From IMG/VR virus record IMGVR_UViG_3300034050_000451, positions 62,001 through 126,000 of that record: a stretch of 64,000 bases of DNA, one strand, 5' to 3'. Under the pieces are notes generated by a model. That model worked only from the letters and a program-made list of their open reading frames with translations, was not told where the DNA came from and ran no database searches. This document shows, piece by piece, positions 1 to 64,000 of this stretch (its first letter is position 1; each line of letters begins with the position of its first letter). A program made the position numbers and the translations under genes.

Positions 1-54
1 TTCATTTGGTTCGTTAACTTCTTTCATTATATTTTTAAGAGTCTTTATGTTCAT
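1..54 (-). CDS. 5' end of a gene running off the left edge (MNIKTLKNIMKEVNEPNE...)
   Basis: Its ATG overlaps the TGA stop of the gp15-like gene (ATGA at 51-54) and the frame is open to position 1. Confidence 0.6.
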   Translation of the reverse strand, partial: MNIKTLKNIMKEVNEPNE

Positions 55-1133
55 AGTTGTTCAAATTTTCCTACAATATCCACTTCATCATTTATATCAA
101 TATCAAATCCTAATGTATTATTAAATGTAAAAACGATTTCATTTGTAGTTCCGTTAAAAGAATAACTATAAGTTGATGCTGGTTTAAATTCTGAATTAAC
201 ATAAACTCTAAACCAATTTAAAGTATCAAACGAACCAATTAGTTCATTTGGTAATATTGGTTTTCTAACATTTGTTAATTTAACAACACCTCTATTTACC
301 CCACCAGTTATACCTACAAATTGTGCTGCTTGAGAACCCCTTATAGCAACAAAATCTATAACAAACTGATATTCATTATATATGTTAGGATTGGTGAACA
401 TAGTACCACTTAAATCCGTTTCTACACCCCATACAACTTTCTTTGGTGTGAATGATTTTTTAACAACTGGTGCCTCATCACGAGTTTCAGGAAGTAAATA
501 TGCATTTACCACCATTGTGAATGTTGTTCTTATAATTCTTTCCGAACCCTCTCCAACTTCTTGTTGATTATCAAACGAATCAATACGAGTTCTAAATTTG
601 AATCCATTTTCAGTTCCCCAATATCTATCAGTTGCGTATTGAAATTGTTCAACAATTTTATTCATATGCTCGGTGAATGATGACCACACCATTACCTCAT
701 AAGTTACTGTTACATAGTCGGGTACCGAAACTTCATATTGTTCATATGCGGGTTTTGTACCACTTTGTAATGAAAATCGTTCGTATCTATTTGTTTTAGA
801 GTATCTTACATAAGCAGGTAACGTATTAACATCTTTGAATTGAGCCATAGCGGCATCTCTTTCAATAGAGTTTCGTTTGAACATTACTAATGGTATTTGA
901 ATCTTACCTCTAGCATCTCTCAAATACCCATCTACTCTAGCGTTTTTCCAACGTTCTGCATTACCATATATAAGTGGTACTTTAACCGCATTACCATTTT
1001 CTTCCACATCAGGAATAATGGTATCTACCATATACTCAGCTATGGTAGTATCTATATCAATAAGTTTTACACCTTTAGTGAACTCTTTAGATATCGAACG
1101 CTGTAAACCTCTATTTGTTTCTTTTTTATTCAT
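51..1133 (-). CDS. gp15: Tail completion / sheath stabiliser protein (T4 gp15-like)
   Basis: KVPLIYGNAERW and VPDYVTVTYEVMVWS...MNKIVEQ pattern; follows gp13/gp14-like genes. Confidence 0.7.
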   Translation of the reverse strand: MNKKETNRGLQRSISKEFTKGVKLIDIDTTIAEYMVDTIIPDVEENGNAVKVPLIYGNAERWKNARVDGYLRDARGKIQIPLVMFKRNSIERDAAMAQFKDVNTLPAYVRYSKTNRYERFSLQSGTKPAYEQYEVSVPDYVTVTYEVMVWSSFTEHMNKIVEQFQYATDRYWGTENGFKFRTRIDSFDNQQEVGEGSERIIRTTFTMVVNAYLLPETRDEAPVVKKSFTPKKVVWGVETDLSGTMFTNPNIYNEYQFVIDFVAIRGSQAAQFVGITGGVNRGVVKLTNVRKPILPNELIGSFDTLNWFRVYVNSEFKPASTYSYSFNGTTNEIVFTFNNTLGFDIDINDEVDIVGKFEQL

Positions 1134-1588
1134 TAGATATCTCTCATTTCAGTTTGTATAGAACTTCTACGTGTCATAAATGTAGAACATATAATTGAGA
1201 ATTTTTCTCCAGTCTGTCCACCAATTAATTGGTCCTCTCTTACATTATCAATTTCAAAGTATGCATTATTATGAGAAATAATATCTCCAATTTCTGGATA
1301 GAATCCCTTTCCCTCTAATGTGAAACGATTAAAACGGAATTGTACAGTCTGTCCACTATCTGGTCCAAATCCTTCATACGAAATACCAGTATCATCTCTC
1401 TCAATTACAGCAGTACATTGTGTTCCTTGAAAATACGATTTATTTAAAGATTCCCCATACAAATTTGTTTTCATATCAGAAATGACAAGTTTGTATAGAA
1501 CTACAGTTGTTTCAATAACTGCATCTACCAATTCTCTTGATATTCCTTCAAAAAATCGGATATCTCTATCTAATGCAAATCTTGGCAT
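1133..1588 (-). CDS. gp14: Neck / head-closure protein (T4 gp14-like)
   Basis: NLYGES, YPEIGDII and YFEIDNV motifs; lies between gp13- and gp15-like genes. Confidence 0.7.
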   Translation of the reverse strand: MPRFALDRDIRFFEGISRELVDAVIETTVVLYKLVISDMKTNLYGESLNKSYFQGTQCTAVIERDDTGISYEGFGPDSGQTVQFRFNRFTLEGKGFYPEIGDIISHNNAYFEIDNVREDQLIGGQTGEKFSIICSTFMTRRSSIQTEMRDI

Positions 1589-1589
1589 A

Positions 1590-2738
1590 TTATCCTACAT
1601 ATATTAGTAATGGAATTTTTTTCAACATCTCTTGCTGATGTTCTGATTCCTGAGCCTTAACTTCGAATTGGTTTTTTCTACTCAACTCCTCTAAGTTTTC
1701 TCTCAATTGTTCCATTAAATTATCCTTTTCAGTTTGAGCTTCAGCTCTTAGAGCAGCACCATCTAATGAAATTTCAGAACCTGGAATTGGAACTGAACTA
1801 TATTTTTCTCTAATTGCTCCTAATAATTCCTTAGCAAGAGCAAGTGTATATTTTCTAATCCATTGTCTACCAACATCATTTATACTTTCATATTGAATAA
1901 AACTATATCCAATATTAGCATAATCAGAAACTACATTTGGCTTTACCTTTGTAGAATTGGTTACAAATTCATCGGATACAAAATATTCAAAATATAATTT
2001 ACCAGCAGTAGTTGGTATAGGGAATATTTGTAATTTGTTGTTAGTAATATTAAAGGAGTGTGCTGATTTTCTAATTTCATCATTAAATTCAATTGCTTGA
2101 ATTCTTAACATATCTTCGAAAATTGGCATTAAGATAAATTGAGCTGCTGGTGAGAATGAACCAAATCCAAACTCATCAATTAAGTTAAGAGTTCCCTGTC
2201 CACTTACTGAATACGGGTCAAAGAATCTATTGATTGCAGGTGTTGGTTCGTGAAATACTTTTGTTATTTGTATTCGCTTTCCAGACTCGCTTACATCAGC
2301 AAATAAAGTTTGTAAATCGTAATTTTGTTGTCCACCCACTAAATCAACACTACCTTTTTTGATATCAGTACTTCCACCAGCACCAGCTAATGTACCATAT
2401 GCCTCAACAATACCAATAAGAGTTGGTAAGAATGAACCTTCAACAAATTTACCAGTGTAATCGGTACCAGTTGGATTACCCTTAAGTACATCCAAATTGT
2501 TTCTGATATTAAATTGATTTACCTGTGCACCGTATTCAGATACGGATTCTTCGAAACAAGCAAATAAACTTGCATCTACTAATTCCACATTTTGAATTGG
2601 GTATCCCAAACGAGTAGCAACCCAGTGGGCTACCTTTGGAGCATCTTCACTAAATTCATAATCGTTATCATAAGTTCCAAATGGAGTTTCTCCCGGAAAG
2701 AATGATGATGAACCTGGGTATATGTATTCTATTGCCAT
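1590..2738 (-). CDS. gp13: Neck / head-tail adaptor protein (T4 gp13-like)
   Basis: RLGYPIQNVEL at the N-terminus and WIRKYTLALAKELLGAIREKYSSVPIPGSEISLDG at the C-terminus. Confidence 0.8.
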   Translation of the reverse strand: MAIEYIYPGSSSFFPGETPFGTYDNDYEFSEDAPKVAHWVATRLGYPIQNVELVDASLFACFEESVSEYGAQVNQFNIRNNLDVLKGNPTGTDYTGKFVEGSFLPTLIGIVEAYGTLAGAGGSTDIKKGSVDLVGGQQNYDLQTLFADVSESGKRIQITKVFHEPTPAINRFFDPYSVSGQGTLNLIDEFGFGSFSPAAQFILMPIFEDMLRIQAIEFNDEIRKSAHSFNITNNKLQIFPIPTTAGKLYFEYFVSDEFVTNSTKVKPNVVSDYANIGYSFIQYESINDVGRQWIRKYTLALAKELLGAIREKYSSVPIPGSEISLDGAALRAEAQTEKDNLMEQLRENLEELSRKNQFEVKAQESEHQQEMLKKIPLLIYVG

Positions 2739-2767
2739 TTACTATTCCTTTCTAATTTTATCTTACC

Positions 2768-2775
2768 TATAAATA
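2768..2775 (-). promoter_or_regulatory. Putative phage late promoter (TATTTATA on coding strand)
   Basis: Recurrent TAYTTATA motif, about 30 nt upstream of gp13. Confidence 0.6.
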
Positions 2776-2818
2776 TAAGAAAAAAAAGAATAGTGGTTTA
2801 GAATGGGATTATATAAAA

Positions 2819-4768
2819 TTATGCTATTTGAGTTACAGTCACAATTACCGATGGTGTTGCGGGTCTAGTTGGTGATACTTGCGTTCCTTTATATTGCAAT
2901 TGTCCGTTTGCGGTTGTTTTTGACCAATACAATTCTACATAACTTCCGGATGTAATTGGAGTTAAGAAGTTTAATGCTGCCACTTGGAATCCACCACCAC
3001 TTACCTTTTCAATAGAGAAATCCGTATTTGAATTAGCTATATTAGAACCTGTCATAGCAAACCAAACAGAAAAATCACACGACTCGTTTGAGGTGGTATG
3101 TAATTGTGCTGAAAATTGAATGTTATATAATCCGTTATTTTCTACATAAATTCTAGTTGGAAATCCACTACCATTATTACCAACATATATACCTTCAAAT
3201 TCAGGAACCGGCACTTCCAACTTCATAGCGTATGCCGTATTAGCAGAACCAGTTTGAGTTTCTAATGAAGCCCATTGTCCGTAGTTGAATTGTTTGTTAC
3301 CATCCTTATAGATAGAACCACTTACATATACTGAACCACTTATATATTGTGAACCATTAAATTGATTTGAACCAGTTGTTGGTAAATTACGAGCTCCATT
3401 TATACTACCTGTTAAATTAAAATTACCACTTTCTCCAAAAGTCCATTCTCTTAAAGGAGGTCCGGCTTTGATTTTCAATGTCTCATTTCCTACACCAAGT
3501 ATAATTTGTGAGTTTGGTGCTACATTTTCAGCCGAAGTTCCAATTCTAACCGAATAATTTTCATCATCCGCATATATTTCACCAAACCCATTATTTAATT
3601 TTAAGATACCATCATCACCTAATACTATACTATGTTCACCCACTTTAAGTTCTACAGAAGCATCTGAACCAAGTTGGTAATCTGGACTTTCTATAGTCAA
3701 AGGATATGCTGGATTAAGGGATACAGATGAACCAAATGCAATAGTTCTAAAAGACTCTCCAGATGGGACATAATTACCAGTTACCGTCCTTATTGTACCA
3801 TCATAAAATCTAATTATCCATCCATTTTGTACTCCACTACTTTCTGCATTATCAGCTACAATTAATCCACTACCATTCAAACCAGTACCACCATAATAGT
3901 CTTGTGCAATTGTTATTTGTGTACCAACTGTCTCAACACTACTACCTGAAATTATATTGCCTTCAAATGTTAAAGTAGAGTCCAACAATATGGATGTACC
4001 GGAAGTTCCACTTGTACCACTTTCACCGGATGTGCCACTTTCACCAGAAGTTCCAGATGTACCATCTACTCCACTCGTACCACTTTCGCCAGATGTGCCA
4101 CCATTTCCAGATAAACTTGTATAAGTTACTCCATTTAATATAATAGAACCAGTCATTAGTAAAGAACCAGTTAAATTAATATCACCATTAGTAATGTTTA
4201 ATGAACCAGAAGTTAATCCGCTACCCAATGAATTATATCCAATATTAATATCACTAGGAAAATAACTTTTACCATCATAATCAAATACCCAATTAGATTG
4301 GAATGAACCTGATTTTTGAACTAATATTGCTGCAGTAGGTCCATCTGAAACAGGATATGAATTTAATTGATTTGCAAAAAAGGATGCATCATCAGATACA
4401 TTCGTAGGATTAGTAATAGCTCCAATTAATAAAGTTCCATCAGATGTTAGAAATAGTGGAGCTCCATCAGAACCGGTTACTCTTAAACCAAAAGAAGGAC
4501 CTCCAATAAAATTTACGTCTCCTATTGTAAGTGAAATATCACCACTACCACTTATTGTTTGAGTTCCAGTAAAAACGTTAGAACCAGTTGTTGCCAACGA
4601 ATTACTATCTGCAAATACCGAAGTACCAGAAGTTCCATTTACACCCGATGTTCCAGATGTACCAGCTACACCAACTACATCAGGTAAGTGAGATAACGAT
4701 ACTTTACCATCACCATCTAACGGAGCGTATCCATTTACTTTTCCTCTATTTATTTTACTTTCAAACAT
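2819..4768 (-). CDS. Fibre-like virion protein with collagen-like G-T-S repeats
   Basis: NGYAPLDGDGKV N-terminal motif, two Gly-X-Y tracts, TGSNxFxGxQxISGS modules and a beta-rich C-terminal domain. Confidence 0.7.
   Translation of the reverse strand: MFESKINRGKVNGYAPLDGDGKVSLSHLPDVVGVAGTSGTSGVNGTSGTSVFADSNSLATTGSNVFTGTQTISGSGDISLTIGDVNFIGGPSFGLRVTGSDGAPLFLTSDGTLLIGAITNPTNVSDDASFFANQLNSYPVSDGPTAAILVQKSGSFQSNWVFDYDGKSYFPSDINIGYNSLGSGLTSGSLNITNGDINLTGSLLMTGSIILNGVTYTSLSGNGGTSGESGTSGVDGTSGTSGESGTSGESGTSGTSGTSILLDSTLTFEGNIISGSSVETVGTQITIAQDYYGGTGLNGSGLIVADNAESSGVQNGWIIRFYDGTIRTVTGNYVPSGESFRTIAFGSSVSLNPAYPLTIESPDYQLGSDASVELKVGEHSIVLGDDGILKLNNGFGEIYADDENYSVRIGTSAENVAPNSQIILGVGNETLKIKAGPPLREWTFGESGNFNLTGSINGARNLPTTGSNQFNGSQYISGSVYVSGSIYKDGNKQFNYGQWASLETQTGSANTAYAMKLEVPVPEFEGIYVGNNGSGFPTRIYVENNGLYNIQFSAQLHTTSNESCDFSVWFAMTGSNIANSNTDFSIEKVSGGGFQVAALNFLTPITSGSYVELYWSKTTANGQLQYKGTQVSPTRPATPSVIVTVTQIA
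3992..4108 (-). repeat. Collagen-like repeat, 13 Gly-X-Y triplets (mostly GTS/GES)
   Basis: GNG GTS GES GTS GVD GTS GTS GES GTS GES GTS GTS GTS. Confidence 0.9.
4619..4672 (-). repeat. Collagen-like repeat, 6 Gly-X-Y triplets
   Basis: GVA GTS GTS GVN GTS GTS. Confidence 0.85.
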
Positions 4769-5414
4769 TTTCTATTGTTTTTTGGAAATATCTTTCTATT
4801 CTTTTACTCAAACGAACTCTTACATCTGTTTCGGTTCTGCCTACCACATCGTATGGTAATAAAAAACCAAAACTTAGGAAAACTCTTCTTGATTTGAATT
4901 CGTTTGTCCAATGTTTGTATAACGATGCTTCAAATCCGTATAAATCACCTTCATTTATAGTTATAACATCTTTATCTAAAAACAATTCGTAATCCTCTGA
5001 TAAAACACTTATGTTACATTTATAATTAACATATCCTTCAACTGCCGCATCATAGTGAGGATTTATCTTCCCACCACTATTCATATCTACCGCTTGTAAG
5101 AAGATATGATTTTTAGGAAAATGGAATTCTTTTGCAATCCTATCAATGATACTATGAATAAAATCAGGTAGTTTCTCTTTTGAAACATCTGATACGGATT
5201 GGAACTTTGTAATATAATTTGTAAAAGGTGTATCCGAAATATCGAACATATAGGATTTACCTTTTAGTTCTTTTGATAATTCCGAAAGATGATGATTAGC
5301 ACCATTACCACTATGGTCAATCGAGTCTATCCAATTTATTATTTGTTTAGACTCGGTAGGTGTAATAAATCCCCTTTTTATTTTATAATTACTAAAATCC
5401 AAAACTTTTTCCAA
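4761..5414 (-). CDS. 2OG-Fe(II) oxygenase superfamily protein
   Basis: HxD (PHYD), distal His (YKHW) and Arg (SRRVFLSF) in a DSBH-type pattern; TTG start. Confidence 0.7.
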   Translation of the reverse strand: MEKVLDFSNYKIKRGFITPTESKQIINWIDSIDHSGNGANHHLSELSKELKGKSYMFDISDTPFTNYITKFQSVSDVSKEKLPDFIHSIIDRIAKEFHFPKNHIFLQAVDMNSGGKINPHYDAAVEGYVNYKCNISVLSEDYELFLDKDVITINEGDLYGFEASLYKHWTNEFKSRRVFLSFGFLLPYDVVGRTETDVRVRLSKRIERYFQKTIENV

Positions 5415-5652
5415 TTTTTTTCAAACCATACTTTGCTAAAAACTCTTTTGGGTTCATTGCCTCTATTATAGTTAATTCAGCAGAACTCATCATCTGATTA
5501 GCTTTTTCTTCGGTAACTGCCATTACACACAATTTGTGAGTTGCAGGTAATTCTCCGCTTGGTGATAAATCTATTTTTAAGATATTATCATTTTTCATTT
5601 TTTCTCTTGCTTGCTGAACTTTTGATTCTTCGCATAATATACATATTCTCAT
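5392..5652 (-). CDS. Hypothetical protein, 86 aa
   Basis: Co-oriented ORF filling the gap and overlapping the oxygenase start. Confidence 0.65.
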   Translation of the reverse strand: MRICILCEESKVQQAREKMKNDNILKIDLSPSGELPATHKLCVMAVTEEKANQMMSSAELTIIEAMNPKEFLAKYGLKKIGKSFGF

Positions 5653-5667
5653 ATTTCTTTCGTTTTA

Positions 5668-8328
5668 TTAGTCTATTGCTTCGGTGATGGCTTGAGTTAT
5701 ATAGAATTGATTACTATCATCTAACGCAGTTAATACAATCGTTCCATCAAATCTTCTTTGAATAGTTTTGTTATAATTTCCATAAACCATTGGGGCTGGG
5801 TGTAATTCAGTAACTGTTAATACTAAATCAGTAGTTCCACCAAATGAACCAGATGCTATTGTTATAGTATCATCCACTTCGTATAGATTTCCACTATTTG
5901 TAATTGCAATATTACTAACAATACTTGATGCAACAGTTACTTCAAATACCGAACCCGAACCAAACCCTGCAGTTGAACCAGTTAAATCTGAATAAACTCC
6001 ATCAGTTCCATCGGTTATCGAAGATGATATGGTATTGATTACCCCTAAATATGTGGTAAAATCATAATCATCCAATTCCGTTTCTATTCTATTATATTGG
6101 AAGTCATTACCTATTCTATTGTATGTAAATCTATCTCCAATATTGTTATCGTAGAAGTATTCTCCGATTATATTGTCAGTAAAACTATTTCCAATTACAT
6201 TACCTCTATACGAACTGCCACCAAATCCAAAACCATCACCAATCATATTATCAGTAAAATCATTTCCAATTTTATTACTTTTGAAATCATTAGCAATGGT
6301 GTTATCAATAAAATTATTTAATATAAAATTCTCCACGAACCCATTACCAATATTATTTTCAATAGTATAATCACCAAATATGTTACTGATACAGCCTTCT
6401 CCTATATCGTTTCCGGTAAAAATATTACCAATAGTATTACTATTAAACCCATCTCCAATTTCATTTCCTACAAATGCATAACCAATTTTATTTGAGATAA
6501 AACTACCTGAAATTAAATTTCCTTTCATCTCATTACCTATTTGATTGTACTCAAACGATTCTAGTTCACCATTATTTACTATTGTATTCGATTCAAAATC
6601 ACTTTCAATATTATTGTGTAAAAATTCATTATTAATAGTATTATCGTAAAAACCACTACCGATTACATTATCCTCAAAAGATTGGCTAACAATATTATCA
6701 TAAAAATCATTACCGATTTTGTTTCGGGAAAAATTCGTATCACCATAATCATCAGACTCTCCTATATCGTTATTTCGAAAACTAGAACCTATTTGATTAT
6801 CTTCGGTCCAACTGTAAAAGTTATTATTATAAACTTCATGTCCTATTATTGTATTACCTAAGAATGATGAAAAGAAGTTATTATTATAAACCTCATCCGC
6901 TATTGTATTTTCTCTAAATTCATTGTAGGTCTTATTTCCGTAAAAACTTTCACCTATTCTATTATCACCAAATTCACCACCTAACACATTATTATAAAAC
7001 CCATTAAGAGTATTTTTACTAAATTCATCAAGTATGATGTTGTGGTCAAAACCTCCGTTGATTATGTTATAATAAAAATCATCATCTGATGTGTAGAAGT
7101 TATTATAGAACTCACCATTAATGATATTGTAATCAAAATCATCCTCATCCTCATCTCCAAAATGATTATTGTGGAACTCACCACTAACTGTGTTGTATCT
7201 AAAATCACAAACAATTATATTATTGTAAAAACTATCTTTGATTATGTTATTATCAAAATCGTTATTAATAATATTATTATAAAATCTATCCATAACTATA
7301 TTAGAGTTAGAACTAGCATCATTAAATGTGTTATTTCTAAAAACTTGTGAGAATGAATTATCTCTATAAGTGTTTTCACCTTTGAATACATTGTTTGGTA
7401 ATAGGAAAGTATTTTCATCCCATACCGTAAATGCAGCCGTATTTGTAGATGTGTTATTAAAACAGTCTCCTATATACTCAAAGGTTGGTATTTCTATTGA
7501 AGCTGAATTAGATAGGATGTTATTTTGTTTCCAAGACACTCCTTCTAATAGATTTGCATCTAACAAACGAGTATCACTAGGAGAGTTATATCTACTTCCA
7601 GTAACAACCATACGATAATCATCTTCAATTGATACGATTTCATAGTAAAATACAAGAGGGTCATTATTGATATTCAAAACACCAACAACACTTCCAGTTG
7701 TGAAATTTTCAAAAAATGTTCCACTACCGGTGATAAAAGCAAAACTACCAGATTCTTCAACAGAAATAGTTCCATCATAAACATCTTCAGAATAATATGC
7801 ATCATATCTTTTGAAAAGAACTTCTCTGAAATCGTAATCCATTTCGTTTCCTTGATTATCTTTTCTATATATAATTCTACCAAATGCAGGACTATCAGTT
7901 ACTTCGGTTTGATTAAATGTAATATCGTATTTAATATTATCATTTGGATATTCGGGTTGATATGCATCTGATGCCAAAGAACCGGAGTCTAATGCGAATA
8001 CAATTATAGGTGAAATACTACCTGTTCTATAATTACCAACTTGAATTGAGTTACCATAAACATCATAATCCGGTTGGTCATAACAAGTCCTAAAATCGGT
8101 AATCTTATAGTAAGTACCAGGTGTTAATGAATCAGTCGCTAATGAAGCGGTTAATCCATTATAAGTGGTTTCTACTAATCCACCACCAGCTCCACCACCG
8201 GTTAGATTACCTTCACTATCTTTTGCTTTGATAGAGCCATTTGTTGTATCTATAAACAAATTATACCCACCTTCTAATGGAGTATCTAAATCTGCGGCTA
8301 CTTGCCCTTGTAATTGAATGTATTGCAT
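5668..8328 (-). CDS. Fibre/spike-like virion protein with an Asn-rich beta-helix repeat region
   Basis: LTPGTYYKITDF motif and a long run of approximately 11-aa N-x-I-G-x-x-F-x-x-N repeats. Confidence 0.7.
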   Translation of the reverse strand: MQYIQLQGQVAADLDTPLEGGYNLFIDTTNGSIKAKDSEGNLTGGGAGGGLVETTYNGLTASLATDSLTPGTYYKITDFRTCYDQPDYDVYGNSIQVGNYRTGSISPIIVFALDSGSLASDAYQPEYPNDNIKYDITFNQTEVTDSPAFGRIIYRKDNQGNEMDYDFREVLFKRYDAYYSEDVYDGTISVEESGSFAFITGSGTFFENFTTGSVVGVLNINNDPLVFYYEIVSIEDDYRMVVTGSRYNSPSDTRLLDANLLEGVSWKQNNILSNSASIEIPTFEYIGDCFNNTSTNTAAFTVWDENTFLLPNNVFKGENTYRDNSFSQVFRNNTFNDASSNSNIVMDRFYNNIINNDFDNNIIKDSFYNNIIVCDFRYNTVSGEFHNNHFGDEDEDDFDYNIINGEFYNNFYTSDDDFYYNIINGGFDHNIILDEFSKNTLNGFYNNVLGGEFGDNRIGESFYGNKTYNEFRENTIADEVYNNNFFSSFLGNTIIGHEVYNNNFYSWTEDNQIGSSFRNNDIGESDDYGDTNFSRNKIGNDFYDNIVSQSFEDNVIGSGFYDNTINNEFLHNNIESDFESNTIVNNGELESFEYNQIGNEMKGNLISGSFISNKIGYAFVGNEIGDGFNSNTIGNIFTGNDIGEGCISNIFGDYTIENNIGNGFVENFILNNFIDNTIANDFKSNKIGNDFTDNMIGDGFGFGGSSYRGNVIGNSFTDNIIGEYFYDNNIGDRFTYNRIGNDFQYNRIETELDDYDFTTYLGVINTISSSITDGTDGVYSDLTGSTAGFGSGSVFEVTVASSIVSNIAITNSGNLYEVDDTITIASGSFGGTTDLVLTVTELHPAPMVYGNYNKTIQRRFDGTIVLTALDDSNQFYITQAITEAID

Positions 8329-8332
8329 ATTT

Positions 8333-9097
8333 TTATATTATTGTTCCTGTTCCGTCTATTGATGAATTACCTATTAATATAACTTCTCCACCCACACTTA
8401 TCTTACCATTATTTTCAATAACACTATCTTTAAGTAATAGATTTCCACCTATAAATAGTGTTCCTTCTTTTTTGAATGATTTGTTTGCGGAGTATTCTAC
8501 TTCTTCATCACCACCTTCAATTAATAAAAATCCGTTTTCTAAAATATAATCTCCCGAAAAAGTTAATTGTTCTGTTTTTCTTATTAAATATGAATCGTAT
8601 GTGTTATTCCAATTTGTATTTGCTGATAAATTTGTTAGTTGTCTACCATCTCCTAAATAAGCCGATGCTGTTAGTGCTGCCGTATATTTTACAGTCTTTT
8701 GTCCACCAGCATTATTCTCAATTGAAAATGATGAAGTTTCTTGCGTTACCGCATCTACGAAAATAATTGAACCTTGTGATATATAAAGGTCTTTCCAAGC
8801 ATTTGATGGTGAACCTAAACTAAATGAAGATGTGAATGTTCCTTGTCCAGTTGCCGGTACTAATGAACCACTAATTAGGATTGAGCCACTTATAACTTGC
8901 TCACCTCTAAAGGTATTCGAACCTGTGATTGCAAATTTATTATTTAATGTGGCTTGTGATGCTGTATAATCATTAAAAGAAGATGTTGTTACTAAGAAAG
9001 ATAAATCACTATCTTGTGCAGAATCTCCTTTTGGTCCTTGAACACCAACCGATGATATAGTTACTTTTGTTAAATTTTGTGTTACTTTTATTGCCAT
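8333..9097 (-). CDS. Fibre-like virion protein
   Basis: GVQGPKGD short collagen motif, ITGSNTFRGEQVISGS, FSLGSPSNAWKDLY and YLGDGRQLTNL fibre-type motifs. Confidence 0.65.
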   Translation of the reverse strand: MAIKVTQNLTKVTISSVGVQGPKGDSAQDSDLSFLVTTSSFNDYTASQATLNNKFAITGSNTFRGEQVISGSILISGSLVPATGQGTFTSSFSLGSPSNAWKDLYISQGSIIFVDAVTQETSSFSIENNAGGQKTVKYTAALTASAYLGDGRQLTNLSANTNWNNTYDSYLIRKTEQLTFSGDYILENGFLLIEGGDEEVEYSANKSFKKEGTLFIGGNLLLKDSVIENNGKISVGGEVILIGNSSIDGTGTII

Positions 9098-9098
9098 T

Positions 9099-9482
9099 TT
9101 ATCTCGTTACGTTTTTAGATAATTTAACTTTACCTTCCAATAATCTCGTAACTTCACACCCTTTAACCACTTCTAAATCATAAACTGCTTCACCAAAATC
9201 TAATAAAGATGATGAATATGCTGATATATAGATACCTATTGAACCACTTTGTATTGGTGTTATACCATTTGAACCACTTAGATTAATACCCGTTCCACAA
9301 CTATCCGAAAGTGATGATGATAGTGATAACAATGTTGTTGTTGACTCTACGTGCGGACGTATTTGCATTCTCGCATGATAACCACTCAAATCAATTGCCG
9401 AACCACTTTCATCGGTCCAATCAATTTGAAAATTAGTTGTTGCTCCTTGCTCTATTACAAATGAGTATCTTCCTGCTGCCAT
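9099..9482 (-). CDS. Small virion adaptor-like protein
   Basis: IEQGATT...IDLSGYHARMQIR...AVYDLEV...RLLEGKV pattern, common upstream of phage fibre genes. Confidence 0.6.
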   Translation of the reverse strand: MAAGRYSFVIEQGATTNFQIDWTDESGSAIDLSGYHARMQIRPHVESTTTLLSLSSSLSDSCGTGINLSGSNGITPIQSGSIGIYISAYSSSLLDFGEAVYDLEVVKGCEVTRLLEGKVKLSKNVTR

Positions 9483-9502
9483 TATAATTGATGTTTAATA
9501 CT

Positions 9503-9510
9503 TATAAATA
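9503..9510 (-). promoter_or_regulatory. Putative phage late promoter (TATTTATA)
   Basis: Motif 20 nt upstream of the ATG at 9482. Confidence 0.6.
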
Positions 9511-9540
9511 TTGTAAAATTTAGTAATGGAAAAAAAAGCA

Positions 9541-9571
9541 TAAAAAAAGAGGAATAGTTCCCTATCCCTCT
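9541..9571 (-). terminator. Rho-independent terminator after the DUF2589 pair
   Basis: Minus strand AGAGGGATAG-GGAA-CTATTCCTCT followed by a T-run; near copy of the 11024-11053 terminator. Confidence 0.85.
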
Positions 9572-9588
9572 GATTTTATAATAAAATT

Positions 9589-10065
9589 TTATTTTTGATT
9601 CGGGTCTTCCAAATTTTTAATATATTCATCAATTAATCGACTAACCGCTTCCGGCTTTTCATCTGCCTTAAATTTTACTTTAATCTTAGCCATACCAGCT
9701 TCACTTGGATTGTAACCGGAATCAACCTCAATACCTTTGATATTGTGTTCGTATCCCTTTTTCTTAAATAACCCCAATAGAGATTTTTTAAGATTGGAAA
9801 CTTCCTTTTCTTCATCACCAAATATAAGTCTACAAGAGAACTCAATATCTAATTCTTCCAACCCAATAGATGAGTGGTCTGCTAAAATATAAAGAGGAAC
9901 AATCATATCCCTACCACCTATATTAAAGGAAGTAGTTTTGGGTGTACCATCTTCATTGAAATAGTTTCGGAGAGCATTAATATGCTGTCTTTCACTTATA
10001 CCTTGAGAAACCATGGCGGCCTCTAACAGACCGCCAACTAGTTCCTCTACATTTAATCTTGCCAT
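9589..10065 (-). CDS. DUF2589-family protein (short paralogue)
   Basis: EELVGGLLEAA...YFNEDGTPK...VPLYILADHSSIGLEELDIEF...PEAVSRLID pattern. Confidence 0.7.
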   Translation of the reverse strand: MARLNVEELVGGLLEAAMVSQGISERQHINALRNYFNEDGTPKTTSFNIGGRDMIVPLYILADHSSIGLEELDIEFSCRLIFGDEEKEVSNLKKSLLGLFKKKGYEHNIKGIEVDSGYNPSEAGMAKIKVKFKADEKPEAVSRLIDEYIKNLEDPNQK

Positions 10066-10091
10066 AATATATAACCTTTATTGTTTAATTA

Positions 10092-10694
10092 TTACTTAGC
10101 TGCAGTACCTTCTCCGAATGGAATTAACGATGGCTCTAACATTTGAGTTAGGTAATCAGATAATTTCAACATACCTTCAGTTGCTGGTAATTGCTCAGCA
10201 TGTACTTTTACATTGTATTTTGCTGAGTTATCAGTTGAACGAGTGTTTTCTTTGTTGGTTGAAACTTTACCTGCTACTTTAGCGTTAAAGCTCATTCCCC
10301 ACCATTTTCCACCTGCAGACATTTCATAGCTGTTTTCACTAGCTGATGTATCCTTCGATGCTTCAGATGTTTTAACTTCCATAGCGAATTCGATGTCCGC
10401 TGATGTAATAGCCAATGATGGTAGTGGTACTAATGGTAACATTGGAACTTTACTATACAATTTTTGTATTTCTTGTTCACCTGTATCTGCGTTAGTAACA
10501 ACACGATTCATTTCTACGTCTAATGAACGAGCAGATGTTTTACCTGTCTTTTCATCTTTTACGAAAGCAACTTCAGAAATGTACTTCCAAGTTACTTCAT
10601 TTAATTTTGCTTGCCCTTTAGCCATTCCAATAATAGGAGAAACAATTAGTTCTTCTATTGGAAGACCTGCGAACTGGTCTGCGATTGATGCCAT
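10092..10694 (-). CDS. DUF2589-family protein (long paralogue)
   Basis: FAGLPIEELIVSP...AKGQAKL...VPMLPLVPLPSLAI...IEFAMEVK...TRSTDNSAKYNVKVHAEQLPATEGM. Confidence 0.8.
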   Translation of the reverse strand: MASIADQFAGLPIEELIVSPIIGMAKGQAKLNEVTWKYISEVAFVKDEKTGKTSARSLDVEMNRVVTNADTGEQEIQKLYSKVPMLPLVPLPSLAITSADIEFAMEVKTSEASKDTSASENSYEMSAGGKWWGMSFNAKVAGKVSTNKENTRSTDNSAKYNVKVHAEQLPATEGMLKLSDYLTQMLEPSLIPFGEGTAAK

Positions 10695-10739
10695 AAAATT
10701 TATTTTTTTTTATATTAGTTTAACGTAACCAAAGTTGTT

Positions 10740-10747
10740 TATAAGTA
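10740..10747 (-). promoter_or_regulatory. Putative phage late promoter (TACTTATA)
   Basis: Variant of the recurrent motif upstream of the DUF2589 pair. Confidence 0.5.
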
Positions 10748-10774
10748 TGTAGTATTTTTTGAAAGCAAATAGCT

Positions 10775-10978
10775 TTATGAAAATTTAACCATACCCTTAT
10801 ATTTCTTTTTTATTTTATCTATTTCCGAAATTGCTTCCGTAAAACTTTTTTTAATTTCTTCATTTACAGTAAAATCCATTATAACTTCACAATGTGGGCA
10901 TGCCATCACTGGATGCTTTATAATAAATTGTAAAGTTAAACCAAGTGGTTGTTTACATGCGGGGCAGGGTAAAGCCAT
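10775..10978 (-). CDS. Small zinc-ribbon protein
   Basis: CPAC...CPHC; has its own upstream promoter motif. Confidence 0.7.
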   Translation of the reverse strand: MALPCPACKQPLGLTLQFIIKHPVMACPHCEVIMDFTVNEEIKKSFTEAISEIDKIKKKYKGMVKFS

Positions 10979-10993
10979 AAAATTCTACTTTAT

Positions 10994-11001
10994 TATAAGT
11001 A
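10994..11001 (-). promoter_or_regulatory. Putative phage late promoter (TACTTATA)
   Basis: Motif 15 nt upstream of the ATG at 10978. Confidence 0.55.
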
Positions 11002-11023
11002 TAAGAGTTTTAACAAAACCGCA

Positions 11024-11053
11024 TAAAAAAGAGGGATAGTTTCCTATCCCTCT
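11024..11053 (-). terminator. Rho-independent terminator after the major capsid gene
   Basis: Minus strand AGAGGGATAG-GAAA-CTATCCCTCT perfect 10-bp stem followed by a T-run. Confidence 0.9.
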
Positions 11054-11076
11054 AATTCTATAAAATTAAGTTTCTA

Positions 11077-12717
11077 TTAAATAGAAGCTAAATCTTTAAC
11101 AAAAATACGACCGTAGTACTCAGGACGAACCATTTTCTTAGCGTATCTTGTCATTACACCTCTACGAGGAGTAAAGTTTGTTGGGTCATACACCAAAGGA
11201 GTCATAATTAATGGAACGTATGGTGCGTAAACAGCTCCAGTTTCCAAGAAGTTTGAACCTCTGAATCCTAACAAGATTTCGTTTGAAGTCATGTAAGGGT
11301 TTTTGTAAACAGTGTATCTATTAGCGATAGCACCAACTTGCGTTACACCAGCTGCGAAAGATGCAGAATCCTTATCAGCGTTCACTGTAAATGCAGGAAT
11401 CGATTCTAAGATAGTACATACATCAGGAGAAGCAACAACGAAGTTAGCTCCACCTCTTAATGTCAATTGGTGAATTTTGTTAGATACTTTGTTTAATTTA
11501 GTACCTAAAGTTTGGAACCAAGTATTCTTTTGGTAAGCCATTCCAGTTGCTGCTCCAGACCATACGCCTGATGCTGCATTGTATTCTTCACCAATAGTTG
11601 CTGACCAATACTCAGTAGTTAAAGCGTTTGATTTTAACATATCTAAGATTTCTAAGTCAATCTCTAAAGAGATATAATCAGATAACATAGAAGTTAATTC
11701 CGCTTCAGCGTCAATTGAGTGGTAAGCGTTCAAATCTTGCGCCAATTCAGGAGTCCATACTGCTTTCAACTTACGAGTCTTAGCAACGATAGCCTCTGAT
11801 TTCAATTCTAAGTCAACCTCAGGAATATCGATATCAGTTCCGATTGTTCCTTCAGTATCTGCTCTTTTACCAGAGTTTTTACCATCTTCAAAATCACCTC
11901 TAGAGTAATCATTTGGTACAACTGAGTAAGTTAATACTACAGTTTGTGCAGCAGTTTTAGCAGTTTGTAAACCAGCAGATGCTGATACGAACATTACTAA
12001 GTTAGCTCCAGATACTTTGTGGAATTGATTTAAGTTAGTAAGTGAACCACTTGCTACGTTAAATGAACGTACACCATCTAAATCAGCTGTTGTTGGAGCT
12101 GTGAAAGTTGCTTTATGCACTTGTCCAGCTGCTACAGAAGCAGAAAGTTCAGATGTAAATCCTACATCAGCCCAAGATGCTGAAGTATAAGTGATTGCAG
12201 AGTGAGCGAAAGATGCAGTTACATCATTTACTGTGTATCCGAATCTACCTTCACCATATAAACCATTTTCAGCTACTGCAGTAGTACCGAAACCAGCACC
12301 AGCAGCAGAATCTTGTCCGTTACCACCAAAAAGTGATTTTCCAGAGAAAGTTGGGTTACCACCTTGAGCAGTACCATATTTGAAATCCAAATAGAATACA
12401 AGTCCAGAAGGTAAGTTCATAGGTTGTACACTAACGAATTCTTTAGAAGCAATCTCACCGAAGATTCTTCTTACTAAAGGTAAAGCTACACCGCTCCACT
12501 CTTCAGAGTTTGCACCAACACCAGTTTGTGTTGCTTCATCAAGCAATTGTTTTGCTTGGTTTTCCAAAAGTACAGCCATTGCACTTTGGTCTTTTGTCTT
12601 TAAGCCTTCAAGAAGTCCAGTTTTTTCCCATTTTGATTTAAGTTGACGAGTTTCGTTCAACATAACCGATTGTGGGTTCTTTCCTTCCATTAACTTAGAT
12701 AAATCGAAATTTGCCAT
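11077..12717 (-). CDS. gp23: Major capsid protein (T4 gp23-like)
   Basis: VSVQPMNLPSGLVFYLDF, AKTRKLKAVWTPELAQDLNAYHSIDAEAEL, YAPYVPL and PRRGVMTRYA. Confidence 0.97.
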   Translation of the reverse strand: MANFDLSKLMEGKNPQSVMLNETRQLKSKWEKTGLLEGLKTKDQSAMAVLLENQAKQLLDEATQTGVGANSEEWSGVALPLVRRIFGEIASKEFVSVQPMNLPSGLVFYLDFKYGTAQGGNPTFSGKSLFGGNGQDSAAGAGFGTTAVAENGLYGEGRFGYTVNDVTASFAHSAITYTSASWADVGFTSELSASVAAGQVHKATFTAPTTADLDGVRSFNVASGSLTNLNQFHKVSGANLVMFVSASAGLQTAKTAAQTVVLTYSVVPNDYSRGDFEDGKNSGKRADTEGTIGTDIDIPEVDLELKSEAIVAKTRKLKAVWTPELAQDLNAYHSIDAEAELTSMLSDYISLEIDLEILDMLKSNALTTEYWSATIGEEYNAASGVWSGAATGMAYQKNTWFQTLGTKLNKVSNKIHQLTLRGGANFVVASPDVCTILESIPAFTVNADKDSASFAAGVTQVGAIANRYTVYKNPYMTSNEILLGFRGSNFLETGAVYAPYVPLIMTPLVYDPTNFTPRRGVMTRYAKKMVRPEYYGRIFVKDLASI

Positions 12718-12755
12718 TTTATTTTTCTTTTTTAATGTGTTTGTTAATAAATAAA

Positions 12756-13778
12756 TTATTTAATGTTTGCAAGTTCTTTGAATCTTGCAGCCATTAGATT
12801 TGTGTTCTCAGAAATGATTTCTTTCTTAGGTGCAGTTGAACGAGTTGGCTTAGATGCTACGCTTTCAGCGATTGCTCTTTTAGCTTTTCTTTCAGTACCT
12901 GTAAAGTTCATTGATTCTGATAACGTTGCGAAAACTAATTTTACTTCTCTAACAGAAGTTGTTCTGTCAAGATTTTCTACAACTTTACCTTTTTGCTCGT
13001 TAGTTAAATTATAACCTCTAAACAATTTGTTAGCGTAAAGTAATTTTGCGTTCAATAAGTTTACTTCGTTGATTGTAGATTGTAATTTTTTGATTACTGA
13101 ATAAGCTTCTTCTAATTCTGCTTCTAATTCTGCAGAGTTATCAACAACTTCTTCTTCACCTTCAGTTACTTCCTCATCATCCCCGTAACCCATTTCTCTA
13201 AGGATTTCCTCTAAGTCGATTTCATCTTCTTCTTCAGATACAGGAGCTTCTTCTTCAGAACCCATTTCCATTTCTTCCTCTTCAGCTACAGGAGCTTCTT
13301 CGGGAGCAATTTCCATTTCTTCTTCTTCAGTTACTTCCTCTTCTTCAGAGTCCATACCCATTTCAAGTTCTCTGATGATTTCTTCTAAATCTAACTCATC
13401 TTCACCCATCTCATCTTCTTCAGACATTGATGCGTCATCAGCGTTAGTCGGGTCATCATACCCTTCAGCTTCTTCCATTGCTTCTTCAGAGTCCATTTCT
13501 GTTTCCTCTTCTTCAACAACATCAGTAGCTTCTTCTTCATTGCTTACCATAGCAGTTTGTTCTTCGTCATCACCCATGTCTAAATCCATTGAGTCCATCT
13601 CTTCTTCCATAGTTTCTTCCTCTTCACCTTCCATTTCAGCTTGTAGCTTTCTTGATAGGATAGATTGTAAACGTGGAGTAAAAGCTTCCTCTAATGCGAT
13701 TTTAGCGTTAGCGATAGCGGTTTCCCTTACAGCCTTGGCATCAGCAATTGCTTCTTTTAACAATTTTGAATTTGCCAT
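12756..13778 (-). CDS. Prohead core scaffolding protein (gp22-like)
   Basis: Very acidic, Glu-rich coiled-coil protein immediately upstream of the major capsid gene. Confidence 0.8.
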   Translation of the reverse strand: MANSKLLKEAIADAKAVRETAIANAKIALEEAFTPRLQSILSRKLQAEMEGEEEETMEEEMDSMDLDMGDDEEQTAMVSNEEEATDVVEEEETEMDSEEAMEEAEGYDDPTNADDASMSEEDEMGEDELDLEEIIRELEMGMDSEEEEVTEEEEMEIAPEEAPVAEEEEMEMGSEEEAPVSEEEDEIDLEEILREMGYGDDEEVTEGEEEVVDNSAELEAELEEAYSVIKKLQSTINEVNLLNAKLLYANKLFRGYNLTNEQKGKVVENLDRTTSVREVKLVFATLSESMNFTGTERKAKRAIAESVASKPTRSTAPKKEIISENTNLMAARFKELANIK

Positions 13779-13920
13779 TTCTTTTACCGTGTTTTTTAAA
13801 ATTTTCTGAAGTTATTTGAGGAACCTCAATGTAGTTGGTTTTGAATTGGTTGTTCGGTAACTACACATATAGGTGAGTATTCATTAACCAATAAACCCAT
13901 AAGAATGGGTTATTAACAAA

Positions 13921-13928
13921 GATAAATA
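13921..13928 (-). promoter_or_regulatory. Putative late promoter variant (TATTTATC) for the scaffold-capsid operon
   Basis: One mismatch to the recurrent motif; about 140 nt upstream of the scaffold ATG and downstream of a terminator. Confidence 0.45.
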
Positions 13929-13990
13929 TACATATTTTTTAGAAAACGATAAAAAATGTATAATTTTCTTTAGTTTTTTTTAAAATACAT

Positions 13991-14016
13991 AAAAAAAGAT
14001 GGATAAACCACCTTTT
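13991..14016 (-). terminator. Rho-independent terminator
   Basis: Minus strand AAAAGGTGG-TTTAT-CCATCTTTT plus further Ts, right after the stop at 14018. Confidence 0.6.
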
Positions 14017-14017
14017 A

Positions 14018-14305
14018 TTAATACGATTGCCCAGTATTTATATTAAATTCAGGTATACCATAATATGCAATACCTACACCAGATGATTGTGTAATCTCAG
14101 TTATACTACCGAATACATCTACTCCAGCTGGTATTGTATTTAAACCAAATGAACCAGATATTTGTGAAGCATTAAATTTAAGGTCAGTTACTGTAGCTGT
14201 TACCGTCTTATAACGATATACATTACTAACTGTTAATTGCCTAGACCCACTTATAATTTGAGCCCCACCTAGCCCATACGCATGTTTGTTAGAATCGATA
14301 TACAT
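14018..14305 (-). CDS. Hypothetical small (probably virion) protein
   Basis: 95-aa co-oriented ORF with ISGS motifs like the structural proteins. Confidence 0.65.
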   Translation of the reverse strand: MYIDSNKHAYGLGGAQIISGSRQLTVSNVYRYKTVTATVTDLKFNASQISGSFGLNTIPAGVDVFGSITEITQSSGVGIAYYGIPEFNINTGQSY

Positions 14306-14328
14306 AATAAAATTGTTTTTTAATATAG

Positions 14329-15465
14329 TTATTTTTTTAATTTTAAACTTCTTTGTGCGTTGGTTAAACCATCAATGATTGATTGCAATCCCCCCTTAAC
14401 ACCATCAGTATCTTTATCTTTAACTCTCTTATCTAAAATCTTTGTATTCATTTTTAAAAAGTTAATGATTGCATTTTCAACTGCGCTCCATCTAATTTCT
14501 TCTTCATTTACCGATTCATTCTTTTGGTGAAGTTTGATTGTAAGTCTTTGATTTGGATTACCATCGTGTCCAACCAATGCACTAACAAAATTCATTTTAC
14601 CTTGCAAGTTTGCTGATTTAATACTTTTGAAAAGTTTTACACCATCCAAATTATGTTTATCAATAAAGGCTTGAACCGCATCACCTCTTGTAGCAGTTAA
14701 TGCTGCAATTCCCATTGCTTCTTTACCAGCACCTTCAGTTACTACTGATTCTCTTTTATCAAGCTCAAAGTATATTCTACTTTTAACTTTTTGGAATGTA
14801 TCAGCTGCTAACTTAGCGTTACCAGTAAATCCCATCTCCAATCCAATTTCTTTTGAACGAATACCTTTTTTAGCCAATGCCATTATTTGAGCTGCTACTG
14901 GTTTAGAAACTACTTGAGTTGGTGTATCAACGTGAATGATATGTTTGAATGCCTCAGTTACTACTGATTCTAAATATACATATTTACCATCAAATGATGC
15001 TGCTATTTTTTTTGAATTTAAAAAATCTGCTGCTTTTTTAGCATTGTTTGGTGAATCATAAACCATTGCACCATCATCTTCTACCATTTTAAATCCCTTA
15101 TGAATACTACCCATATGTTTAGCAACTTCAGGAGATAACGATTCTTTAATAATATTCTCCATTAATCCAATTGCAATATCTTTAACTTCTCTTTCTGCAC
15201 CAGCTGCATATTTCTTATTTACAATTGCAATAGTGTTTCCAGATACTTTAATTCTATACATCGGTATCATTGAAGTTGAGAAATCATACTTTACACCAAT
15301 TTTCTTTAATTCAGAACCAACGTTCATAAATGATGATGCGTTTTTAACTGCTGCTTCAATTTTATCTAAATCAGCATCGTATCTTCCTTCGTTTACTGAT
15401 TCTATTTCTGAAAGAACTGATTCTTTCATAGTTTCTCTTACTATTTTTCTTAATTGCTCTTTCAT
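14329..15465 (-). CDS. Putative internal head protein, modular, with ESVxxE/ESVNE linkers
   Basis: Modules separated by ESVNE, ESVVTE (twice) and ESVNE; located in the head cluster. Confidence 0.65.
   Translation of the reverse strand: MKEQLRKIVRETMKESVLSEIESVNEGRYDADLDKIEAAVKNASSFMNVGSELKKIGVKYDFSTSMIPMYRIKVSGNTIAIVNKKYAAGAEREVKDIAIGLMENIIKESLSPEVAKHMGSIHKGFKMVEDDGAMVYDSPNNAKKAADFLNSKKIAASFDGKYVYLESVVTEAFKHIIHVDTPTQVVSKPVAAQIMALAKKGIRSKEIGLEMGFTGNAKLAADTFQKVKSRIYFELDKRESVVTEGAGKEAMGIAALTATRGDAVQAFIDKHNLDGVKLFKSIKSANLQGKMNFVSALVGHDGNPNQRLTIKLHQKNESVNEEEIRWSAVENAIINFLKMNTKILDKRVKDKDTDGVKGGLQSIIDGLTNAQRSLKLKK
14735..14971. repeat. 18-bp exact direct repeat TCAGTTACTACTGATTCT at 14735-14752 and 14954-14971
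   Basis: Both copies encode the ESVVTE linker and are 219 bp (73 codons) apart. Confidence 0.85.
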
Positions 15466-15467
15466 AA

Positions 15468-16016
15468 TTATTTTTTTCCTAAACGTTCTTTTACAATTTC
15501 ACCATCTAAATCAGAAATTTCATAGTATCTATTTAATATGTTACCCATATCTTCATAAAGTGAATGTAATCTCTCATCTAACTGTCTTGCTTCAGTTGCA
15601 ACCTTTTCAAATGCTTTATCCATTTTATCTAACTCACTCATATTTCTTTTGATGGTTACTTTATCAAACCAATCATCAGCTTCAGAAAGTGTTAGGGTTT
15701 TAGCAGCTTCTACGATTCCACCCAAAGTTTCAGCTACCTCAACGATATCTGAATTTCTTTTCATTTGCTCTTGGAATGTTTTATAAGTTGAAATAATTTC
15801 TAAGAAGTGTTTTTTAACTTCGTTTGATAATGGTCTATTATCTTCTAATGATTCAGCTATACTGAATTTACCATTAACTATTTTTACTTCATTGATATTG
15901 GTTTTACGAATATCATTATATCCCTTAGATACGTTATTACCACCCTTTTGTTCTACTTTTAAAGTAAAGGTGTTATTTGTTACATAATCGTATATGTCAA
16001 AGTTTTTCTTGCTCAT
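15468..16016 (-). CDS. Hypothetical head-associated protein
   Basis: Helical 182-aa ORF coupled to the prohead protease gene. Confidence 0.65.
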   Translation of the reverse strand: MSKKNFDIYDYVTNNTFTLKVEQKGGNNVSKGYNDIRKTNINEVKIVNGKFSIAESLEDNRPLSNEVKKHFLEIISTYKTFQEQMKRNSDIVEVAETLGGIVEAAKTLTLSEADDWFDKVTIKRNMSELDKMDKAFEKVATEARQLDERLHSLYEDMGNILNRYYEISDLDGEIVKERLGKK

Positions 16017-16603
16017 TATATTAATCCTGTTATGATTTCTCTCATTAAATCTTGTGCTTTACAAAATTCACCACAAACATCAGTACCAATAGATTTAACT
16101 ACCGATTCGTTCATAGGTGTCATAAATGCACCATGCGTAGATGGATTGGAAACAAAATCCCAACCGATTAATTCAAAGTCCTCTTGAACTTCTACTTTAT
16201 TTCCTTCTAATTGTCTAGTAGAACCCATACCTCTTGATGAGATACCTAATAGGATTCCAGCTCTTAACAATTCTTTTAATATGTTTCCAGATGGTGTTGG
16301 TAAGATTTCAACTGTACCACATAAATCATTACCTTCCCAATGAATTTCTCTCACATTATGAGATACGTTCTTCAAGTTGATTACAGACGAATCAGGGTGG
16401 TCTAATTCACCTAATGCTCGTCTTTCTTTGATAAGTGTTTCATATCTCTTTGCTTCTCTTTGTAAGATTGGCATTGGATATACTCTACCATTTTGGTTTT
16501 CCGCCCCAGCTCTTTGTAGGATTCCTTTAACGATAGTTCTACCAGAGGCATCTTCGTTAACTAATCCCTTAAACAAATTCGTTTCTATTATTAAGCTTTT
16601 CAT
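16016..16603 (-). CDS. gp21: Prohead core protease (T4 gp21-like)
   Basis: NQNGRVYP, ALGELDHP, GISSRGMGS and DFVSNPS motifs. Confidence 0.95.
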   Translation of the reverse strand: MKSLIIETNLFKGLVNEDASGRTIVKGILQRAGAENQNGRVYPMPILQREAKRYETLIKERRALGELDHPDSSVINLKNVSHNVREIHWEGNDLCGTVEILPTPSGNILKELLRAGILLGISSRGMGSTRQLEGNKVEVQEDFELIGWDFVSNPSTHGAFMTPMNESVVKSIGTDVCGEFCKAQDLMREIITGLI

Positions 16604-16628
16604 ATCTGCTCCTCTTATTATTTATGGA

Positions 16629-17732
16629 TTAATTTATTGATTTGAATTTAGGATAGCCCCTACCCTCAACAAATTTAAAACCATTTTGTTTTTTCATACT
16701 ACCTAAAAACAAATCTTTGTAGTATATTTCAACATACGCATATCCAGTTACTTTACAAATATGTTCAGCTGCTTTAATTGCGCTTTCCAATGTAGTAGCC
16801 AAAAAGTTTGTTTCTCTTTCGGTATTTCTTTGATTGGAATCCGTATAGAAATCAAACATAAATCTTTTTTTAACGTCTGCTGCTTCATTAAATGTATCAG
16901 TTTCAGAATTTACATTCTCTTCCAATCCAAATGGCTTTAACCAATTAATCCAATTTTTTGTAATCCAATTAGTTCTATTTTGTGGAGATACTGTCCAATA
17001 CTTTTTATATATAGATTTAAATACCGGAATTAAACTACTATTTTTAAAACCTGCAATACCAGACCATCCTTGTCCACCTCTAACTGCTTGTAAAAAATCA
17101 CTATCATCCTCATAATATTCCATTGAGTTGGATAATATATCTACCAATGCTAACATTGATTTATCATTACCAATTGCTTCGTTAACTGATTCTTTGATTA
17201 CAACGATTCCGTTTTCATCACCTCTTTTAGCAGTTTTAATACCACCATCAATATCACCTAAACGATGTCTTACTTTTTTTGAACCCTTTGTATTACCATT
17301 TTTATCAGATGGAACGAATGTTGCTGAAATACTATCCATATCTACAACTTTATAATACTTCCCACCATCTATTCCCTTTAATCGGGTGAATCCTTGTCCT
17401 AATATTACAGAACCGATTTTTAAATCAGTTGGATATGATGCTTCATCTACTTTTTTACCAGCTCTTAAATCTGCTAAATCATCACTACCGATATCACCAT
17501 CTTTATCAACATCTAATTTCTTTTGACCACCAACTAATTCTTCATTCTTTTCACCTCTACCATCCCATGTGGCATCGATTTTATCAAAAAATGCTTTCTT
17601 TTCCTCATCACTCATAGATGGGATAGATTTTCCAGCTTTTTCTAATGCGGCTTTGAAAAATGATTGATACTCCGATTCCTCATTAACGATTGTACGAAGT
17701 GTTTCTTTTAGTTTTGCTCTAGTAATATTCAT
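16629..17732 (-). CDS. Putative internal head protein, modular, with an EF-hand-like DxDxDG loop
   Basis: LVGGQKKLDVDKDGDIGSDDL; modules separated by VDE, ESVNE and FNE. Confidence 0.6.
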   Translation of the reverse strand: MNITRAKLKETLRTIVNEESEYQSFFKAALEKAGKSIPSMSDEEKKAFFDKIDATWDGRGEKNEELVGGQKKLDVDKDGDIGSDDLADLRAGKKVDEASYPTDLKIGSVILGQGFTRLKGIDGGKYYKVVDMDSISATFVPSDKNGNTKGSKKVRHRLGDIDGGIKTAKRGDENGIVVIKESVNEAIGNDKSMLALVDILSNSMEYYEDDSDFLQAVRGGQGWSGIAGFKNSSLIPVFKSIYKKYWTVSPQNRTNWITKNWINWLKPFGLEENVNSETDTFNEAADVKKRFMFDFYTDSNQRNTERETNFLATTLESAIKAAEHICKVTGYAYVEIYYKDLFLGSMKKQNGFKFVEGRGYPKFKSIN

Positions 17733-17747
17733 AGTATAGGTTTCCTA

Positions 17748-18197
17748 TTATAGTTTGCTAATTGATGTAGCAATATTGTTTAATCTCTCTCTTATTCTGA
17801 ATAAGTTTGATTTAGTTCTTTTCCAATATTGGTCAGAGTTTAAATCACCTTCATTTTTAATCTTACCATACCAACCAAGGAATGTTTCGATTTCAGAAAG
17901 TTGTCTATTAACATTAGAAATTCCTCTACCAATTTTTTGTTTTGGAGAGGATTCATCTTTTCTTAATTCATGCCAACGATTTTCATCAACTTTTTTATAT
18001 CCAGTTGATTGATTTATTCTTTTTGTAATTGCATCATCTGGTTCAGCTTCTTCATCAGTACCATCCGTTGCTTTGAATGCATTGGGAGTATTGTATCCAG
18101 CTACATCACCAGTTGTTGTTGCTTCACCTAACTCTAACTCCTCTTGCTGAATCTCTTCTAAAAGTTCATCAATTAGTTCTCTTAGTTTACTTGTCAT
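17748..18197 (-). CDS. Hypothetical head-associated protein
   Basis: LGE-ATTTGDVAGYNTPNAF motif; head cluster. Confidence 0.65.
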   Translation of the reverse strand: MTSKLRELIDELLEEIQQEELELGEATTTGDVAGYNTPNAFKATDGTDEEAEPDDAITKRINQSTGYKKVDENRWHELRKDESSPKQKIGRGISNVNRQLSEIETFLGWYGKIKNEGDLNSDQYWKRTKSNLFRIRERLNNIATSISKL

Positions 18198-19065
18198 TTA
18201 ATCTACCCTTTAGTTCTTTAATTAATTCGTATGATATCATTAATGATGATACGTGATTATCAGAAACAGTCTTACCAATTTTAGTTTTATTTAAAACAGA
18301 TACAGTCTCAGCTAATTTAATTTTAGTAACTTTGTCATTGATAGACTTATGTAATACTTTTAATTCTTTTACTATTGATGGAATTTCCTTCTCAACGTAT
18401 TCTTTAAATTTAGTAGTATTGGTAATATTATTAATAAACTGCTTTAATAATTCTTTTTGACTTTCATCTAAATTAGAATATTTTTTATTAAACGTTTCTA
18501 CTAATATTTTGTAGGTAAGTAATCTTAAATCTTTATCTTGTTTTTTATAAGATTCTACTAATTTCTGAGCATCATCTGATTTTTCTACAATTACTGTTTG
18601 ATTCGATGTTATATTTTCAATTAAAGTAATTTTAGAATTAAAAATATCTTTAACATCATAATCTACCATATTCTTAGCTTCAAATACTTTATATATTGAT
18701 GCTAATACTTTATAGTTAGTTATTGGAGATGATAAGAAATCATCCATATCGAATGATTCATTAATCTTCTTAATAAGATTATATTTTTCTCTTTGTAATT
18801 TACTTTGATTGATACGGGTATGCGCTTCATTGATTGTATCAATAAATTTTTCAGCTCTGGATTCTGACTTATATTTCTCCTTTAGTAAGAGTTCATATAA
18901 TCTATGTTCTTTATTCAATTCAGTTTTTGGTGAAAAGAATTCTCTAACAATATGCTTTGCTTTTTCAGTCGCATCTCCATTAAGCACTTCTAATGTAATT
19001 TGCCTTACAAGAAGTTCAAATAGAATACCTGTGTTCTTAAATTTCGAATGTTTTACCTTCTTCAT
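18187..19065 (-). CDS. Conserved hypothetical protein next to portal
   Basis: 292-aa helical ORF (KHSKFKNTGILFELLVRQIT) with a late-type promoter. Confidence 0.65.
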   Translation of the reverse strand: MKKVKHSKFKNTGILFELLVRQITLEVLNGDATEKAKHIVREFFSPKTELNKEHRLYELLLKEKYKSESRAEKFIDTINEAHTRINQSKLQREKYNLIKKINESFDMDDFLSSPITNYKVLASIYKVFEAKNMVDYDVKDIFNSKITLIENITSNQTVIVEKSDDAQKLVESYKKQDKDLRLLTYKILVETFNKKYSNLDESQKELLKQFINNITNTTKFKEYVEKEIPSIVKELKVLHKSINDKVTKIKLAETVSVLNKTKIGKTVSDNHVSSLMISYELIKELKGRLNDK

Positions 19066-19113
19066 TTATTTTTGTCCTATAATAATATATTCATAAACGA
19101 TGTAATCATTGTG

Positions 19114-19121
19114 TATAAATA
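19114..19121 (-). promoter_or_regulatory. Putative phage late promoter (TATTTATA)
   Basis: Recurrent motif in the intergenic gap. Confidence 0.55.
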
Positions 19122-19132
19122 TAAGTTTTAAT

Positions 19133-20902
19133 TTATTTACTAATTTTTTCCTCGTCTAACAAATTTGAATCATCTAAAAAGTCAACTTTTTCTTTTATAA
19201 TTTGTTTTTTTGATGATATTCCGTTAATGTATTCTTTTGCAATATTTGCATTAACTCTAACCGCTGAACTTTCTCTTTTCAGAGCTTTTTGGTTTTCTTT
19301 AGCTCCTAATGGGTCTCTACCATAAGGATGTTTATCTTTACCATAAGTATTACCCTCTCTTGGTCTACCACCTTCATCCTTTAATTCCGTTTTAAGTTTT
19401 TCCAAACTTTCTTCGATATCAGTTGGTTGTTGTGGCATTGCCGGGTCATTTCCTTCGTTTTCAATAGCGTTATATCTGAATCTATCTTTGAGGTCATTTA
19501 TCATTCCAGCTTTTTGTTGGTCTACCTCATCTTTACTCATATTGAATATATTTTCATATGCCCAATCTTTAGAAATCATATTTAATGCATTGATATCAGA
19601 AACTAATCTTACTTTCTCACTCCAAAGGTTTACTTTCTCTTGCTCATAGATTGTAGATGGATTTACCAATGATAATTCAAAATCAACCATATCAGCATCT
19701 TCGATACCTTGAGATGCTAAATGTACAATTGCCAATTTAGTAAGTTCGGATACCAATGTTCTTTGGATTCTCTCAATCGTTCTTGCAAATCTTACATCTT
19801 CTGCAGCAAGTGTTGCTTTACCATTTACATTCTCATCATACCCCAAATATGCTTTTGGAATTTTAAGAGCTGCAAACAATTTGTTTTTTAAGTAATCAAT
19901 ATCTTCAATAGCTGTGTATTGTAATCCACCTAATGAATCAATTTGAGTACCACTATCACCACCCCTAACAGGTAAGAAGAAATCTTCAGTTAAGTTTTGG
20001 ATATTATATTTTAAGTTATAATCACCACTATTCTTATCAACAAATGGAACTTTCTTCATTTTGTTGATAATCTTTTGCATGTAGTTATCCACTTCGTTTG
20101 GTGGAATATTACCAATATCAATTTTGAAAACTCTCTTATCCGGTGCTCTCATAATTCTATGAATTAACATAGCATCTTCCATAAGAGAAACTTGTTTCCA
20201 AATTCTTCTACCATTTTCAATCATTGCCTTACCATAAGGTAAGAAGTTGGTATCTGATAATAATCTAAAGTGTACTACTTCATAGTTCTCATATTCACCT
20301 TTTCCAATAGGGTCATGATTAACTTTGAACTTAACATAGTTTGGATTATTTGGGTCAGTATTTTCCAATCTTTCAGTTTCATAAACTGGAAGTGGTTGTA
20401 CATTAATAATACCATTACCTGGTTGTATTTCCACCGAAAGGAAAAAATCACCATACTTAACCATATTACGAGTCCATGCCCATAGGTTAAATTCAATATT
20501 TAAAATATCATAGAAAAGATTTTCTAATAATGCTTTTACTTTTTCGTTTTGAGTTTTGATTTGAATTACATCTCCAAATTCATTCTTTAATGTAGATTCA
20601 TCTGAGTATATATCTAATGCCGATGATATAATCGGGTCATTATCCATAGCATCATAATCTCTAAATAATTCTCTACGAACTTGATGGTATGCCATTGACT
20701 GTGCAGCCATTTGGTCACCAGCAAATCCTCTTTGTAATTTAGTGTACCTATCTCTAAGGTTCAATAAATTAGTACTTCCTTGCTGTCTGTCATCAACATC
20801 AACTACTTTTCTCTTCCCATCCTTGTCAATTTTGACTACGGCTTGAGTAGAAAAGAGTTTTGTTAATCTTTGAAAAAACGTACTTTGTTGTTGTTCTGCC
20901 AT
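19133..20902 (-). CDS. gp20: Portal protein (T4 gp20-like)
   Basis: MEDAMLIHRIMRAPDKRVFKIDIGN, EDFFLPVRGG and LFAALKIPK; start moved to MAEQQQ (20902) to avoid overlapping the upstream gene. Confidence 0.95.
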   Translation of the reverse strand: MAEQQQSTFFQRLTKLFSTQAVVKIDKDGKRKVVDVDDRQQGSTNLLNLRDRYTKLQRGFAGDQMAAQSMAYHQVRRELFRDYDAMDNDPIISSALDIYSDESTLKNEFGDVIQIKTQNEKVKALLENLFYDILNIEFNLWAWTRNMVKYGDFFLSVEIQPGNGIINVQPLPVYETERLENTDPNNPNYVKFKVNHDPIGKGEYENYEVVHFRLLSDTNFLPYGKAMIENGRRIWKQVSLMEDAMLIHRIMRAPDKRVFKIDIGNIPPNEVDNYMQKIINKMKKVPFVDKNSGDYNLKYNIQNLTEDFFLPVRGGDSGTQIDSLGGLQYTAIEDIDYLKNKLFAALKIPKAYLGYDENVNGKATLAAEDVRFARTIERIQRTLVSELTKLAIVHLASQGIEDADMVDFELSLVNPSTIYEQEKVNLWSEKVRLVSDINALNMISKDWAYENIFNMSKDEVDQQKAGMINDLKDRFRYNAIENEGNDPAMPQQPTDIEESLEKLKTELKDEGGRPREGNTYGKDKHPYGRDPLGAKENQKALKRESSAVRVNANIAKEYINGISSKKQIIKEKVDFLDDSNLLDEEKISK

Positions 20903-20933
20903 TTTTGTTTTTGTTTTTATAACCTTTATTAAT

Positions 20934-21341
20934 TTACCAAGCTTTACAACTCCAATACCTTGCTCCTGTTTTTGGACCAGGTGTATCACAATTGTGTCTT
21001 GCTCTAAATGATGCTCTTCGTTCTGGGTCTGATTTTTTAATTCTCATAGTTTCTTCACCTGCTGATTTTGCTGATGTTCCGCCATGCCCAAAATTTACTT
21101 TTACAACATTCCCTTTTGGATTGTTAACATATACTTTAAACTTCTTAACATCACCTCTCATCGGTTTATTGAGTTTTACCTCTCTTCCCTGATATTCGGC
21201 TTCGTTAACTTCCCCCTTTATGGTTTTTAAGAATTCTATGAATTCTTTTAAATCATCGTAGTTTTCAACATAATATTCAGTAACATCTTCTTCGAAAATG
21301 CCTCTGATTTCATTGTAAAGTTCTAAAGTATAATTTTCCAT
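20934..21341 (-). CDS. Conserved phage head-associated protein
   Basis: VNE-AEYQGREVKLNKP...KVNFG...SFRARHNC...ARYWSCKAW domain, common in T4-like phages. Confidence 0.7.
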   Translation of the reverse strand: MENYTLELYNEIRGIFEEDVTEYYVENYDDLKEFIEFLKTIKGEVNEAEYQGREVKLNKPMRGDVKKFKVYVNNPKGNVVKVNFGHGGTSAKSAGEETMRIKKSDPERRASFRARHNCDTPGPKTGARYWSCKAW

Positions 21342-21369
21342 ATATTTGACTAAATATTATCTAATACTA

Positions 21370-21377
21370 TATAAATA
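21370..21377 (-). promoter_or_regulatory. Putative phage late promoter (TATTTATA)
   Basis: Recurrent motif 28 nt upstream of the ATG at 21341. Confidence 0.6.
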
Positions 21378-21402
21378 TCATTTTATATAACTTTACATAA
21401 TT

Positions 21403-22989
21403 TTATAACCATTTACTTAAATCTTCAATACTACCATCCCCAACGTTCATTTGCCAAGGATTACTATCCATATCGTTACCACCATAAACACCACTATAAG
21501 TATATGATGATATACTGTTAATAGCTTGTTTTGTTAAATCAATACCCTCTTGTCTTAATCTAAGTGATGTATCTCTAACCCAAAGTGATATGGCTAATGC
21601 CATCGTAAGGTCATCATTATAACCACGCATTGCCTCAGCTCTACCATTGTTCCAAATGAATGTAAATAACTCATCTATGGTTCTTACTGAACGGATTATG
21701 ATTGATTTTTCTCTTACATACTCCTCCAACTTTGAAATAATCAAAGGTCGGGTTCTTGATGTGGTTGAGAATCCAGCTACCATACTTCTATCCTCCGAAC
21801 GATATTTGTTTGATAATTGATTATCCACATCCACATATTTTAAATCTCGAGATGTATAATACAAATTAGTATATCCCCTATCCAATACTTGTTGAATAGC
21901 TGCCCAACCAATATTTGCGTTTTCAATTACCAATAGTGCGTTGTTATATTCGGTTGCTAATGATACTAAGAAATTTCCAAAATCCTTTGTATCCAACTTA
22001 CCTCTATATTCTGCTACTTGCGCAGATGCTTCAACATCAATAACGTGTGCGGTAGAGTAATCCGAAGAATCTCCCCTCGAAACGTCAGCTGATACTATGT
22101 AAGTTTTATTATAGTTAGGATATTCCCATCTCCAAAGGTTTCCATCAAATCCACCTTTTTCTACTGGGTCTTGCACAAATGTTTCTTTATAAAATTGTAG
22201 GAGTTGTGGTTCGATTACACTATCTCCAGAAGATACGAAATCACAATCACACTCTTGAGCTGCTCCCTTTGTTCCTAATAGAACCTCTTGTTCATCTCGC
22301 CAAGCTTGCTCTCTTTCAGGATGTACACTCCAATGGATTCTAATATTATTAAATGAGTTTGTTCCATCTTCAGAACCTACCCAAGTTTTGTGGAAAAAGT
22401 TTCCAACACCATTTGGTGTAGAAAGGATAATTGCGTTACCCCCAGTTGATAATGTAGATTGTGCAGATACCCATATATCTTCAATCTTATCGATAAATGC
22501 CGCCTCATCAAATACTAATAAAGATAGTGCTTCAGAACGACCAGCATCACTAGCAGCAGATGTTGCTTTGATTTGAGAGCCGTTTGCATATCTAAGTGAT
22601 AATTTGTTATCCTCCACCGTTGTTAGTTTTAACCAACTTGGTAGATATTGATTCATAACCCTTACCTTAGTTACTAAGTTTTTAGCAACCTCTTGCTTTG
22701 TTGCAATAACCAATACGTTAAAATCATCATTAAATAGCATTTTCCAAAGTGAGAAACCAGCAGTCAATGTTGAGATACCAGTTTGTCTTGATTTTAGAAT
22801 AATATTATAACGATGGTCTTTAAACTGAGTTAGTGTATCTTCTTGAAACGGAAAAAGGTGAAAGGGTATTTTACCTTTCACCGGATGTTGAATCATACAA
22901 TATTTTCGCATGAAGTATATCGGGTCTTTTGCACACTTTTGATATTCTTCAGCAATAATTTGTTTTAATGATTTCTTTACTTCAGCCAT
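21403..22989 (-). CDS. gp17: Terminase large subunit (T4 gp17-like)
   Basis: Walker A KSRQTGIST, Walker B LLVFDEAAF, STPNG, and nuclease motifs ADVSRG...DYS and NDDLTMA. Confidence 0.95.
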   Translation of the reverse strand: MAEVKKSLKQIIAEEYQKCAKDPIYFMRKYCMIQHPVKGKIPFHLFPFQEDTLTQFKDHRYNIILKSRQTGISTLTAGFSLWKMLFNDDFNVLVIATKQEVAKNLVTKVRVMNQYLPSWLKLTTVEDNKLSLRYANGSQIKATSAASDAGRSEALSLLVFDEAAFIDKIEDIWVSAQSTLSTGGNAIILSTPNGVGNFFHKTWVGSEDGTNSFNNIRIHWSVHPEREQAWRDEQEVLLGTKGAAQECDCDFVSSGDSVIEPQLLQFYKETFVQDPVEKGGFDGNLWRWEYPNYNKTYIVSADVSRGDSSDYSTAHVIDVEASAQVAEYRGKLDTKDFGNFLVSLATEYNNALLVIENANIGWAAIQQVLDRGYTNLYYTSRDLKYVDVDNQLSNKYRSEDRSMVAGFSTTSRTRPLIISKLEEYVREKSIIIRSVRTIDELFTFIWNNGRAEAMRGYNDDLTMALAISLWVRDTSLRLRQEGIDLTKQAINSISSYTYSGVYGGNDMDSNPWQMNVGDGSIEDLSKWL

Positions 22990-22992
22990 AAA

Positions 22993-23412
22993 TTACTTTA
23001 TTAAAAGGACTGTAGTTGCAATTATTCCAACAATTGAAGTTACCTTATAAAATCCAGTTTTAAACTTCTGTCCTTTTAGTTCTTTTATTAAACTTTCCGA
23101 TTTTTGTCTCTCTAATGAAAACTGCTCATCCTTTTTAGTAATGATTAATTCTAAGTTTCCAATCTTTTCGTTTTTAAGAGTATCCTTTTGTTTAAATAAA
23201 CTTATTTGTTCATCTTTAAGTAATACTGTTTTATTTAATTCAACAATCTCCAATTTAGCTCCATCAAAACGAATTAGGTCTTGATAAACTAATCTAGCAA
23301 TTTTTGTTGGTAAAACTACAACACTTGTATCTTTCTTAGTTAGCGTATCTTTCTGTGAATAAGCGCTCGAGCTCAATGTTACCAATAGTAGCAACGTTAT
23401 TAACTTTCTCAT
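22993..23412 (-). CDS. Secreted coiled-coil protein with C-terminal hydrophobic segment (spanin-like?)
   Basis: Signal peptide MRKLITLLLLVTLSSSAYS/Q, coiled coil, C-terminal VTSIVGIIATTVLLIK; overlaps the upstream membrane-anchored gene. Confidence 0.55.
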   Translation of the reverse strand: MRKLITLLLLVTLSSSAYSQKDTLTKKDTSVVVLPTKIARLVYQDLIRFDGAKLEIVELNKTVLLKDEQISLFKQKDTLKNEKIGNLELIITKKDEQFSLERQKSESLIKELKGQKFKTGFYKVTSIVGIIATTVLLIK

Positions 23413-23674
23413 CTGTATTATTTTTAATTATAGTTATGTTTTTTGTTACTTGTTGAATATCTTTATCTACATTAGAGATATGTGTATCAACTAAATCAAT
23501 TTGAGTATCTATCAAATCATTTTTTGTATAAACCGAATCAATATCCTTTTGGATTGAATCAATTTTTTGATTATAGCCAGCTATATCAGTTTTAATTTGG
23601 CTGGTTGTAAATATACTCCACCCTATTAACACTGCGATAATAACCAATAAAATTACCAATTTGTTGTCTTTCAT
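23336..23674 (-). CDS. N-terminally anchored coiled-coil membrane protein (i-spanin-like?)
   Basis: MKDNKLVILLVIIAVLIGWSIF transmembrane segment then heptad repeats; start placed at 23674. Confidence 0.55.
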   Translation of the reverse strand: MKDNKLVILLVIIAVLIGWSIFTTSQIKTDIAGYNQKIDSIQKDIDSVYTKNDLIDTQIDLVDTHISNVDKDIQQVTKNITIIKNNTDEKVNNVATIGNIELERLFTERYAN

Positions 23675-23684
23675 ATTATTAAAT

Positions 23685-24362
23685 TTAAAGTTTTGAAACC
23701 AATTCATAATTCTTATCTTTTAATAATTCATATGCTGCGTTTCGTTTTTCTATAACTTCGATAAGTTCCAACTTACCACTATCAATATCTTTTTGTATTT
23801 CAGTTTTTAACTGCTCTACATCTTTATCATTTTGCCATCTTTCAACTGAGCCATCTTCGTTTACATACTCATGTATATTGGATACCTCTTTATATGCGTT
23901 GTTTAATTTTTCCAAAACATCCGTACCATAAGCTGCCATATTTGAATAAATTCTATATTCACTATATGCTTCCCATAAACCATCTTGTTTTATTTGAAAT
24001 TCTCGTCTAGCTAAACAGCCAGCACAATATCCAGTCTTTGAAATTAACTTCTTATCTGCATTTGAGTAGTTACCACTAACATCACAATCATTTGATTTAC
24101 AACTTGAAATTTGTTGTAAATAATTTCTAACTTCAGACATGGTATCACTACTCTTAGATTGTCTTACTCTACCATATTCTTTTTGTTCCCAAAGATAACC
24201 ATCTTTATCTTCCCAAATATCTCCAATGGTTCTGGAAACTTCCTCTTTTATATTAGAGAATCCAACTTGCGTATTTTTTTCGTATTCACCAGTCTGAACC
24301 ATATCAGCCAACTTTCTACGAGTTGGATGCATGAAACTTTTCTTAAATTCTGTATTAGCCAT
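23685..24362 (-). CDS. Hypothetical protein with a Cys cluster
   Basis: IGDIWEDKDGYLWEQKEYG, CxxxxC...CxxC. Confidence 0.65.
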   Translation of the reverse strand: MANTEFKKSFMHPTRRKLADMVQTGEYEKNTQVGFSNIKEEVSRTIGDIWEDKDGYLWEQKEYGRVRQSKSSDTMSEVRNYLQQISSCKSNDCDVSGNYSNADKKLISKTGYCAGCLARREFQIKQDGLWEAYSEYRIYSNMAAYGTDVLEKLNNAYKEVSNIHEYVNEDGSVERWQNDKDVEQLKTEIQKDIDSGKLELIEVIEKRNAAYELLKDKNYELVSKL

Positions 24363-24386
24363 AAATTGTTCTTATATATTCATATA

Positions 24387-24394
24387 TATAAGTA
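24387..24394 (-). promoter_or_regulatory. Putative phage late promoter (TACTTATA)
   Basis: Recurrent motif upstream of 24362. Confidence 0.55.
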
Positions 24395-24406
24395 TTGAAT
24401 TTTTTA

Positions 24407-27400
24407 CTATTCGTAAAATAATCCAAGAATTTGATTTAATGGTGCAAATGTACCTGTTAGTTTCATTGTATTTCCATTGTACACAAATACGATACCTTCG
24501 TTTGGAACTATTTTATCTTTTCCACCAATAGCGTTTAATCTTTGTAATTCCATTTTAAGTTTTGCTATCTTCTTTTCATCACCACCAGTCTTAACATCTG
24601 ATATAGTTTTATCTAATCTATCCTTCATAGCTCTAACCGCAGAATCAGGGTTTGCTGTAAGTACTGAACTCATAAATGAAAGTACTTCAGAGCCAACACC
24701 CAAAAATATATCCTCAAAAGGTCTAATATTATCCTTTGCTATCTTAGCGTGGTCATTCTTATCAATACCAGTTGCCCAACTTAATACTTTAGCATCGGTA
24801 ATGTTTTTATTGTCTAAACGGAATGATTTATCATAGAATGCCCATCTCTTAACCAATCCCATTAGAGTTCTATTATCAATCGGAGATGGTGATTTCTTAG
24901 TTACAAAATCAGTCCACCATGCTTGATGATAATCAGCAATACCATCCGTATCGGATAGTTTAAACTTAGATTGTAGTTTTGTAATCTGTCCACTATATTT
25001 TCCTTTTAATGAAGTTAAGTTTTTTGATTGTGGTAACTTAACAACTGGAGGTCCTTGTATTGTATAAGCCGATTGTACGTTTTGATTTACTTGCTTAATC
25101 ATACCAGCCAAAACTTTAGCTGCTTCTTGATTTTCACCAATTGCTATACCAGCTTCATTATATTCCATTGTTCCATGAAATACTAATAGTGCTTGTCCAT
25201 AAGGAATTACATTTACCGAAGTTGGATATATTACCTCCAAATTCATAAAACATGCACCATTCTTAAAAACTTTTTCTCTTTGTTTTTCTGAAAGTGATTT
25301 TATTGCTTTTGATAAATCACTCATAGCAAAGTTGTATGCTTTTTCTAACTCACCTCTTCCGGCAAACTTAGTAGCTACTCCATTTATATCCAATGCCTTC
25401 TCACCTCTATTAGCTAGATGTCCTTTGTTTCTAGCAGCAACTAATCTTCCATTCACCCAACTGATTGCTAATGCTTGTCCATCAGTTTTTTCTCTTGTCA
25501 ATTCCAACTTACCTTCTAATGCACGATTCACAATATCTTTAAGTTGTCCAAATGTTAAGTTAATTTCAGTATCAAATGGATGATTCATATGTCCATACGC
25601 ACCACCTTCAGTTAATAACCCCTCAGTTATGTTTGGGTTATTATCAGTTCCACATTTGTGACACATATAGGTATCACTTCCACCTTCAGAAATTTTCCAA
25701 CTCCAACCACAATTATCACAAATTACTTTACCATTTTCTACTCTTTCACTAATCCCACCACCCAATGCGTATGGTTCGTTATATTGTAATTTCTCAGCGT
25801 TAAATTTCTTTCTTAATCTTTTAAGAACTTCTTTATGTTTATCAATCCATGCTTGGTCTGGGTAACCCATTCCAATTCCTTCAAATGCTGATTTGGTTTT
25901 TACTTTATACCAACCACCACCCGGTGTTCTGAATATTCTTGCAGGTATTTCTAATATTCCATTTGATGGTAATTTAGAATGATACTTTGAATCAATATGA
26001 ACAACCTTTACAATGAATACTTTTTTCTTATTATCAGCTCCAATCAATTCAACTTCTAATGGAACTGCTACTCCACCTATTTTAAGTTTACCACCAAAGA
26101 TATTACCTTTAGTGTATGCTTCTTCTACTGATTTTTTAACCATTTCATATCCTTTATCTTCGGTATCCTTTGTATTTGTTTGATGACCAGGTTCTGTTTT
26201 TTTACTATCATCAAAATCAATTGTATCCAATTCTGCACCATATCCCATATCAGGTGTATATGTTCCCGATTTGTGATGTTGTAAAAAATTATGGTCTATT
26301 GTACCATCCGATTTATGATTTTTTGAATTAATATTTTCATTTTTACTTATTTCAATTGCTCTTAATTGCTTAAGTGCTTTCTCTTTAGTATCATGTGTTC
26401 CTAATCTATCACCACCATCCTTTGGATATACCACCCACTTACCATCAATATGTTTGATTGTTTCAACAGTCAATTTCATTGATTCTTTGCTTCTAAAATC
26501 TCTAGTTCCACCTTTATTATCTTTAAATCCGAATGATTTATAGAATTGGATTAATCTTCCCTTAGAACCCCCAAAATCAGATGATGGAGTTAAGAATACA
26601 TCTTTTTTGGTTTTCTTTGCATAAGTAATAATATCATTCATTACTTTTGTACCAATACCCTCACTTCTTTTTTCTTTTGGAACAACTATTCTGTGAATTT
26701 CTAAGTATTCTGGATATTCATATACATCCAATTCCACACCATGTTTTTTCCCCAAATGAGAGTCTAACGTTTCAGCAATTACTGATTCAAATTTATATTC
26801 AGGTGTTGTTGTTTTGAATTCACCTTTTCTCATTATAGTTTTTGCAATAGCTTTATTAGCTTGAAGCATAAATGGTATATTGATATTAGTTCTATTATCC
26901 TTTGCTACAACTTGGTTGTATTGAGTTAAGAATTCAACAAATTTCTTTTTATTTCTACCTAATCTTTTAAAGAACCCAGTTAGTTCTGCTGCTGATATTT
27001 CCTTACCATTTCTCGTATCATTTAATCTATCGAAAAAATGTTTATCAGTAAGAACGATATCAATTGGATTTAATTGTCTATCAGCGTATTTATCAATTTG
27101 TTGTAAATCAGCCATTGGGATTTCGTTAATTACCGATTCGTTTTTACCAGTATCTGCTTTTTTAGCAGCAACACCAATTTCTTCTGCAAATTTATTTGAC
27201 ATTGGTATCACATCCTTTATATCGGCATCAATAACAATAACTTTCATATTAGCAGGTTTCCCATCTCTAATTGCGTTTGTTGTTACAGCTGCCCAACGAT
27301 GATGACCATCCACTACATATCCATCTCTACTTACATAGATTGGAGCAGTAATCTTTGGATGATTCGGGTCATTCTCTAATGCCTTTGCCATACCAGCTAC

Positions 27401-28879
27401 CTTTGCACCAACTAATTCAGATTGAGTTGCTTTTAGAGAATCCGATGGTAATTCAGTTTGGATAGTTTTAATACCCTTTCTTTTCAATAGTTCTCTAAAC
27501 ATTGGTTCCGTATCAACTTCACCATTTATATCTTTTTCCATACTTGCCGCAGGTGAACCTTCGGTTGGTTTGCCTTTAAATTGTGGCATTTCCTCACGAG
27601 GAATTCCAGCATTACCAGCACAATATAAGTTTGTTCCAGCTACAGTTATTTTACATAAATTGTAATTAGGAGCTGCTTCACCATTTTCTTTTGCCTGATT
27701 TGTTAGTTGAACCAACTTATCAATCTGCATTGAAATTTCTCTTTGTTGCTTATTTGAAATTTTAGGAATATCCGATTCTGAACTAAATGTATCTGAATCT
27801 GCTTTTGGTAATACCTTAGTTACATTATCTAATGCAACATTTGGTATTTCAGTTTTGGGTTTTTCTTTTTGCTTAACATCAGGTGCATGTTTAAACATAT
27901 CCGAACCGGCTACTTTAGTTCCTTTAGATGGTTCCGATTTTGTATCACTAGCTCCATCTATTTTAACATACTTACCACCATCATTCTTTGAAAAAGATGG
28001 AGAAGATTCATCATCCTCTTTACCTTTTTGTTTATACACACCATGTCCAATATGAGTGTATTTGGAATCATCATTTTCATCTTCAAAGATTACTTGATAT
28101 CCTTCCTTTATCATTCTAAAAGTTGCTACCTTTTTACCATTGATAGTTGGCATTCCATGTTCATCTTTTCCAATAGTTTTTACAATAACTTTTTTATTTT
28201 TAAATCTACCCATTAAAATGGTATCTCCGATTTCAACATCTAATGTAATACCTTCATCTAAATTAATTGATTCTGGTAATTTGGAAAGTTTATCAACAAC
28301 CATATCAAAAATTGATTGATTGAATTTACCATAAGCTTTCTTTACAAAGAAATCTTTTTTATCCTCAGTACTACCTTTTTTTAAACCAATCCTAACATCA
28401 GTACCACTAATTGCATTTGGTTGTGCTGGTGATATAAAAACATACCCCCTATCAGCATATCCTTCCAATTCAATACTATCTTTGTATTTTTCAAAATACT
28501 TCCCACCCAAACGACTTGAATCTTTCTCACCAACCACAGTTATAAATGCAGTAGTTTCTTTATTGAATTTGCTTAGGATTTCAGTTGGAGCATAGGGATT
28601 TTTGACCTGAGCTATTTTGTTTGATGGGATACCAAACATAGTGGTCATTACCTTTACTTTCTCCTTAAAATTGAATGGGGATTTTTGATTGTCTGTTTTA
28701 TCAGAGGTTCCGATATAAACATTATTTTTTCCAAACTTTTTTACTAATGTTTGGTAAGTAGCGAAGTGCCCTTTATGAAAAGGTTGAAAGCGACCAGAGT
28801 AAACAACAACTAAGTCCTTTACACTGCTCGCTTCTCCTAATAATATACTCTCTACTAAAAACTTTGATAAATCACTCAT
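24407..28879 (-). CDS. Multidomain (polyvalent) protein: HIGH nucleotidyltransferase, ParB/Srx-like, GNAT, Zn-ribbon and ATP-dependent ligase-like domains
   Basis: GRFQPFHKGH; VVDGHHRWAA; VPKEKRSEGIGTKVM...FYKSFGF; CDNC...CHKC; EKTDG...EGIVF...MKLTG. Confidence 0.8.
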   Translation of the reverse strand: MSDLSKFLVESILLGEASSVKDLVVVYSGRFQPFHKGHFATYQTLVKKFGKNNVYIGTSDKTDNQKSPFNFKEKVKVMTTMFGIPSNKIAQVKNPYAPTEILSKFNKETTAFITVVGEKDSSRLGGKYFEKYKDSIELEGYADRGYVFISPAQPNAISGTDVRIGLKKGSTEDKKDFFVKKAYGKFNQSIFDMVVDKLSKLPESINLDEGITLDVEIGDTILMGRFKNKKVIVKTIGKDEHGMPTINGKKVATFRMIKEGYQVIFEDENDDSKYTHIGHGVYKQKGKEDDESSPSFSKNDGGKYVKIDGASDTKSEPSKGTKVAGSDMFKHAPDVKQKEKPKTEIPNVALDNVTKVLPKADSDTFSSESDIPKISNKQQREISMQIDKLVQLTNQAKENGEAAPNYNLCKITVAGTNLYCAGNAGIPREEMPQFKGKPTEGSPAASMEKDINGEVDTEPMFRELLKRKGIKTIQTELPSDSLKATQSELVGAKVAGMAKALENDPNHPKITAPIYVSRDGYVVDGHHRWAAVTTNAIRDGKPANMKVIVIDADIKDVIPMSNKFAEEIGVAAKKADTGKNESVINEIPMADLQQIDKYADRQLNPIDIVLTDKHFFDRLNDTRNGKEISAAELTGFFKRLGRNKKKFVEFLTQYNQVVAKDNRTNINIPFMLQANKAIAKTIMRKGEFKTTTPEYKFESVIAETLDSHLGKKHGVELDVYEYPEYLEIHRIVVPKEKRSEGIGTKVMNDIITYAKKTKKDVFLTPSSDFGGSKGRLIQFYKSFGFKDNKGGTRDFRSKESMKLTVETIKHIDGKWVVYPKDGGDRLGTHDTKEKALKQLRAIEISKNENINSKNHKSDGTIDHNFLQHHKSGTYTPDMGYGAELDTIDFDDSKKTEPGHQTNTKDTEDKGYEMVKKSVEEAYTKGNIFGGKLKIGGVAVPLEVELIGADNKKKVFIVKVVHIDSKYHSKLPSNGILEIPARIFRTPGGGWYKVKTKSAFEGIGMGYPDQAWIDKHKEVLKRLRKKFNAEKLQYNEPYALGGGISERVENGKVICDNCGWSWKISEGGSDTYMCHKCGTDNNPNITEGLLTEGGAYGHMNHPFDTEINLTFGQLKDIVNRALEGKLELTREKTDGQALAISWVNGRLVAARNKGHLANRGEKALDINGVATKFAGRGELEKAYNFAMSDLSKAIKSLSEKQREKVFKNGACFMNLEVIYPTSVNVIPYGQALLVFHGTMEYNEAGIAIGENQEAAKVLAGMIKQVNQNVQSAYTIQGPPVVKLPQSKNLTSLKGKYSGQITKLQSKFKLSDTDGIADYHQAWWTDFVTKKSPSPIDNRTLMGLVKRWAFYDKSFRLDNKNITDAKVLSWATGIDKNDHAKIAKDNIRPFEDIFLGVGSEVLSFMSSVLTANPDSAVRAMKDRLDKTISDVKTGGDEKKIAKLKMELQRLNAIGGKDKIVPNEGIVFVYNGNTMKLTGTFAPLNQILGLFYE

Positions 28880-28906
28880 TATATGATAATTATTTCTCTT
28901 ATACCA

Positions 28907-28914
28907 TATAAATA
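28907..28914 (-). promoter_or_regulatory. Putative phage late promoter (TATTTATA)
   Basis: Recurrent motif upstream of the polyprotein gene. Confidence 0.6.
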
Positions 28915-28937
28915 TAATAATTTATTGTTTTAGTTTT

Positions 28938-29264
28938 TTATTTAGCCGCTTGCTCTTTAAAAGCTGGATTATAAGTAATAGTACCTTCTCTTAAATCGAT
29001 TTGACCTCTTGGGTATTCCTTTTCAAGACCAGCTACTAATTCTCTCATCGCATCATTTTGAGATTTAAAATCAGCTTCAGCTCTTTCTAAACCATCATGT
29101 AGTTTATCCATTTCTTCTTCTAATTCTTTTCTTCTCAAATAGATTTGCCCGAAAGCGTTTACTAATTCTTGAATTTTACCATTGCCTTCTCTTAGTGGAG
29201 TAAGGATATCTTCGGTTAATTCTACTGTAACTAACTCGATTTTTTGAATTGTTTCGTTTGCCAT
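28938..29264 (-). CDS. Small acidic coiled-coil protein (paralogue of 33811-34083)
   Basis: C-terminal YPRGQIDLREGTITY versus YPNGQIDLEAGTVVY in the paralogue. Confidence 0.7.
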   Translation of the reverse strand: MANETIQKIELVTVELTEDILTPLREGNGKIQELVNAFGQIYLRRKELEEEMDKLHDGLERAEADFKSQNDAMRELVAGLEKEYPRGQIDLREGTITYNPAFKEQAAK

Positions 29265-29299
29265 TGTTTTTTTAATTAAAAATTGTTTTTGAATTCATA

Positions 29300-29307
29300 T
29301 ATAAATA
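29300..29307 (-). promoter_or_regulatory. Putative phage late promoter (TATTTATA)
   Basis: Recurrent motif upstream of 29264. Confidence 0.55.
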
Positions 29308-29310
29308 TAT

Positions 29311-30063
29311 CTAACTGAAATTTTCAGAAATTACACTTACCCCACGTTTTTGTATAACCTGAGATGAACATCGATTTCCAAATATAATTGATTCATTAAT
29401 ATTATTTGTTTCCAAATACTTTGTAGTGAATCCTGCTACAAAAGTATCACCTGCTCCTGAGATATCCATTATCTCAACTTTATCAGTTGGATACATATTG
29501 TTTAAATACATACATCCATCTTTATCTAATGTGATTATTAGTTTTTCTAAAATCCATTCATTATTTTCAATAAATGATTTATTATTTTGATATTCGGTTC
29601 TGTTTAATTTAATGAACTTTAAATCAGTGCACCATTCTCCTAATTTTTTTTTAGTATCACAAATTGTATTAGGGTGATTAAATGCTATTTTAGCAATATC
29701 AGTATCACTTAGAAATCCTTTGTTATAATCCGATATGACTATCATATCAAAATCATAAAAATTTATTTCAGAAAGTGTATTACCAATAGGCGGAACTACA
29801 TCATCAATATCAACTCGTAAAAGTAAATGATTAAAACTTTCCTCAACATATCTCTTTTTTACAATCAATTGAGTATTACAAATCAATTCAGTTTTACAAC
29901 CCAATGCTTCTAAATTTTCTTTAACATTATAAGCCATACCACCATTGGTGATTGTATGTGATTCTATAAAAACAGGTGCAGGTCCTTCAGGTGATAATCG
30001 TGTAGCTTTTCCATAAACGAATTCATCTAAACATCCCTCACCTATAATTAATACTTTACTCAT
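29311..30063 (-). CDS. hldA: Heptose-7-phosphate kinase (HldE/RfaE domain I, PfkB family)
   Basis: IGEGCLDEFVYGKATRLSPEGPAPV, GGMAYNVKENL, SDYNKG and DISGAGDTF. Confidence 0.85.
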   Translation of the reverse strand: MSKVLIIGEGCLDEFVYGKATRLSPEGPAPVFIESHTITNGGMAYNVKENLEALGCKTELICNTQLIVKKRYVEESFNHLLLRVDIDDVVPPIGNTLSEINFYDFDMIVISDYNKGFLSDTDIAKIAFNHPNTICDTKKKLGEWCTDLKFIKLNRTEYQNNKSFIENNEWILEKLIITLDKDGCMYLNNMYPTDKVEIMDISGAGDTFVAGFTTKYLETNNINESIIFGNRCSSQVIQKRGVSVISENFS

Positions 30064-30445
30064 TTGTTAATATTTTAGTTGTACTGAAATCATCCATTCG
30101 ATTAAAATACACAATTGATTTTGCGTATTGTTCTCCCACTATTGGTTTATTTTTATAATCAGACCCAATTACAAATATATCAGGGTTATATGTTTTAATT
30201 ACATTTTCTAATAATTCAGCTGAATCAAATATAACTACTTTACTAACTCCTTTAATTCTTTCCAAATTATACTTTCGTTCTTCTTCAGTATGGAACGGTC
30301 TATCTTCTCCTTTTAATTCCTTTACTCTCCTATCGGAATCAATTCCAATAATAACAATATCACCAAAGGCAGATGCGAACTCAATCATCTTAAAATGCGC
30401 ATGATGTAAAACATCAAAACATCCATTTAACCAAACCTTTTTCAT
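30056..30445 (-). CDS. hldC: Heptose-1-phosphate nucleotidyltransferase (HldE/RfaE domain II)
   Basis: NGCFDVLHHAH, IDSDRRVKELKGEDRP, GSDY and FSTTKI. Confidence 0.85.
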   Translation of the reverse strand: MKKVWLNGCFDVLHHAHFKMIEFASAFGDIVIIGIDSDRRVKELKGEDRPFHTEEERKYNLERIKGVSKVVIFDSAELLENVIKTYNPDIFVIGSDYKNKPIVGEQYAKSIVYFNRMDDFSTTKILTNE

Positions 30446-31584
30446 AGAAACTTTTCTAATTCATTAATAACCATCTGAGATGTAATTGCTTTAGTACATT
30501 CAAATTGCCTATCCGTACCTTTATGGTCTGGACACCAATTCCAATCACCAGCATCTAATTTTAATCGGTTAAAGCATCCACCACATTTATCTTTAGGTGA
30601 AGTTATTCTAACACAATCTTGCATTTCTGCCCAATCATATGAGAATCCACTAATCAATACCGTCTTTGTACCCAATGCCCAACTTAACCAACTTAACCCA
30701 CTACCAATACCAATGAATGCTTTTGATTTTCTCATTTCATCCATTACTTTTTCCAAAGAACCGGCTGGGTGTTTGACTACTCCAGTTGGGTGTTTATTAC
30801 CCATATAATCATTATTCTCTTGTGATAATAGTTTAACTGTATAACCTTTATCATTTAACCAATTCACTACTTCTTGCCAACCATTTGGGTTATTCCAATA
30901 CTTAGATTGAGCAGTTCCATGTATTGCTATTGTTATTAACTTATCATCTTTAACAATATCTGATGATGGTAACTTTGGTTTTATTTCTTTATATGGTAAT
31001 CCCAATATATCAGAACCCATTTTTTGCATTGTTTGGGATTTAAAATCGTTTGGATTTTTTCTGTTATTTACACTACCATCTTCATTATAGAATAAACCAA
31101 CAGTATACATTGCGTATAAATTTTCAACACTTTGACCTGGTTTTACAAATTCTATATTTGGATATTGTGACTCTAACATTTCGTTATGAAATGTAGATAC
31201 AATTAATTCACAATTATGTACTTTCTGAAATTCGTCAAAGTATGGAAACCATGCTAATGTATCACCCAATGCTTTTGATGATAGTGCTAGATAAACTCTC
31301 TTATTAGTTGCGGTATAATCATGTTCAAAAAATAAAGTATTACCTTCCCATATTTCAATTCTCCAATCTATAAAATACTCAATATTACATTTAGCCCAAG
31401 TATTGTTTGATAATTCGGTTGTGAATAAAACATTACCATTACGTTTGTTTATAAACTTAACATTGTATTTACCCGTTTGGTTTCCCAATACTTCAGCCCA
31501 AGGACCATTTACGAAATGATAATTTACTTTATTTCGTACTTCAACAATGTTATTTAAATTTTTAGTTAATTTATCGTAAATCAT
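30442..31584 (-). CDS. Aah/TibC-type (autotransporter) protein O-heptosyltransferase
   Basis: N-terminal beta domain (YFIDWRIEI), LGDTLAWFPY, TAQSKYWNNPNGW, FIGIGSGLSWLSW...LISGFS and the Cys set CGGC...WCPDH...FECTKAIT; start placed at the TAATG overlap (31584; alternative 31593). Confidence 0.88.
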   Translation of the reverse strand: MIYDKLTKNLNNIVEVRNKVNYHFVNGPWAEVLGNQTGKYNVKFINKRNGNVLFTTELSNNTWAKCNIEYFIDWRIEIWEGNTLFFEHDYTATNKRVYLALSSKALGDTLAWFPYFDEFQKVHNCELIVSTFHNEMLESQYPNIEFVKPGQSVENLYAMYTVGLFYNEDGSVNNRKNPNDFKSQTMQKMGSDILGLPYKEIKPKLPSSDIVKDDKLITIAIHGTAQSKYWNNPNGWQEVVNWLNDKGYTVKLLSQENNDYMGNKHPTGVVKHPAGSLEKVMDEMRKSKAFIGIGSGLSWLSWALGTKTVLISGFSYDWAEMQDCVRITSPKDKCGGCFNRLKLDAGDWNWCPDHKGTDRQFECTKAITSQMVINELEKFL

Positions 31585-33746
31585 TAATTCCATTTTTTTA
31601 CTTCTCTATCAATAAGAGAAAATCCATCTGCTTGTTTAACATACATTTTATTTGTAGTATATCGTAATTTAGATTCTTTATTAAACACATCAGTTAACCA
31701 TAAATCATATCCCTCCCATAGGGTATCATTAAATCTATCAATCCACCAACTCTTTGTTCTATTTGGTATTAGATACGCATGTGCTAAATCTTGGTTTGAT
31801 GCAGTTTTACTGAATAAATCATCAATGTATTCTTTACTTCTGGAATTATTGTTTGATAATCCAATAAAGTAAACATCATCTCTTTCAGAAATAAAACATG
31901 CTTTATGAACTGCTTCAACAAATTCTTTTAATCCAGTGAATATAAACGCATCAGCTTCAAATACTAATGTATAATCAAATTCATCATCCATAGCTTCTAA
32001 TGCTCCCCTATGTGCGTTAAAGCACCCATAATGCCTACCCGTTAATGGACCTAATCCATTCCCAAAGTTTCCCGGCTTATCCGATATCTGATTTGGTCTT
32101 TTACAAAAATCAGATGGTGGTGTTCCATCAAATGGAGTATTTACAATTGGTTGATACACCATTCCATAACTTTCCAATTGTTTTAGTGATTCTGAACTAA
32201 TTTGTTCTCTCAAATCATTTGGCTTAGTCATCAAATGTTTAATTTGAATCTTTGGTTTTTTTCTAACAAATGAACGATATACGTGCTTTGCTTGATTATA
32301 AAAAAATTCATCAGCTGCTCTAGTAACCCCCGGAAAGAAACTTCCACCATAATCATCTCCACTAATAACACCACCCGGTTTTACTTTATGATACCAAAAG
32401 TTTAAATCGGATTTTAAAGAATCATAAGTATGACCCGCATCCAACATAATAAAATCAATTGAGTTATGTTGAAATTGATTTGATGCGTTTTCAGATGTAT
32501 CCTTTATTACGTTAAATAATTTTGAGTTATTACTTAACATAGTATTTTCCATAAATTCTGAAAATATATCCCCACCAAATCCACCAACTATTGTATCATG
32601 TATTTCTTCACCATCGGTACCTTTCCAAGTATCAACAGTTGTAAATTTAATATCTTTATTAGAATCTTTAATTAAGGTAGCCATATGATTGGTTGATTTA
32701 CCCAACCATGCACCCAACTCAACAAATACATCACCATCGGTTCCATTTTCAACCATTTCATTATACAAATGTTCATATGAAAACCAACCAGGAATTTCAT
32801 TAAATTCAGGTTGTAGTTTTTCTAATATAATTTGTTTGGTTTGATTTAGGTTATCATCGATATAAGTAACCAATTCATTATTATCATATGAATCCAAATA
32901 TGTGTGTAGTTTTCTGAATATAGATGGTAATCCATATCCCAATGCCTCTTTAATAGATAATGGATTTAATTCCAATTTAGAACTAAAGTAAAACATATCC
33001 GATGCTTTGTAGAATTTATCTACATCACTACGTTCACCCCATACAATACAATTATCAGGTTTGTGTTTCATTATTGGTCCCCAATATGATTCAAAGTTCA
33101 TAGCTTGGTTTCCGATAAAATGAAATTTAATTTTATATTTTTCTAATAATCTAGCTACGTTGAATATTTCACCCTGATTCTTACCTTCAGTAAATAATCC
33201 AACCATAAGAACATGCTTCCAATCAGATTCAAATCCCAATTCGTTTTTGAATTCGTTTTTATCATACTCAATAGTTTCTATTGGATAATCCCATACACGT
33301 GTATCTACTCCCACCAATTCAAATCTTCGTCTACTCCATTCAGATACTAAAACATATCTATCTGGATGATATTTGATTTCATTTGGATTTGTATGAGAAC
33401 CATGTGTAGATGCTACAATATAGTAATTTCTACTATTGTCAAAAATAGTATCTAATATATTGTGAGCTAAAAAATGTTCGGGGATTTCCGTAAAATGAAT
33501 TATGTTTGGTTGAGTTGATTTAATAATATCCACAAGTTCGGATTTATTATCACCCAATGTGTACAACTTACATAAATCAGCTATTTGATTCTTTTGTACT
33601 ACAAAGGCATCACCAGAGTGATTGTTTACCTCAACTACCTCAATATCAAATTTATCTTTAAAGATTTGAATTTGCTTTAAAAGGTATTGTGGCATCCCAC
33701 CAGTTGAGAGATGGGATGCTATATATAACAATTTTTGTTTTGACAT
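31584..33746 (-). CDS. Tri-domain enzyme: GT-B (GT4-like) glycosyltransferase, class I SAM methyltransferase and GT25-like glycosyltransferase
   Basis: HLSTGGMPQY...ELNPLSIKEALGYGLP; VELGAWLGKS...LDAGHTY...VKPGGVISGDDY; YGCFNAH...LVFEADA...AHAYLI. Confidence 0.8.
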   Translation of the reverse strand: MSKQKLLYIASHLSTGGMPQYLLKQIQIFKDKFDIEVVEVNNHSGDAFVVQKNQIADLCKLYTLGDNKSELVDIIKSTQPNIIHFTEIPEHFLAHNILDTIFDNSRNYYIVASTHGSHTNPNEIKYHPDRYVLVSEWSRRRFELVGVDTRVWDYPIETIEYDKNEFKNELGFESDWKHVLMVGLFTEGKNQGEIFNVARLLEKYKIKFHFIGNQAMNFESYWGPIMKHKPDNCIVWGERSDVDKFYKASDMFYFSSKLELNPLSIKEALGYGLPSIFRKLHTYLDSYDNNELVTYIDDNLNQTKQIILEKLQPEFNEIPGWFSYEHLYNEMVENGTDGDVFVELGAWLGKSTNHMATLIKDSNKDIKFTTVDTWKGTDGEEIHDTIVGGFGGDIFSEFMENTMLSNNSKLFNVIKDTSENASNQFQHNSIDFIMLDAGHTYDSLKSDLNFWYHKVKPGGVISGDDYGGSFFPGVTRAADEFFYNQAKHVYRSFVRKKPKIQIKHLMTKPNDLREQISSESLKQLESYGMVYQPIVNTPFDGTPPSDFCKRPNQISDKPGNFGNGLGPLTGRHYGCFNAHRGALEAMDDEFDYTLVFEADAFIFTGLKEFVEAVHKACFISERDDVYFIGLSNNNSRSKEYIDDLFSKTASNQDLAHAYLIPNRTKSWWIDRFNDTLWEGYDLWLTDVFNKESKLRYTTNKMYVKQADGFSLIDREVKKWN

Positions 33747-33771
33747 AACTTATTTATATGTTCATATCTTA

Positions 33772-33803
33772 CAAAGATACAAAATTAATTTGGTATTTCC
33801 AAA
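33772..33803 (-). promoter_or_regulatory. Bacteroidota housekeeping-sigma-type promoter for the sugar island
   Basis: Minus strand TTTG-N20-TATCTTTG. Confidence 0.75.
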
Positions 33804-33810
33804 TTATTTA

Positions 33811-34083
33811 TTAATAAACTACCGTCCCAGCTTCTAAATCAATTTGTCCATTTGGATATTTAATATCCAATTCAGCAAGTTCGGTATTCATATCAGCAAT
33901 AGATTTATCGATTCTATTACCAAATTCTTTTTCTTGAGATTCAATATCTGCAATTTGAGATTGTAATTGTCTTTTACGAACAGCCGATTGTCCCAATGCA
34001 ATAATCATATTGTTTTGTTCTTCTTGAATTGATTTTAATTTATCAATTACCGATTGTTCTAATTGTTCAGTTTTTTGTTCCAT
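33811..34083 (-). CDS. Small acidic coiled-coil protein (paralogue of 28938-29264)
   Basis: LGQ...coiled coil...YPNGQIDLEAGTVVY. Confidence 0.7.
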   Translation of the reverse strand: MEQKTEQLEQSVIDKLKSIQEEQNNMIIALGQSAVRKRQLQSQIADIESQEKEFGNRIDKSIADMNTELAELDIKYPNGQIDLEAGTVVY

Positions 34084-34107
34084 AATTATTGTGTTTGTAT
34101 ATTCATA

Positions 34108-34115
34108 TATAAGTA
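34108..34115 (-). promoter_or_regulatory. Putative phage late promoter (TACTTATA)
   Basis: Recurrent motif upstream of 34083. Confidence 0.55.
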
Positions 34116-34138
34116 TATACTTTTTTATTTAAACGAAA

Positions 34139-34525
34139 TTATTCAGGTTGTATTGGGTAAATATATGGAGTTGTATTTGTAATATCTCGTAATGCTTGTC
34201 TATAAGTTGCCCACTCCAATTTCTTTTCAGCTGATAGTGGTGAATCATTAAATTGAGTCCAATCGGATTCAGATAATAGATTATTTCGTTTCAGTCTAAC
34301 CGTAAATAAATCCCGTTCAGCTTGTTCATCATTAGTAAGTGGGTTTTTAGTATGTACACTATTTACATATTTACATCGAGTACTAATTGCCTCTTGCCAC
34401 TCATCATAGGTGAGTTCAATTCGATTTTCCGTAGGAATATACTTAATATCCCAAACATCAGTTGGGTAAAATCCAGTGTAATTCCCATCAGAATCGTATG
34501 TTGCAAAAATTTGTCTTTCAGTCAT
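34139..34525 (-). CDS. Tail fibre assembly chaperone
   Basis: RLKRNNLLSESDWTQFNDSPL...WATYRQALRDIT...P; directly downstream of the giant fibre gene. Confidence 0.85.
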   Translation of the reverse strand: MTERQIFATYDSDGNYTGFYPTDVWDIKYIPTENRIELTYDEWQEAISTRCKYVNSVHTKNPLTNDEQAERDLFTVRLKRNNLLSESDWTQFNDSPLSAEKKLEWATYRQALRDITNTTPYIYPIQPE

Positions 34526-34551
34526 AATTTAATTTTAATTAATATAATATA

Positions 34552-37500
34552 TTATCCCGTTGGAAGATTACCAATAGCTATCCAATACCCATCAACACTA
34601 TCTAATACTAAACTAACACCAGATGTGGTAAGGTTATATATATGATTATATCCATTTGAACCATTTGAACTTCTATAAGATGCACAAGTTACAACCGGTG
34701 GTGAACCAAATGTTACAGGGAATGTTACGTTAGCAGAACTATTTATTCTTCCCCATTGTATAATACTACCATCTGATAATTTTTGGTAATTATTTGTAGA
34801 CATTGAACTAGCAACCGTATTTGTTTGGTGTTGGTTTCCTAATCCAATAAGGTTATCGGTATAAGTATATGCAAACCTATTTGATGAGTTACCAATATTG
34901 TACAATGAATCAGATTCAGGTATAATATCACCCTTTGAATTAATAGCTGTTGAGGTATCAACCCCAAGACCAACTGTTTTTTCAAAATATGATATACCAC
35001 CGGCTGCTTTAAGTACTTCTTGATTAGCTGAACCTGCTGGTTTTCTTGGTATTCTAACATAGGTATCAGGTGTTGATACTACTTGAATACCACCGGCTTT
35101 AATCTCAACGAAATTGGATGGAACAGATACATTTAATATAGTATCGTATGTTGGTGTATTTGCTAAAGTTGGCCCAACAGTATGTGATTGGTATGTAAAT
35201 GAATATGAATTAATACTGGAACCAATATTTGCTCTTTGACCCGAATACCCATAAAATCTAATTGAATATCTAAATCTAATATTACCAGTAGATGTTAGAT
35301 TCATTGAGCGCGTTACACCAGTTTGGGCAGAAACATTATTTTGATAACCACTTATAGTGTTGGTTGAAATATATGTCCAAGTACCATCATTATGTGATAT
35401 AATATCATCTGAAACATAGTTATGAACTCCAGGTACAGAAAATGTATATACCCATTCATCGGTTTTAATAATTTCAACACTATCAACTAATACCAATTTA
35501 ATACCATTACCATCTTTGATGTTAATCATACTTTTACCAGCAACTAATTCAACAGTCTTTATTTGTTTATTATCGTTTAACCAAAATCCATGCGAATCAG
35601 ATACTCTAATAGTTTTACCACCGGCTGATACTTTGTAAACTTTATCAACTTTTCTCTTTTTAATTTTAGCTATTTCAAATTCACTAAATTTGTTTACTTC
35701 AGTATTATCTAATTTATCATTCCAACTCCATGCTATTATTTTTTCACCTTCAACAACATCTTTAGCAAGAATAGTTTCACCAGATGATAATATAATTTTA
35801 GTATCACCAGTTACGGATACAAAACTTTCAAGTTTTACGTTGTGGGTTAATATACCATTAACATAATAAGTATGCTTACCAGATACTCTAATGTTATAAA
35901 CATCATCGGTTTTCTCATTTATAGTTATTGATGTTATCTCAACTTCTTCATTTTCTGAATTTAGGAATATATCTCCAACATTTATTTTATCAGTTGTTTT
36001 AATACACCAAACACCATTTTGTTTAATAATATGTTTGTGTGAGTGTGTACATTCAATTAATCCATTATTTATATTGTAAATTTCATTATCAGCATATGAT
36101 TTGATATCCAACACCTCTTCAATTGTTTTTTCGGAATCGGATATATGGGTTGCAGTCCAATCATTTTCTTCGGAATATTTTGGTGTTAATGAATCAATAT
36201 CTAATGATTTAATAAAATCACCAATTTGAATATCTTTAATTTGTTTGAATGAACCATCACCCATTTCAATTAGTGATGTTCCAACTAAACACGTTCCACC
36301 TCCCCCTTCTTCTATATATTCTCCGGTATAATAATTACCAGCATTATATGAACTAACAGCTGCGGCTGTTCCAAGTAAAGTTCTACCCACAACAACACCA
36401 GTAGAAATATTAACTGCTTCTAAATTTAATTCTGCGTATGCAACAGATGGTGATGAATACCCACCATGGAATTGCCCATTGAATGTAGGTAAATACGATG
36501 GGTATGATGTGGTATGACTAACTCCTGCTGGAATTGATACAGATACGGCTGGTATATTTAGTGCAACTTCAAGTGCTCCTGCTGCTGTAACATTATATGA
36601 ACCCGTTGATGGTAATGATACCATATAACTCGAATAAACAAAATTGGCATTAGATGTATTTGTTGTTACCGATTGTGGTGTTGGATATACAACCCCCGAA
36701 CCCGTAAACTGAAAGTATTTAACATCACCTGTGGTTGTTGTTAATTCATTTGAAGGTGATATAATTACCTTTTTTTCACTACCAGTATAAAATTGTAATT
36801 CAGGTAAAGATGGGTCAAATATTATTTCACTATTATCATCACGTAAATTACCACTATCAGCATCAATAATCCAATCTCCGATTCTACCATCAGTTGCGTT
36901 AATACTACCAGATAAACCTGCATTATTAGCGTTTACATTTCCATTAGCATCAACAGTAAAATTATATCTAATTGGATTTGAACCAGAAATTATTCCTATG
37001 TTAATAGCTCCTCCATTTATTTCAGAACCATTAATTGTTGAACCTTGAACGTTTCCTGAGAAATTAACACCATCACCCGTATAGTTCAAATATGCACCAT
37101 CTTTACTTCGTAATGAGAATAACGGGTCATCTGACCCAGATGGAAATCCTAAAAATACACCAACCTCATCAAAACTTTGACTTAATTGCCCCATTGAAAG
37201 GTATGGTTTATCGGATTGATTTAATGTTGAACCTGATGTTGATAATCGCAATCCCTCACCAGAAATTATTCTAAATTCACGACTACCCGCTGATAATGAA
37301 CCTTGTGTATATGTGTAATCACCATTGGTATTGGGATAATAATAAGAGGCACTTGCGGCGGAATTAAATTTAATTGTTTGACCATATGGATTTGATGCTG
37401 ATAGAAATAATCGAGTTTCATCTTCAGAAATTCCATAAATTTTCATTGCAGGGAAATTCAAAACATTACCAATACCCAATACAGCTACATCAAATGCTTT

Positions 37501-40500
37501 TATAATATGAGATTTTAAATCACTTGGTACTTCTGGATATGCACTTTCAGGTTGGTCATAAAGTAATTCTTGTATAAAATCATAATATGATAATGGAAAA
37601 TCACCAGTTTGCCTTACTTCTAAATAATTTGCACCAGATGGCCATGCAATATATGAGTCTAAAGAAGAAGATACGACTTGCAGTGATGATGTTGTGTGGA
37701 ATGCAATTTGATAAGATGAACTATCTGCATATAATCCATTTGATAAAAATAATTTTGAATTACCAATTTCACTATTACTTGCACTATTACTTGCGCTTAA
37801 TATTCTATGATTCGTAGTAAGTGTACCAAATACCGTTAAAAGTGCAGAACCACTACCATCAAATGGATTAGGTCCTTTAAGTGCTCTATTTGCTCCAAAA
37901 CCTACTAGATTATTCAACCCAGCATATACATCATTATGTAGAGATGCTGTTACTTCCGTATTATATTGATATCCAACGGGGAATGTAGTTGGGAAGTAGA
38001 TACCAGATGGGTCAATTATCCATCCACCAAATTTACCAGCAGATGCTGATACAATACCAGATACATTTAATTCATTTCCATCCCAACGTAAGTGTCTTGT
38101 ACCATCACCATTTTCAATTGATAATAATCCAGTTGTTCCAGCAGTTCCAGTAGGTCCACCATCTTCAGTTACACCAATATAAACTCCCTTTTGTCCATAA
38201 CCTTGAATTGATTGTCCGATTGATATATATGGTTCACTATCTCCACCATAAATTGTAATTTGTGGATTAACATCATATGAAGTTGCTGGTGAACCTACAT
38301 TAATTGTATTTTTAATAAATGATTCTTCGAAGATACCAATCTTAGCTGCTACAAAGAAATCTTCTTCTCCTAACTCTTCCCAATAATCAGTTTGAGTATT
38401 AGGTTGTTTGGCGCCAATTAAAGTATATCCAGAGGGTACAGTATCAATTGATTGAGTATATAATCCAGAAACAGTATTTGATAAATAAGTATGAGGACCC
38501 GATGGTAATTTAGTTGCGTAATACATCTCAGGTGTACCATCTCCATTCTTATCAAATAAAACTGCATCTCTCCTTTTCTGATTTAAATCAAAAAGATAAT
38601 TAGTTGAACCACTCCACTCTCCTCTAAATACAACACCAGGACCAGTTGCTCCTTCAAATACTGTTGTTAATGATTGTGATAAGAAATAAGTTGCTCTACC
38701 ATTTTCTATATCAACTTTATAAACAATTGTAGCTGCTTTATTATCTTGTGGATTTGCCCAAGTTTGAATTGGTGCCACCGTAGCAGGACTTCCTGTTGGT
38801 CGATTTGTTTGAGTTATAAATCCGGGTTTACTATATAATGATGCTGAGAATTCTCCCAATGTACCAATAACATTACCAATTAAATCTAATGTTTCCTCAG
38901 AGTAAGTACTAACATGCGTTAATTCAGTAGTTCCTTTAAATGCTCTAATTTGTGTACCAGTACCAGTTAACGTTGTACTTCCATCAGTTTCAACTAATAC
39001 AGCAGTTGCTGGATTTGTTAATGAAACTTGATAGTTATCAGCTCCCGCTTTTATACCAGTAATAGTTACTTCAGATGTAGCAATTACCCCAGAGGTAGTA
39101 TTACCATCTCTAATTTGAACTTGCCATGTTGCATTTTCGCCAGGAGATGTAGCATCACCGGAACCAATTTCAAATACATTATCAGTACTAATTGTACTAT
39201 AAGCAAATCCATCTTTAAAATATTGGTAATAAGTTTGAGATGCGGTAACATTAAATGCAGTTGCCGTTAAAAATATTGAATCTAAGGGAGAAGTTACTAC
39301 ACCATCTCCATCAAAATTAACTACTAATGATGATGCAGCCAAACTAACCGAACGAGCATTTACTCCTTCTTTTTGTTTTGTAAAAGATTGTGTACGAGTT
39401 ACATATTGTGAACCAGTTACAATACCATTTGTAATTGAAAATGGTCTTATTAAAATTGAATAATCAATACTAGCTGAATCATCCGTCATATTACTCATTG
39501 ATACAAATAACATTGTATCATTTAACCCATTATCAGTTGTTTCCGTTTTTGATGCAGTTAATAAACCAACAGTAATATTATTTACCGAAATAGATGCGGT
39601 AAATGTTCCTGGTAATTCTTGTGAATTAAACTCTAAATATTCATCACCTTGCTTAACTTTTAAAGTTGTGTTTGTTGTTGTGTAATCATATACACCACCA
39701 TTTTCATCAGCAGATAACGCGAGTATTGTTGGGGCTAATTCAATATTGATTGCAGCTGCCCCATCAACACTTTTTTGGAATTGTTGAAAGAAACTTTGTG
39801 TATAATAAGATGCGGTATAGAATGGATGAATTTCTAATTTATATTCAACACTAGCGGTTAAATCAGTCATATTGCTAAATCCACTTATACTCATAGATGC
39901 ATCTCCCATTATTTCATCAAAGGTAGAATATTGAATTCCTTTTGTAATAATAGATGCAGTTGTAAATGTACCCGGTTTTTTACTACTTGTAAATATAAGT
40001 GGTAAGAATCCCTGCGTTATAGTAATATCCGTAGCTGCTGTTTCATAACTAAATACTCTACCTCTTTGGTCAGCATTTAAAGTTATTGGATTTGGATTAA
40101 TTTTTACTACAATTGCATCATCACCCGGGTCTCCATCGGGTACAGATACGAATGTTTTATCAATACTAATAGATGCTGATGTATAATCTTCTAAATAAGT
40201 AAATTTAGTACTTAATTGTTTTGTTTGAACTGCTTCATAAAATGGAATACCATTTTGACCGGGAATACCACTATTAATTATATTATTATCAAAATCCGTT
40301 ACCTCAACACTAATTCTTCTATCAAATGTACCGGTAACATAAAACATATAGTAATATGGTTCAATTGTTTCCGGGTCAACAGACATCGATGGGAATATAT
40401 TCAATGTACCACTTATAGGTGCTTCGTTTGTTCCTCTCAAATAGAATGAACCAGTTACTCTACCAATATTTGGAGTAAACTCTCTTTCGGTTCTTGATTT

Positions 40501-42921
40501 AATACCAAATTGTTCGGTATCGATTGGTATAAATCCAGATGCTAAACCATCTTGTAAATCGGTTAGGATAATTGAAGTTAAAATATCATTTTGAGTTGGA
40601 CCATCCATAAGGAAAACCGTCAACTCCCCATCAATAGAATCTCTATTAAATGTTGCGTTATAATTCAACTCACCACTACCAGTTGTACCAGCTTTTAATC
40701 CTCTAATAAATCCACTACTACTTGCTTCAGATAATAGATAATATGATGATGTTGGTTGTCCTAATGGTGTTAATGATGATGATAATACTCTTAACTTTGC
40801 ATCGGAGAATCCAATTTGTGGTAATCCATTTTTTAATATAATTTCATTTGTACCATCAATACGAATAGCTTGTAGTTCTAAATCGTTATCAGAACTATTC
40901 TTTATAAATGTTCCTCTATAAGGTCTAATTTCAAAGTTTACACCACCCTTACCATCAGCAACTCTTGTAATTACAACTTCATCAGTTACTCCTTCTACTT
41001 CTCCAGTAAATCTGATATATTGTACAGTGATATCATTTCTAGAACCAGTAAAATTAGAAACGTTTAATGTTGGAGTAAGTGTGTTTATATTATTTAATAA
41101 ACCCGGATATCTTCCACCAATATATTCAGATGGTAATATATAATCACCAAACTCATCATAGGCACCAGACGTATATGTGATTGAACCAGTTATTACACTT
41201 GTTTCAACATTAAATATAATTGTAGTTGGTGGTAATGGATTAGCAGGTGCAGATGCGGAATCAAACGCAAAATATAATTGATTTGGTGTAATTGTAAGAC
41301 TCTTATTATAAAGATTCAAATTACCACCATCAAATGTTTTTGTTTTTTCTACTGCTACTGGAATGTAATTATTGTTAATATCGTAGAATTCAAAACGATA
41401 ATCAAATGTTTCTTTTTGTAATGTTTTTGGTACAGTTTGTACAAATGTTATTTCATCAGGTGAAAATGAAGTTTCTTGCGATGCTTTAAAACTAATATCA
41501 CTTATATACCAATCACTTCCCTTAACTTCAAAATATAATCTAGCATTATCAAAATCATTAGCTATAATATTTTCACTTAAGTTTACTTTTTGTAATACTG
41601 AAGTTGATGAATCAATTGTAGTAATTGTTTGAGATGTAGGTGTTCCATTTAATGAACCACTTAAAAATACTTTAATAAAATCACCAGTTGTATTTTGTGA
41701 TTTTCTTGCATTTAAATTTAATGTATATTCAACACCTTGTTGGATACTTAAACTTTGAGTTGTATAAAAATACGTTCCCGCATTTGAATTTATTTTGGCC
41801 GAATTAAATAAGAAATCTCTATTAAATTCAACCGAAACTGCATTTGATGAGGTTAACCAATAATTATCTAACCTAATATCAGTTAAATTACCATAGTATT
41901 CTTCAGTAGCAGTTACAGTTTCAATATCTCTTAATAATTCATTAGATTCTAATTGTAAATCTTGAACAAATTCATAATCAGTAAGATTTGATTGAGAACG
42001 TCTAAATACTTTAACTCTTGCCGCATCACCAACGAATGTTTTCATATCGGTGATATTGATTTTTGCAAATGAACCAGTAAGTGCAGTTGCTAAATCAGAA
42101 ACCCCCTCCAAATAATTGAATGTTACTGAGTAGTTTTGATTTGTAAATGATTTTACAATACCATTTTGAGAATATGGTGTAGTTACTATAATTTCAGTAT
42201 CGCTTACAATATCATCAATTATACTACTATAATTTAAGCTATCTACCGTAATAGTTTGACCAACAACAGACCCTGTCCAATTATCACCACTAGCTACATT
42301 TAATCTGTATGATGTTGGTAATGTGAATCCCGTTAATTTTGCGTTTTCATTTGGTACTAAAGGAACACCATTAACAGTACCTGTCTTAGTTATTGCTAAT
42401 GAATTATTATTAAAAATTGGTTTATTTATTTCAGTAATCTCAACTTGAGGTCTACGATAAAATCTAACTCTATCTTCATTGGCAAGGTTTTTATTAACTT
42501 GAAAAGTTCTTTCCCATTTAACATTATATGCACCCTTCCATTCAGCAGGAATATCTCTTGTTACACCATTGTCAACATATTGATTAAGTTCACCTAATAC
42601 AGTAACTTTACCTAATCCAATTGGAGTATCTTCATAAATGTAAACTGCTATTAGTTTGGAAATTCCTTCATAATATTCAGGTATACCATTTCCAGGTTCG
42701 TAATAGATAGGGTCACCATTAACATCTAATATTTCAATTTTGATTTCAGTAGATGGTTGCAAGTATTGCGAACCTTCAATTAGGAATCCATTTTTACCAC
42801 CTGTAAACGTATCATTAAATTCAGTAATTCTGAAATAATCCGAATTTGGGTTATTATCTATTACAAATGTACCAAATGATGATAAATTTTGTTCTGGTGA
42901 ATATTTTTTAATTCTAGCCAT
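34552..42921 (-). CDS. Giant tail fibre/tip protein with Ig-like repeats, two tandem Hint domains and a C-terminal fibre domain
   Basis: Repeated (D/E)G..A..V.L modules, YNIGNSSNRF, C-terminal YQKLSDGSIIQWG...VTFPVTF; followed by a chaperone gene. Confidence 0.8.
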   Translation of the reverse strand: MARIKKYSPEQNLSSFGTFVIDNNPNSDYFRITEFNDTFTGGKNGFLIEGSQYLQPSTEIKIEILDVNGDPIYYEPGNGIPEYYEGISKLIAVYIYEDTPIGLGKVTVLGELNQYVDNGVTRDIPAEWKGAYNVKWERTFQVNKNLANEDRVRFYRRPQVEITEINKPIFNNNSLAITKTGTVNGVPLVPNENAKLTGFTLPTSYRLNVASGDNWTGSVVGQTITVDSLNYSSIIDDIVSDTEIIVTTPYSQNGIVKSFTNQNYSVTFNYLEGVSDLATALTGSFAKINITDMKTFVGDAARVKVFRRSQSNLTDYEFVQDLQLESNELLRDIETVTATEEYYGNLTDIRLDNYWLTSSNAVSVEFNRDFLFNSAKINSNAGTYFYTTQSLSIQQGVEYTLNLNARKSQNTTGDFIKVFLSGSLNGTPTSQTITTIDSSTSVLQKVNLSENIIANDFDNARLYFEVKGSDWYISDISFKASQETSFSPDEITFVQTVPKTLQKETFDYRFEFYDINNNYIPVAVEKTKTFDGGNLNLYNKSLTITPNQLYFAFDSASAPANPLPPTTIIFNVETSVITGSITYTSGAYDEFGDYILPSEYIGGRYPGLLNNINTLTPTLNVSNFTGSRNDITVQYIRFTGEVEGVTDEVVITRVADGKGGVNFEIRPYRGTFIKNSSDNDLELQAIRIDGTNEIILKNGLPQIGFSDAKLRVLSSSLTPLGQPTSSYYLLSEASSSGFIRGLKAGTTGSGELNYNATFNRDSIDGELTVFLMDGPTQNDILTSIILTDLQDGLASGFIPIDTEQFGIKSRTEREFTPNIGRVTGSFYLRGTNEAPISGTLNIFPSMSVDPETIEPYYYMFYVTGTFDRRISVEVTDFDNNIINSGIPGQNGIPFYEAVQTKQLSTKFTYLEDYTSASISIDKTFVSVPDGDPGDDAIVVKINPNPITLNADQRGRVFSYETAATDITITQGFLPLIFTSSKKPGTFTTASIITKGIQYSTFDEIMGDASMSISGFSNMTDLTASVEYKLEIHPFYTASYYTQSFFQQFQKSVDGAAAINIELAPTILALSADENGGVYDYTTTNTTLKVKQGDEYLEFNSQELPGTFTASISVNNITVGLLTASKTETTDNGLNDTMLFVSMSNMTDDSASIDYSILIRPFSITNGIVTGSQYVTRTQSFTKQKEGVNARSVSLAASSLVVNFDGDGVVTSPLDSIFLTATAFNVTASQTYYQYFKDGFAYSTISTDNVFEIGSGDATSPGENATWQVQIRDGNTTSGVIATSEVTITGIKAGADNYQVSLTNPATAVLVETDGSTTLTGTGTQIRAFKGTTELTHVSTYSEETLDLIGNVIGTLGEFSASLYSKPGFITQTNRPTGSPATVAPIQTWANPQDNKAATIVYKVDIENGRATYFLSQSLTTVFEGATGPGVVFRGEWSGSTNYLFDLNQKRRDAVLFDKNGDGTPEMYYATKLPSGPHTYLSNTVSGLYTQSIDTVPSGYTLIGAKQPNTQTDYWEELGEEDFFVAAKIGIFEESFIKNTINVGSPATSYDVNPQITIYGGDSEPYISIGQSIQGYGQKGVYIGVTEDGGPTGTAGTTGLLSIENGDGTRHLRWDGNELNVSGIVSASAGKFGGWIIDPSGIYFPTTFPVGYQYNTEVTASLHNDVYAGLNNLVGFGANRALKGPNPFDGSGSALLTVFGTLTTNHRILSASNSASNSEIGNSKLFLSNGLYADSSSYQIAFHTTSSLQVVSSSLDSYIAWPSGANYLEVRQTGDFPLSYYDFIQELLYDQPESAYPEVPSDLKSHIIKAFDVAVLGIGNVLNFPAMKIYGISEDETRLFLSASNPYGQTIKFNSAASASYYYPNTNGDYTYTQGSLSAGSREFRIISGEGLRLSTSGSTLNQSDKPYLSMGQLSQSFDEVGVFLGFPSGSDDPLFSLRSKDGAYLNYTGDGVNFSGNVQGSTINGSEINGGAINIGIISGSNPIRYNFTVDANGNVNANNAGLSGSINATDGRIGDWIIDADSGNLRDDNSEIIFDPSLPELQFYTGSEKKVIISPSNELTTTTGDVKYFQFTGSGVVYPTPQSVTTNTSNANFVYSSYMVSLPSTGSYNVTAAGALEVALNIPAVSVSIPAGVSHTTSYPSYLPTFNGQFHGGYSSPSVAYAELNLEAVNISTGVVVGRTLLGTAAAVSSYNAGNYYTGEYIEEGGGGTCLVGTSLIEMGDGSFKQIKDIQIGDFIKSLDIDSLTPKYSEENDWTATHISDSEKTIEEVLDIKSYADNEIYNINNGLIECTHSHKHIIKQNGVWCIKTTDKINVGDIFLNSENEEVEITSITINEKTDDVYNIRVSGKHTYYVNGILTHNVKLESFVSVTGDTKIILSSGETILAKDVVEGEKIIAWSWNDKLDNTEVNKFSEFEIAKIKKRKVDKVYKVSAGGKTIRVSDSHGFWLNDNKQIKTVELVAGKSMINIKDGNGIKLVLVDSVEIIKTDEWVYTFSVPGVHNYVSDDIISHNDGTWTYISTNTISGYQNNVSAQTGVTRSMNLTSTGNIRFRYSIRFYGYSGQRANIGSSINSYSFTYQSHTVGPTLANTPTYDTILNVSVPSNFVEIKAGGIQVVSTPDTYVRIPRKPAGSANQEVLKAAGGISYFEKTVGLGVDTSTAINSKGDIIPESDSLYNIGNSSNRFAYTYTDNLIGLGNQHQTNTVASSMSTNNYQKLSDGSIIQWGRINSSANVTFPVTFGSPPVVTCASYRSSNGSNGYNHIYNLTTSGVSLVLDSVDGYWIAIGNLPTG
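35389..35817 (-). other. Hint (intein-like) domain 2, 143 aa
   Basis: SVTGDTKIILSSG, RVSDSH, VYTFSVPGVHNYVSDDIISHN; +1 residue is Asp. Confidence 0.85.
35839..36291 (-). other. Hint (intein-like) domain 1, 151 aa
   Basis: CLVGTSLIEMGDG (block A), ECTHSH (block B), VYNIRVSGKHTYYVNGILTHN (blocks F/G); +1 residue is Val. Confidence 0.88.
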
Positions 42922-42950
42922 TTAACTAAGATTTCTTTGTTGTTTCTCTT

Positions 42951-42958
42951 TATAAGTA
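42951..42958 (-). promoter_or_regulatory. Putative phage late promoter (TACTTATA) of the giant fibre gene
   Basis: Recurrent motif 29 nt upstream of 42921. Confidence 0.6.
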
Positions 42959-42979
42959 TTTGTATTTTTTAAATATACA

Positions 42980-43014
42980 TACTTATTCTAAAGAAAACTA
43001 AAGAGTTCTAAAGA
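42980..43014 (+). promoter_or_regulatory. Putative promoter (TACTTATT) followed by three CTAAAGA repeats at 10-bp spacing (candidate operator)
   Basis: CTAAAGA at 42988, 42998 and 43008, upstream of the RHH gene. Confidence 0.6.
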
Positions 43015-43038
43015 ATGGTTAGTTTAATACGATAAATT

Positions 43039-43212
43039 ATGAATAAGAAATATGCTATGTTACAAATTGATGCTGAGGTTCATCAATTGTTAAAAGATTT
43101 TTGTAAAGATAAGGGTTATAAAATGAATGGGTTGGTTGAGAGTCTAATTAAAGATAAAGTATCCCCATTTAAAACTCAACAACCAACCAATATTTTAAGA
43201 ACTAGAACTTAA
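43039..43212 (+). CDS. Ribbon-helix-helix DNA-binding protein, 57 aa (absent from the ORF track)
   Basis: MNKKYAMLQIDAEVHQLLKDFCKDKGYKMNGLVESLIKDKV...: alternating beta strand, helix, conserved Gly, helix; fills an otherwise empty intergenic gap. Confidence 0.75.
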   Translation: MNKKYAMLQIDAEVHQLLKDFCKDKGYKMNGLVESLIKDKVSPFKTQQPTNILRTRT

Positions 43213-46200
43213 CGCTAGAGAACCCATTCACTTTTTTAATTTCCATTAAGGAATCTACTACATCTCGCATTGAATCAATATGTGATATAATCATCACAAA
43301 GTCAAATTGAGTTTTAAGATAAGCGAACAACATATACAATGATGTTAAGTTCTCATTATCTAATGTTCCAAATCCTTCATCCACTACTAAGAAGTTTGGA
43401 CGAGGCAGGTTACATACGTTGATTAGAGCGATTCTAATTGCCAATCCTGATATAAACTTCTCCATACCACTACACATCTCTAAACTCCATTTCTGGTCAT
43501 CATAGACAATATTAGCGTTGATGTTTTTACCATCCATATCCAATTGAACTCCGAACTCTACAATTTGACCTAAGATATTATTAACCTCACCTTCAATCAT
43601 AGGAAGTGCCTTTGATATCAATTCATATGATATACCATCCTTACTTAATGCATTTAAATAGTATTCATATAATCCAAATTGTTCTTCTAACTCCTCAACC
43701 TCTTTTATTCTCGCCTCAATAGTTTCCTTTTGATTTGTAAGGGATGATACATCACCATTTAAGTTAAGAAGTAATTTATTCTTTTGCTCTACTAATGTTT
43801 TAGAAGATGCTAAATCAGTTCTTACAATTTGAATTTCAGTTCTGATTTCTTTGTTCTTTTGGATTTGTTTTTCATTCTCCAAATAATCAGCTATAAGTTG
43901 TGTAACTTCCTTAACTTCATTCTCTAGCTTAACTTCTTGAGTTTCAATTGTTGATAACTTGTTAATAAGTGTTGATAACTCTCGTTCTACCTTAGTTTCA
44001 TCTGATTTGGTATCACTTAACAACTTCCAACTTACTTCATAATTCAATAATGAATTTACAGATGATTCTAATTCTAACTTAGTTTCATTATACTGAGATT
44101 GCCTTTCCTTAAATTCTTTAATAGATTCAACGGCTTCCTTTTTAGCTTCTAAAATAGTTGCTGAGTTTTCCATACAAACATTACAATCTTCATTGTACTT
44201 ATGGGAATCTAAATGTTCCTTTTTATCATATAAAGATTCTAACTTAATATCAATCTTTTCAATTTCGTTTGTAAGGGTTTGTAATTGCTCCCTTTGAGTT
44301 TTTAATCTACCAATACCACTTTCTATATCTGCTTCATCAAATCCCTCCAATGCCCCTAATAACCTATCTCTATCGGATTGTAATATAACGATATCAGCTT
44401 TAGTTTTAGATTGTTGTTTCAACAAGTCGATTAAATTATTTCCTAATGTCGATTTTTTATTTTCTAATTCAGTTAATGAATATGTATCCGATTTTAAAGG
44501 AACTATTTTTTCGTTGAGAGAAATTAATTTTTGATTGTAGGTATCCACACTTCCAGTTGCTTCATTAAGTTGAGCTTCTATCAAACTATACTCTTTGTTC
44601 TTACTAATAAGGTTAGTTTCTATATCAGCTAATCGTTGAGTGAAATCATCCTGCTTAAACTTTCTGATTAGAGAAGCGTTATCCCTATTTTCATCCGATG
44701 CTATGGTGTATAACTTATCAAATACATCAACTCCCATAAACTGAGCAAGAATCTCTTTACGTTCGGTTTGTGATTTATCAATAAATAGTGCGTTATTACC
44801 CTGAAGTGATAATGTAGTTAATACAAAATCCTCATAACTTCCCATATATTGTTGGATGATGGAATTGGTTTCCCTCCTTTGCTCTCCATTCAAAGAGGTA
44901 ACCAACCCATCTTCAACTTTCCAAAAGTCAACATCAACTTTGATGTTTTTTCCTTTATTAATTATTTTTGCTTTCCTTTCAATAAAGTAATTAATCCCAT
45001 CGATTTGGAAATTAAGTTTACAGTCAAATTCCGTTTTTCTATTATTAAGAATGTTCTTTGCTAAATACGTTCTACTTGTCTTGTCAAAAATACAAAATGA
45101 AATAGCATCAAATAGAGATGATTTACCACTAGCATTTGGTGCAAATACACCAACCATTCCCTTAGCGTTATCAAAACGAATTAAGTTGTTTGGTCCATAT
45201 GAAAACATATTTGAAAACTCAAATGTCTTTGGTATCCATTGTATATTAGGAATACTTTCCTCATCAACTAATCGAGTATTTAATTCTCTATTAATTTGTT
45301 GAATCTTATCAATCGTATCAGCATCAGCGAAGTATTGTCTTTTTAGATAATCTCTAATCAATTCATTTTGGAATTCAACATCCCTAACATTACCAATAGA
45401 AAGTTTATCATCATAATTACCAGTCTTTTGTTTGGATAATGTATCCATTCTAGTTACTGTAAATTCTTCAACTTTGTATTTCTTTTTGATATCAGTTAAT
45501 ACTCTTTTAATTTTAGATGGGTCAGTATTGGAAATACGAACTCTCAAACGAGGTTTTGCCGGCATATCCGTAACCGCTGGTACAACCCCATTAATTACAT
45601 CTAATGTATAAAACCCATAATCATTTTCAATATCAAATTCCTCAAATGTTCTTGATTCAACATCCCATAAAAGGTAACCATGCTTATCCAATGATTCTCC
45701 GTGGTTTTGTTGGATAAGTGAACCAGCATATGCAATGGTAGGAATACCCAACGTTTGTCTTTTATGGATATCACCTAACATAACCATATCAAATCCTTCA
45801 AACATATCAGTTGTAAATGAATTTGATGATACAGTATAACCAATATCAGTTTCTGCATTATTTACAGGCCCGTGAAATAAACAAATTTTATTCTCACCTT
45901 CTACCACTTCAGCCTTTGGCCAATTCTCTTTTTTGTCAAGTATCGAATACACAACAAAAGTAATATTGTTAAAGGGATAGATGCCAGTATCTCTAAGATA
46001 GTGAATTCTTTCATTATTTAAGTTTTCTACGATTGGTGTAAGTACATCCAATCTATAATTATTATTTAAGTTACAGTCGTGATTTCCGGTAATTAAAAAT
46101 GTTTCTTTTAAATTAGCACATTCGGTTAGAAACCAACTAATCTCTCTAACCAATTCCGGACTCATTTCAGTTTTAGCATGGGCAATATCACCAGCCAAAT

Positions 46201-46333
46201 AGATAATAGAATTTTCAATATTATCTTTTCTAACATTTTCTAAAAACTTATTGAATACATCTCTGTACTCATTATGTCTTTTTAAGTTACGGATATGTAA
46301 ATCCGCTAAGTGATAGATTTTTTCTACTTTCAT
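43202..46333 (-). CDS. Fused Mre11/SbcD-Rad50/SbcC (gp47-gp46-like) recombination nuclease
   Basis: Phosphoesterase motifs DLH, GD, GNHD, HG, GDIH; Walker A APNASGKSS, Zn-hook CNVC, signature CSGMEKF, Walker B VVDEGFGTLD, ISH. Confidence 0.92.
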   Translation of the reverse strand: MKVEKIYHLADLHIRNLKRHNEYRDVFNKFLENVRKDNIENSIIYLAGDIAHAKTEMSPELVREISWFLTECANLKETFLITGNHDCNLNNNYRLDVLTPIVENLNNERIHYLRDTGIYPFNNITFVVYSILDKKENWPKAEVVEGENKICLFHGPVNNAETDIGYTVSSNSFTTDMFEGFDMVMLGDIHKRQTLGIPTIAYAGSLIQQNHGESLDKHGYLLWDVESRTFEEFDIENDYGFYTLDVINGVVPAVTDMPAKPRLRVRISNTDPSKIKRVLTDIKKKYKVEEFTVTRMDTLSKQKTGNYDDKLSIGNVRDVEFQNELIRDYLKRQYFADADTIDKIQQINRELNTRLVDEESIPNIQWIPKTFEFSNMFSYGPNNLIRFDNAKGMVGVFAPNASGKSSLFDAISFCIFDKTSRTYLAKNILNNRKTEFDCKLNFQIDGINYFIERKAKIINKGKNIKVDVDFWKVEDGLVTSLNGEQRRETNSIIQQYMGSYEDFVLTTLSLQGNNALFIDKSQTERKEILAQFMGVDVFDKLYTIASDENRDNASLIRKFKQDDFTQRLADIETNLISKNKEYSLIEAQLNEATGSVDTYNQKLISLNEKIVPLKSDTYSLTELENKKSTLGNNLIDLLKQQSKTKADIVILQSDRDRLLGALEGFDEADIESGIGRLKTQREQLQTLTNEIEKIDIKLESLYDKKEHLDSHKYNEDCNVCMENSATILEAKKEAVESIKEFKERQSQYNETKLELESSVNSLLNYEVSWKLLSDTKSDETKVERELSTLINKLSTIETQEVKLENEVKEVTQLIADYLENEKQIQKNKEIRTEIQIVRTDLASSKTLVEQKNKLLLNLNGDVSSLTNQKETIEARIKEVEELEEQFGLYEYYLNALSKDGISYELISKALPMIEGEVNNILGQIVEFGVQLDMDGKNINANIVYDDQKWSLEMCSGMEKFISGLAIRIALINVCNLPRPNFLVVDEGFGTLDNENLTSLYMLFAYLKTQFDFVMIISHIDSMRDVVDSLMEIKKVNGFSSVKF

Positions 46334-47268
46334 AAATTATTAAGTTTGGATAGGATTAAGGAATCCCATTCCGTTATATTTGCGTTTTTAACTAAATCAT
46401 TAACCTCATCAAATCCCATATCACCAGCATCTTTACCAATTGGAATAATGTTTTTAACACTTATCCCATTTTTAGTAAAGTATTCAGAATGTTTAACTGA
46501 ATCACTAACAGCATCCGAATCTAATATGATTGTGATTTCCTTAACGCCTCTTTCAAATATTTTCTTCTTTAATGTTTTTGGTAAAAACTTACCTAAGATT
46601 GGAATTACATTTCTCTTAACTGAGAATGAATCAAATACACCTTCCACCAATGTAATAGGTTCGTTCCAATTGATTTGATTATCAAATACAATTACATCTC
46701 TACTAACAGGTGGATTTTTATATTTCATTGTAGCATCTTCATAAAACGAACGAGCTACAAAATAATTTAATTCATCATTCTCATTATAAGATGGTACAAT
46801 TACTCTACCACCATATAATCCATCTTCACAATACCCCATACCATATTTAAGAATCTCATCTTTAGAAATTCCTCTACGATGTAGATATCCCAACGCTTGG
46901 TTGTATGCGATGTTGATTGATTTTGGTTTGATGTGTAATGGTTTGAATTCTTTTGGAAGTTGTAGTTTAATTACTTCCTCATTCTCATCCGAACTAGTTG
47001 GTGTGTAATCACCATAAATGGATATTATTTTACCCAACTCATTTCTATCCACATTTAATTTGCGGAGTAATGATTGGATACTACGTCCTTTTGAATCACA
47101 AACCCAACAATGCCAATATTGGGTATCCAAATTGACTTGTAGTTTCTTTTTGTGGTGATGACAAAATGGACAATGATGGGTTTGTTCGTTGCCCTTCAAA
47201 GAAGTACCAACGCCTAAAACACCATCTAATACATTTATAACAATTAATTTATTTCTAGCGGAGAGCAT
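46330..47268 (-). CDS. DNA primase-like protein (Zn finger + TOPRIM)
   Basis: CPFC...HCWVC, LVEGVFD and LDSDA. Confidence 0.85.
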   Translation of the reverse strand: MLSARNKLIVINVLDGVLGVGTSLKGNEQTHHCPFCHHHKKKLQVNLDTQYWHCWVCDSKGRSIQSLLRKLNVDRNELGKIISIYGDYTPTSSDENEEVIKLQLPKEFKPLHIKPKSINIAYNQALGYLHRRGISKDEILKYGMGYCEDGLYGGRVIVPSYNENDELNYFVARSFYEDATMKYKNPPVSRDVIVFDNQINWNEPITLVEGVFDSFSVKRNVIPILGKFLPKTLKKKIFERGVKEITIILDSDAVSDSVKHSEYFTKNGISVKNIIPIGKDAGDMGFDEVNDLVKNANITEWDSLILSKLNNL

Positions 47269-47289
47269 ATATTTAAATTATGGTTTATA

Positions 47290-47321
47290 CAAATATACGA
47301 ATAATATTTGATATATCCAAA
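47290..47321 (-). promoter_or_regulatory. Bacteroidota-type promoter for the primase and Mre11-Rad50 genes
   Basis: Minus strand TTTG-N20-TATATTTG. Confidence 0.75.
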
Positions 47322-47522
47322 TTAAATACCAGAATTCTTTACTTCTCTTAAAAATTCAGCTAATAGTTCTAATTGCTTGATTACATTTGTATCACCATTA
47401 CGTGCTTGCATTCCCCTAACAATATCTTGGATTGAAGTTGCTGCTACAATTAGAGCATCATCCTTTGAATTTAAGAATGCTTCCGAAATATTGAATTTTT
47501 GTGCTACTTGTGTTAAGTTCAT
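47322..47522 (-). CDS. Hypothetical 66-aa protein (possible HTH-like N-terminus)
   Basis: MNLTQVAQKFNISEAFL; preceded by host-type promoters. Confidence 0.6.
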   Translation of the reverse strand: MNLTQVAQKFNISEAFLNSKDDALIVAATSIQDIVRGMQARNGDTNVIKQLELLAEFLREVKNSGI

Positions 47523-47553
47523 AATATGTTCTATTTAATTTATAGTTTATACT

Positions 47554-47681
47554 CAAATATACGAAAAATTTCCCAGTATACCAAATATTTTTGATAAAAT
47601 TTTCCACTATAAATTGATTTAAGTACAAATATAGTGAAAATTTTCCATTATACCAAGTCTTTTCGGTAAAATTTTCCACTA
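47554..47681 (-). repeat. Two 56-bp imperfect direct repeats (72-bp period), each containing a Bacteroidota-type promoter
   Basis: 47554-47609 and 47626-47681; TTTG-N20-TATATTTG and CTTG-N20-TATATTTG. Confidence 0.8.
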
Positions 47682-48109
47682 ATATTGCCATTTAGGCAAT
47701 TGTCATCTGAAAGGACATCGTATTTGAACATCCAATATACCTCATAATAAGATAGTGATTTTTTAGAATTGCAGAATTGGATGATTTCTCGTTTGAACTC
47801 ATCTTGCTTTCCTTCTTTAACTTGTTCGTTTATCCACTCATTAGATGAGTAGTATTTTTCCCAATCGGATGTTTTACGAACCTTCTTTTTAAGAGGAGCT
47901 CTACCACCCATTCCGGCTGCCTTACGCTCCCCCTTAATTTTTGCAAGTTCTCTTACTCCGATTTTTACATTACGAACACTTTCAAGTGATTTCTTTCCAA
48001 TGTAGTATTTGCCGCTTGGGGTGTGTGTTATCATATAGATAAACCCAACAGCTTCTTCAGAGATTACATCTTCGGTAATCTCTTTATTTTCACATAACCA
48101 ATTTGACAT
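47648..48109 (-). CDS. GIY-YIG family nuclease
   Basis: GFIYMITHTPSGKYYIGKK, YYSS, FKREII, YYE and terminal N motif. Confidence 0.8.
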   Translation of the reverse strand: MSNWLCENKEITEDVISEEAVGFIYMITHTPSGKYYIGKKSLESVRNVKIGVRELAKIKGERKAAGMGGRAPLKKKVRKTSDWEKYYSSNEWINEQVKEGKQDEFKREIIQFCNSKKSLSYYEVYWMFKYDVLSDDNCLNGNISGKFYRKDLV

Positions 48110-48112
48110 AAA

Positions 48113-48325
48113 CTATTTTTTAAATTTATCAGAATAAGGTTTACCTGGAGCAAATCCAGAGGCACCTTGTCCTAATTTTCTTCCGCCAGCAGCTTCAATT
48201 GCTTTTTCATCTTTTGATAAATCTCTTCCGCCATCAGCTTCAAGTGGAGTTTTGTCACCACCTTTAATATTTGCTTTAGATGCAGCGGGTGGAGTTTTTG
48301 CTAATAATTCTTCTAATGTTGCCAT
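48113..48325 (-). CDS. Hypothetical 70-aa protein
   Basis: Co-oriented ORF with a TATTTATA motif 13 nt upstream. Confidence 0.65.
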   Translation of the reverse strand: MATLEELLAKTPPAASKANIKGGDKTPLEADGGRDLSKDEKAIEAAGGRKLGQGASGFAPGKPYSDKFKK

Positions 48326-48338
48326 AATTTTTGTTTAT

Positions 48339-48346
48339 TATAAATA
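48339..48346 (-). promoter_or_regulatory. Putative phage late promoter (TATTTATA)
   Basis: Recurrent motif. Confidence 0.55.
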
Positions 48347-48350
48347 TTAT

Positions 48351-49289
48351 TTAAGTATCGAAACGTACAATAAAATTAATAGGATAATCCGGTAATGATT
48401 TTATTGGTTTTGGTAATTTAGCTACTGCTACCATATTAAGTCCATCATCATATAATCCAATTGTTGTAATATATGGTGCTAAGTATGAACCAGTAGGGTC
48501 AACTGAACCACTATTGATATAATCATCAAAACTTCCAATAGATACCCCATCTAATTGAGAAACGTATGGATGTTGTGAATCACGAATTAATTTAAACCCA
48601 GGTTTATAATATGATGCAGTGGTAAACTGATTTGATGATAGTTTTTTATCTCTTCTATTTGTTACAATATCAATTTTTTCTGCACCTTGCTCATAAACAG
48701 CAGTTGGGTTTTGTGATACGTTAAATTCATTCTCATTAACTGATAGGAATATTTCATTCTCATAAATTGTCATTGTAGAACGATATGATATTTCAAAATT
48801 ACTAAGAGTTGTTTCATCAACAACATCTTTAGTAACTACAACTAATCCCCTATCGTAAAATACATTTCCTTTTATATTACCAGAATTATCTACCAAATTA
48901 GAATTACCATCATCAGTTACACTAACCGCTCCATATTGTAATTCCATTGTTCCTATTTTTATACCCTCACCATAATACTCCTGTGGTATTGATATTACAC
49001 CAATAGCATTACCCATAATTCTTTCATTAGTGGATGCATATGATTCACGATTACCAACTTCAGTTAATACCGATGCGGTTGCTGGATTTAAATAGAATTG
49101 TGCATATATTGAATCATACAAAGTTCGTTTGGATATACCATTGGAATTTGTATCGTCTGTTTCAGAATCATACAAATCACTTTGTAGTGTTCCATACAAT
49201 GGGGTAATATCAGTCTCATCCAAAGTCCACTCTTTGTAAACTTTGAAAGGTCTAACGATTACATCCGATTTTGGAATTTCTTTTATCAT
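48351..49289 (-). CDS. Virion structural protein (baseplate/tail region)
   Basis: ENEFNVSQNPT and PYITTIGLYDD..NMVAVAKLPKPI, shared with 49380-50585; start moved to MIKEIPK (49289), downstream of the promoter motif. Confidence 0.7.
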   Translation of the reverse strand: MIKEIPKSDVIVRPFKVYKEWTLDETDITPLYGTLQSDLYDSETDDTNSNGISKRTLYDSIYAQFYLNPATASVLTEVGNRESYASTNERIMGNAIGVISIPQEYYGEGIKIGTMELQYGAVSVTDDGNSNLVDNSGNIKGNVFYDRGLVVVTKDVVDETTLSNFEISYRSTMTIYENEIFLSVNENEFNVSQNPTAVYEQGAEKIDIVTNRRDKKLSSNQFTTASYYKPGFKLIRDSQHPYVSQLDGVSIGSFDDYINSGSVDPTGSYLAPYITTIGLYDDGLNMVAVAKLPKPIKSLPDYPINFIVRFDT

Positions 49290-49305
49290 TCGAAATATAC
49301 TTTCA

Positions 49306-49313
49306 TATAAATA
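49306..49313 (-). promoter_or_regulatory. Putative phage late promoter (TATTTATA)
   Basis: Recurrent motif 16 nt upstream of the ATG at 49289. Confidence 0.6.
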
Positions 49314-49323
49314 TCTAATAAAC

Positions 49324-49350
49324 AAAAAACCCCCTTATTCAGGGGGTTTC
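49324..49350 (-). terminator. Rho-independent terminator
   Basis: Minus strand AAACCCCCT-GAATA-AGGGGGTTT plus further Ts. Confidence 0.85.
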
Positions 49351-49379
49351 TATAATTTAGGGTTTATTAATTTCTAATT

Positions 49380-50585
49380 TTAGAATGATAATTTAACTTT
49401 TATAAGTACCTCTTTATCAAATGATTTGTTTATAGGTTGAGATGTTTTAGCTACTGCGATTAATTCGTTTGAATCGTTTAATAATCCTACTGTTGTTATG
49501 AATGTTTGTGGGTCAGTTTCGAAAGTTGTTTCTACAAATGTTCCATCAGTATTTGTGTACGTTGGGTTATTTGAATAGTTGAACTCTCTATTTGTTGCTC
49601 TAACAAAGAAATGTTGTGTAGAAACGTTTTCAGTTCTACGAGCTTCAAAATCTGCACCATTAGCAATTGCTTGTACTAATCTTTTGTGATTTTGTTGTTC
49701 TGCTGCTACTGATATAGAACCACTAACATTAACAGACGTTGTTCCCCAAGGTTTAACAGTACCAATTGTTGTACCAATTGCGGTTGGGTTTAATATAATA
49801 ATACCTCTATCAGGATAGAACAATCCAAATCCTTCGTTTGTAGAAGATGTTGTTGTATTGATTGTAGCTTCGTTTTCAGTACCTAAGTTAAGTGAACCAC
49901 TTACTACTTTAAATACTCTACCAGCTTTACCTAATGTATCACCAAATTTCTTACCACTATCATCAATGAAAGTGAAAACTCCATTTGAACCAGAAACGGT
50001 CATTGACCAGTTTCCTGCATCCATCTTTTCTCTATATCTTGCTCTATTTAATGTGATAGCGTAGATTGAATTTGAATCATTAGCTATACCACTTCCATTT
50101 TCAAATGAGAATTGTGTATCAGTTGGGTCTAATAGAATAGAACGATATTGTGCGTAAGTTGCTTTAGAAGCAAGTAATGCATTATCATCATTCTGAAGTG
50201 ATACTGAACCACTACCATTCACATGTCCATAAGCTACACCGAATTGAACTTCAGCAGCAGTATCCGTTCTTGGGTCAGTACTATACACATCATAATAGTA
50301 ATTACCACTTTGGGCTACTTGCGTTGATGAAGTATAAGCTGCGGTTAGGGAACCAGCATCTCCACTCCATATTCCAGTTGTTACGATTTCTACTTTTGCA
50401 TTTACTTTATCGAATTCACCGAATCTTTTGTAAACTCCAGTAGATACTCCAGCACCTGCTTGTAGTTGTTGTCCAGCCGGTAGGGCTGAATTTAAAAGAG
50501 CTACGATATCATTACTATCGATTTGCCCTCCAGCTGCTAGTGCTGCGATTTGGGATGCGATTTGTGGGTTGTTTATAATTGCCAT
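49380..50585 (-). CDS. Virion structural protein (baseplate/tail region)
   Basis: NREFNYSNNPT and TFITTVGLLND.NELIAVAKTSQPI; paralogous C-terminus with 48351-49289. Confidence 0.7.
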   Translation of the reverse strand: MAIINNPQIASQIAALAAGGQIDSNDIVALLNSALPAGQQLQAGAGVSTGVYKRFGEFDKVNAKVEIVTTGIWSGDAGSLTAAYTSSTQVAQSGNYYYDVYSTDPRTDTAAEVQFGVAYGHVNGSGSVSLQNDDNALLASKATYAQYRSILLDPTDTQFSFENGSGIANDSNSIYAITLNRARYREKMDAGNWSMTVSGSNGVFTFIDDSGKKFGDTLGKAGRVFKVVSGSLNLGTENEATINTTTSSTNEGFGLFYPDRGIIILNPTAIGTTIGTVKPWGTTSVNVSGSISVAAEQQNHKRLVQAIANGADFEARRTENVSTQHFFVRATNREFNYSNNPTYTNTDGTFVETTFETDPQTFITTVGLLNDSNELIAVAKTSQPINKSFDKEVLIKVKLSF

Positions 50586-50599
50586 ATCTTATTTTCCTT

Positions 50600-51223
50600 T
50601 TATGCTCTATATGTTACAGTTACAGGAATAGTTTGTGAACCTCCAGTTTCGTTACCATAAACAGTTATTGTTGTTGAAATATTTGTAGTTAACGATGGAT
50701 TTGGTGTAAATGCAAATGATAAACCATTTACTACTTGTGCAGTAGTTGTGATTTCCTCACCTAAAAATACCGGTACAGTTCCTGCCCCAGCTGCCCCTTG
50801 CGATACTGATAATGTTCCAGCTCTTTGGTCAGCTAATACAACAGTGTATCCAGCGTTTGTATTTCCAGCAGGAGAAGTTGTTGGAGAAAGAGAAACGATT
50901 CCCTCATTCTGAAAAACTCCTATTGATGGAATACCCAATGATACAATTGGAATTTGTGTTGTACCCTTTGGTAGTGTAACTAATTTATAACGTAATACCT
51001 GCGTTTCATCAGGCGATGCTTCCAAAATTGGAATTGCTTTTATTGCCGAATCATAATATGCACTTCCTTTTGGATGAGCTGGTTCGTACAATGTATAATC
51101 AATCTCATCATCACCTAATGCAAATTTGGTTATGTTAAGAGATTGACCCGATGCCAATTTTTGTCTACCTTTTTTGGTAAGAATAGCATCTACTGTAATT
51201 GATGTGTTATTTAAATATCCCAT
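50600..51223 (-). CDS. Virion structural protein
   Basis: MGYLNNTSITVDAILTKKGRQKLA...ITKFALGDDEIDY, a baseplate-attachment-like N-terminus. Confidence 0.7.
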   Translation of the reverse strand: MGYLNNTSITVDAILTKKGRQKLASGQSLNITKFALGDDEIDYTLYEPAHPKGSAYYDSAIKAIPILEASPDETQVLRYKLVTLPKGTTQIPIVSLGIPSIGVFQNEGIVSLSPTTSPAGNTNAGYTVVLADQRAGTLSVSQGAAGAGTVPVFLGEEITTTAQVVNGLSFAFTPNPSLTTNISTTITVYGNETGGSQTIPVTVTYRA

Positions 51224-51250
51224 AATTTTTTATTATCCCTTTTGATATAC

Positions 51251-51258
51251 TATAAATA
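51251..51258 (-). promoter_or_regulatory. Putative phage late promoter (TATTTATA)
   Basis: Recurrent motif. Confidence 0.6.
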
Positions 51259-51287
51259 TAACTTTTTTTAAATTTAATTAATTTTGA

Positions 51288-54200
51288 TTAGTCAACCTCC
51301 AATATTGGTTCACCTGAACCTCTACCAGTATTAGCCACTCTAAGAATGTTAGGATTAGTAGTAAATATTTCAACCGGGTCTAATCCATCAGGCGTTGTAG
51401 TTGATGTTTGTTGTGAACCTTCGAAAAATGAATATTTTAATCCTTGTGTTAAATTATTTTTATAACGATAATGTGATGGGAAGTAACCATTTAATGGAGT
51501 TACCTCTATTACATTATTACCAATCGATGGTGGAGTTGCCCCAACCGGTACAATTGATACATTATACCTATAATTAGTTACTTCTTGAATTTCGTACTTA
51601 ATTTGTTCATTATTTGTTGTTGCCGGCCAACCTTCAGTTTGAACACTTACTTTTTCTATATAAGATTCCTTAACTTTATATATTTGCTTTCTTGATGAAG
51701 TCATATTACCAAATATATCTAATGTTGTCAACGAACCAGTTCCATTTAATGCATATAATCCAAATCCTGCCAAATCCAATGATTTATCATCCATTCCAAT
51801 TTGTGTAGATGAGAATGAATCAACAGTAGATTCTAATTTGGAACCATTTGGAATTTCAATTTCTACTTCATAAGTTGGATATGAACCTTCTAATACCGTA
51901 ACATCTTCTAATTCAATTAATGAATCATATGTAGGATAATCAACTAATAATCTTGTAATTTCATCTGAATTAATGGTTGCTTCATAGTTATCCATTTGAA
52001 ATGAAAACTCAACATTATCAGTTGTATTAATAGATGTATCATGTACATTATAAGTAGATTCAACTTCTATATTATCACGTGTATCAATTGATGATTCATA
52101 ATCACCCCTTTCAGCTGCTGGTTGTTTCCATTTAGTTTTACTTCTTTCTAAATAATGTGGTTCAATTAATAAACCTTTAGAAACACTAGCTCTAGCCGGA
52201 ACTAAATCTTGTAATACATCAAATAATGATTTGTCGATTTGTCTAACTAACTGAATGTATTCATAAATATCTCTATCTAATCTTTCAAAATAGTATTCTC
52301 TTAAAATTCTAAGTTCGTTGTAATCATCCTTATATTCATCAGCAGGTGCACCAATATAATTGTCAATGTTGAATGAACCAAATGATTTTAAGATATCCAT
52401 ATTCAATTCCTTAACAGGCGAAAAGAATAATCCTAATCTATTTGAATCAACTGGTGCTCTATCAAATGCTTTTTTGGTTGCTCTAACTTTGTGAGATAAA
52501 TCACCAACTAAAGTTTGTTGTTCAAATCTAATTTTATCAGATTGATTAAATCCTAATGACGGTACGTTTGCCGTTACAGTCCTATCATATGGAGTATATT
52601 GGTATGGATAAATGCTTGATGATGGGAATGATACAGTTGTACCATATGTTACACCATAAGCTTGAGAAACCGCAACATTCAATAAGTTGTTATCGGCTGT
52701 TCTATCTTTTGGGTATTCAAAATCAAATCTAACCCATAAATCTTCAGTAGATGCTGTATATGAATTTCCATTGGTTGCATCAGGTAGAAGTGTATGTGTT
52801 TCAATTACACCATCTTCCAATGGTTGTTTCCATAAACGGAACTCATCCATTGAACCACTTAATGCATATCCAATTTTAATCAAACTACCAGTATTCCAAG
52901 AAGTATTACCAGTTAATACTAATGGTGCCGATGTTACTTGCGTTCTAATTCTATCACCCAATGCATCCTTTGCAATAATTTGAAAAGATGAATTAGCTCC
53001 AACTAATGTTCTATTAATTACAATCTCAGTATATTCATCATTGAATATATTAAATTCAGATGTGGATGCGGATGCTACTAATCCAGTCGATGCTGATACA
53101 TAAAAATCTAATGTACCAAATGTACCCTTTGTATTAGTAACTCCCAGTTTCCAATTTTGAATAGAACCACTTTCAGCTTTTACAATACCATAATTACCCG
53201 GCTGAGTTAGATTAACTCTTAACTCAACTGAATTTGGATATGTACCACTTACTTCTTTCCAATCCGTTTGAACATATTCATTTGTATTGGTAAAGTTAAT
53301 AGCTGCCGTTCTATCATCAAATGTAAATTTGGTGCTACCACCCAATGTTGGGTCTTGTGGTCCACCAAACTCCATAATAGTTAATAGAGATTGTGGTACT
53401 CCATAACAAGCCATTACAGCTTTTAAAGAACGAGCCGTACCTTTATGTTTTAATAAATAAGGTAAGTTGTTTAATATTCTTCTCCAAACTTCTTCGTTTG
53501 CAGATTTTAAACTTGTACCATATTTTTCAGTTCCATCTTTGTTTTGTCCAAATGCATACTCCCATAGGAATTGAGAATCGTATGCACGTTTCCCCTCCCA
53601 TCCCATTGATTCCAACATTTGGAATACCAATTCATCTGAGAATCCATTTGAAGTGGCTTGGTTAAGATTTTTTAATTGTTTTAATGAATTTATGTATGCC
53701 CAAATGATATCAAAGTGCTGTCCAATCATATCTAAGAATAACATATATTCTTCATTGTCATAATCCTCTTTGATAAATCTAGGAAGATTATTATTTAGAT
53801 AGTTTGGATTATACTTATCATAATCATCAGCCACACTTATAATAGTATCATACCAATCAATTGCCGTATTACTTGTAGTTGCTACAATTGTATTAGAAAC
53901 TTTTGGATATGCTAAAGAATTTGTTGATGTATATAAGAATGTTTCAAATCCATCAAATGAACCAATTAAATTATTAATATTATCTAATTGTTTATTTGCT
54001 TCAATTTGAGATAGAATATTGTAAGAAGGAGTTTCGTACTCTAAAAATAAATCATTTTCGGTTAATAAATAATAATCATTCTCCGTTGTTAAATAAGTTA
54101 ATACAACATTTTGAGAAGAAACTGAGTTATAGGTTGTTTGGTATGTTTCTAATAATTGAATCTTATACCAAAAGTTTTTAACTCTTTCAGCAGATGAACC

Positions 54201-55544
54201 AAAATGTACATAGTTATCAAAGGTATATGTTGAACCAGATACATATTCAATATTTAATTGAGATGTATCAATATCATTATTTGTTATATACTTTTGTATT
54301 AATGATGTTGATGTAGTTGAACCACTTGCAATCAAATCAGCAAAGATTTGCATTCCAGTTCCATTATCAGTTTCTAATGTAAAATTAGGTCCTTTTAATG
54401 GTTGACATAAACTATCTAATTTACCAACCAATGTAACCATTTCAATCATTGGTTCCGTTTGTGCCTTTGTTATCCAAACTTTTTGGTTTGGTTGCACAGA
54501 CGTTGGTAATGGTTCGTATAATTTAAGGATTAATGAATCCTCAGTTGGAGATAATACTGCTTTATCAATATTACTCTCATCTAATCCAGTCCAAGTTGTA
54601 ATTACTTTGTTATCACCATTACCTAAATGTAATAAGTGAGTTAAGAATTTAGATTCATCAAATATTTTTCTATCGAACTGAGCAACAAATCCTTCAACAA
54701 TTCTATTGATTGCTAAATCTCTTGGTATCTCTAAGTCACCCTTATCAAATAGGATAGGAATAAATTCAATAGGCCCCGTTACAACTTCTTTACCTGCAGT
54801 ATTATATGGTATTAATTTAAGAGGAATTGTTACTTTATCAGTAGTAGATTGGTTTATATTAACCATATCTCCATTTCTTCTAAAATCAGATTGAGCTATG
54901 CCATCTTCCAAATTAACTGAAATTTCTTTTTTAGTTAATTTAGTACTAATTGGAGTAGCCGTTTCAAAAACACTAGCTGGGTATTTCTCAACTAATTGTT
55001 TTACATTAAATGTTTGCGTACCCTTTGGTGAAACTTGAATATAATCAGTTGAATTACCAACATATATTCTAACATATGTAGTATCAACAGAATTCCAACT
55101 AATATCAAAGTTTACATCATACCCAATAAAATCAGCACCTCTAACTACTTTAGGATAACTAATTTCTCTAATATCAGGCACATTTACAAATACATCATCA
55201 ACTACATTAATGAAAATATCTAAACCAAATTCAGATACATTTATTGATTCTTGAGTAGGTTGATTTGTAACAATACTTTGAGCTACAGTTATTGGAGCTG
55301 GTTTGATTTGTTCCCTTATAGGATTATTTGTAAGTAATCCAATTTCATTTTTAGGTGTTGTTGGAAATGTAATTGGTGTTATTGGAATTGTTATAGGTGG
55401 TTGTGATACAATTGTCGCACCTCCACCGCCGCCTCCTCCTCCATAATTTGGAAAATTAAAGCCACCGCCTCCACCACCATCATTGATGAATGAAAATCCA
55501 CCCTCTGTGTTGGAACCTAAATCCGTTTGTAGTGCTCTTATCAT
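51288..55544 (-). CDS. Large baseplate wedge-like protein with a LamG/ConA-like domain and Gly-rich N-terminus
   Basis: LPYLLKHKGTARSLKAVMACYG (gpI/gp7-like) and LSGSMDEFRLW (LamG-like). Confidence 0.7.
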   Translation of the reverse strand: MIRALQTDLGSNTEGGFSFINDGGGGGGFNFPNYGGGGGGGGATIVSQPPITIPITPITFPTTPKNEIGLLTNNPIREQIKPAPITVAQSIVTNQPTQESINVSEFGLDIFINVVDDVFVNVPDIREISYPKVVRGADFIGYDVNFDISWNSVDTTYVRIYVGNSTDYIQVSPKGTQTFNVKQLVEKYPASVFETATPISTKLTKKEISVNLEDGIAQSDFRRNGDMVNINQSTTDKVTIPLKLIPYNTAGKEVVTGPIEFIPILFDKGDLEIPRDLAINRIVEGFVAQFDRKIFDESKFLTHLLHLGNGDNKVITTWTGLDESNIDKAVLSPTEDSLILKLYEPLPTSVQPNQKVWITKAQTEPMIEMVTLVGKLDSLCQPLKGPNFTLETDNGTGMQIFADLIASGSTTSTSLIQKYITNNDIDTSQLNIEYVSGSTYTFDNYVHFGSSAERVKNFWYKIQLLETYQTTYNSVSSQNVVLTYLTTENDYYLLTENDLFLEYETPSYNILSQIEANKQLDNINNLIGSFDGFETFLYTSTNSLAYPKVSNTIVATTSNTAIDWYDTIISVADDYDKYNPNYLNNNLPRFIKEDYDNEEYMLFLDMIGQHFDIIWAYINSLKQLKNLNQATSNGFSDELVFQMLESMGWEGKRAYDSQFLWEYAFGQNKDGTEKYGTSLKSANEEVWRRILNNLPYLLKHKGTARSLKAVMACYGVPQSLLTIMEFGGPQDPTLGGSTKFTFDDRTAAINFTNTNEYVQTDWKEVSGTYPNSVELRVNLTQPGNYGIVKAESGSIQNWKLGVTNTKGTFGTLDFYVSASTGLVASASTSEFNIFNDEYTEIVINRTLVGANSSFQIIAKDALGDRIRTQVTSAPLVLTGNTSWNTGSLIKIGYALSGSMDEFRLWKQPLEDGVIETHTLLPDATNGNSYTASTEDLWVRFDFEYPKDRTADNNLLNVAVSQAYGVTYGTTVSFPSSSIYPYQYTPYDRTVTANVPSLGFNQSDKIRFEQQTLVGDLSHKVRATKKAFDRAPVDSNRLGLFFSPVKELNMDILKSFGSFNIDNYIGAPADEYKDDYNELRILREYYFERLDRDIYEYIQLVRQIDKSLFDVLQDLVPARASVSKGLLIEPHYLERSKTKWKQPAAERGDYESSIDTRDNIEVESTYNVHDTSINTTDNVEFSFQMDNYEATINSDEITRLLVDYPTYDSLIELEDVTVLEGSYPTYEVEIEIPNGSKLESTVDSFSSTQIGMDDKSLDLAGFGLYALNGTGSLTTLDIFGNMTSSRKQIYKVKESYIEKVSVQTEGWPATTNNEQIKYEIQEVTNYRYNVSIVPVGATPPSIGNNVIEVTPLNGYFPSHYRYKNNLTQGLKYSFFEGSQQTSTTTPDGLDPVEIFTTNPNILRVANTGRGSGEPILEVD

Positions 55545-55548
55545 ATCT

Positions 55549-55556
55549 TATAAATA
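55549..55556 (-). promoter_or_regulatory. Putative late promoter 4 nt from the ATG
   Basis: GATATTTATAAGAT-ATG. Confidence 0.6.
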
Positions 55557-55591
55557 TCCAATTTATAATTCTTATTTGTCTTATTTACCAC

Positions 55592-57004
55592 TTATCTAAA
55601 GTTTTGTTCCCTATTTCTACTAGGTCCTCCACCTCCACCATAAGGTGAACCACCTCCACCTGATGATGGTTTTGGTGTTACTGTAACTGGTTTTGGTGTT
55701 CCTATTGATGGAGTTCCTCCACCAGCATAAGGATTAGATACTACCTTTGGTGGTGTTGATACTACTACCTCAGTAAGAACTTCACGAGATGGTCCTCCAC
55801 CTCCACTATATGGATTTGTTGTTATTTTTATAGGTGCTTCAACCGGTCTTACTTCATTTTCATAATCACTTAATGAAAATGGAAAAATCTTAGCACCATA
55901 TTTACCAATATTTTTAAATACAGAATGTGGTATTGTTATTCCAGCTACATCACCATCCTGTAAATCATCAAACTCCAATATATCTTGTCCAATAATAACA
56001 GTAACAGCTTTAACATCTGCGTTTTTTAAAAATCCAATAGGTACACCTAACTTAGAATTTATGTTATATATTATTGATTGCTTTTTTAATAATGTTATTT
56101 GTGGGTTTAATGCAGGTCTAGGTGCTTTAACCAACTCAGTTGTAATTGTTATTGATGCGTTATTATTTAATGTTATATTATAACTTAAACTTTCATTTGG
56201 CGCTGCTGATATTGGTGGTCTTGTATTTGATTGTATTTGTGTTATTCTGTATAGTGAAGTATTTGCGGATTCTACTTTAAATGTAGTTCCACTAATATCA
56301 GAATATGGAGTTGAACCATTATCAGGAAAAAACTCAACACTTCCATTTTTTACAACCCTAACCGAATTACCAGCACCACTTACGTTTACAGTAAAATTAT
56401 ATAAAGCGGTATCATTTTCAACTGATTGTTGGGTTAAATTAAAATTTAAATTTGAAACAACAGATGAAACAGCGGCTGTTGTATTTGTTGATTGTTCCAC
56501 ATCATTTATATAATGCTTTACTTTCATTTGAGTTGATGTAATTCCCAATGTACCCAATGATGATAAATCAGGTAAATTAAATATATTAAGGAATGGTCTA
56601 TTAATAATAGTTGCACCATTTGGATTTTCTAATGAAATTACATATTTATCACTACTGGTGTATCCTTGTTTTTCTATTGTTATTACCTTATCACCATTTT
56701 TTAATTCTTCTTTACTAAAAGTTAAATTTTCTGATGTTGTTTTTGATGAATTTATACCATTAATATAAATACTTGCACCAGCTATGTTTGATGTTATTTG
56801 AAATGTTCTATTAGATGGTGTTGCTATAATTGTTGGCGTAGGTACAGCTATTGGTGTTGGTGTAATAAAAGTACTACCACCACCGCCGCCACCGCCGCCA
56901 CCACCAAAAGATAAGTTTGAACCGAAATTACCAAATTGGTTTTCGCCAAACCCATTACCAAAGGAGTTTAAATTAAAATCATCATATTGTAATGCTTGTA
57001 TCAT
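55592..57004 (-). CDS. Virion protein with a PEGA-like domain and Gly/Pro-rich termini
   Basis: FQITSNIAGASIYING...ITIEKQGY; PYxGGG repeats at the C-terminus. Confidence 0.65.
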   Translation of the reverse strand: MIQALQYDDFNLNSFGNGFGENQFGNFGSNLSFGGGGGGGGGGSTFITPTPIAVPTPTIIATPSNRTFQITSNIAGASIYINGINSSKTTSENLTFSKEELKNGDKVITIEKQGYTSSDKYVISLENPNGATIINRPFLNIFNLPDLSSLGTLGITSTQMKVKHYINDVEQSTNTTAAVSSVVSNLNFNLTQQSVENDTALYNFTVNVSGAGNSVRVVKNGSVEFFPDNGSTPYSDISGTTFKVESANTSLYRITQIQSNTRPPISAAPNESLSYNITLNNNASITITTELVKAPRPALNPQITLLKKQSIIYNINSKLGVPIGFLKNADVKAVTVIIGQDILEFDDLQDGDVAGITIPHSVFKNIGKYGAKIFPFSLSDYENEVRPVEAPIKITTNPYSGGGGPSREVLTEVVVSTPPKVVSNPYAGGGTPSIGTPKPVTVTPKPSSGGGGSPYGGGGGPSRNREQNFR

Positions 57005-57008
57005 ATCT

Positions 57009-57016
57009 TATAAATA
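57009..57016 (-). promoter_or_regulatory. Putative late promoter 4 nt from the ATG
   Basis: GATATTTATAAGAT-ATG, identical to the 55549 context. Confidence 0.6.
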
Positions 57017-57022
57017 TCAAAT

Positions 57023-58225
57023 TTAAGAATCTCTACTAATTCCACCACCACCTCCATATCCACCACCGCTAGTTTCGGTTGGTGTTGGTGTTATTTGGCT
57101 TGGGGTTGGTATTGTTACTGGGTCAGGAGACACTACCGTTGATTTAACTGGGTTAGGTGTTGAAAATACAGGTATAGGAATTCCAACAGGTATAGCATCT
57201 TGAATACTAACATCTCGTGTTGGATTACTAACTTCAGTTTTTTGTTTGGTTACCATTACCACAGCAGGTTTAGCTCCAATCATAACATCCGATTCTCTTC
57301 TTTGTAATACAACACCAACATCATCTTTACTTTCATCAAAGCCAGCATCGATTTCAGTTTTTGTTTGTATCGTTCTCATTGGTAAATAAACTTGTACAAT
57401 TTCTATTAAGATTATTTGTGCTATTTTAAACACATCTTCTCTGGATAATTGTAGTGGTAAACTTATCGATTTTTTATTTCCATAATTTGCCGATTTAATT
57501 GATGACTCTCTACCAGCAAATTCATATTTAACTGCTTCAACAAATTTAGTATGTATTTTAGTAGCTAATGTATCCAATCCAGCTATACCAAATTCAGCAA
57601 CTAATTTATTATACCATTGTTGACTATAAGTTCTTTTAATAAAATCATCAACTATTGATGGATTTATTGATTCCAAAAAAGTTGGAACATATGGAATAAC
57701 ATCATCTTTAAAATCTCCACCATTAATTAATATATTAAATCTCTGAAGTAAATCAGTTTTTTTAGATACATCATTTATTAATGGTAATAGTTTAACTTCA
57801 GTTCTGGATGGTGATATTTGCTTAATCCACATTTTTTCATTTGGTGATTCAAACCCAACTCGTTTATTTAATAAAGTTATTTGAGTTTTAAATATACCAT
57901 TATCATAACCACTTTCTTTTAACAATCTTTCTATATCAATAAAGTATTCTTTTGGGAATTGCAATGCTTGAAATAATGTGTTATCTGCAATTAAAAAGTA
58001 ATCACTAATATTTTGTGAGTTTAATGGGACATACCTAACTAATTCACCAAATTCACCCTGTGGTAATTGTGTATCGTTAACATCATAGATGATAAATTCA
58101 ATCATATCCGAATCAGAAAAACCAAAGAATGATTGAAGAGTTCCCTGTTCAAAAATTGCTCGGTCTTTAGCACTAATTCTAAATGCTTGATTATCAATTA
58201 TTTGTTTAAATGTTTGTATTGCCAT
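57023..58225 (-). CDS. Virion (baseplate-region) protein with a Pro/Thr/Gly-rich tail
   Basis: FGFSDSDMIEFIIYD and IKQISPSRTEVKL; baseplate cluster. Confidence 0.65.
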   Translation of the reverse strand: MAIQTFKQIIDNQAFRISAKDRAIFEQGTLQSFFGFSDSDMIEFIIYDVNDTQLPQGEFGELVRYVPLNSQNISDYFLIADNTLFQALQFPKEYFIDIERLLKESGYDNGIFKTQITLLNKRVGFESPNEKMWIKQISPSRTEVKLLPLINDVSKKTDLLQRFNILINGGDFKDDVIPYVPTFLESINPSIVDDFIKRTYSQQWYNKLVAEFGIAGLDTLATKIHTKFVEAVKYEFAGRESSIKSANYGNKKSISLPLQLSREDVFKIAQIILIEIVQVYLPMRTIQTKTEIDAGFDESKDDVGVVLQRRESDVMIGAKPAVVMVTKQKTEVSNPTRDVSIQDAIPVGIPIPVFSTPNPVKSTVVSPDPVTIPTPSQITPTPTETSGGGYGGGGGISRDS

Positions 58226-58239
58226 TTTTATATTTTATA

Positions 58240-59304
58240 TTATGTAGCCCTTCTACGTCTTGCTTGCCAATAATGTGTGTTTAATGTAAGTGTACCTTTT
58301 GAATTAGCATCTTTTAAAACTACTTTACCATCAAATGTACCTTCATTATCATATTTACCACCTCTTCTAGAAACTACTATGGCTACTTTACCAGGTGTAC
58401 TACCACCATCAGTTGATTTTGGTATTGTTATTTTACCACCAACAACATTACTAAAATCAAATGCATTATTTCCTTGTTCTGATACTGTTAATACCGCATC
58501 AATATCACCCACATTATACAAATCAAATCCATTTCCAATAAGAAATCCCCTAGCATCTTTTTTTCTATCATCATACCAAATCTGGAAACCTTCATTAAAC
58601 TTATCTGCAATTTGTACTTGTATAACTTTATATCCGATTTTTTCCGATATTGCGTATTGGTTTGGTAATCCATTTATAAAATCTAATAAACTAGCTTTCT
58701 TAGCAGCATCAGTTGCTAACTCTTGTTGCTCTTTAAGTTTTCTTTCAAGTTTAAATGCTTCCTGCAATGCCTCAACCCTAGCTTCTAAGGATACCCTTTG
58801 TATTGCTTCATTTAATGAATTAACAATTGCGTTTTGTAAATCAATTGTAGTTGTTGCTATTTGTGAGTTAGCAACTGTAGATTGATTTTCAGCAATACTA
58901 GCTTTAAGCTTTTCACCATCAACTTCAACTCTCAAACTTTGTGTTACAATTTCAAGACCACTAACCTTAGAACGTAAATCTGATACTGTCCTAGTTAAAT
59001 CCTTTACCTGAAGTGTTAAATCAAATACACTTTGAGTTGCTTCATTATATATAGGTCTAGCTACACCATCAAATGGTTGAACACGTCTTTGTGGTATTAA
59101 TTCAAATATAGTTGTATCAACTGCTTTAGTTAACTCATCTATATTATAGTTAGGTTTAACCAATTTACCAGAAATAATACCATCTGCCAAATCTGATTCT
59201 TGAAACAAACGGACACCAGCTGCGTTCTTCTCATTTAATGCTTGAGAACCACTAACTATTATTCTACCAACTTGTTGTTCGTTTTTTAAACCGGAATCTT
59301 TCAT
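58240..59304 (-). CDS. Virion protein with a central coiled coil
   Basis: KAVDTTIFELIP, then a heptad region and a beta-rich C-terminus. Confidence 0.6.
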   Translation of the reverse strand: MKDSGLKNEQQVGRIIVSGSQALNEKNAAGVRLFQESDLADGIISGKLVKPNYNIDELTKAVDTTIFELIPQRRVQPFDGVARPIYNEATQSVFDLTLQVKDLTRTVSDLRSKVSGLEIVTQSLRVEVDGEKLKASIAENQSTVANSQIATTTIDLQNAIVNSLNEAIQRVSLEARVEALQEAFKLERKLKEQQELATDAAKKASLLDFINGLPNQYAISEKIGYKVIQVQIADKFNEGFQIWYDDRKKDARGFLIGNGFDLYNVGDIDAVLTVSEQGNNAFDFSNVVGGKITIPKSTDGGSTPGKVAIVVSRRGGKYDNEGTFDGKVVLKDANSKGTLTLNTHYWQARRRRAT

Positions 59305-59306
59305 AA

Positions 59307-60371
59307 TTATGCTATAACACTAAATGTATAATCTTCATCAAAAAATTGAGGTGTTCCATCAACCACAACTTTAATTTCTATTTTATATACTCTGTCAACT
59401 TCCCAATTAGATAAATTTAATTTAAAGAAGTTTCCATCCGTATCACAACTTACTTTAGTAAATTCACCAAATGGTACAATTACATCACCACTGTGGTAAT
59501 CTGATATTTGGTAATACGTTTGTTCATTTAAGAACTTTGATGTTGAGTATTGAGCGGTTGAACTAAATGTTTTAATTGGATATAATTCTCTACCAACTAC
59601 TCTTATTTTAGGAGTTGTATTTACTTTATATTCCTTTTTAAAATTTCTTAATCCAACTTTTATTTCTTCTGCTACCAATTCAGTCATTGAACCAGTTACA
59701 AAAGTTGTATCATCCCAACCAATTCTAATTTTTGGTTGATGTATTGTTTTTGTTTCTTTACTAAAGAATTTTAAAATACCATAATCAGATGTATTATATT
59801 CATTTGCAAATGGTAGTTTTAAAATAAGACCATCATTTGGAATTGAACCACTAATCCAATCTTGCATAATATCGTTGATATCCATATTGACATCAGTTGT
59901 ACGATATTCAAAATCTTGCGTAGCAAATACATTTGAATAAAATGTACCACCTAAACCAGCATAAGAACCAGTAGATACTTCAGAAAATTCTGCGGTTTGT
60001 AACCAACGTAATACTGAATCTCCCTCTCTATTGTTCCAAGTTACCCCAGCGGTTGTGATATCATCAAATCGAGTACCCTTGCCCATTTCCCAACTTTGTG
60101 AGATTGGATATGCCTCCAATGTAAATTCCAATGGTAGTTCCTCAGAATCAGTTTCTCTCAAAACTAACTCAGCAGAACTCATTGTTACATCACCACTAGC
60201 TATACTAGCTGAGAGTGGCTCTATATCGAATTTAAGGAGTGCTCTTGATATATCTTTTATGTTACCATAAAATACCTTACTCACTTCCAATACTTCATCT
60301 AAACCAGTGTTTTGGTCTGGTTGTTGTAAGTACACCGATGCATCTTTTGATGCTGTTAAAAAGTATATCAT
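59307..60371 (-). CDS. Baseplate-region structural protein
   Basis: KDASVY...NTGLDEVLE...SRALLKFD...SQSWEMGKG...FFSKET...PKIRIGWDD; coupled to gp6. Confidence 0.65.
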   Translation of the reverse strand: MIYFLTASKDASVYLQQPDQNTGLDEVLEVSKVFYGNIKDISRALLKFDIEPLSASIASGDVTMSSAELVLRETDSEELPLEFTLEAYPISQSWEMGKGTRFDDITTAGVTWNNREGDSVLRWLQTAEFSEVSTGSYAGLGGTFYSNVFATQDFEYRTTDVNMDINDIMQDWISGSIPNDGLILKLPFANEYNTSDYGILKFFSKETKTIHQPKIRIGWDDTTFVTGSMTELVAEEIKVGLRNFKKEYKVNTTPKIRVVGRELYPIKTFSSTAQYSTSKFLNEQTYYQISDYHSGDVIVPFGEFTKVSCDTDGNFFKLNLSNWEVDRVYKIEIKVVVDGTPQFFDEDYTFSVIA

Positions 60372-62404
60372 TATTTAGCTCTTCCTTTTATATCCACGTC
60401 CGGAAACTTAACTTCAAAAACCGATGGGTCCAATGATGGATAAATTACTTTATCTTTAGTTGCCGCCATTATATTATATGAATTAGCAGAATATTGTCCA
60501 CCACATTTATTTACAATTTCCATTTTTGGTACTGAACTTACCCCATCCACATTAGCTACTATTAATTCCAATTCACTTAAGTTGATAGTATTATTAAATG
60601 TCCAATTATCAATATTAAAATAATCTTTTAATTCTTGAATACAATTAGATAGTACTTCACTATTGTTGTAATTTCTAAGTGTAATAATTTCAAAATTAAT
60701 TCCAATGTTTATAATATATCCATTTGATATATTTACACCATCGGTAAGAATTTTATATTCTGTTAAATATGTTTTTAAGTTTTCCTTAACTGCTCTATTC
60801 AGTTCCGAAAGTTTACCATCTGCATCATATCCTAATAAATAAAGATTGATTGCGAATGGGTTATTTTTTTCATTATCATTTGAAGTTTTACCAACTAAGA
60901 AATCTCTAATTTCAGTTTGTACACTTCTCCTATCAGGTTCTTCATTATCCGGCTTATTAACAAAACTCATTACCAAATCAGTAAACTCATTTAGAGCCGA
61001 TGGTGATGATAATATTGCTGATGGGGAGTTGTTATCCAATGTACCATCTGCCGTAGCGTATGCCTTTGCAATACCCCCAAATTTGGATGGCATTGCCAAT
61101 ACTCTAATTTGATAATCTTTAGCAGTTACTGCTCTATTTTGTGAACCAAAGTTTGCTAATGCATTTTGTCTAATCTCTTCAATTGCTTCACCATCTCTAC
61201 CACCAGTTGCAGGTACTTCATTATCAACGGCAATTGATGCTTTTGTTGTATTATAAATTGCACGTTCCGTATCAGTAAATAATTGTGTATCTTCTTCAAA
61301 TTGAATACCAGTAATTCTAGTAAGTGTACCTTTACCAACATTTGATGAAACACCACCACCAACTAAATACTTAAGAGTTATAGTTGTATTTGATGGTGAA
61401 GTACCATAAGTTTTAGTATGTAAGAAATTGGTTGGGTCAAATGATGCTTCCAATCTATTGATTGAATTTGGTAAACCTAATCCAACATTTTTTAAATTTG
61501 GAATTAAAGTTTCATCATTTGCAGTTGGGTCACCAGCACCAAATTGAACAGTAGTTGTACTATCTGAATTTACTTTCTTTACAAAACGTTTTGGTGTTTT
61601 TATTGTTTTAAGAATGTAAGGTACTGTTGTTTTAAATTGATATAAGTCCGGGTCATTATTTTCAGTATTTGGGTAATCCACAAATACCATTTCTTGTCCT
61701 AAATATGGAACCTCATAATATTTGTTTCCGTTTAAATCTCTTACATCATAAATATCAATTACATTAGTATCAGCAATATCAATTTTTTGAAATGCTTCAT
61801 ATGAACCAAAATCAAAATCTTGCGTTTTTATTTCAGCTGAAATTGCGTTTACATATTTCTTAACTAAATAAAATGATGGTTCACCAGAAATGGCATCCCT
61901 TTCATATAAAGTTAGTTCTCTATCAGTTGAATCGGTAAAATCTATAACATTTTGAGTAATGAATTTAATACCACTTGCTGATTCAACCTGCATACCCTCT
62001 TTAATCCTAAGTAAAAACTTAGTATCAATTGTATTATTAACACCAGTACCAATAGCTGGTACTAATTGGTAAACCGATAATGTTGTAATTGCAGGTGATG
62101 TTACTTTTGGAGTGTATCCTAAATATTGTGATAATGCAATAACATTTTCAATATCTTCCGCATGAACCATTAATGATTCCTTTAACGTATCATCAATGTA
62201 ATATGAAAGTGAATCACCTATATACGATGCCATTTCAATGAACATCATACCAGGAGATGATTCATTAAAATCAGAATATGTTTTAGGGAAATAAGTTTTA
62301 CTAAACTCTATTAAATTATTTCTAAAGTCCGTAAAATCTTTATTAAGGTATTTTATATCCTTACCCTTATTCTTAAAATTCTTATTTGTTTTAGTTATTG
62401 CCAT
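60371..62404 (-). CDS. gp6: Baseplate wedge subunit (T4 gp6-like)
   Basis: YLNKDF...YSDFNESSPGMMFIEMASYIGDSLSYYID and GGRDGEAIEEIRQNA...QNRAVTAKDY. Confidence 0.9.
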   Translation of the reverse strand: MAITKTNKNFKNKGKDIKYLNKDFTDFRNNLIEFSKTYFPKTYSDFNESSPGMMFIEMASYIGDSLSYYIDDTLKESLMVHAEDIENVIALSQYLGYTPKVTSPAITTLSVYQLVPAIGTGVNNTIDTKFLLRIKEGMQVESASGIKFITQNVIDFTDSTDRELTLYERDAISGEPSFYLVKKYVNAISAEIKTQDFDFGSYEAFQKIDIADTNVIDIYDVRDLNGNKYYEVPYLGQEMVFVDYPNTENNDPDLYQFKTTVPYILKTIKTPKRFVKKVNSDSTTTVQFGAGDPTANDETLIPNLKNVGLGLPNSINRLEASFDPTNFLHTKTYGTSPSNTTITLKYLVGGGVSSNVGKGTLTRITGIQFEEDTQLFTDTERAIYNTTKASIAVDNEVPATGGRDGEAIEEIRQNALANFGSQNRAVTAKDYQIRVLAMPSKFGGIAKAYATADGTLDNNSPSAILSSPSALNEFTDLVMSFVNKPDNEEPDRRSVQTEIRDFLVGKTSNDNEKNNPFAINLYLLGYDADGKLSELNRAVKENLKTYLTEYKILTDGVNISNGYIINIGINFEIITLRNYNNSEVLSNCIQELKDYFNIDNWTFNNTINLSELELIVANVDGVSSVPKMEIVNKCGGQYSANSYNIMAATKDKVIYPSLDPSVFEVKFPDVDIKGRAK

Positions 62405-62410
62405 ATTATA

Positions 62411-62839
62411 TTATCCTTGTACATTAAATGTTACTTCATTTAAATCTACACTACCATTAACTTGAAACTTTAGTGAAATATTTATTTGATTCCTATCTTT
62501 TAATGCATCTGTTTGTTCAACTACTATATCAGCTATTGTAACATAAGGTAGCCATTGTTCAAATGCCTCATTTATAGCATCCTCAATTTTGCCCTCAATA
62601 TCATCATTATTAAAATCAAATAGTATTTCATGTAATCCACTACCAAATTCAGGTTGTAAAATTCTTTCACCTCTTTGTGTTAATAATAAATTTTTTATGT
62701 TTGACTTTATTTGGTCGGTTGTATTATATGTTTGAGTGAATCCATTTCCTCCAATTTGAAGAGGCAAAGATATACCTATCGCATAATCATTGTACGTTTG
62801 GGTATCTTTTACTATCTTTGAACCTAATTCAATTGCCAT
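62411..62839 (-). CDS. gp25: Baseplate wedge subunit (gp25/GPW-like)
   Basis: QIKSNIKNLLLTQRGERILQPEFGSGL...WLPYV. Confidence 0.92.
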   Translation of the reverse strand: MAIELGSKIVKDTQTYNDYAIGISLPLQIGGNGFTQTYNTTDQIKSNIKNLLLTQRGERILQPEFGSGLHEILFDFNNDDIEGKIEDAINEAFEQWLPYVTIADIVVEQTDALKDRNQINISLKFQVNGSVDLNEVTFNVQG

Positions 62840-62848
62840 ATCTTATAA

Positions 62849-63397
62849 TTACATTCCAGGTCTCCAACCACCTTTTGATTTATCAAATGCTTTAACTAAT
62901 GCTGAGTTATCTCTATTAAGAATTCTATCCAATCCAGCTAATCCAGTTGTTATACCCAATCCAGCTTTAGATGGACCTGAGCTCATATCACCATATCCCA
63001 TTTTTTCTGCTATATTTTGTGCACCCATTGTATGAACATCTGATGTATTAAAATTTAATGTTTTATATTCATCTCCCATTGGAGCCCCAGCGTATGGTGA
63101 TTCCGTATGTTGTGTTCCATTAAATGGCTGTGTTTGGTTTAACACTTCATTCAATAAAGGATTTTTACTTAACATTCTAGTTGGTTGTGGAGTATGTTGA
63201 ATACCCTCACTAACCTCATTATCCATAAATGTTGGTTGAGCAGGTTTTTTAGTTAGAGCTCCTCTTAATTGAGAATTCTCTCTTAATAACTTTTTCATTT
63301 CAGCCTTTACACCTTCTTTAACTAAGGTTGGTAATACGGCTTTTATTTCATCTTTAACAATAATTTGTATTGCTTTTACTAATTTATCAGTATCCAT
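62849..63397 (-). CDS. Hypothetical protein
   Basis: 182-aa co-oriented ORF with a late-type promoter. Confidence 0.65.
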   Translation of the reverse strand: MDTDKLVKAIQIIVKDEIKAVLPTLVKEGVKAEMKKLLRENSQLRGALTKKPAQPTFMDNEVSEGIQHTPQPTRMLSKNPLLNEVLNQTQPFNGTQHTESPYAGAPMGDEYKTLNFNTSDVHTMGAQNIAEKMGYGDMSSGPSKAGLGITTGLAGLDRILNRDNSALVKAFDKSKGGWRPGM

Positions 63398-63423
63398 ACT
63401 TGTTTAGTTTTTATTCCCTTCAC

Positions 63424-63431
63424 TATAAATA
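63424..63431 (-). promoter_or_regulatory. Putative phage late promoter (TATTTATA)
   Basis: Recurrent motif. Confidence 0.6.
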
Positions 63432-63477
63432 TCTTATTATAATTTTTTGGTTATTGAAGTGATAGGTACGTTATGTT

Positions 63478-63999
63478 CTATTTTTTTACACAAGGAGGTG
63501 GTATAACAAACCCATCATATTTTTTTGGTGCTTTTGAAAATACACCACATCCATTTCTATTAAATCCACCACCACCAGTGTTTCCTTCTATTGTTGTTAT
63601 TGAACCATTTGGTAAAACCGCTGATACAATTCCAATATGATGTGCATGTCCTGTCTTATCTGAATATATTACAGCTGCTCCTAATACTGGTTTAGATGAC
63701 CAATATCCTTTTGATTTTGCCCAAGATTTCCAACTTGCACAAGCTGCTGCTCCGGGTGGAGTTGGTAAACCGGCTTCTTTCCACCAAGTAGTTACAGCAC
63801 CCGCACACCAATAATAACCAGAACCAGATGATTTAACTTTCGCTTGATTATTTAATCCAGCAAATCCAATCATAGCATCAATTCTACCTGCTTTTGGTAA
63901 TTGCCTACCTCCAGTAAAACCACCATAGTTTTTACCAGGTGGAGTACCAGTTTCTAATATACCAATATCCTTTTTGGCCGCATTAACTACCTTAGCCCC
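63478..63999 (-). CDS. CHAP-domain peptidoglycan hydrolase, partial (5' end beyond the window)
   Basis: WCAGAV (Cys), HHIGIV (His), TIEGNT; the frame is open to the right edge (GAKVVNAAKKDIGILE...). Confidence 0.85.
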   Translation of the reverse strand, partial: GAKVVNAAKKDIGILETGTPPGKNYGGFTGGRQLPKAGRIDAMIGFAGLNNQAKVKSSGSGYYWCAGAVTTWWKEAGLPTPPGAAACASWKSWAKSKGYWSSKPVLGAAVIYSDKTGHAHHIGIVSAVLPNGSITTIEGNTGGGGFNRNGCGVFSKAPKKYDGFVIPPPCVKK

Positions 64000-64000
64000 A

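What the first reader, a model, noticed from the sequence alone, without database searches (positions are those of the whole stretch)
42951..43212. Unannotated lone + strand RHH gene with helically phased repeats, divergent from the giant fibre gene
Seen: a 57-aa ORF (43039-43212) with a ribbon-helix-helix pattern is the only credible + strand gene. CTAAAGA occurs three times at exact 10-bp spacing immediately after a TACTTATT promoter-like motif, which is back-to-back with the fibre promoter at 42951. Known: RHH dimers bind cooperatively to short repeats one helical turn apart. Inference: an autoregulated switch that may also tune fibre expression; its 3' end overlaps the convergent Mre11-Rad50 stop.
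Basis: partly seen in the sequence, partly recalled or inferred. Interest (0 to 1): 0.6.

Follow-up and report, generated by a model that had tools for sequence, protein, structure and literature searches.

The report
Self-regulating small repressor gene in phage
A conserved 57-residue DNA-binding protein gene in a lake jumbo phage sits behind three evenly spaced 7-base repeats that very probably are its own binding sites, an ordinary kind of self-regulating switch found here in an unusual, swappable form.

Summary
ORF 43039-43212(+) is a real, conserved gene for an Arc-like ribbon-helix-helix (RHH) protein: PHROG 3180 E 2.7e-7, codon-position conservation 0.92/0.93/0.68, and a homodimer model at 0.46 against 0.00 for controls. 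CTAAAGA stands at 42988, 42998 and 43008, a phased pattern unique in the 270,865-bp genome. It directly follows ATACTTATT, a variant of a motif (ATAYTTATA) found before about 45 genes. The same motif on the other strand precedes the giant fibre gene.

Across relatives the heptads are the best-conserved intergenic bases (0.95 identity against 0.46-0.53 nearby). They always keep the 10-bp phase, in 2-4 copies. Two protein types go with two heptad types: Y-A/K-M with CTAAAGA, Y-T-T with CYATAGA. In near-identical phages, promoter, repeats and gene are exchanged as one cassette, sometimes with a homing-endonuclease-like gene. Some relatives carry cargo genes (DUF2452, DUF7796) between repeats and RHH.

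The best reading is an autorepressor whose operator overlaps its own transcription start. Control of the fibre gene is untested and not favoured, because the cassette edge excludes the fibre motif and an RHH-less clade keeps the fibre. This is a new member of a known kind, of moderate interest. No binding or expression experiment exists.

The parts
42952..42960 (-). Promoter-like motif A (ATACTTATA) of the giant fibre gene, 38 nt before its ATG at 42921
   Evidence: One of 53 ATA[TC]TTATA sites in gene orientation against 7 in the opposite orientation. About 45 of them lie 6-77 nt before a start codon. Mean pairwise identity 0.87 in relatives.
42979..42987 (+). Promoter-like motif A variant (ATACTTATT) of the RHH gene
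   Evidence: Same motif class on the + strand, with identity 0.89 in relatives. It is present before the repeats in every clade examined. The transcription start inferred from leaderless-like motif A genes (ATG 12-13 nt after motif start) falls at about 42991, inside repeat 1.
42988..43014 (+). Putative operator: three CTAAAGA heptads at 42988, 42998 and 43008. As 10-bp units they read TTCTAAAGAA / AACTAAAGAG / TTCTAAAGAA, from 42986.
   Evidence: Unique in window and genome. Heptad identity is 0.95 against 0.46-0.53 in neighbouring intergenic DNA. The 10-bp phase is kept in all clades, with 2-4 copies.
43015..43035 (+). Six-codon mini-ORF (ATG GTT AGT TTA ATA CGA TAA), a likely remnant of a deleted DUF2452 cargo gene
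   Evidence: Relatives L090/L115/L118 carry a 131-aa DUF2452 ORF here. It starts with the same heptad-ATG fusion and ends with ...GATAAAATTATG. Most other relatives have the RHH ATG 0-2 nt after the last heptad.
43039..43212 (+). RHH (Arc-like) repressor gene, 57 aa
   Evidence: - Profile matches: PHROG 3180 E 2.7e-7, hit by 25 of 25 family members.
- Relatives: 85 protein clusters.
- Coding signal: codon-position identity 0.92/0.93/0.68.
- Monomer model: helices 12-25 and 29-41.
- Dimer model: ipSAE 0.46 against 0.00 for controls, with ribbon contacts 7:9 and 8:8.
- Fold search: Foldseek top hits are nearly all RHH proteins.
43202..46333 (-). Convergent Mre11-Rad50-like fusion gene. Its stop overlaps the RHH 3' end by 11 bp. 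It is the last gene of an operon behind a host-type promoter near 47298.
   Evidence: Pfam Metallophos, AAA_23 and SMC_N. Motif B (TTTGG-N17-19-GTATATTTG) lies at genome 109298, before the primase gene 46330-47268.
34552..42921 (-). Divergent giant tail-fibre-like gene, 2789 aa
   Evidence: Gp53-like_C tail-fibre domain at the C-terminus and two Hint/intein-like modules. The N-terminus is conserved in relatives.

Best explanation
The 57-aa protein is a dimeric ribbon-helix-helix repressor of the Arc/CopG/omega kind. Its gene is read from a phage-specific promoter motif of the -10/-7-box type without a -33 box (ATACTTATT). This is the same class that precedes the fibre and head-tail adaptor genes.

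The three CTAAAGA heptads begin one base after that motif and are spaced one helical turn apart. They cover the inferred transcription start and the first ~25 transcribed bases. Three dimers would line up on one face of the DNA, bind cooperatively and block RNA polymerase, so the gene shuts itself down once enough protein has been made.

Promoter, operator and gene form one self-contained cassette. Related phages use it to carry extra genes under the same control: DUF2452 or DUF7796 in front of the RHH gene, and a homing-endonuclease-like gene behind it. In the window's phage the cargo appears to have been deleted, leaving the bare regulator.

Shown here:
- the gene is real and conserved, with an RHH fold and a dimer model;
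- the repeats are unique, phased and constrained;
- repeat type and protein type go together;
- the unit is exchanged as a block.

Inferred:
- the protein binds the repeats;
- the transcription start lies inside repeat 1;
- binding represses transcription.
For: - **Gene and fold:** (PHROG 3180 in 25 of 25 members; RHH-clan Pfam families below threshold in 24 of 25).
- **Purifying selection:**
- **Repeat uniqueness:**
- **Repeat conservation and constant 10-bp phase across clades down to ~50% Rad50 identity:**
- **Two specificity types:** proteins with Y-[AKS]-M have A at unit position 6 in 39 of 43 units. Proteins with Y-T-T have T in 14 of 14. The units are partly palindromic (TCTATAGA perfect, TCTAAAGA 6 of 8), as a two-fold symmetric dimer would need.
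- **Promoter class:**
- **Cassette behaviour:**. Flanks are 95-100% identical and divergence is confined to about -63 to +160 of the ATG.
- **Cargo genes stay behind the same promoter and repeats:**
- **Local role:** there is a single operator-like site and a single RHH of this family in the genome.
- **Known RHH proteins bind arrays of short repeats:** omega/ParB of pSM19035 on contiguous heptads (PMC9499535).
Against: - No experiment shows binding, the transcription start or repression.
- The RNA evidence is an unstranded contig of a relative in a metatranscriptome and could be Rad50 read-through or DNA.
- The match of protein type and repeat type is expected from linkage alone. The two lie 30 bp apart and are swapped together, so it is weak as independent proof of recognition.
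- Pfam RHH families are all below their curated cut-offs.
- The monomer model is poor (pLDDT 60).
- The dimer score may partly reflect memory of solved RHH dimers.
- In the window's phage a lone autorepressor with no other target has no obvious purpose.
Confidence: 0.65

Rival explanations
1. The RHH protein bound at the repeats mainly controls the divergent giant fibre promoter, or acts as a late switch. The heptads lie about 44, 54 and 64 bp upstream of the inferred fibre start. Bound dimers could there activate or hinder polymerase, or decide which of two overlapping back-to-back promoters fires.
For: The two motif A copies are only 19 bp apart, back to back, so polymerases at the two sites should compete. 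The divergent arrangement fibre motif - RHH motif - repeats is kept in nearly all relatives.
Against: - The spacing between the two motifs varies from 11 to 22 bp among relatives.
- The cassette exchange boundary lies just after the fibre motif, so fibres work with either repressor type.
- Clade L075/L078 has no RHH, and there the fibre gene follows Rad50 directly.
Confidence: 0.12
2. The repeats are not the RHH's target. They would be bound by another factor, or act in the RNA leader, for example as an A-rich unstructured translation enhancer for a host without Shine-Dalgarno pairing. The RHH would then act elsewhere or on a protein partner.
For: The repeats lie in the inferred 5' leader and the last copy abuts the ATG in most relatives. 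The host is probably a Bacteroidota, given its -33/-7 type promoters (PMC7641319).
Against: - Exact 10-nt periodicity and partial palindromy have no use in a leader.
- Other motif A genes have no such repeats.
- When a cargo gene sits between the repeats and the RHH, the repeats stay at the promoter rather than at the RHH start.
- No Rfam match.
- No other operator-like site for the RHH exists in the genome.
Confidence: 0.1
3. The protein is the antitoxin, or another protein-binding half, of a toxin-antitoxin or defence/anti-defence pair. The conserved C-terminal tail (P-x-N-[IV]-L-[RK]) would be the partner-binding part.
For: Many RHH proteins are antitoxins. JGI names some copies HicB-like, with weak PHROG 9151 HicB-like hits in 3 of 25 members. 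The tail motif N51/L53 is nearly invariant.
Against: - No conserved partner gene: the neighbours differ between relatives (none, DUF2452, DUF7796, or a homing-endonuclease-like gene).
- At 57 aa the protein is too short to hold a HicB RNase H-like domain.
- Antitoxins of this kind also autoregulate through such operators, so this rival mostly adds a partner that is not seen.
Confidence: 0.06
4. The + strand transcript matters more than the protein. Late transcription from this promoter would run, with no terminator, antisense into the early primase/Mre11-Rad50 operon and damp it by collision or antisense RNA.
For: The genes converge and overlap by 11 bp with no terminator-like site. The Rad50 operon has a host-type early promoter and the RHH a late-type motif. 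A metatranscriptome contig of a relative runs from 43051 to 44277.
Against: - The ORF is under clear protein-level selection.
- In many relatives another gene (UDP-glucose dehydrogenase-like) lies between the RHH and Rad50.
- The strand of the RNA contig is unknown.
Confidence: 0.05

Closest known systems
Arc and Mnt repressors of Salmonella phage P22 (immI region)
   Same: A small phage RHH protein about 50 aa long. Dimers bind neighbouring sites about one helical turn apart at their own promoter. The promoters are divergent and back to back. PHROG calls this family 'Arc-like repressor', and Arc structures are among the fold matches.
   Different: - No match to the Arc Pfam family, and sequence identity to Arc chains is 15-17% in the fold matches.
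- Three to four tandem units rather than one two-subsite operator.
- The phage shows no sign of lysogeny functions in this window.
- The promoter is of a phage-specific, probably late, class.
- There is no antirepressor target gene.

The P22 operator details are from my own knowledge and were not tested here.
Omega (ParB of pSM19035), an RHH repressor that binds arrays of 7-bp heptads
   Same: An RHH dimer recognises one heptad. Arrays of two or more copies give cooperative binding at promoters, and heptads may be direct or inverted (PMC9499535). In relative L039 one unit is inverted.
   Different: Omega heptads are contiguous with a 7-bp period, so dimers wind around the helix. Here the period is 10 bp, so dimers would sit on one face. 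No ParA-like partner gene lies beside this gene.
MetJ with tandem 8-bp metboxes; CopG; ParG
   Same: RHH dimers line up on tandem, partly palindromic units with dimer-dimer contacts. ParG and CopG are among the top fold matches.
   Different: The unit length is 10 bp rather than 8 or 13, there is no sign of a co-repressor, and the context is plasmid or chromosomal rather than a jumbo phage. Details of those operators are from my own knowledge.
Free-standing homing endonuclease cassettes of T4-like phages (seg/mob genes, marker exclusion)
   Same: In L059 and L032 a homing-endonuclease-like ORF (phrog_314, E 3.5e-8) sits beside the RHH. The neighbouring ~220 bp are replaced in otherwise 95-100% identical phages, as in co-conversion of flanking markers.
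   Different: The window's own phage has no such gene, and endonuclease activity and target are untested. The T4 behaviour is from my own knowledge.

Membership tests
Ribbon-helix-helix superfamily (Arc/MetJ/CopG fold, Pfam clan Met_repress) | Strand-helix-helix topology in about 45 residues | tested here: met
   The AF2 model has residues 1-11 extended and helices 12-25 and 29-41 (pLDDT is only 60). Foldseek top matches are almost all RHH chains (ParG, CopG, Arc, NikR, omega, SvtR, AvtR), with TM 0.5-0.6 but E above 0.4.
Ribbon-helix-helix superfamily (Arc/MetJ/CopG fold, Pfam clan Met_repress) | Obligate homodimer with an intermolecular antiparallel two-stranded ribbon | tested here: met
   The two-copy model scores 0.46 against a best control of 0.00. 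That mark was reached by 21 of 30 solved homodimers and 0 of 23 single chains. Runs agree in at least 92% of contacts and the partner's pLDDT is at least 68. Contacts 7:9, 8:8, 10:6 and 36:36 fit a ribbon centred on residue 8. This is a model only and may draw on memory of solved RHH dimers.
Ribbon-helix-helix superfamily (Arc/MetJ/CopG fold, Pfam clan Met_repress) | Significant match to a curated family profile | tested here: inconclusive
   PHROG 3180 'Arc-like repressor' E 2.7e-7, matched by 25 of 25 members. Pfam RHH-clan families (RepB-RCR_reg in 24 of 25, plus RHH_4, ParG, DUF6364) are all below their gathering scores. A profile search of PDB sequences found nothing significant.
Ribbon-helix-helix superfamily (Arc/MetJ/CopG fold, Pfam clan Met_repress) | Glycine-containing turn between the helices, with helix B's N-terminus aimed at the DNA backbone (G-x-S/T/N pattern, from my own knowledge) | tested here: met
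   G26 is invariant, followed by Y-K-(M/I/L)-(N/S/G) at the start of helix B.
Ribbon-helix-helix superfamily (Arc/MetJ/CopG fold, Pfam clan Met_repress) | Sequence-specific binding of repeated DNA sites through the ribbon | not testable with these tools
   Only indirect evidence: phased, constrained, partly palindromic repeats next to the gene, and two repeat types matching two ribbon types.
Type II antitoxin of the RHH class (incl. HicB-like naming by JGI) | Adjacent, co-transcribed toxin gene conserved with it; for HicB, an N-terminal RNase H-like domain | tested here: not met
   Neighbours vary or are absent. The protein is 57 aa and consists of the RHH core plus a 16-residue tail.
Type Ib partition ParB/ParG-omega class | Adjacent Walker-type ParA ATPase gene and a centromere-like repeat array | tested here: not met
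   No such gene flanks the RHH in the window or in any relative's locus inspected. The rest of the genome was not scanned for ParA.
P22 Arc family proper | Match to the Arc family profile | tested here: not met
   No Arc family hit in Pfam at E up to 10 or among 25 members at E up to 1.

The most novel reading that the evidence does not exclude
The repressor-operator pair is a strain-specific identity device. Near-identical jumbo phages carry alternative, non-cross-reacting pairs (CTAAAGA with Y-A/K-M ribbons, CYATAGA with Y-T-T ribbons) right beside the fibre promoter, and these are exchanged by homing-endonuclease-driven conversion. In mixed infections only the matching repressor would act on a genome's divergent promoter pair, biasing late gene or cargo expression towards kin. 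That would be a heteroimmunity-like system in virulent phages, and at the same time an insulated dock for accessory genes.
Probability: 0.07. Interest if true: 0.75.

Novelty: new member of a known kind. Interest (0 to 1): 0.4.

Why it matters
Self-repressing RHH proteins with tandem operators are textbook biology, so the core finding is ordinary. Four points add value.

- It gives a first handle on transcription control in an uncultured clade of ~260-270 kb lake phages. Their host is probably a Bacteroidota. The work separates two promoter classes and identifies one regulator with a defined candidate operator.
- Nature supplies two matched repressor/operator variants in near-identical backgrounds. 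That makes a ready specificity-swap experiment on how an RHH ribbon reads DNA.
- The cassette looks like a small, self-limiting expression unit that accepts foreign genes, which could be of use as a genetic part for Bacteroidota.
- It documents local cassette exchange next to a homing-endonuclease-like gene.

Tried and rejected
**Searches that gave nothing useful**
- PDB sequence searches with the single protein and with the family profile were not significant.
- The best profile hit was the first two helices of the SinR helix-turn-helix (E 0.1). I rejected it because the protein has no third helix and the fold matches are RHH.
- tblastn of the protein against 50,697 deposited phage genomes gave no match. 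blastn of the region gave only two short Rad50-related matches.
- Rfam gave only a sub-threshold chance hit. The sigma-70 promoter scan was below the shuffle expectation and found no terminator.
- Sigma70_r2 was not found in the genome, so the factor reading motif A is unknown.
- The DUF2452 cargo gene is absent from the window's genome.
- The homing-endonuclease-like ORF has no Pfam match and matches only PHROG 314.

**Expression**
- Only two metatranscriptome runs hold small shares of the region, and only as contigs, which carry no strand or end information. This is inconclusive.

**Arguments I dropped**
- I first took the co-switching of protein type and repeat type on the Rad50 tree as independent co-evolution. 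I dropped that because the two are swapped as one linked block.
- A possible host-type -7 box on the - strand inside the intergenic region (GTATATTTA at genome 104978) lacks a -33 box and was not pursued.

**Not run, and constraints**
- No claim here rests on the absence of distant relatives.

Full report
**Where this is**

The window is bases 62001-126000 of a 270,865-bp virus record rated complete. GC is about 31%. In a crude gene call, 306 of 318 ORFs lie on the - strand. Near-identical DNA occurs in many lake-water metagenomes. The genome carries about 38 copies of TTTGG-N17-19-(TTC)GTATATTTG in gene orientation, against 3 in the opposite orientation. This is the -33/-7 promoter type, with the -7 box TAnnTTTG reported as conserved in Flavobacterium and Bacteroides (PMC7641319). 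The host is therefore probably a Bacteroidota. No cultured phage in the deposited collection resembles the region.

**Checking the observation**

- The ORF 43039-43212(+) encodes 57 residues.
- CTAAAGA stands at 42988, 42998 and 43008.
- The phased pair pattern is found only here in the window (0.07 expected). It is also found only here in the whole genome, even with one mismatch allowed.
- ATACTTATT (42979-42987) directly precedes the first repeat.
- ATACTTATA on the other strand (42960 to 42952) lies 38 nt before the ATG of the 2789-aa gene. That gene ends in a gp53-like tail-fibre domain.
- The ORF's last 11 bases overlap the stop of a convergent 1043-aa Metallophos + AAA_23/SMC_N protein, a fused Mre11-Rad50-like enzyme.
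- It is the only non-overlapped + strand ORF in the window, but not in the genome.

**The promoter-like motif is real and belongs to a class**

K-mer enrichment in intergenic DNA gave a second motif besides the host-type promoter: ATA[TC]TTATA.
- It occurs 53 times in gene orientation against 7 in the opposite orientation.
- About 45 copies lie 6-77 nt before a start codon.
- It has no -33 partner.
- It precedes the fibre gene and a head-tail adaptor homologue. The host-type motif precedes the primase gene that heads the Mre11-Rad50 operon.

I therefore take it for a phage-specific, probably late, promoter element. This is an inference. No sigma-70 region 2 homologue was found.

In six genes the ATG lies 12-13 nt after the motif's first base. 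This suggests that transcription starts about there. Applied to the RHH side, the start falls near 42991, inside repeat 1.

**The gene is real and encodes a ribbon-helix-helix dimer**
- Forty-one viral contigs and 85 protein clusters carry homologues at 63-100% identity.
- In 15 non-redundant relatives, mean pairwise identity at codon positions 1, 2 and 3 is 0.92, 0.93 and 0.68. That is the signature of a translated gene.
- PHROG 3180 'Arc-like repressor' matches at E 2.7e-7, and matches 25 of 25 family members.
- Pfam RHH-clan families match only below their cut-offs.
- The AlphaFold monomer has low confidence (pLDDT 60) but the expected layout: an extended N-terminus and helices 12-25 and 29-41.
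- Its Foldseek matches are not significant for so small a protein, but they are almost all RHH proteins: ParG, CopG, Arc, MatP, NikR, omega and the viral SvtR and AvtR.
- A two-copy model scored 0.46 against a best control of 0.00. That mark was reached by 21 of 30 solved homodimers and 0 of 23 single chains. Runs agree in at least 92% of contacts and pLDDT is at least 68.
- Contacts 7:9, 8:8, 10:6 and 36:36 describe an antiparallel ribbon centred on residue 8 with crossed second helices. A6 and I10 touch the partner's helices, so M7 and Q9 (and Y5) should face outwards, towards DNA. This last point is inference.

**The repeats are the most constrained non-coding bases, and their phase never changes**

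In the 15-sequence alignment the mean pairwise identities are:

| Region | Identity |
|---|---|
| Heptads | 0.95 |
| 3-bp spacers between heptads | 0.76 |
| The two promoter motifs | 0.87 and 0.89 |
| Fibre leader | 0.46 |
| Stretch between the two motifs | 0.53 |

More distant relatives were reached through the Rad50 gene, an HMM of the RHH family and two assembly look-ups. They all show the same plan: fibre start, fibre motif, 11-22 bp, RHH motif, then 2-4 heptad-like units at an exact 10-bp period, then the ATG within 0-3 nt.

Read as 10-bp units, the window has TTCTAAAGAA, AACTAAAGAG and TTCTAAAGAA. TCTAAAGA is a 6-of-8 palindrome. The TCTATAGA of some relatives is a perfect one, and in L039 one unit is inverted. 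This suits a two-fold symmetric dimer on each unit.

**Two protein types, two repeat types, one cassette**

Proteins whose ribbon reads Y-[A/K/S]-M have units WWCTAAAGAA, with A at unit position 6 in 39 of 43 units. Proteins with Y-T-T have ATMYATAGAA, with T in 14 of 14 units.

On a Rad50 tree the two types are interleaved among almost identical phages. Pairwise alignments of three such pairs show flanks 95-100% identical. Divergence is confined to about -63 to +160 of the RHH start. The left edge falls just after the fibre's own motif. Promoter, repeats and gene are thus exchanged as one block.

Because they are linked, the match of types is not independent proof of recognition. It does show that the three parts are kept together as a unit.

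In two of the three pairs the Y-K-M cassette also brings a 152-163-aa ORF that matches PHROG 314 'homing endonuclease' at E 3.5e-8 (no Pfam match). That offers a mechanism for the exchange.

**Cargo**
- In L090, L115 and L118 a 131-aa DUF2452 gene lies between the repeats and the RHH gene, and the promoter and repeats stay in front.
- In L058 a DUF7796 gene takes that place. L121 has a related ORF.
- The window's phage has 24 extra bases between repeat 3 and the RHH start. These read as a six-codon ORF sharing the heptad-ATG fusion and the GATAAA(A)TTATG junction with the DUF2452 arrangement.
- I read this as a deletion remnant, with moderate confidence.
- DUF2452 is absent from the rest of the genome.

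**How it most likely works**

The RHH dimer binds each 10-bp unit. Three dimers on one DNA face cover the transcription start of their own promoter and repress it.

This accounts for several observations:
- the position, phase and partial palindromy of the repeats;
- their constraint;
- their fidelity to the promoter rather than to the RHH start codon when cargo intervenes;
- the single site in the genome and the single gene of this family.

It is the behaviour of Arc, CopG and omega. Omega binds arrays of heptads, though contiguous ones (PMC9499535). I put this reading at 0.65.

**The fibre question**

The heptads lie roughly 44-64 bp upstream of the inferred fibre start, and the two promoters are close enough to compete. 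An effect is therefore possible. Three observations speak against it being the main role:
- the variable spacing between the motifs;
- the cassette edge just after the fibre motif;
- a clade with the fibre gene directly after Rad50 and no RHH.

**What remains unexplained**
- A bare autorepressor with no cargo has no evident function in this phage.
- The C-terminal tail carries a nearly invariant N-[IV]-L motif in all clades. Its role is unknown; it might mediate contacts between dimers or bind a partner.
- Expression is not shown. The only RNA-library evidence is an unstranded contig of a ~91%-identical relative covering 43051-44277.

**Verdict**

The autoregulation reading is supported by comparative evidence but remains untested. 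The fibre-tuning reading is left open and not favoured. This is a new member of a known kind of system, with an unusual cassette biology, and of moderate interest.

Noticed in passing
window 34552-42921 (-), residues about 2209-2511 of the 2789-aa protein: The giant tail-fibre-like protein contains two tandem Hint/intein-like modules: Hint/PT-HINT at 2209-2359 and Intein_splicing at 2398-2511, all below the Pfam cut-offs. The first starts with Cys and ends in THN followed by Val. The second ends in SHN followed by Asp. They look like non-canonical (bacterial intein-like, cleaving) domains rather than splicing inteins.
   Followed up: partly
whole genome G000; in the window e.g. 47298 and 47562 (-): There are about 38 copies of TTTGG-N17-19-(TTC)GTATATTTG in gene orientation, mostly in genome 109-270 kb. 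These are Bacteroidota-type -33/-7 promoters, so they point to the host phylum and mark the early genes, including the primase and Mre11-Rad50 operon.
   Followed up: partly
whole genome G000; in the window e.g. 2776, 28915, 34116, 55557, 57017 (-): A second motif, ATA[TC]TTATA, occurs 53 times in gene orientation against 7 in the opposite orientation, about 45 of them 6-77 nt before starts. Six genes have the ATG only 12-13 nt after the motif start, which suggests leaderless transcripts.
   Followed up: partly
L059:7143-7631(-) and the equivalent ORF in L032: A 152-163-aa ORF directly after the Y-K-M type RHH gene matches PHROG 314 'homing endonuclease' (E 3.5e-8). It is absent from near-identical sister phages, with local replacement of the neighbouring ~220 bp.
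   Followed up: partly
L090:3609-4004(+); L058:7343-8017(-); L121:28-579(+): Cargo genes of unknown function are inserted between the repeats and the RHH gene in some relatives: DUF2452 (E 3e-9) and DUF7796 (E 1.8e-7, plus a weaker relative in L121).
   Followed up: partly
L090:4164-4982(-), also L095, L115, L118: Many relatives carry a UDP-glucose/GDP-mannose dehydrogenase-like gene (272-276 aa) between the RHH gene and Rad50. The window's phage lacks it.
   Followed up: no
window 43163-43209 (residues 42-57 of the RHH protein): The otherwise variable, proline-rich C-terminal tail keeps an N-[IV]-L-[RK] motif in every clade, even at about 30 bits to the family profile. Its role is unknown.
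   Followed up: no
G000 1-238 and 270627-270865: The first ~238 bases of the record recur at its end, with a few differences around bases 100-140. The record therefore probably closes on itself or has short terminal repeats, although it is classed as linear.
   Followed up: partly
L075:7188-10370(+): In the most distant Rad50 clade (about 52% identity) there is no RHH gene. The fibre-like gene follows Rad50 on the same strand after 46 bp.
   Followed up: no
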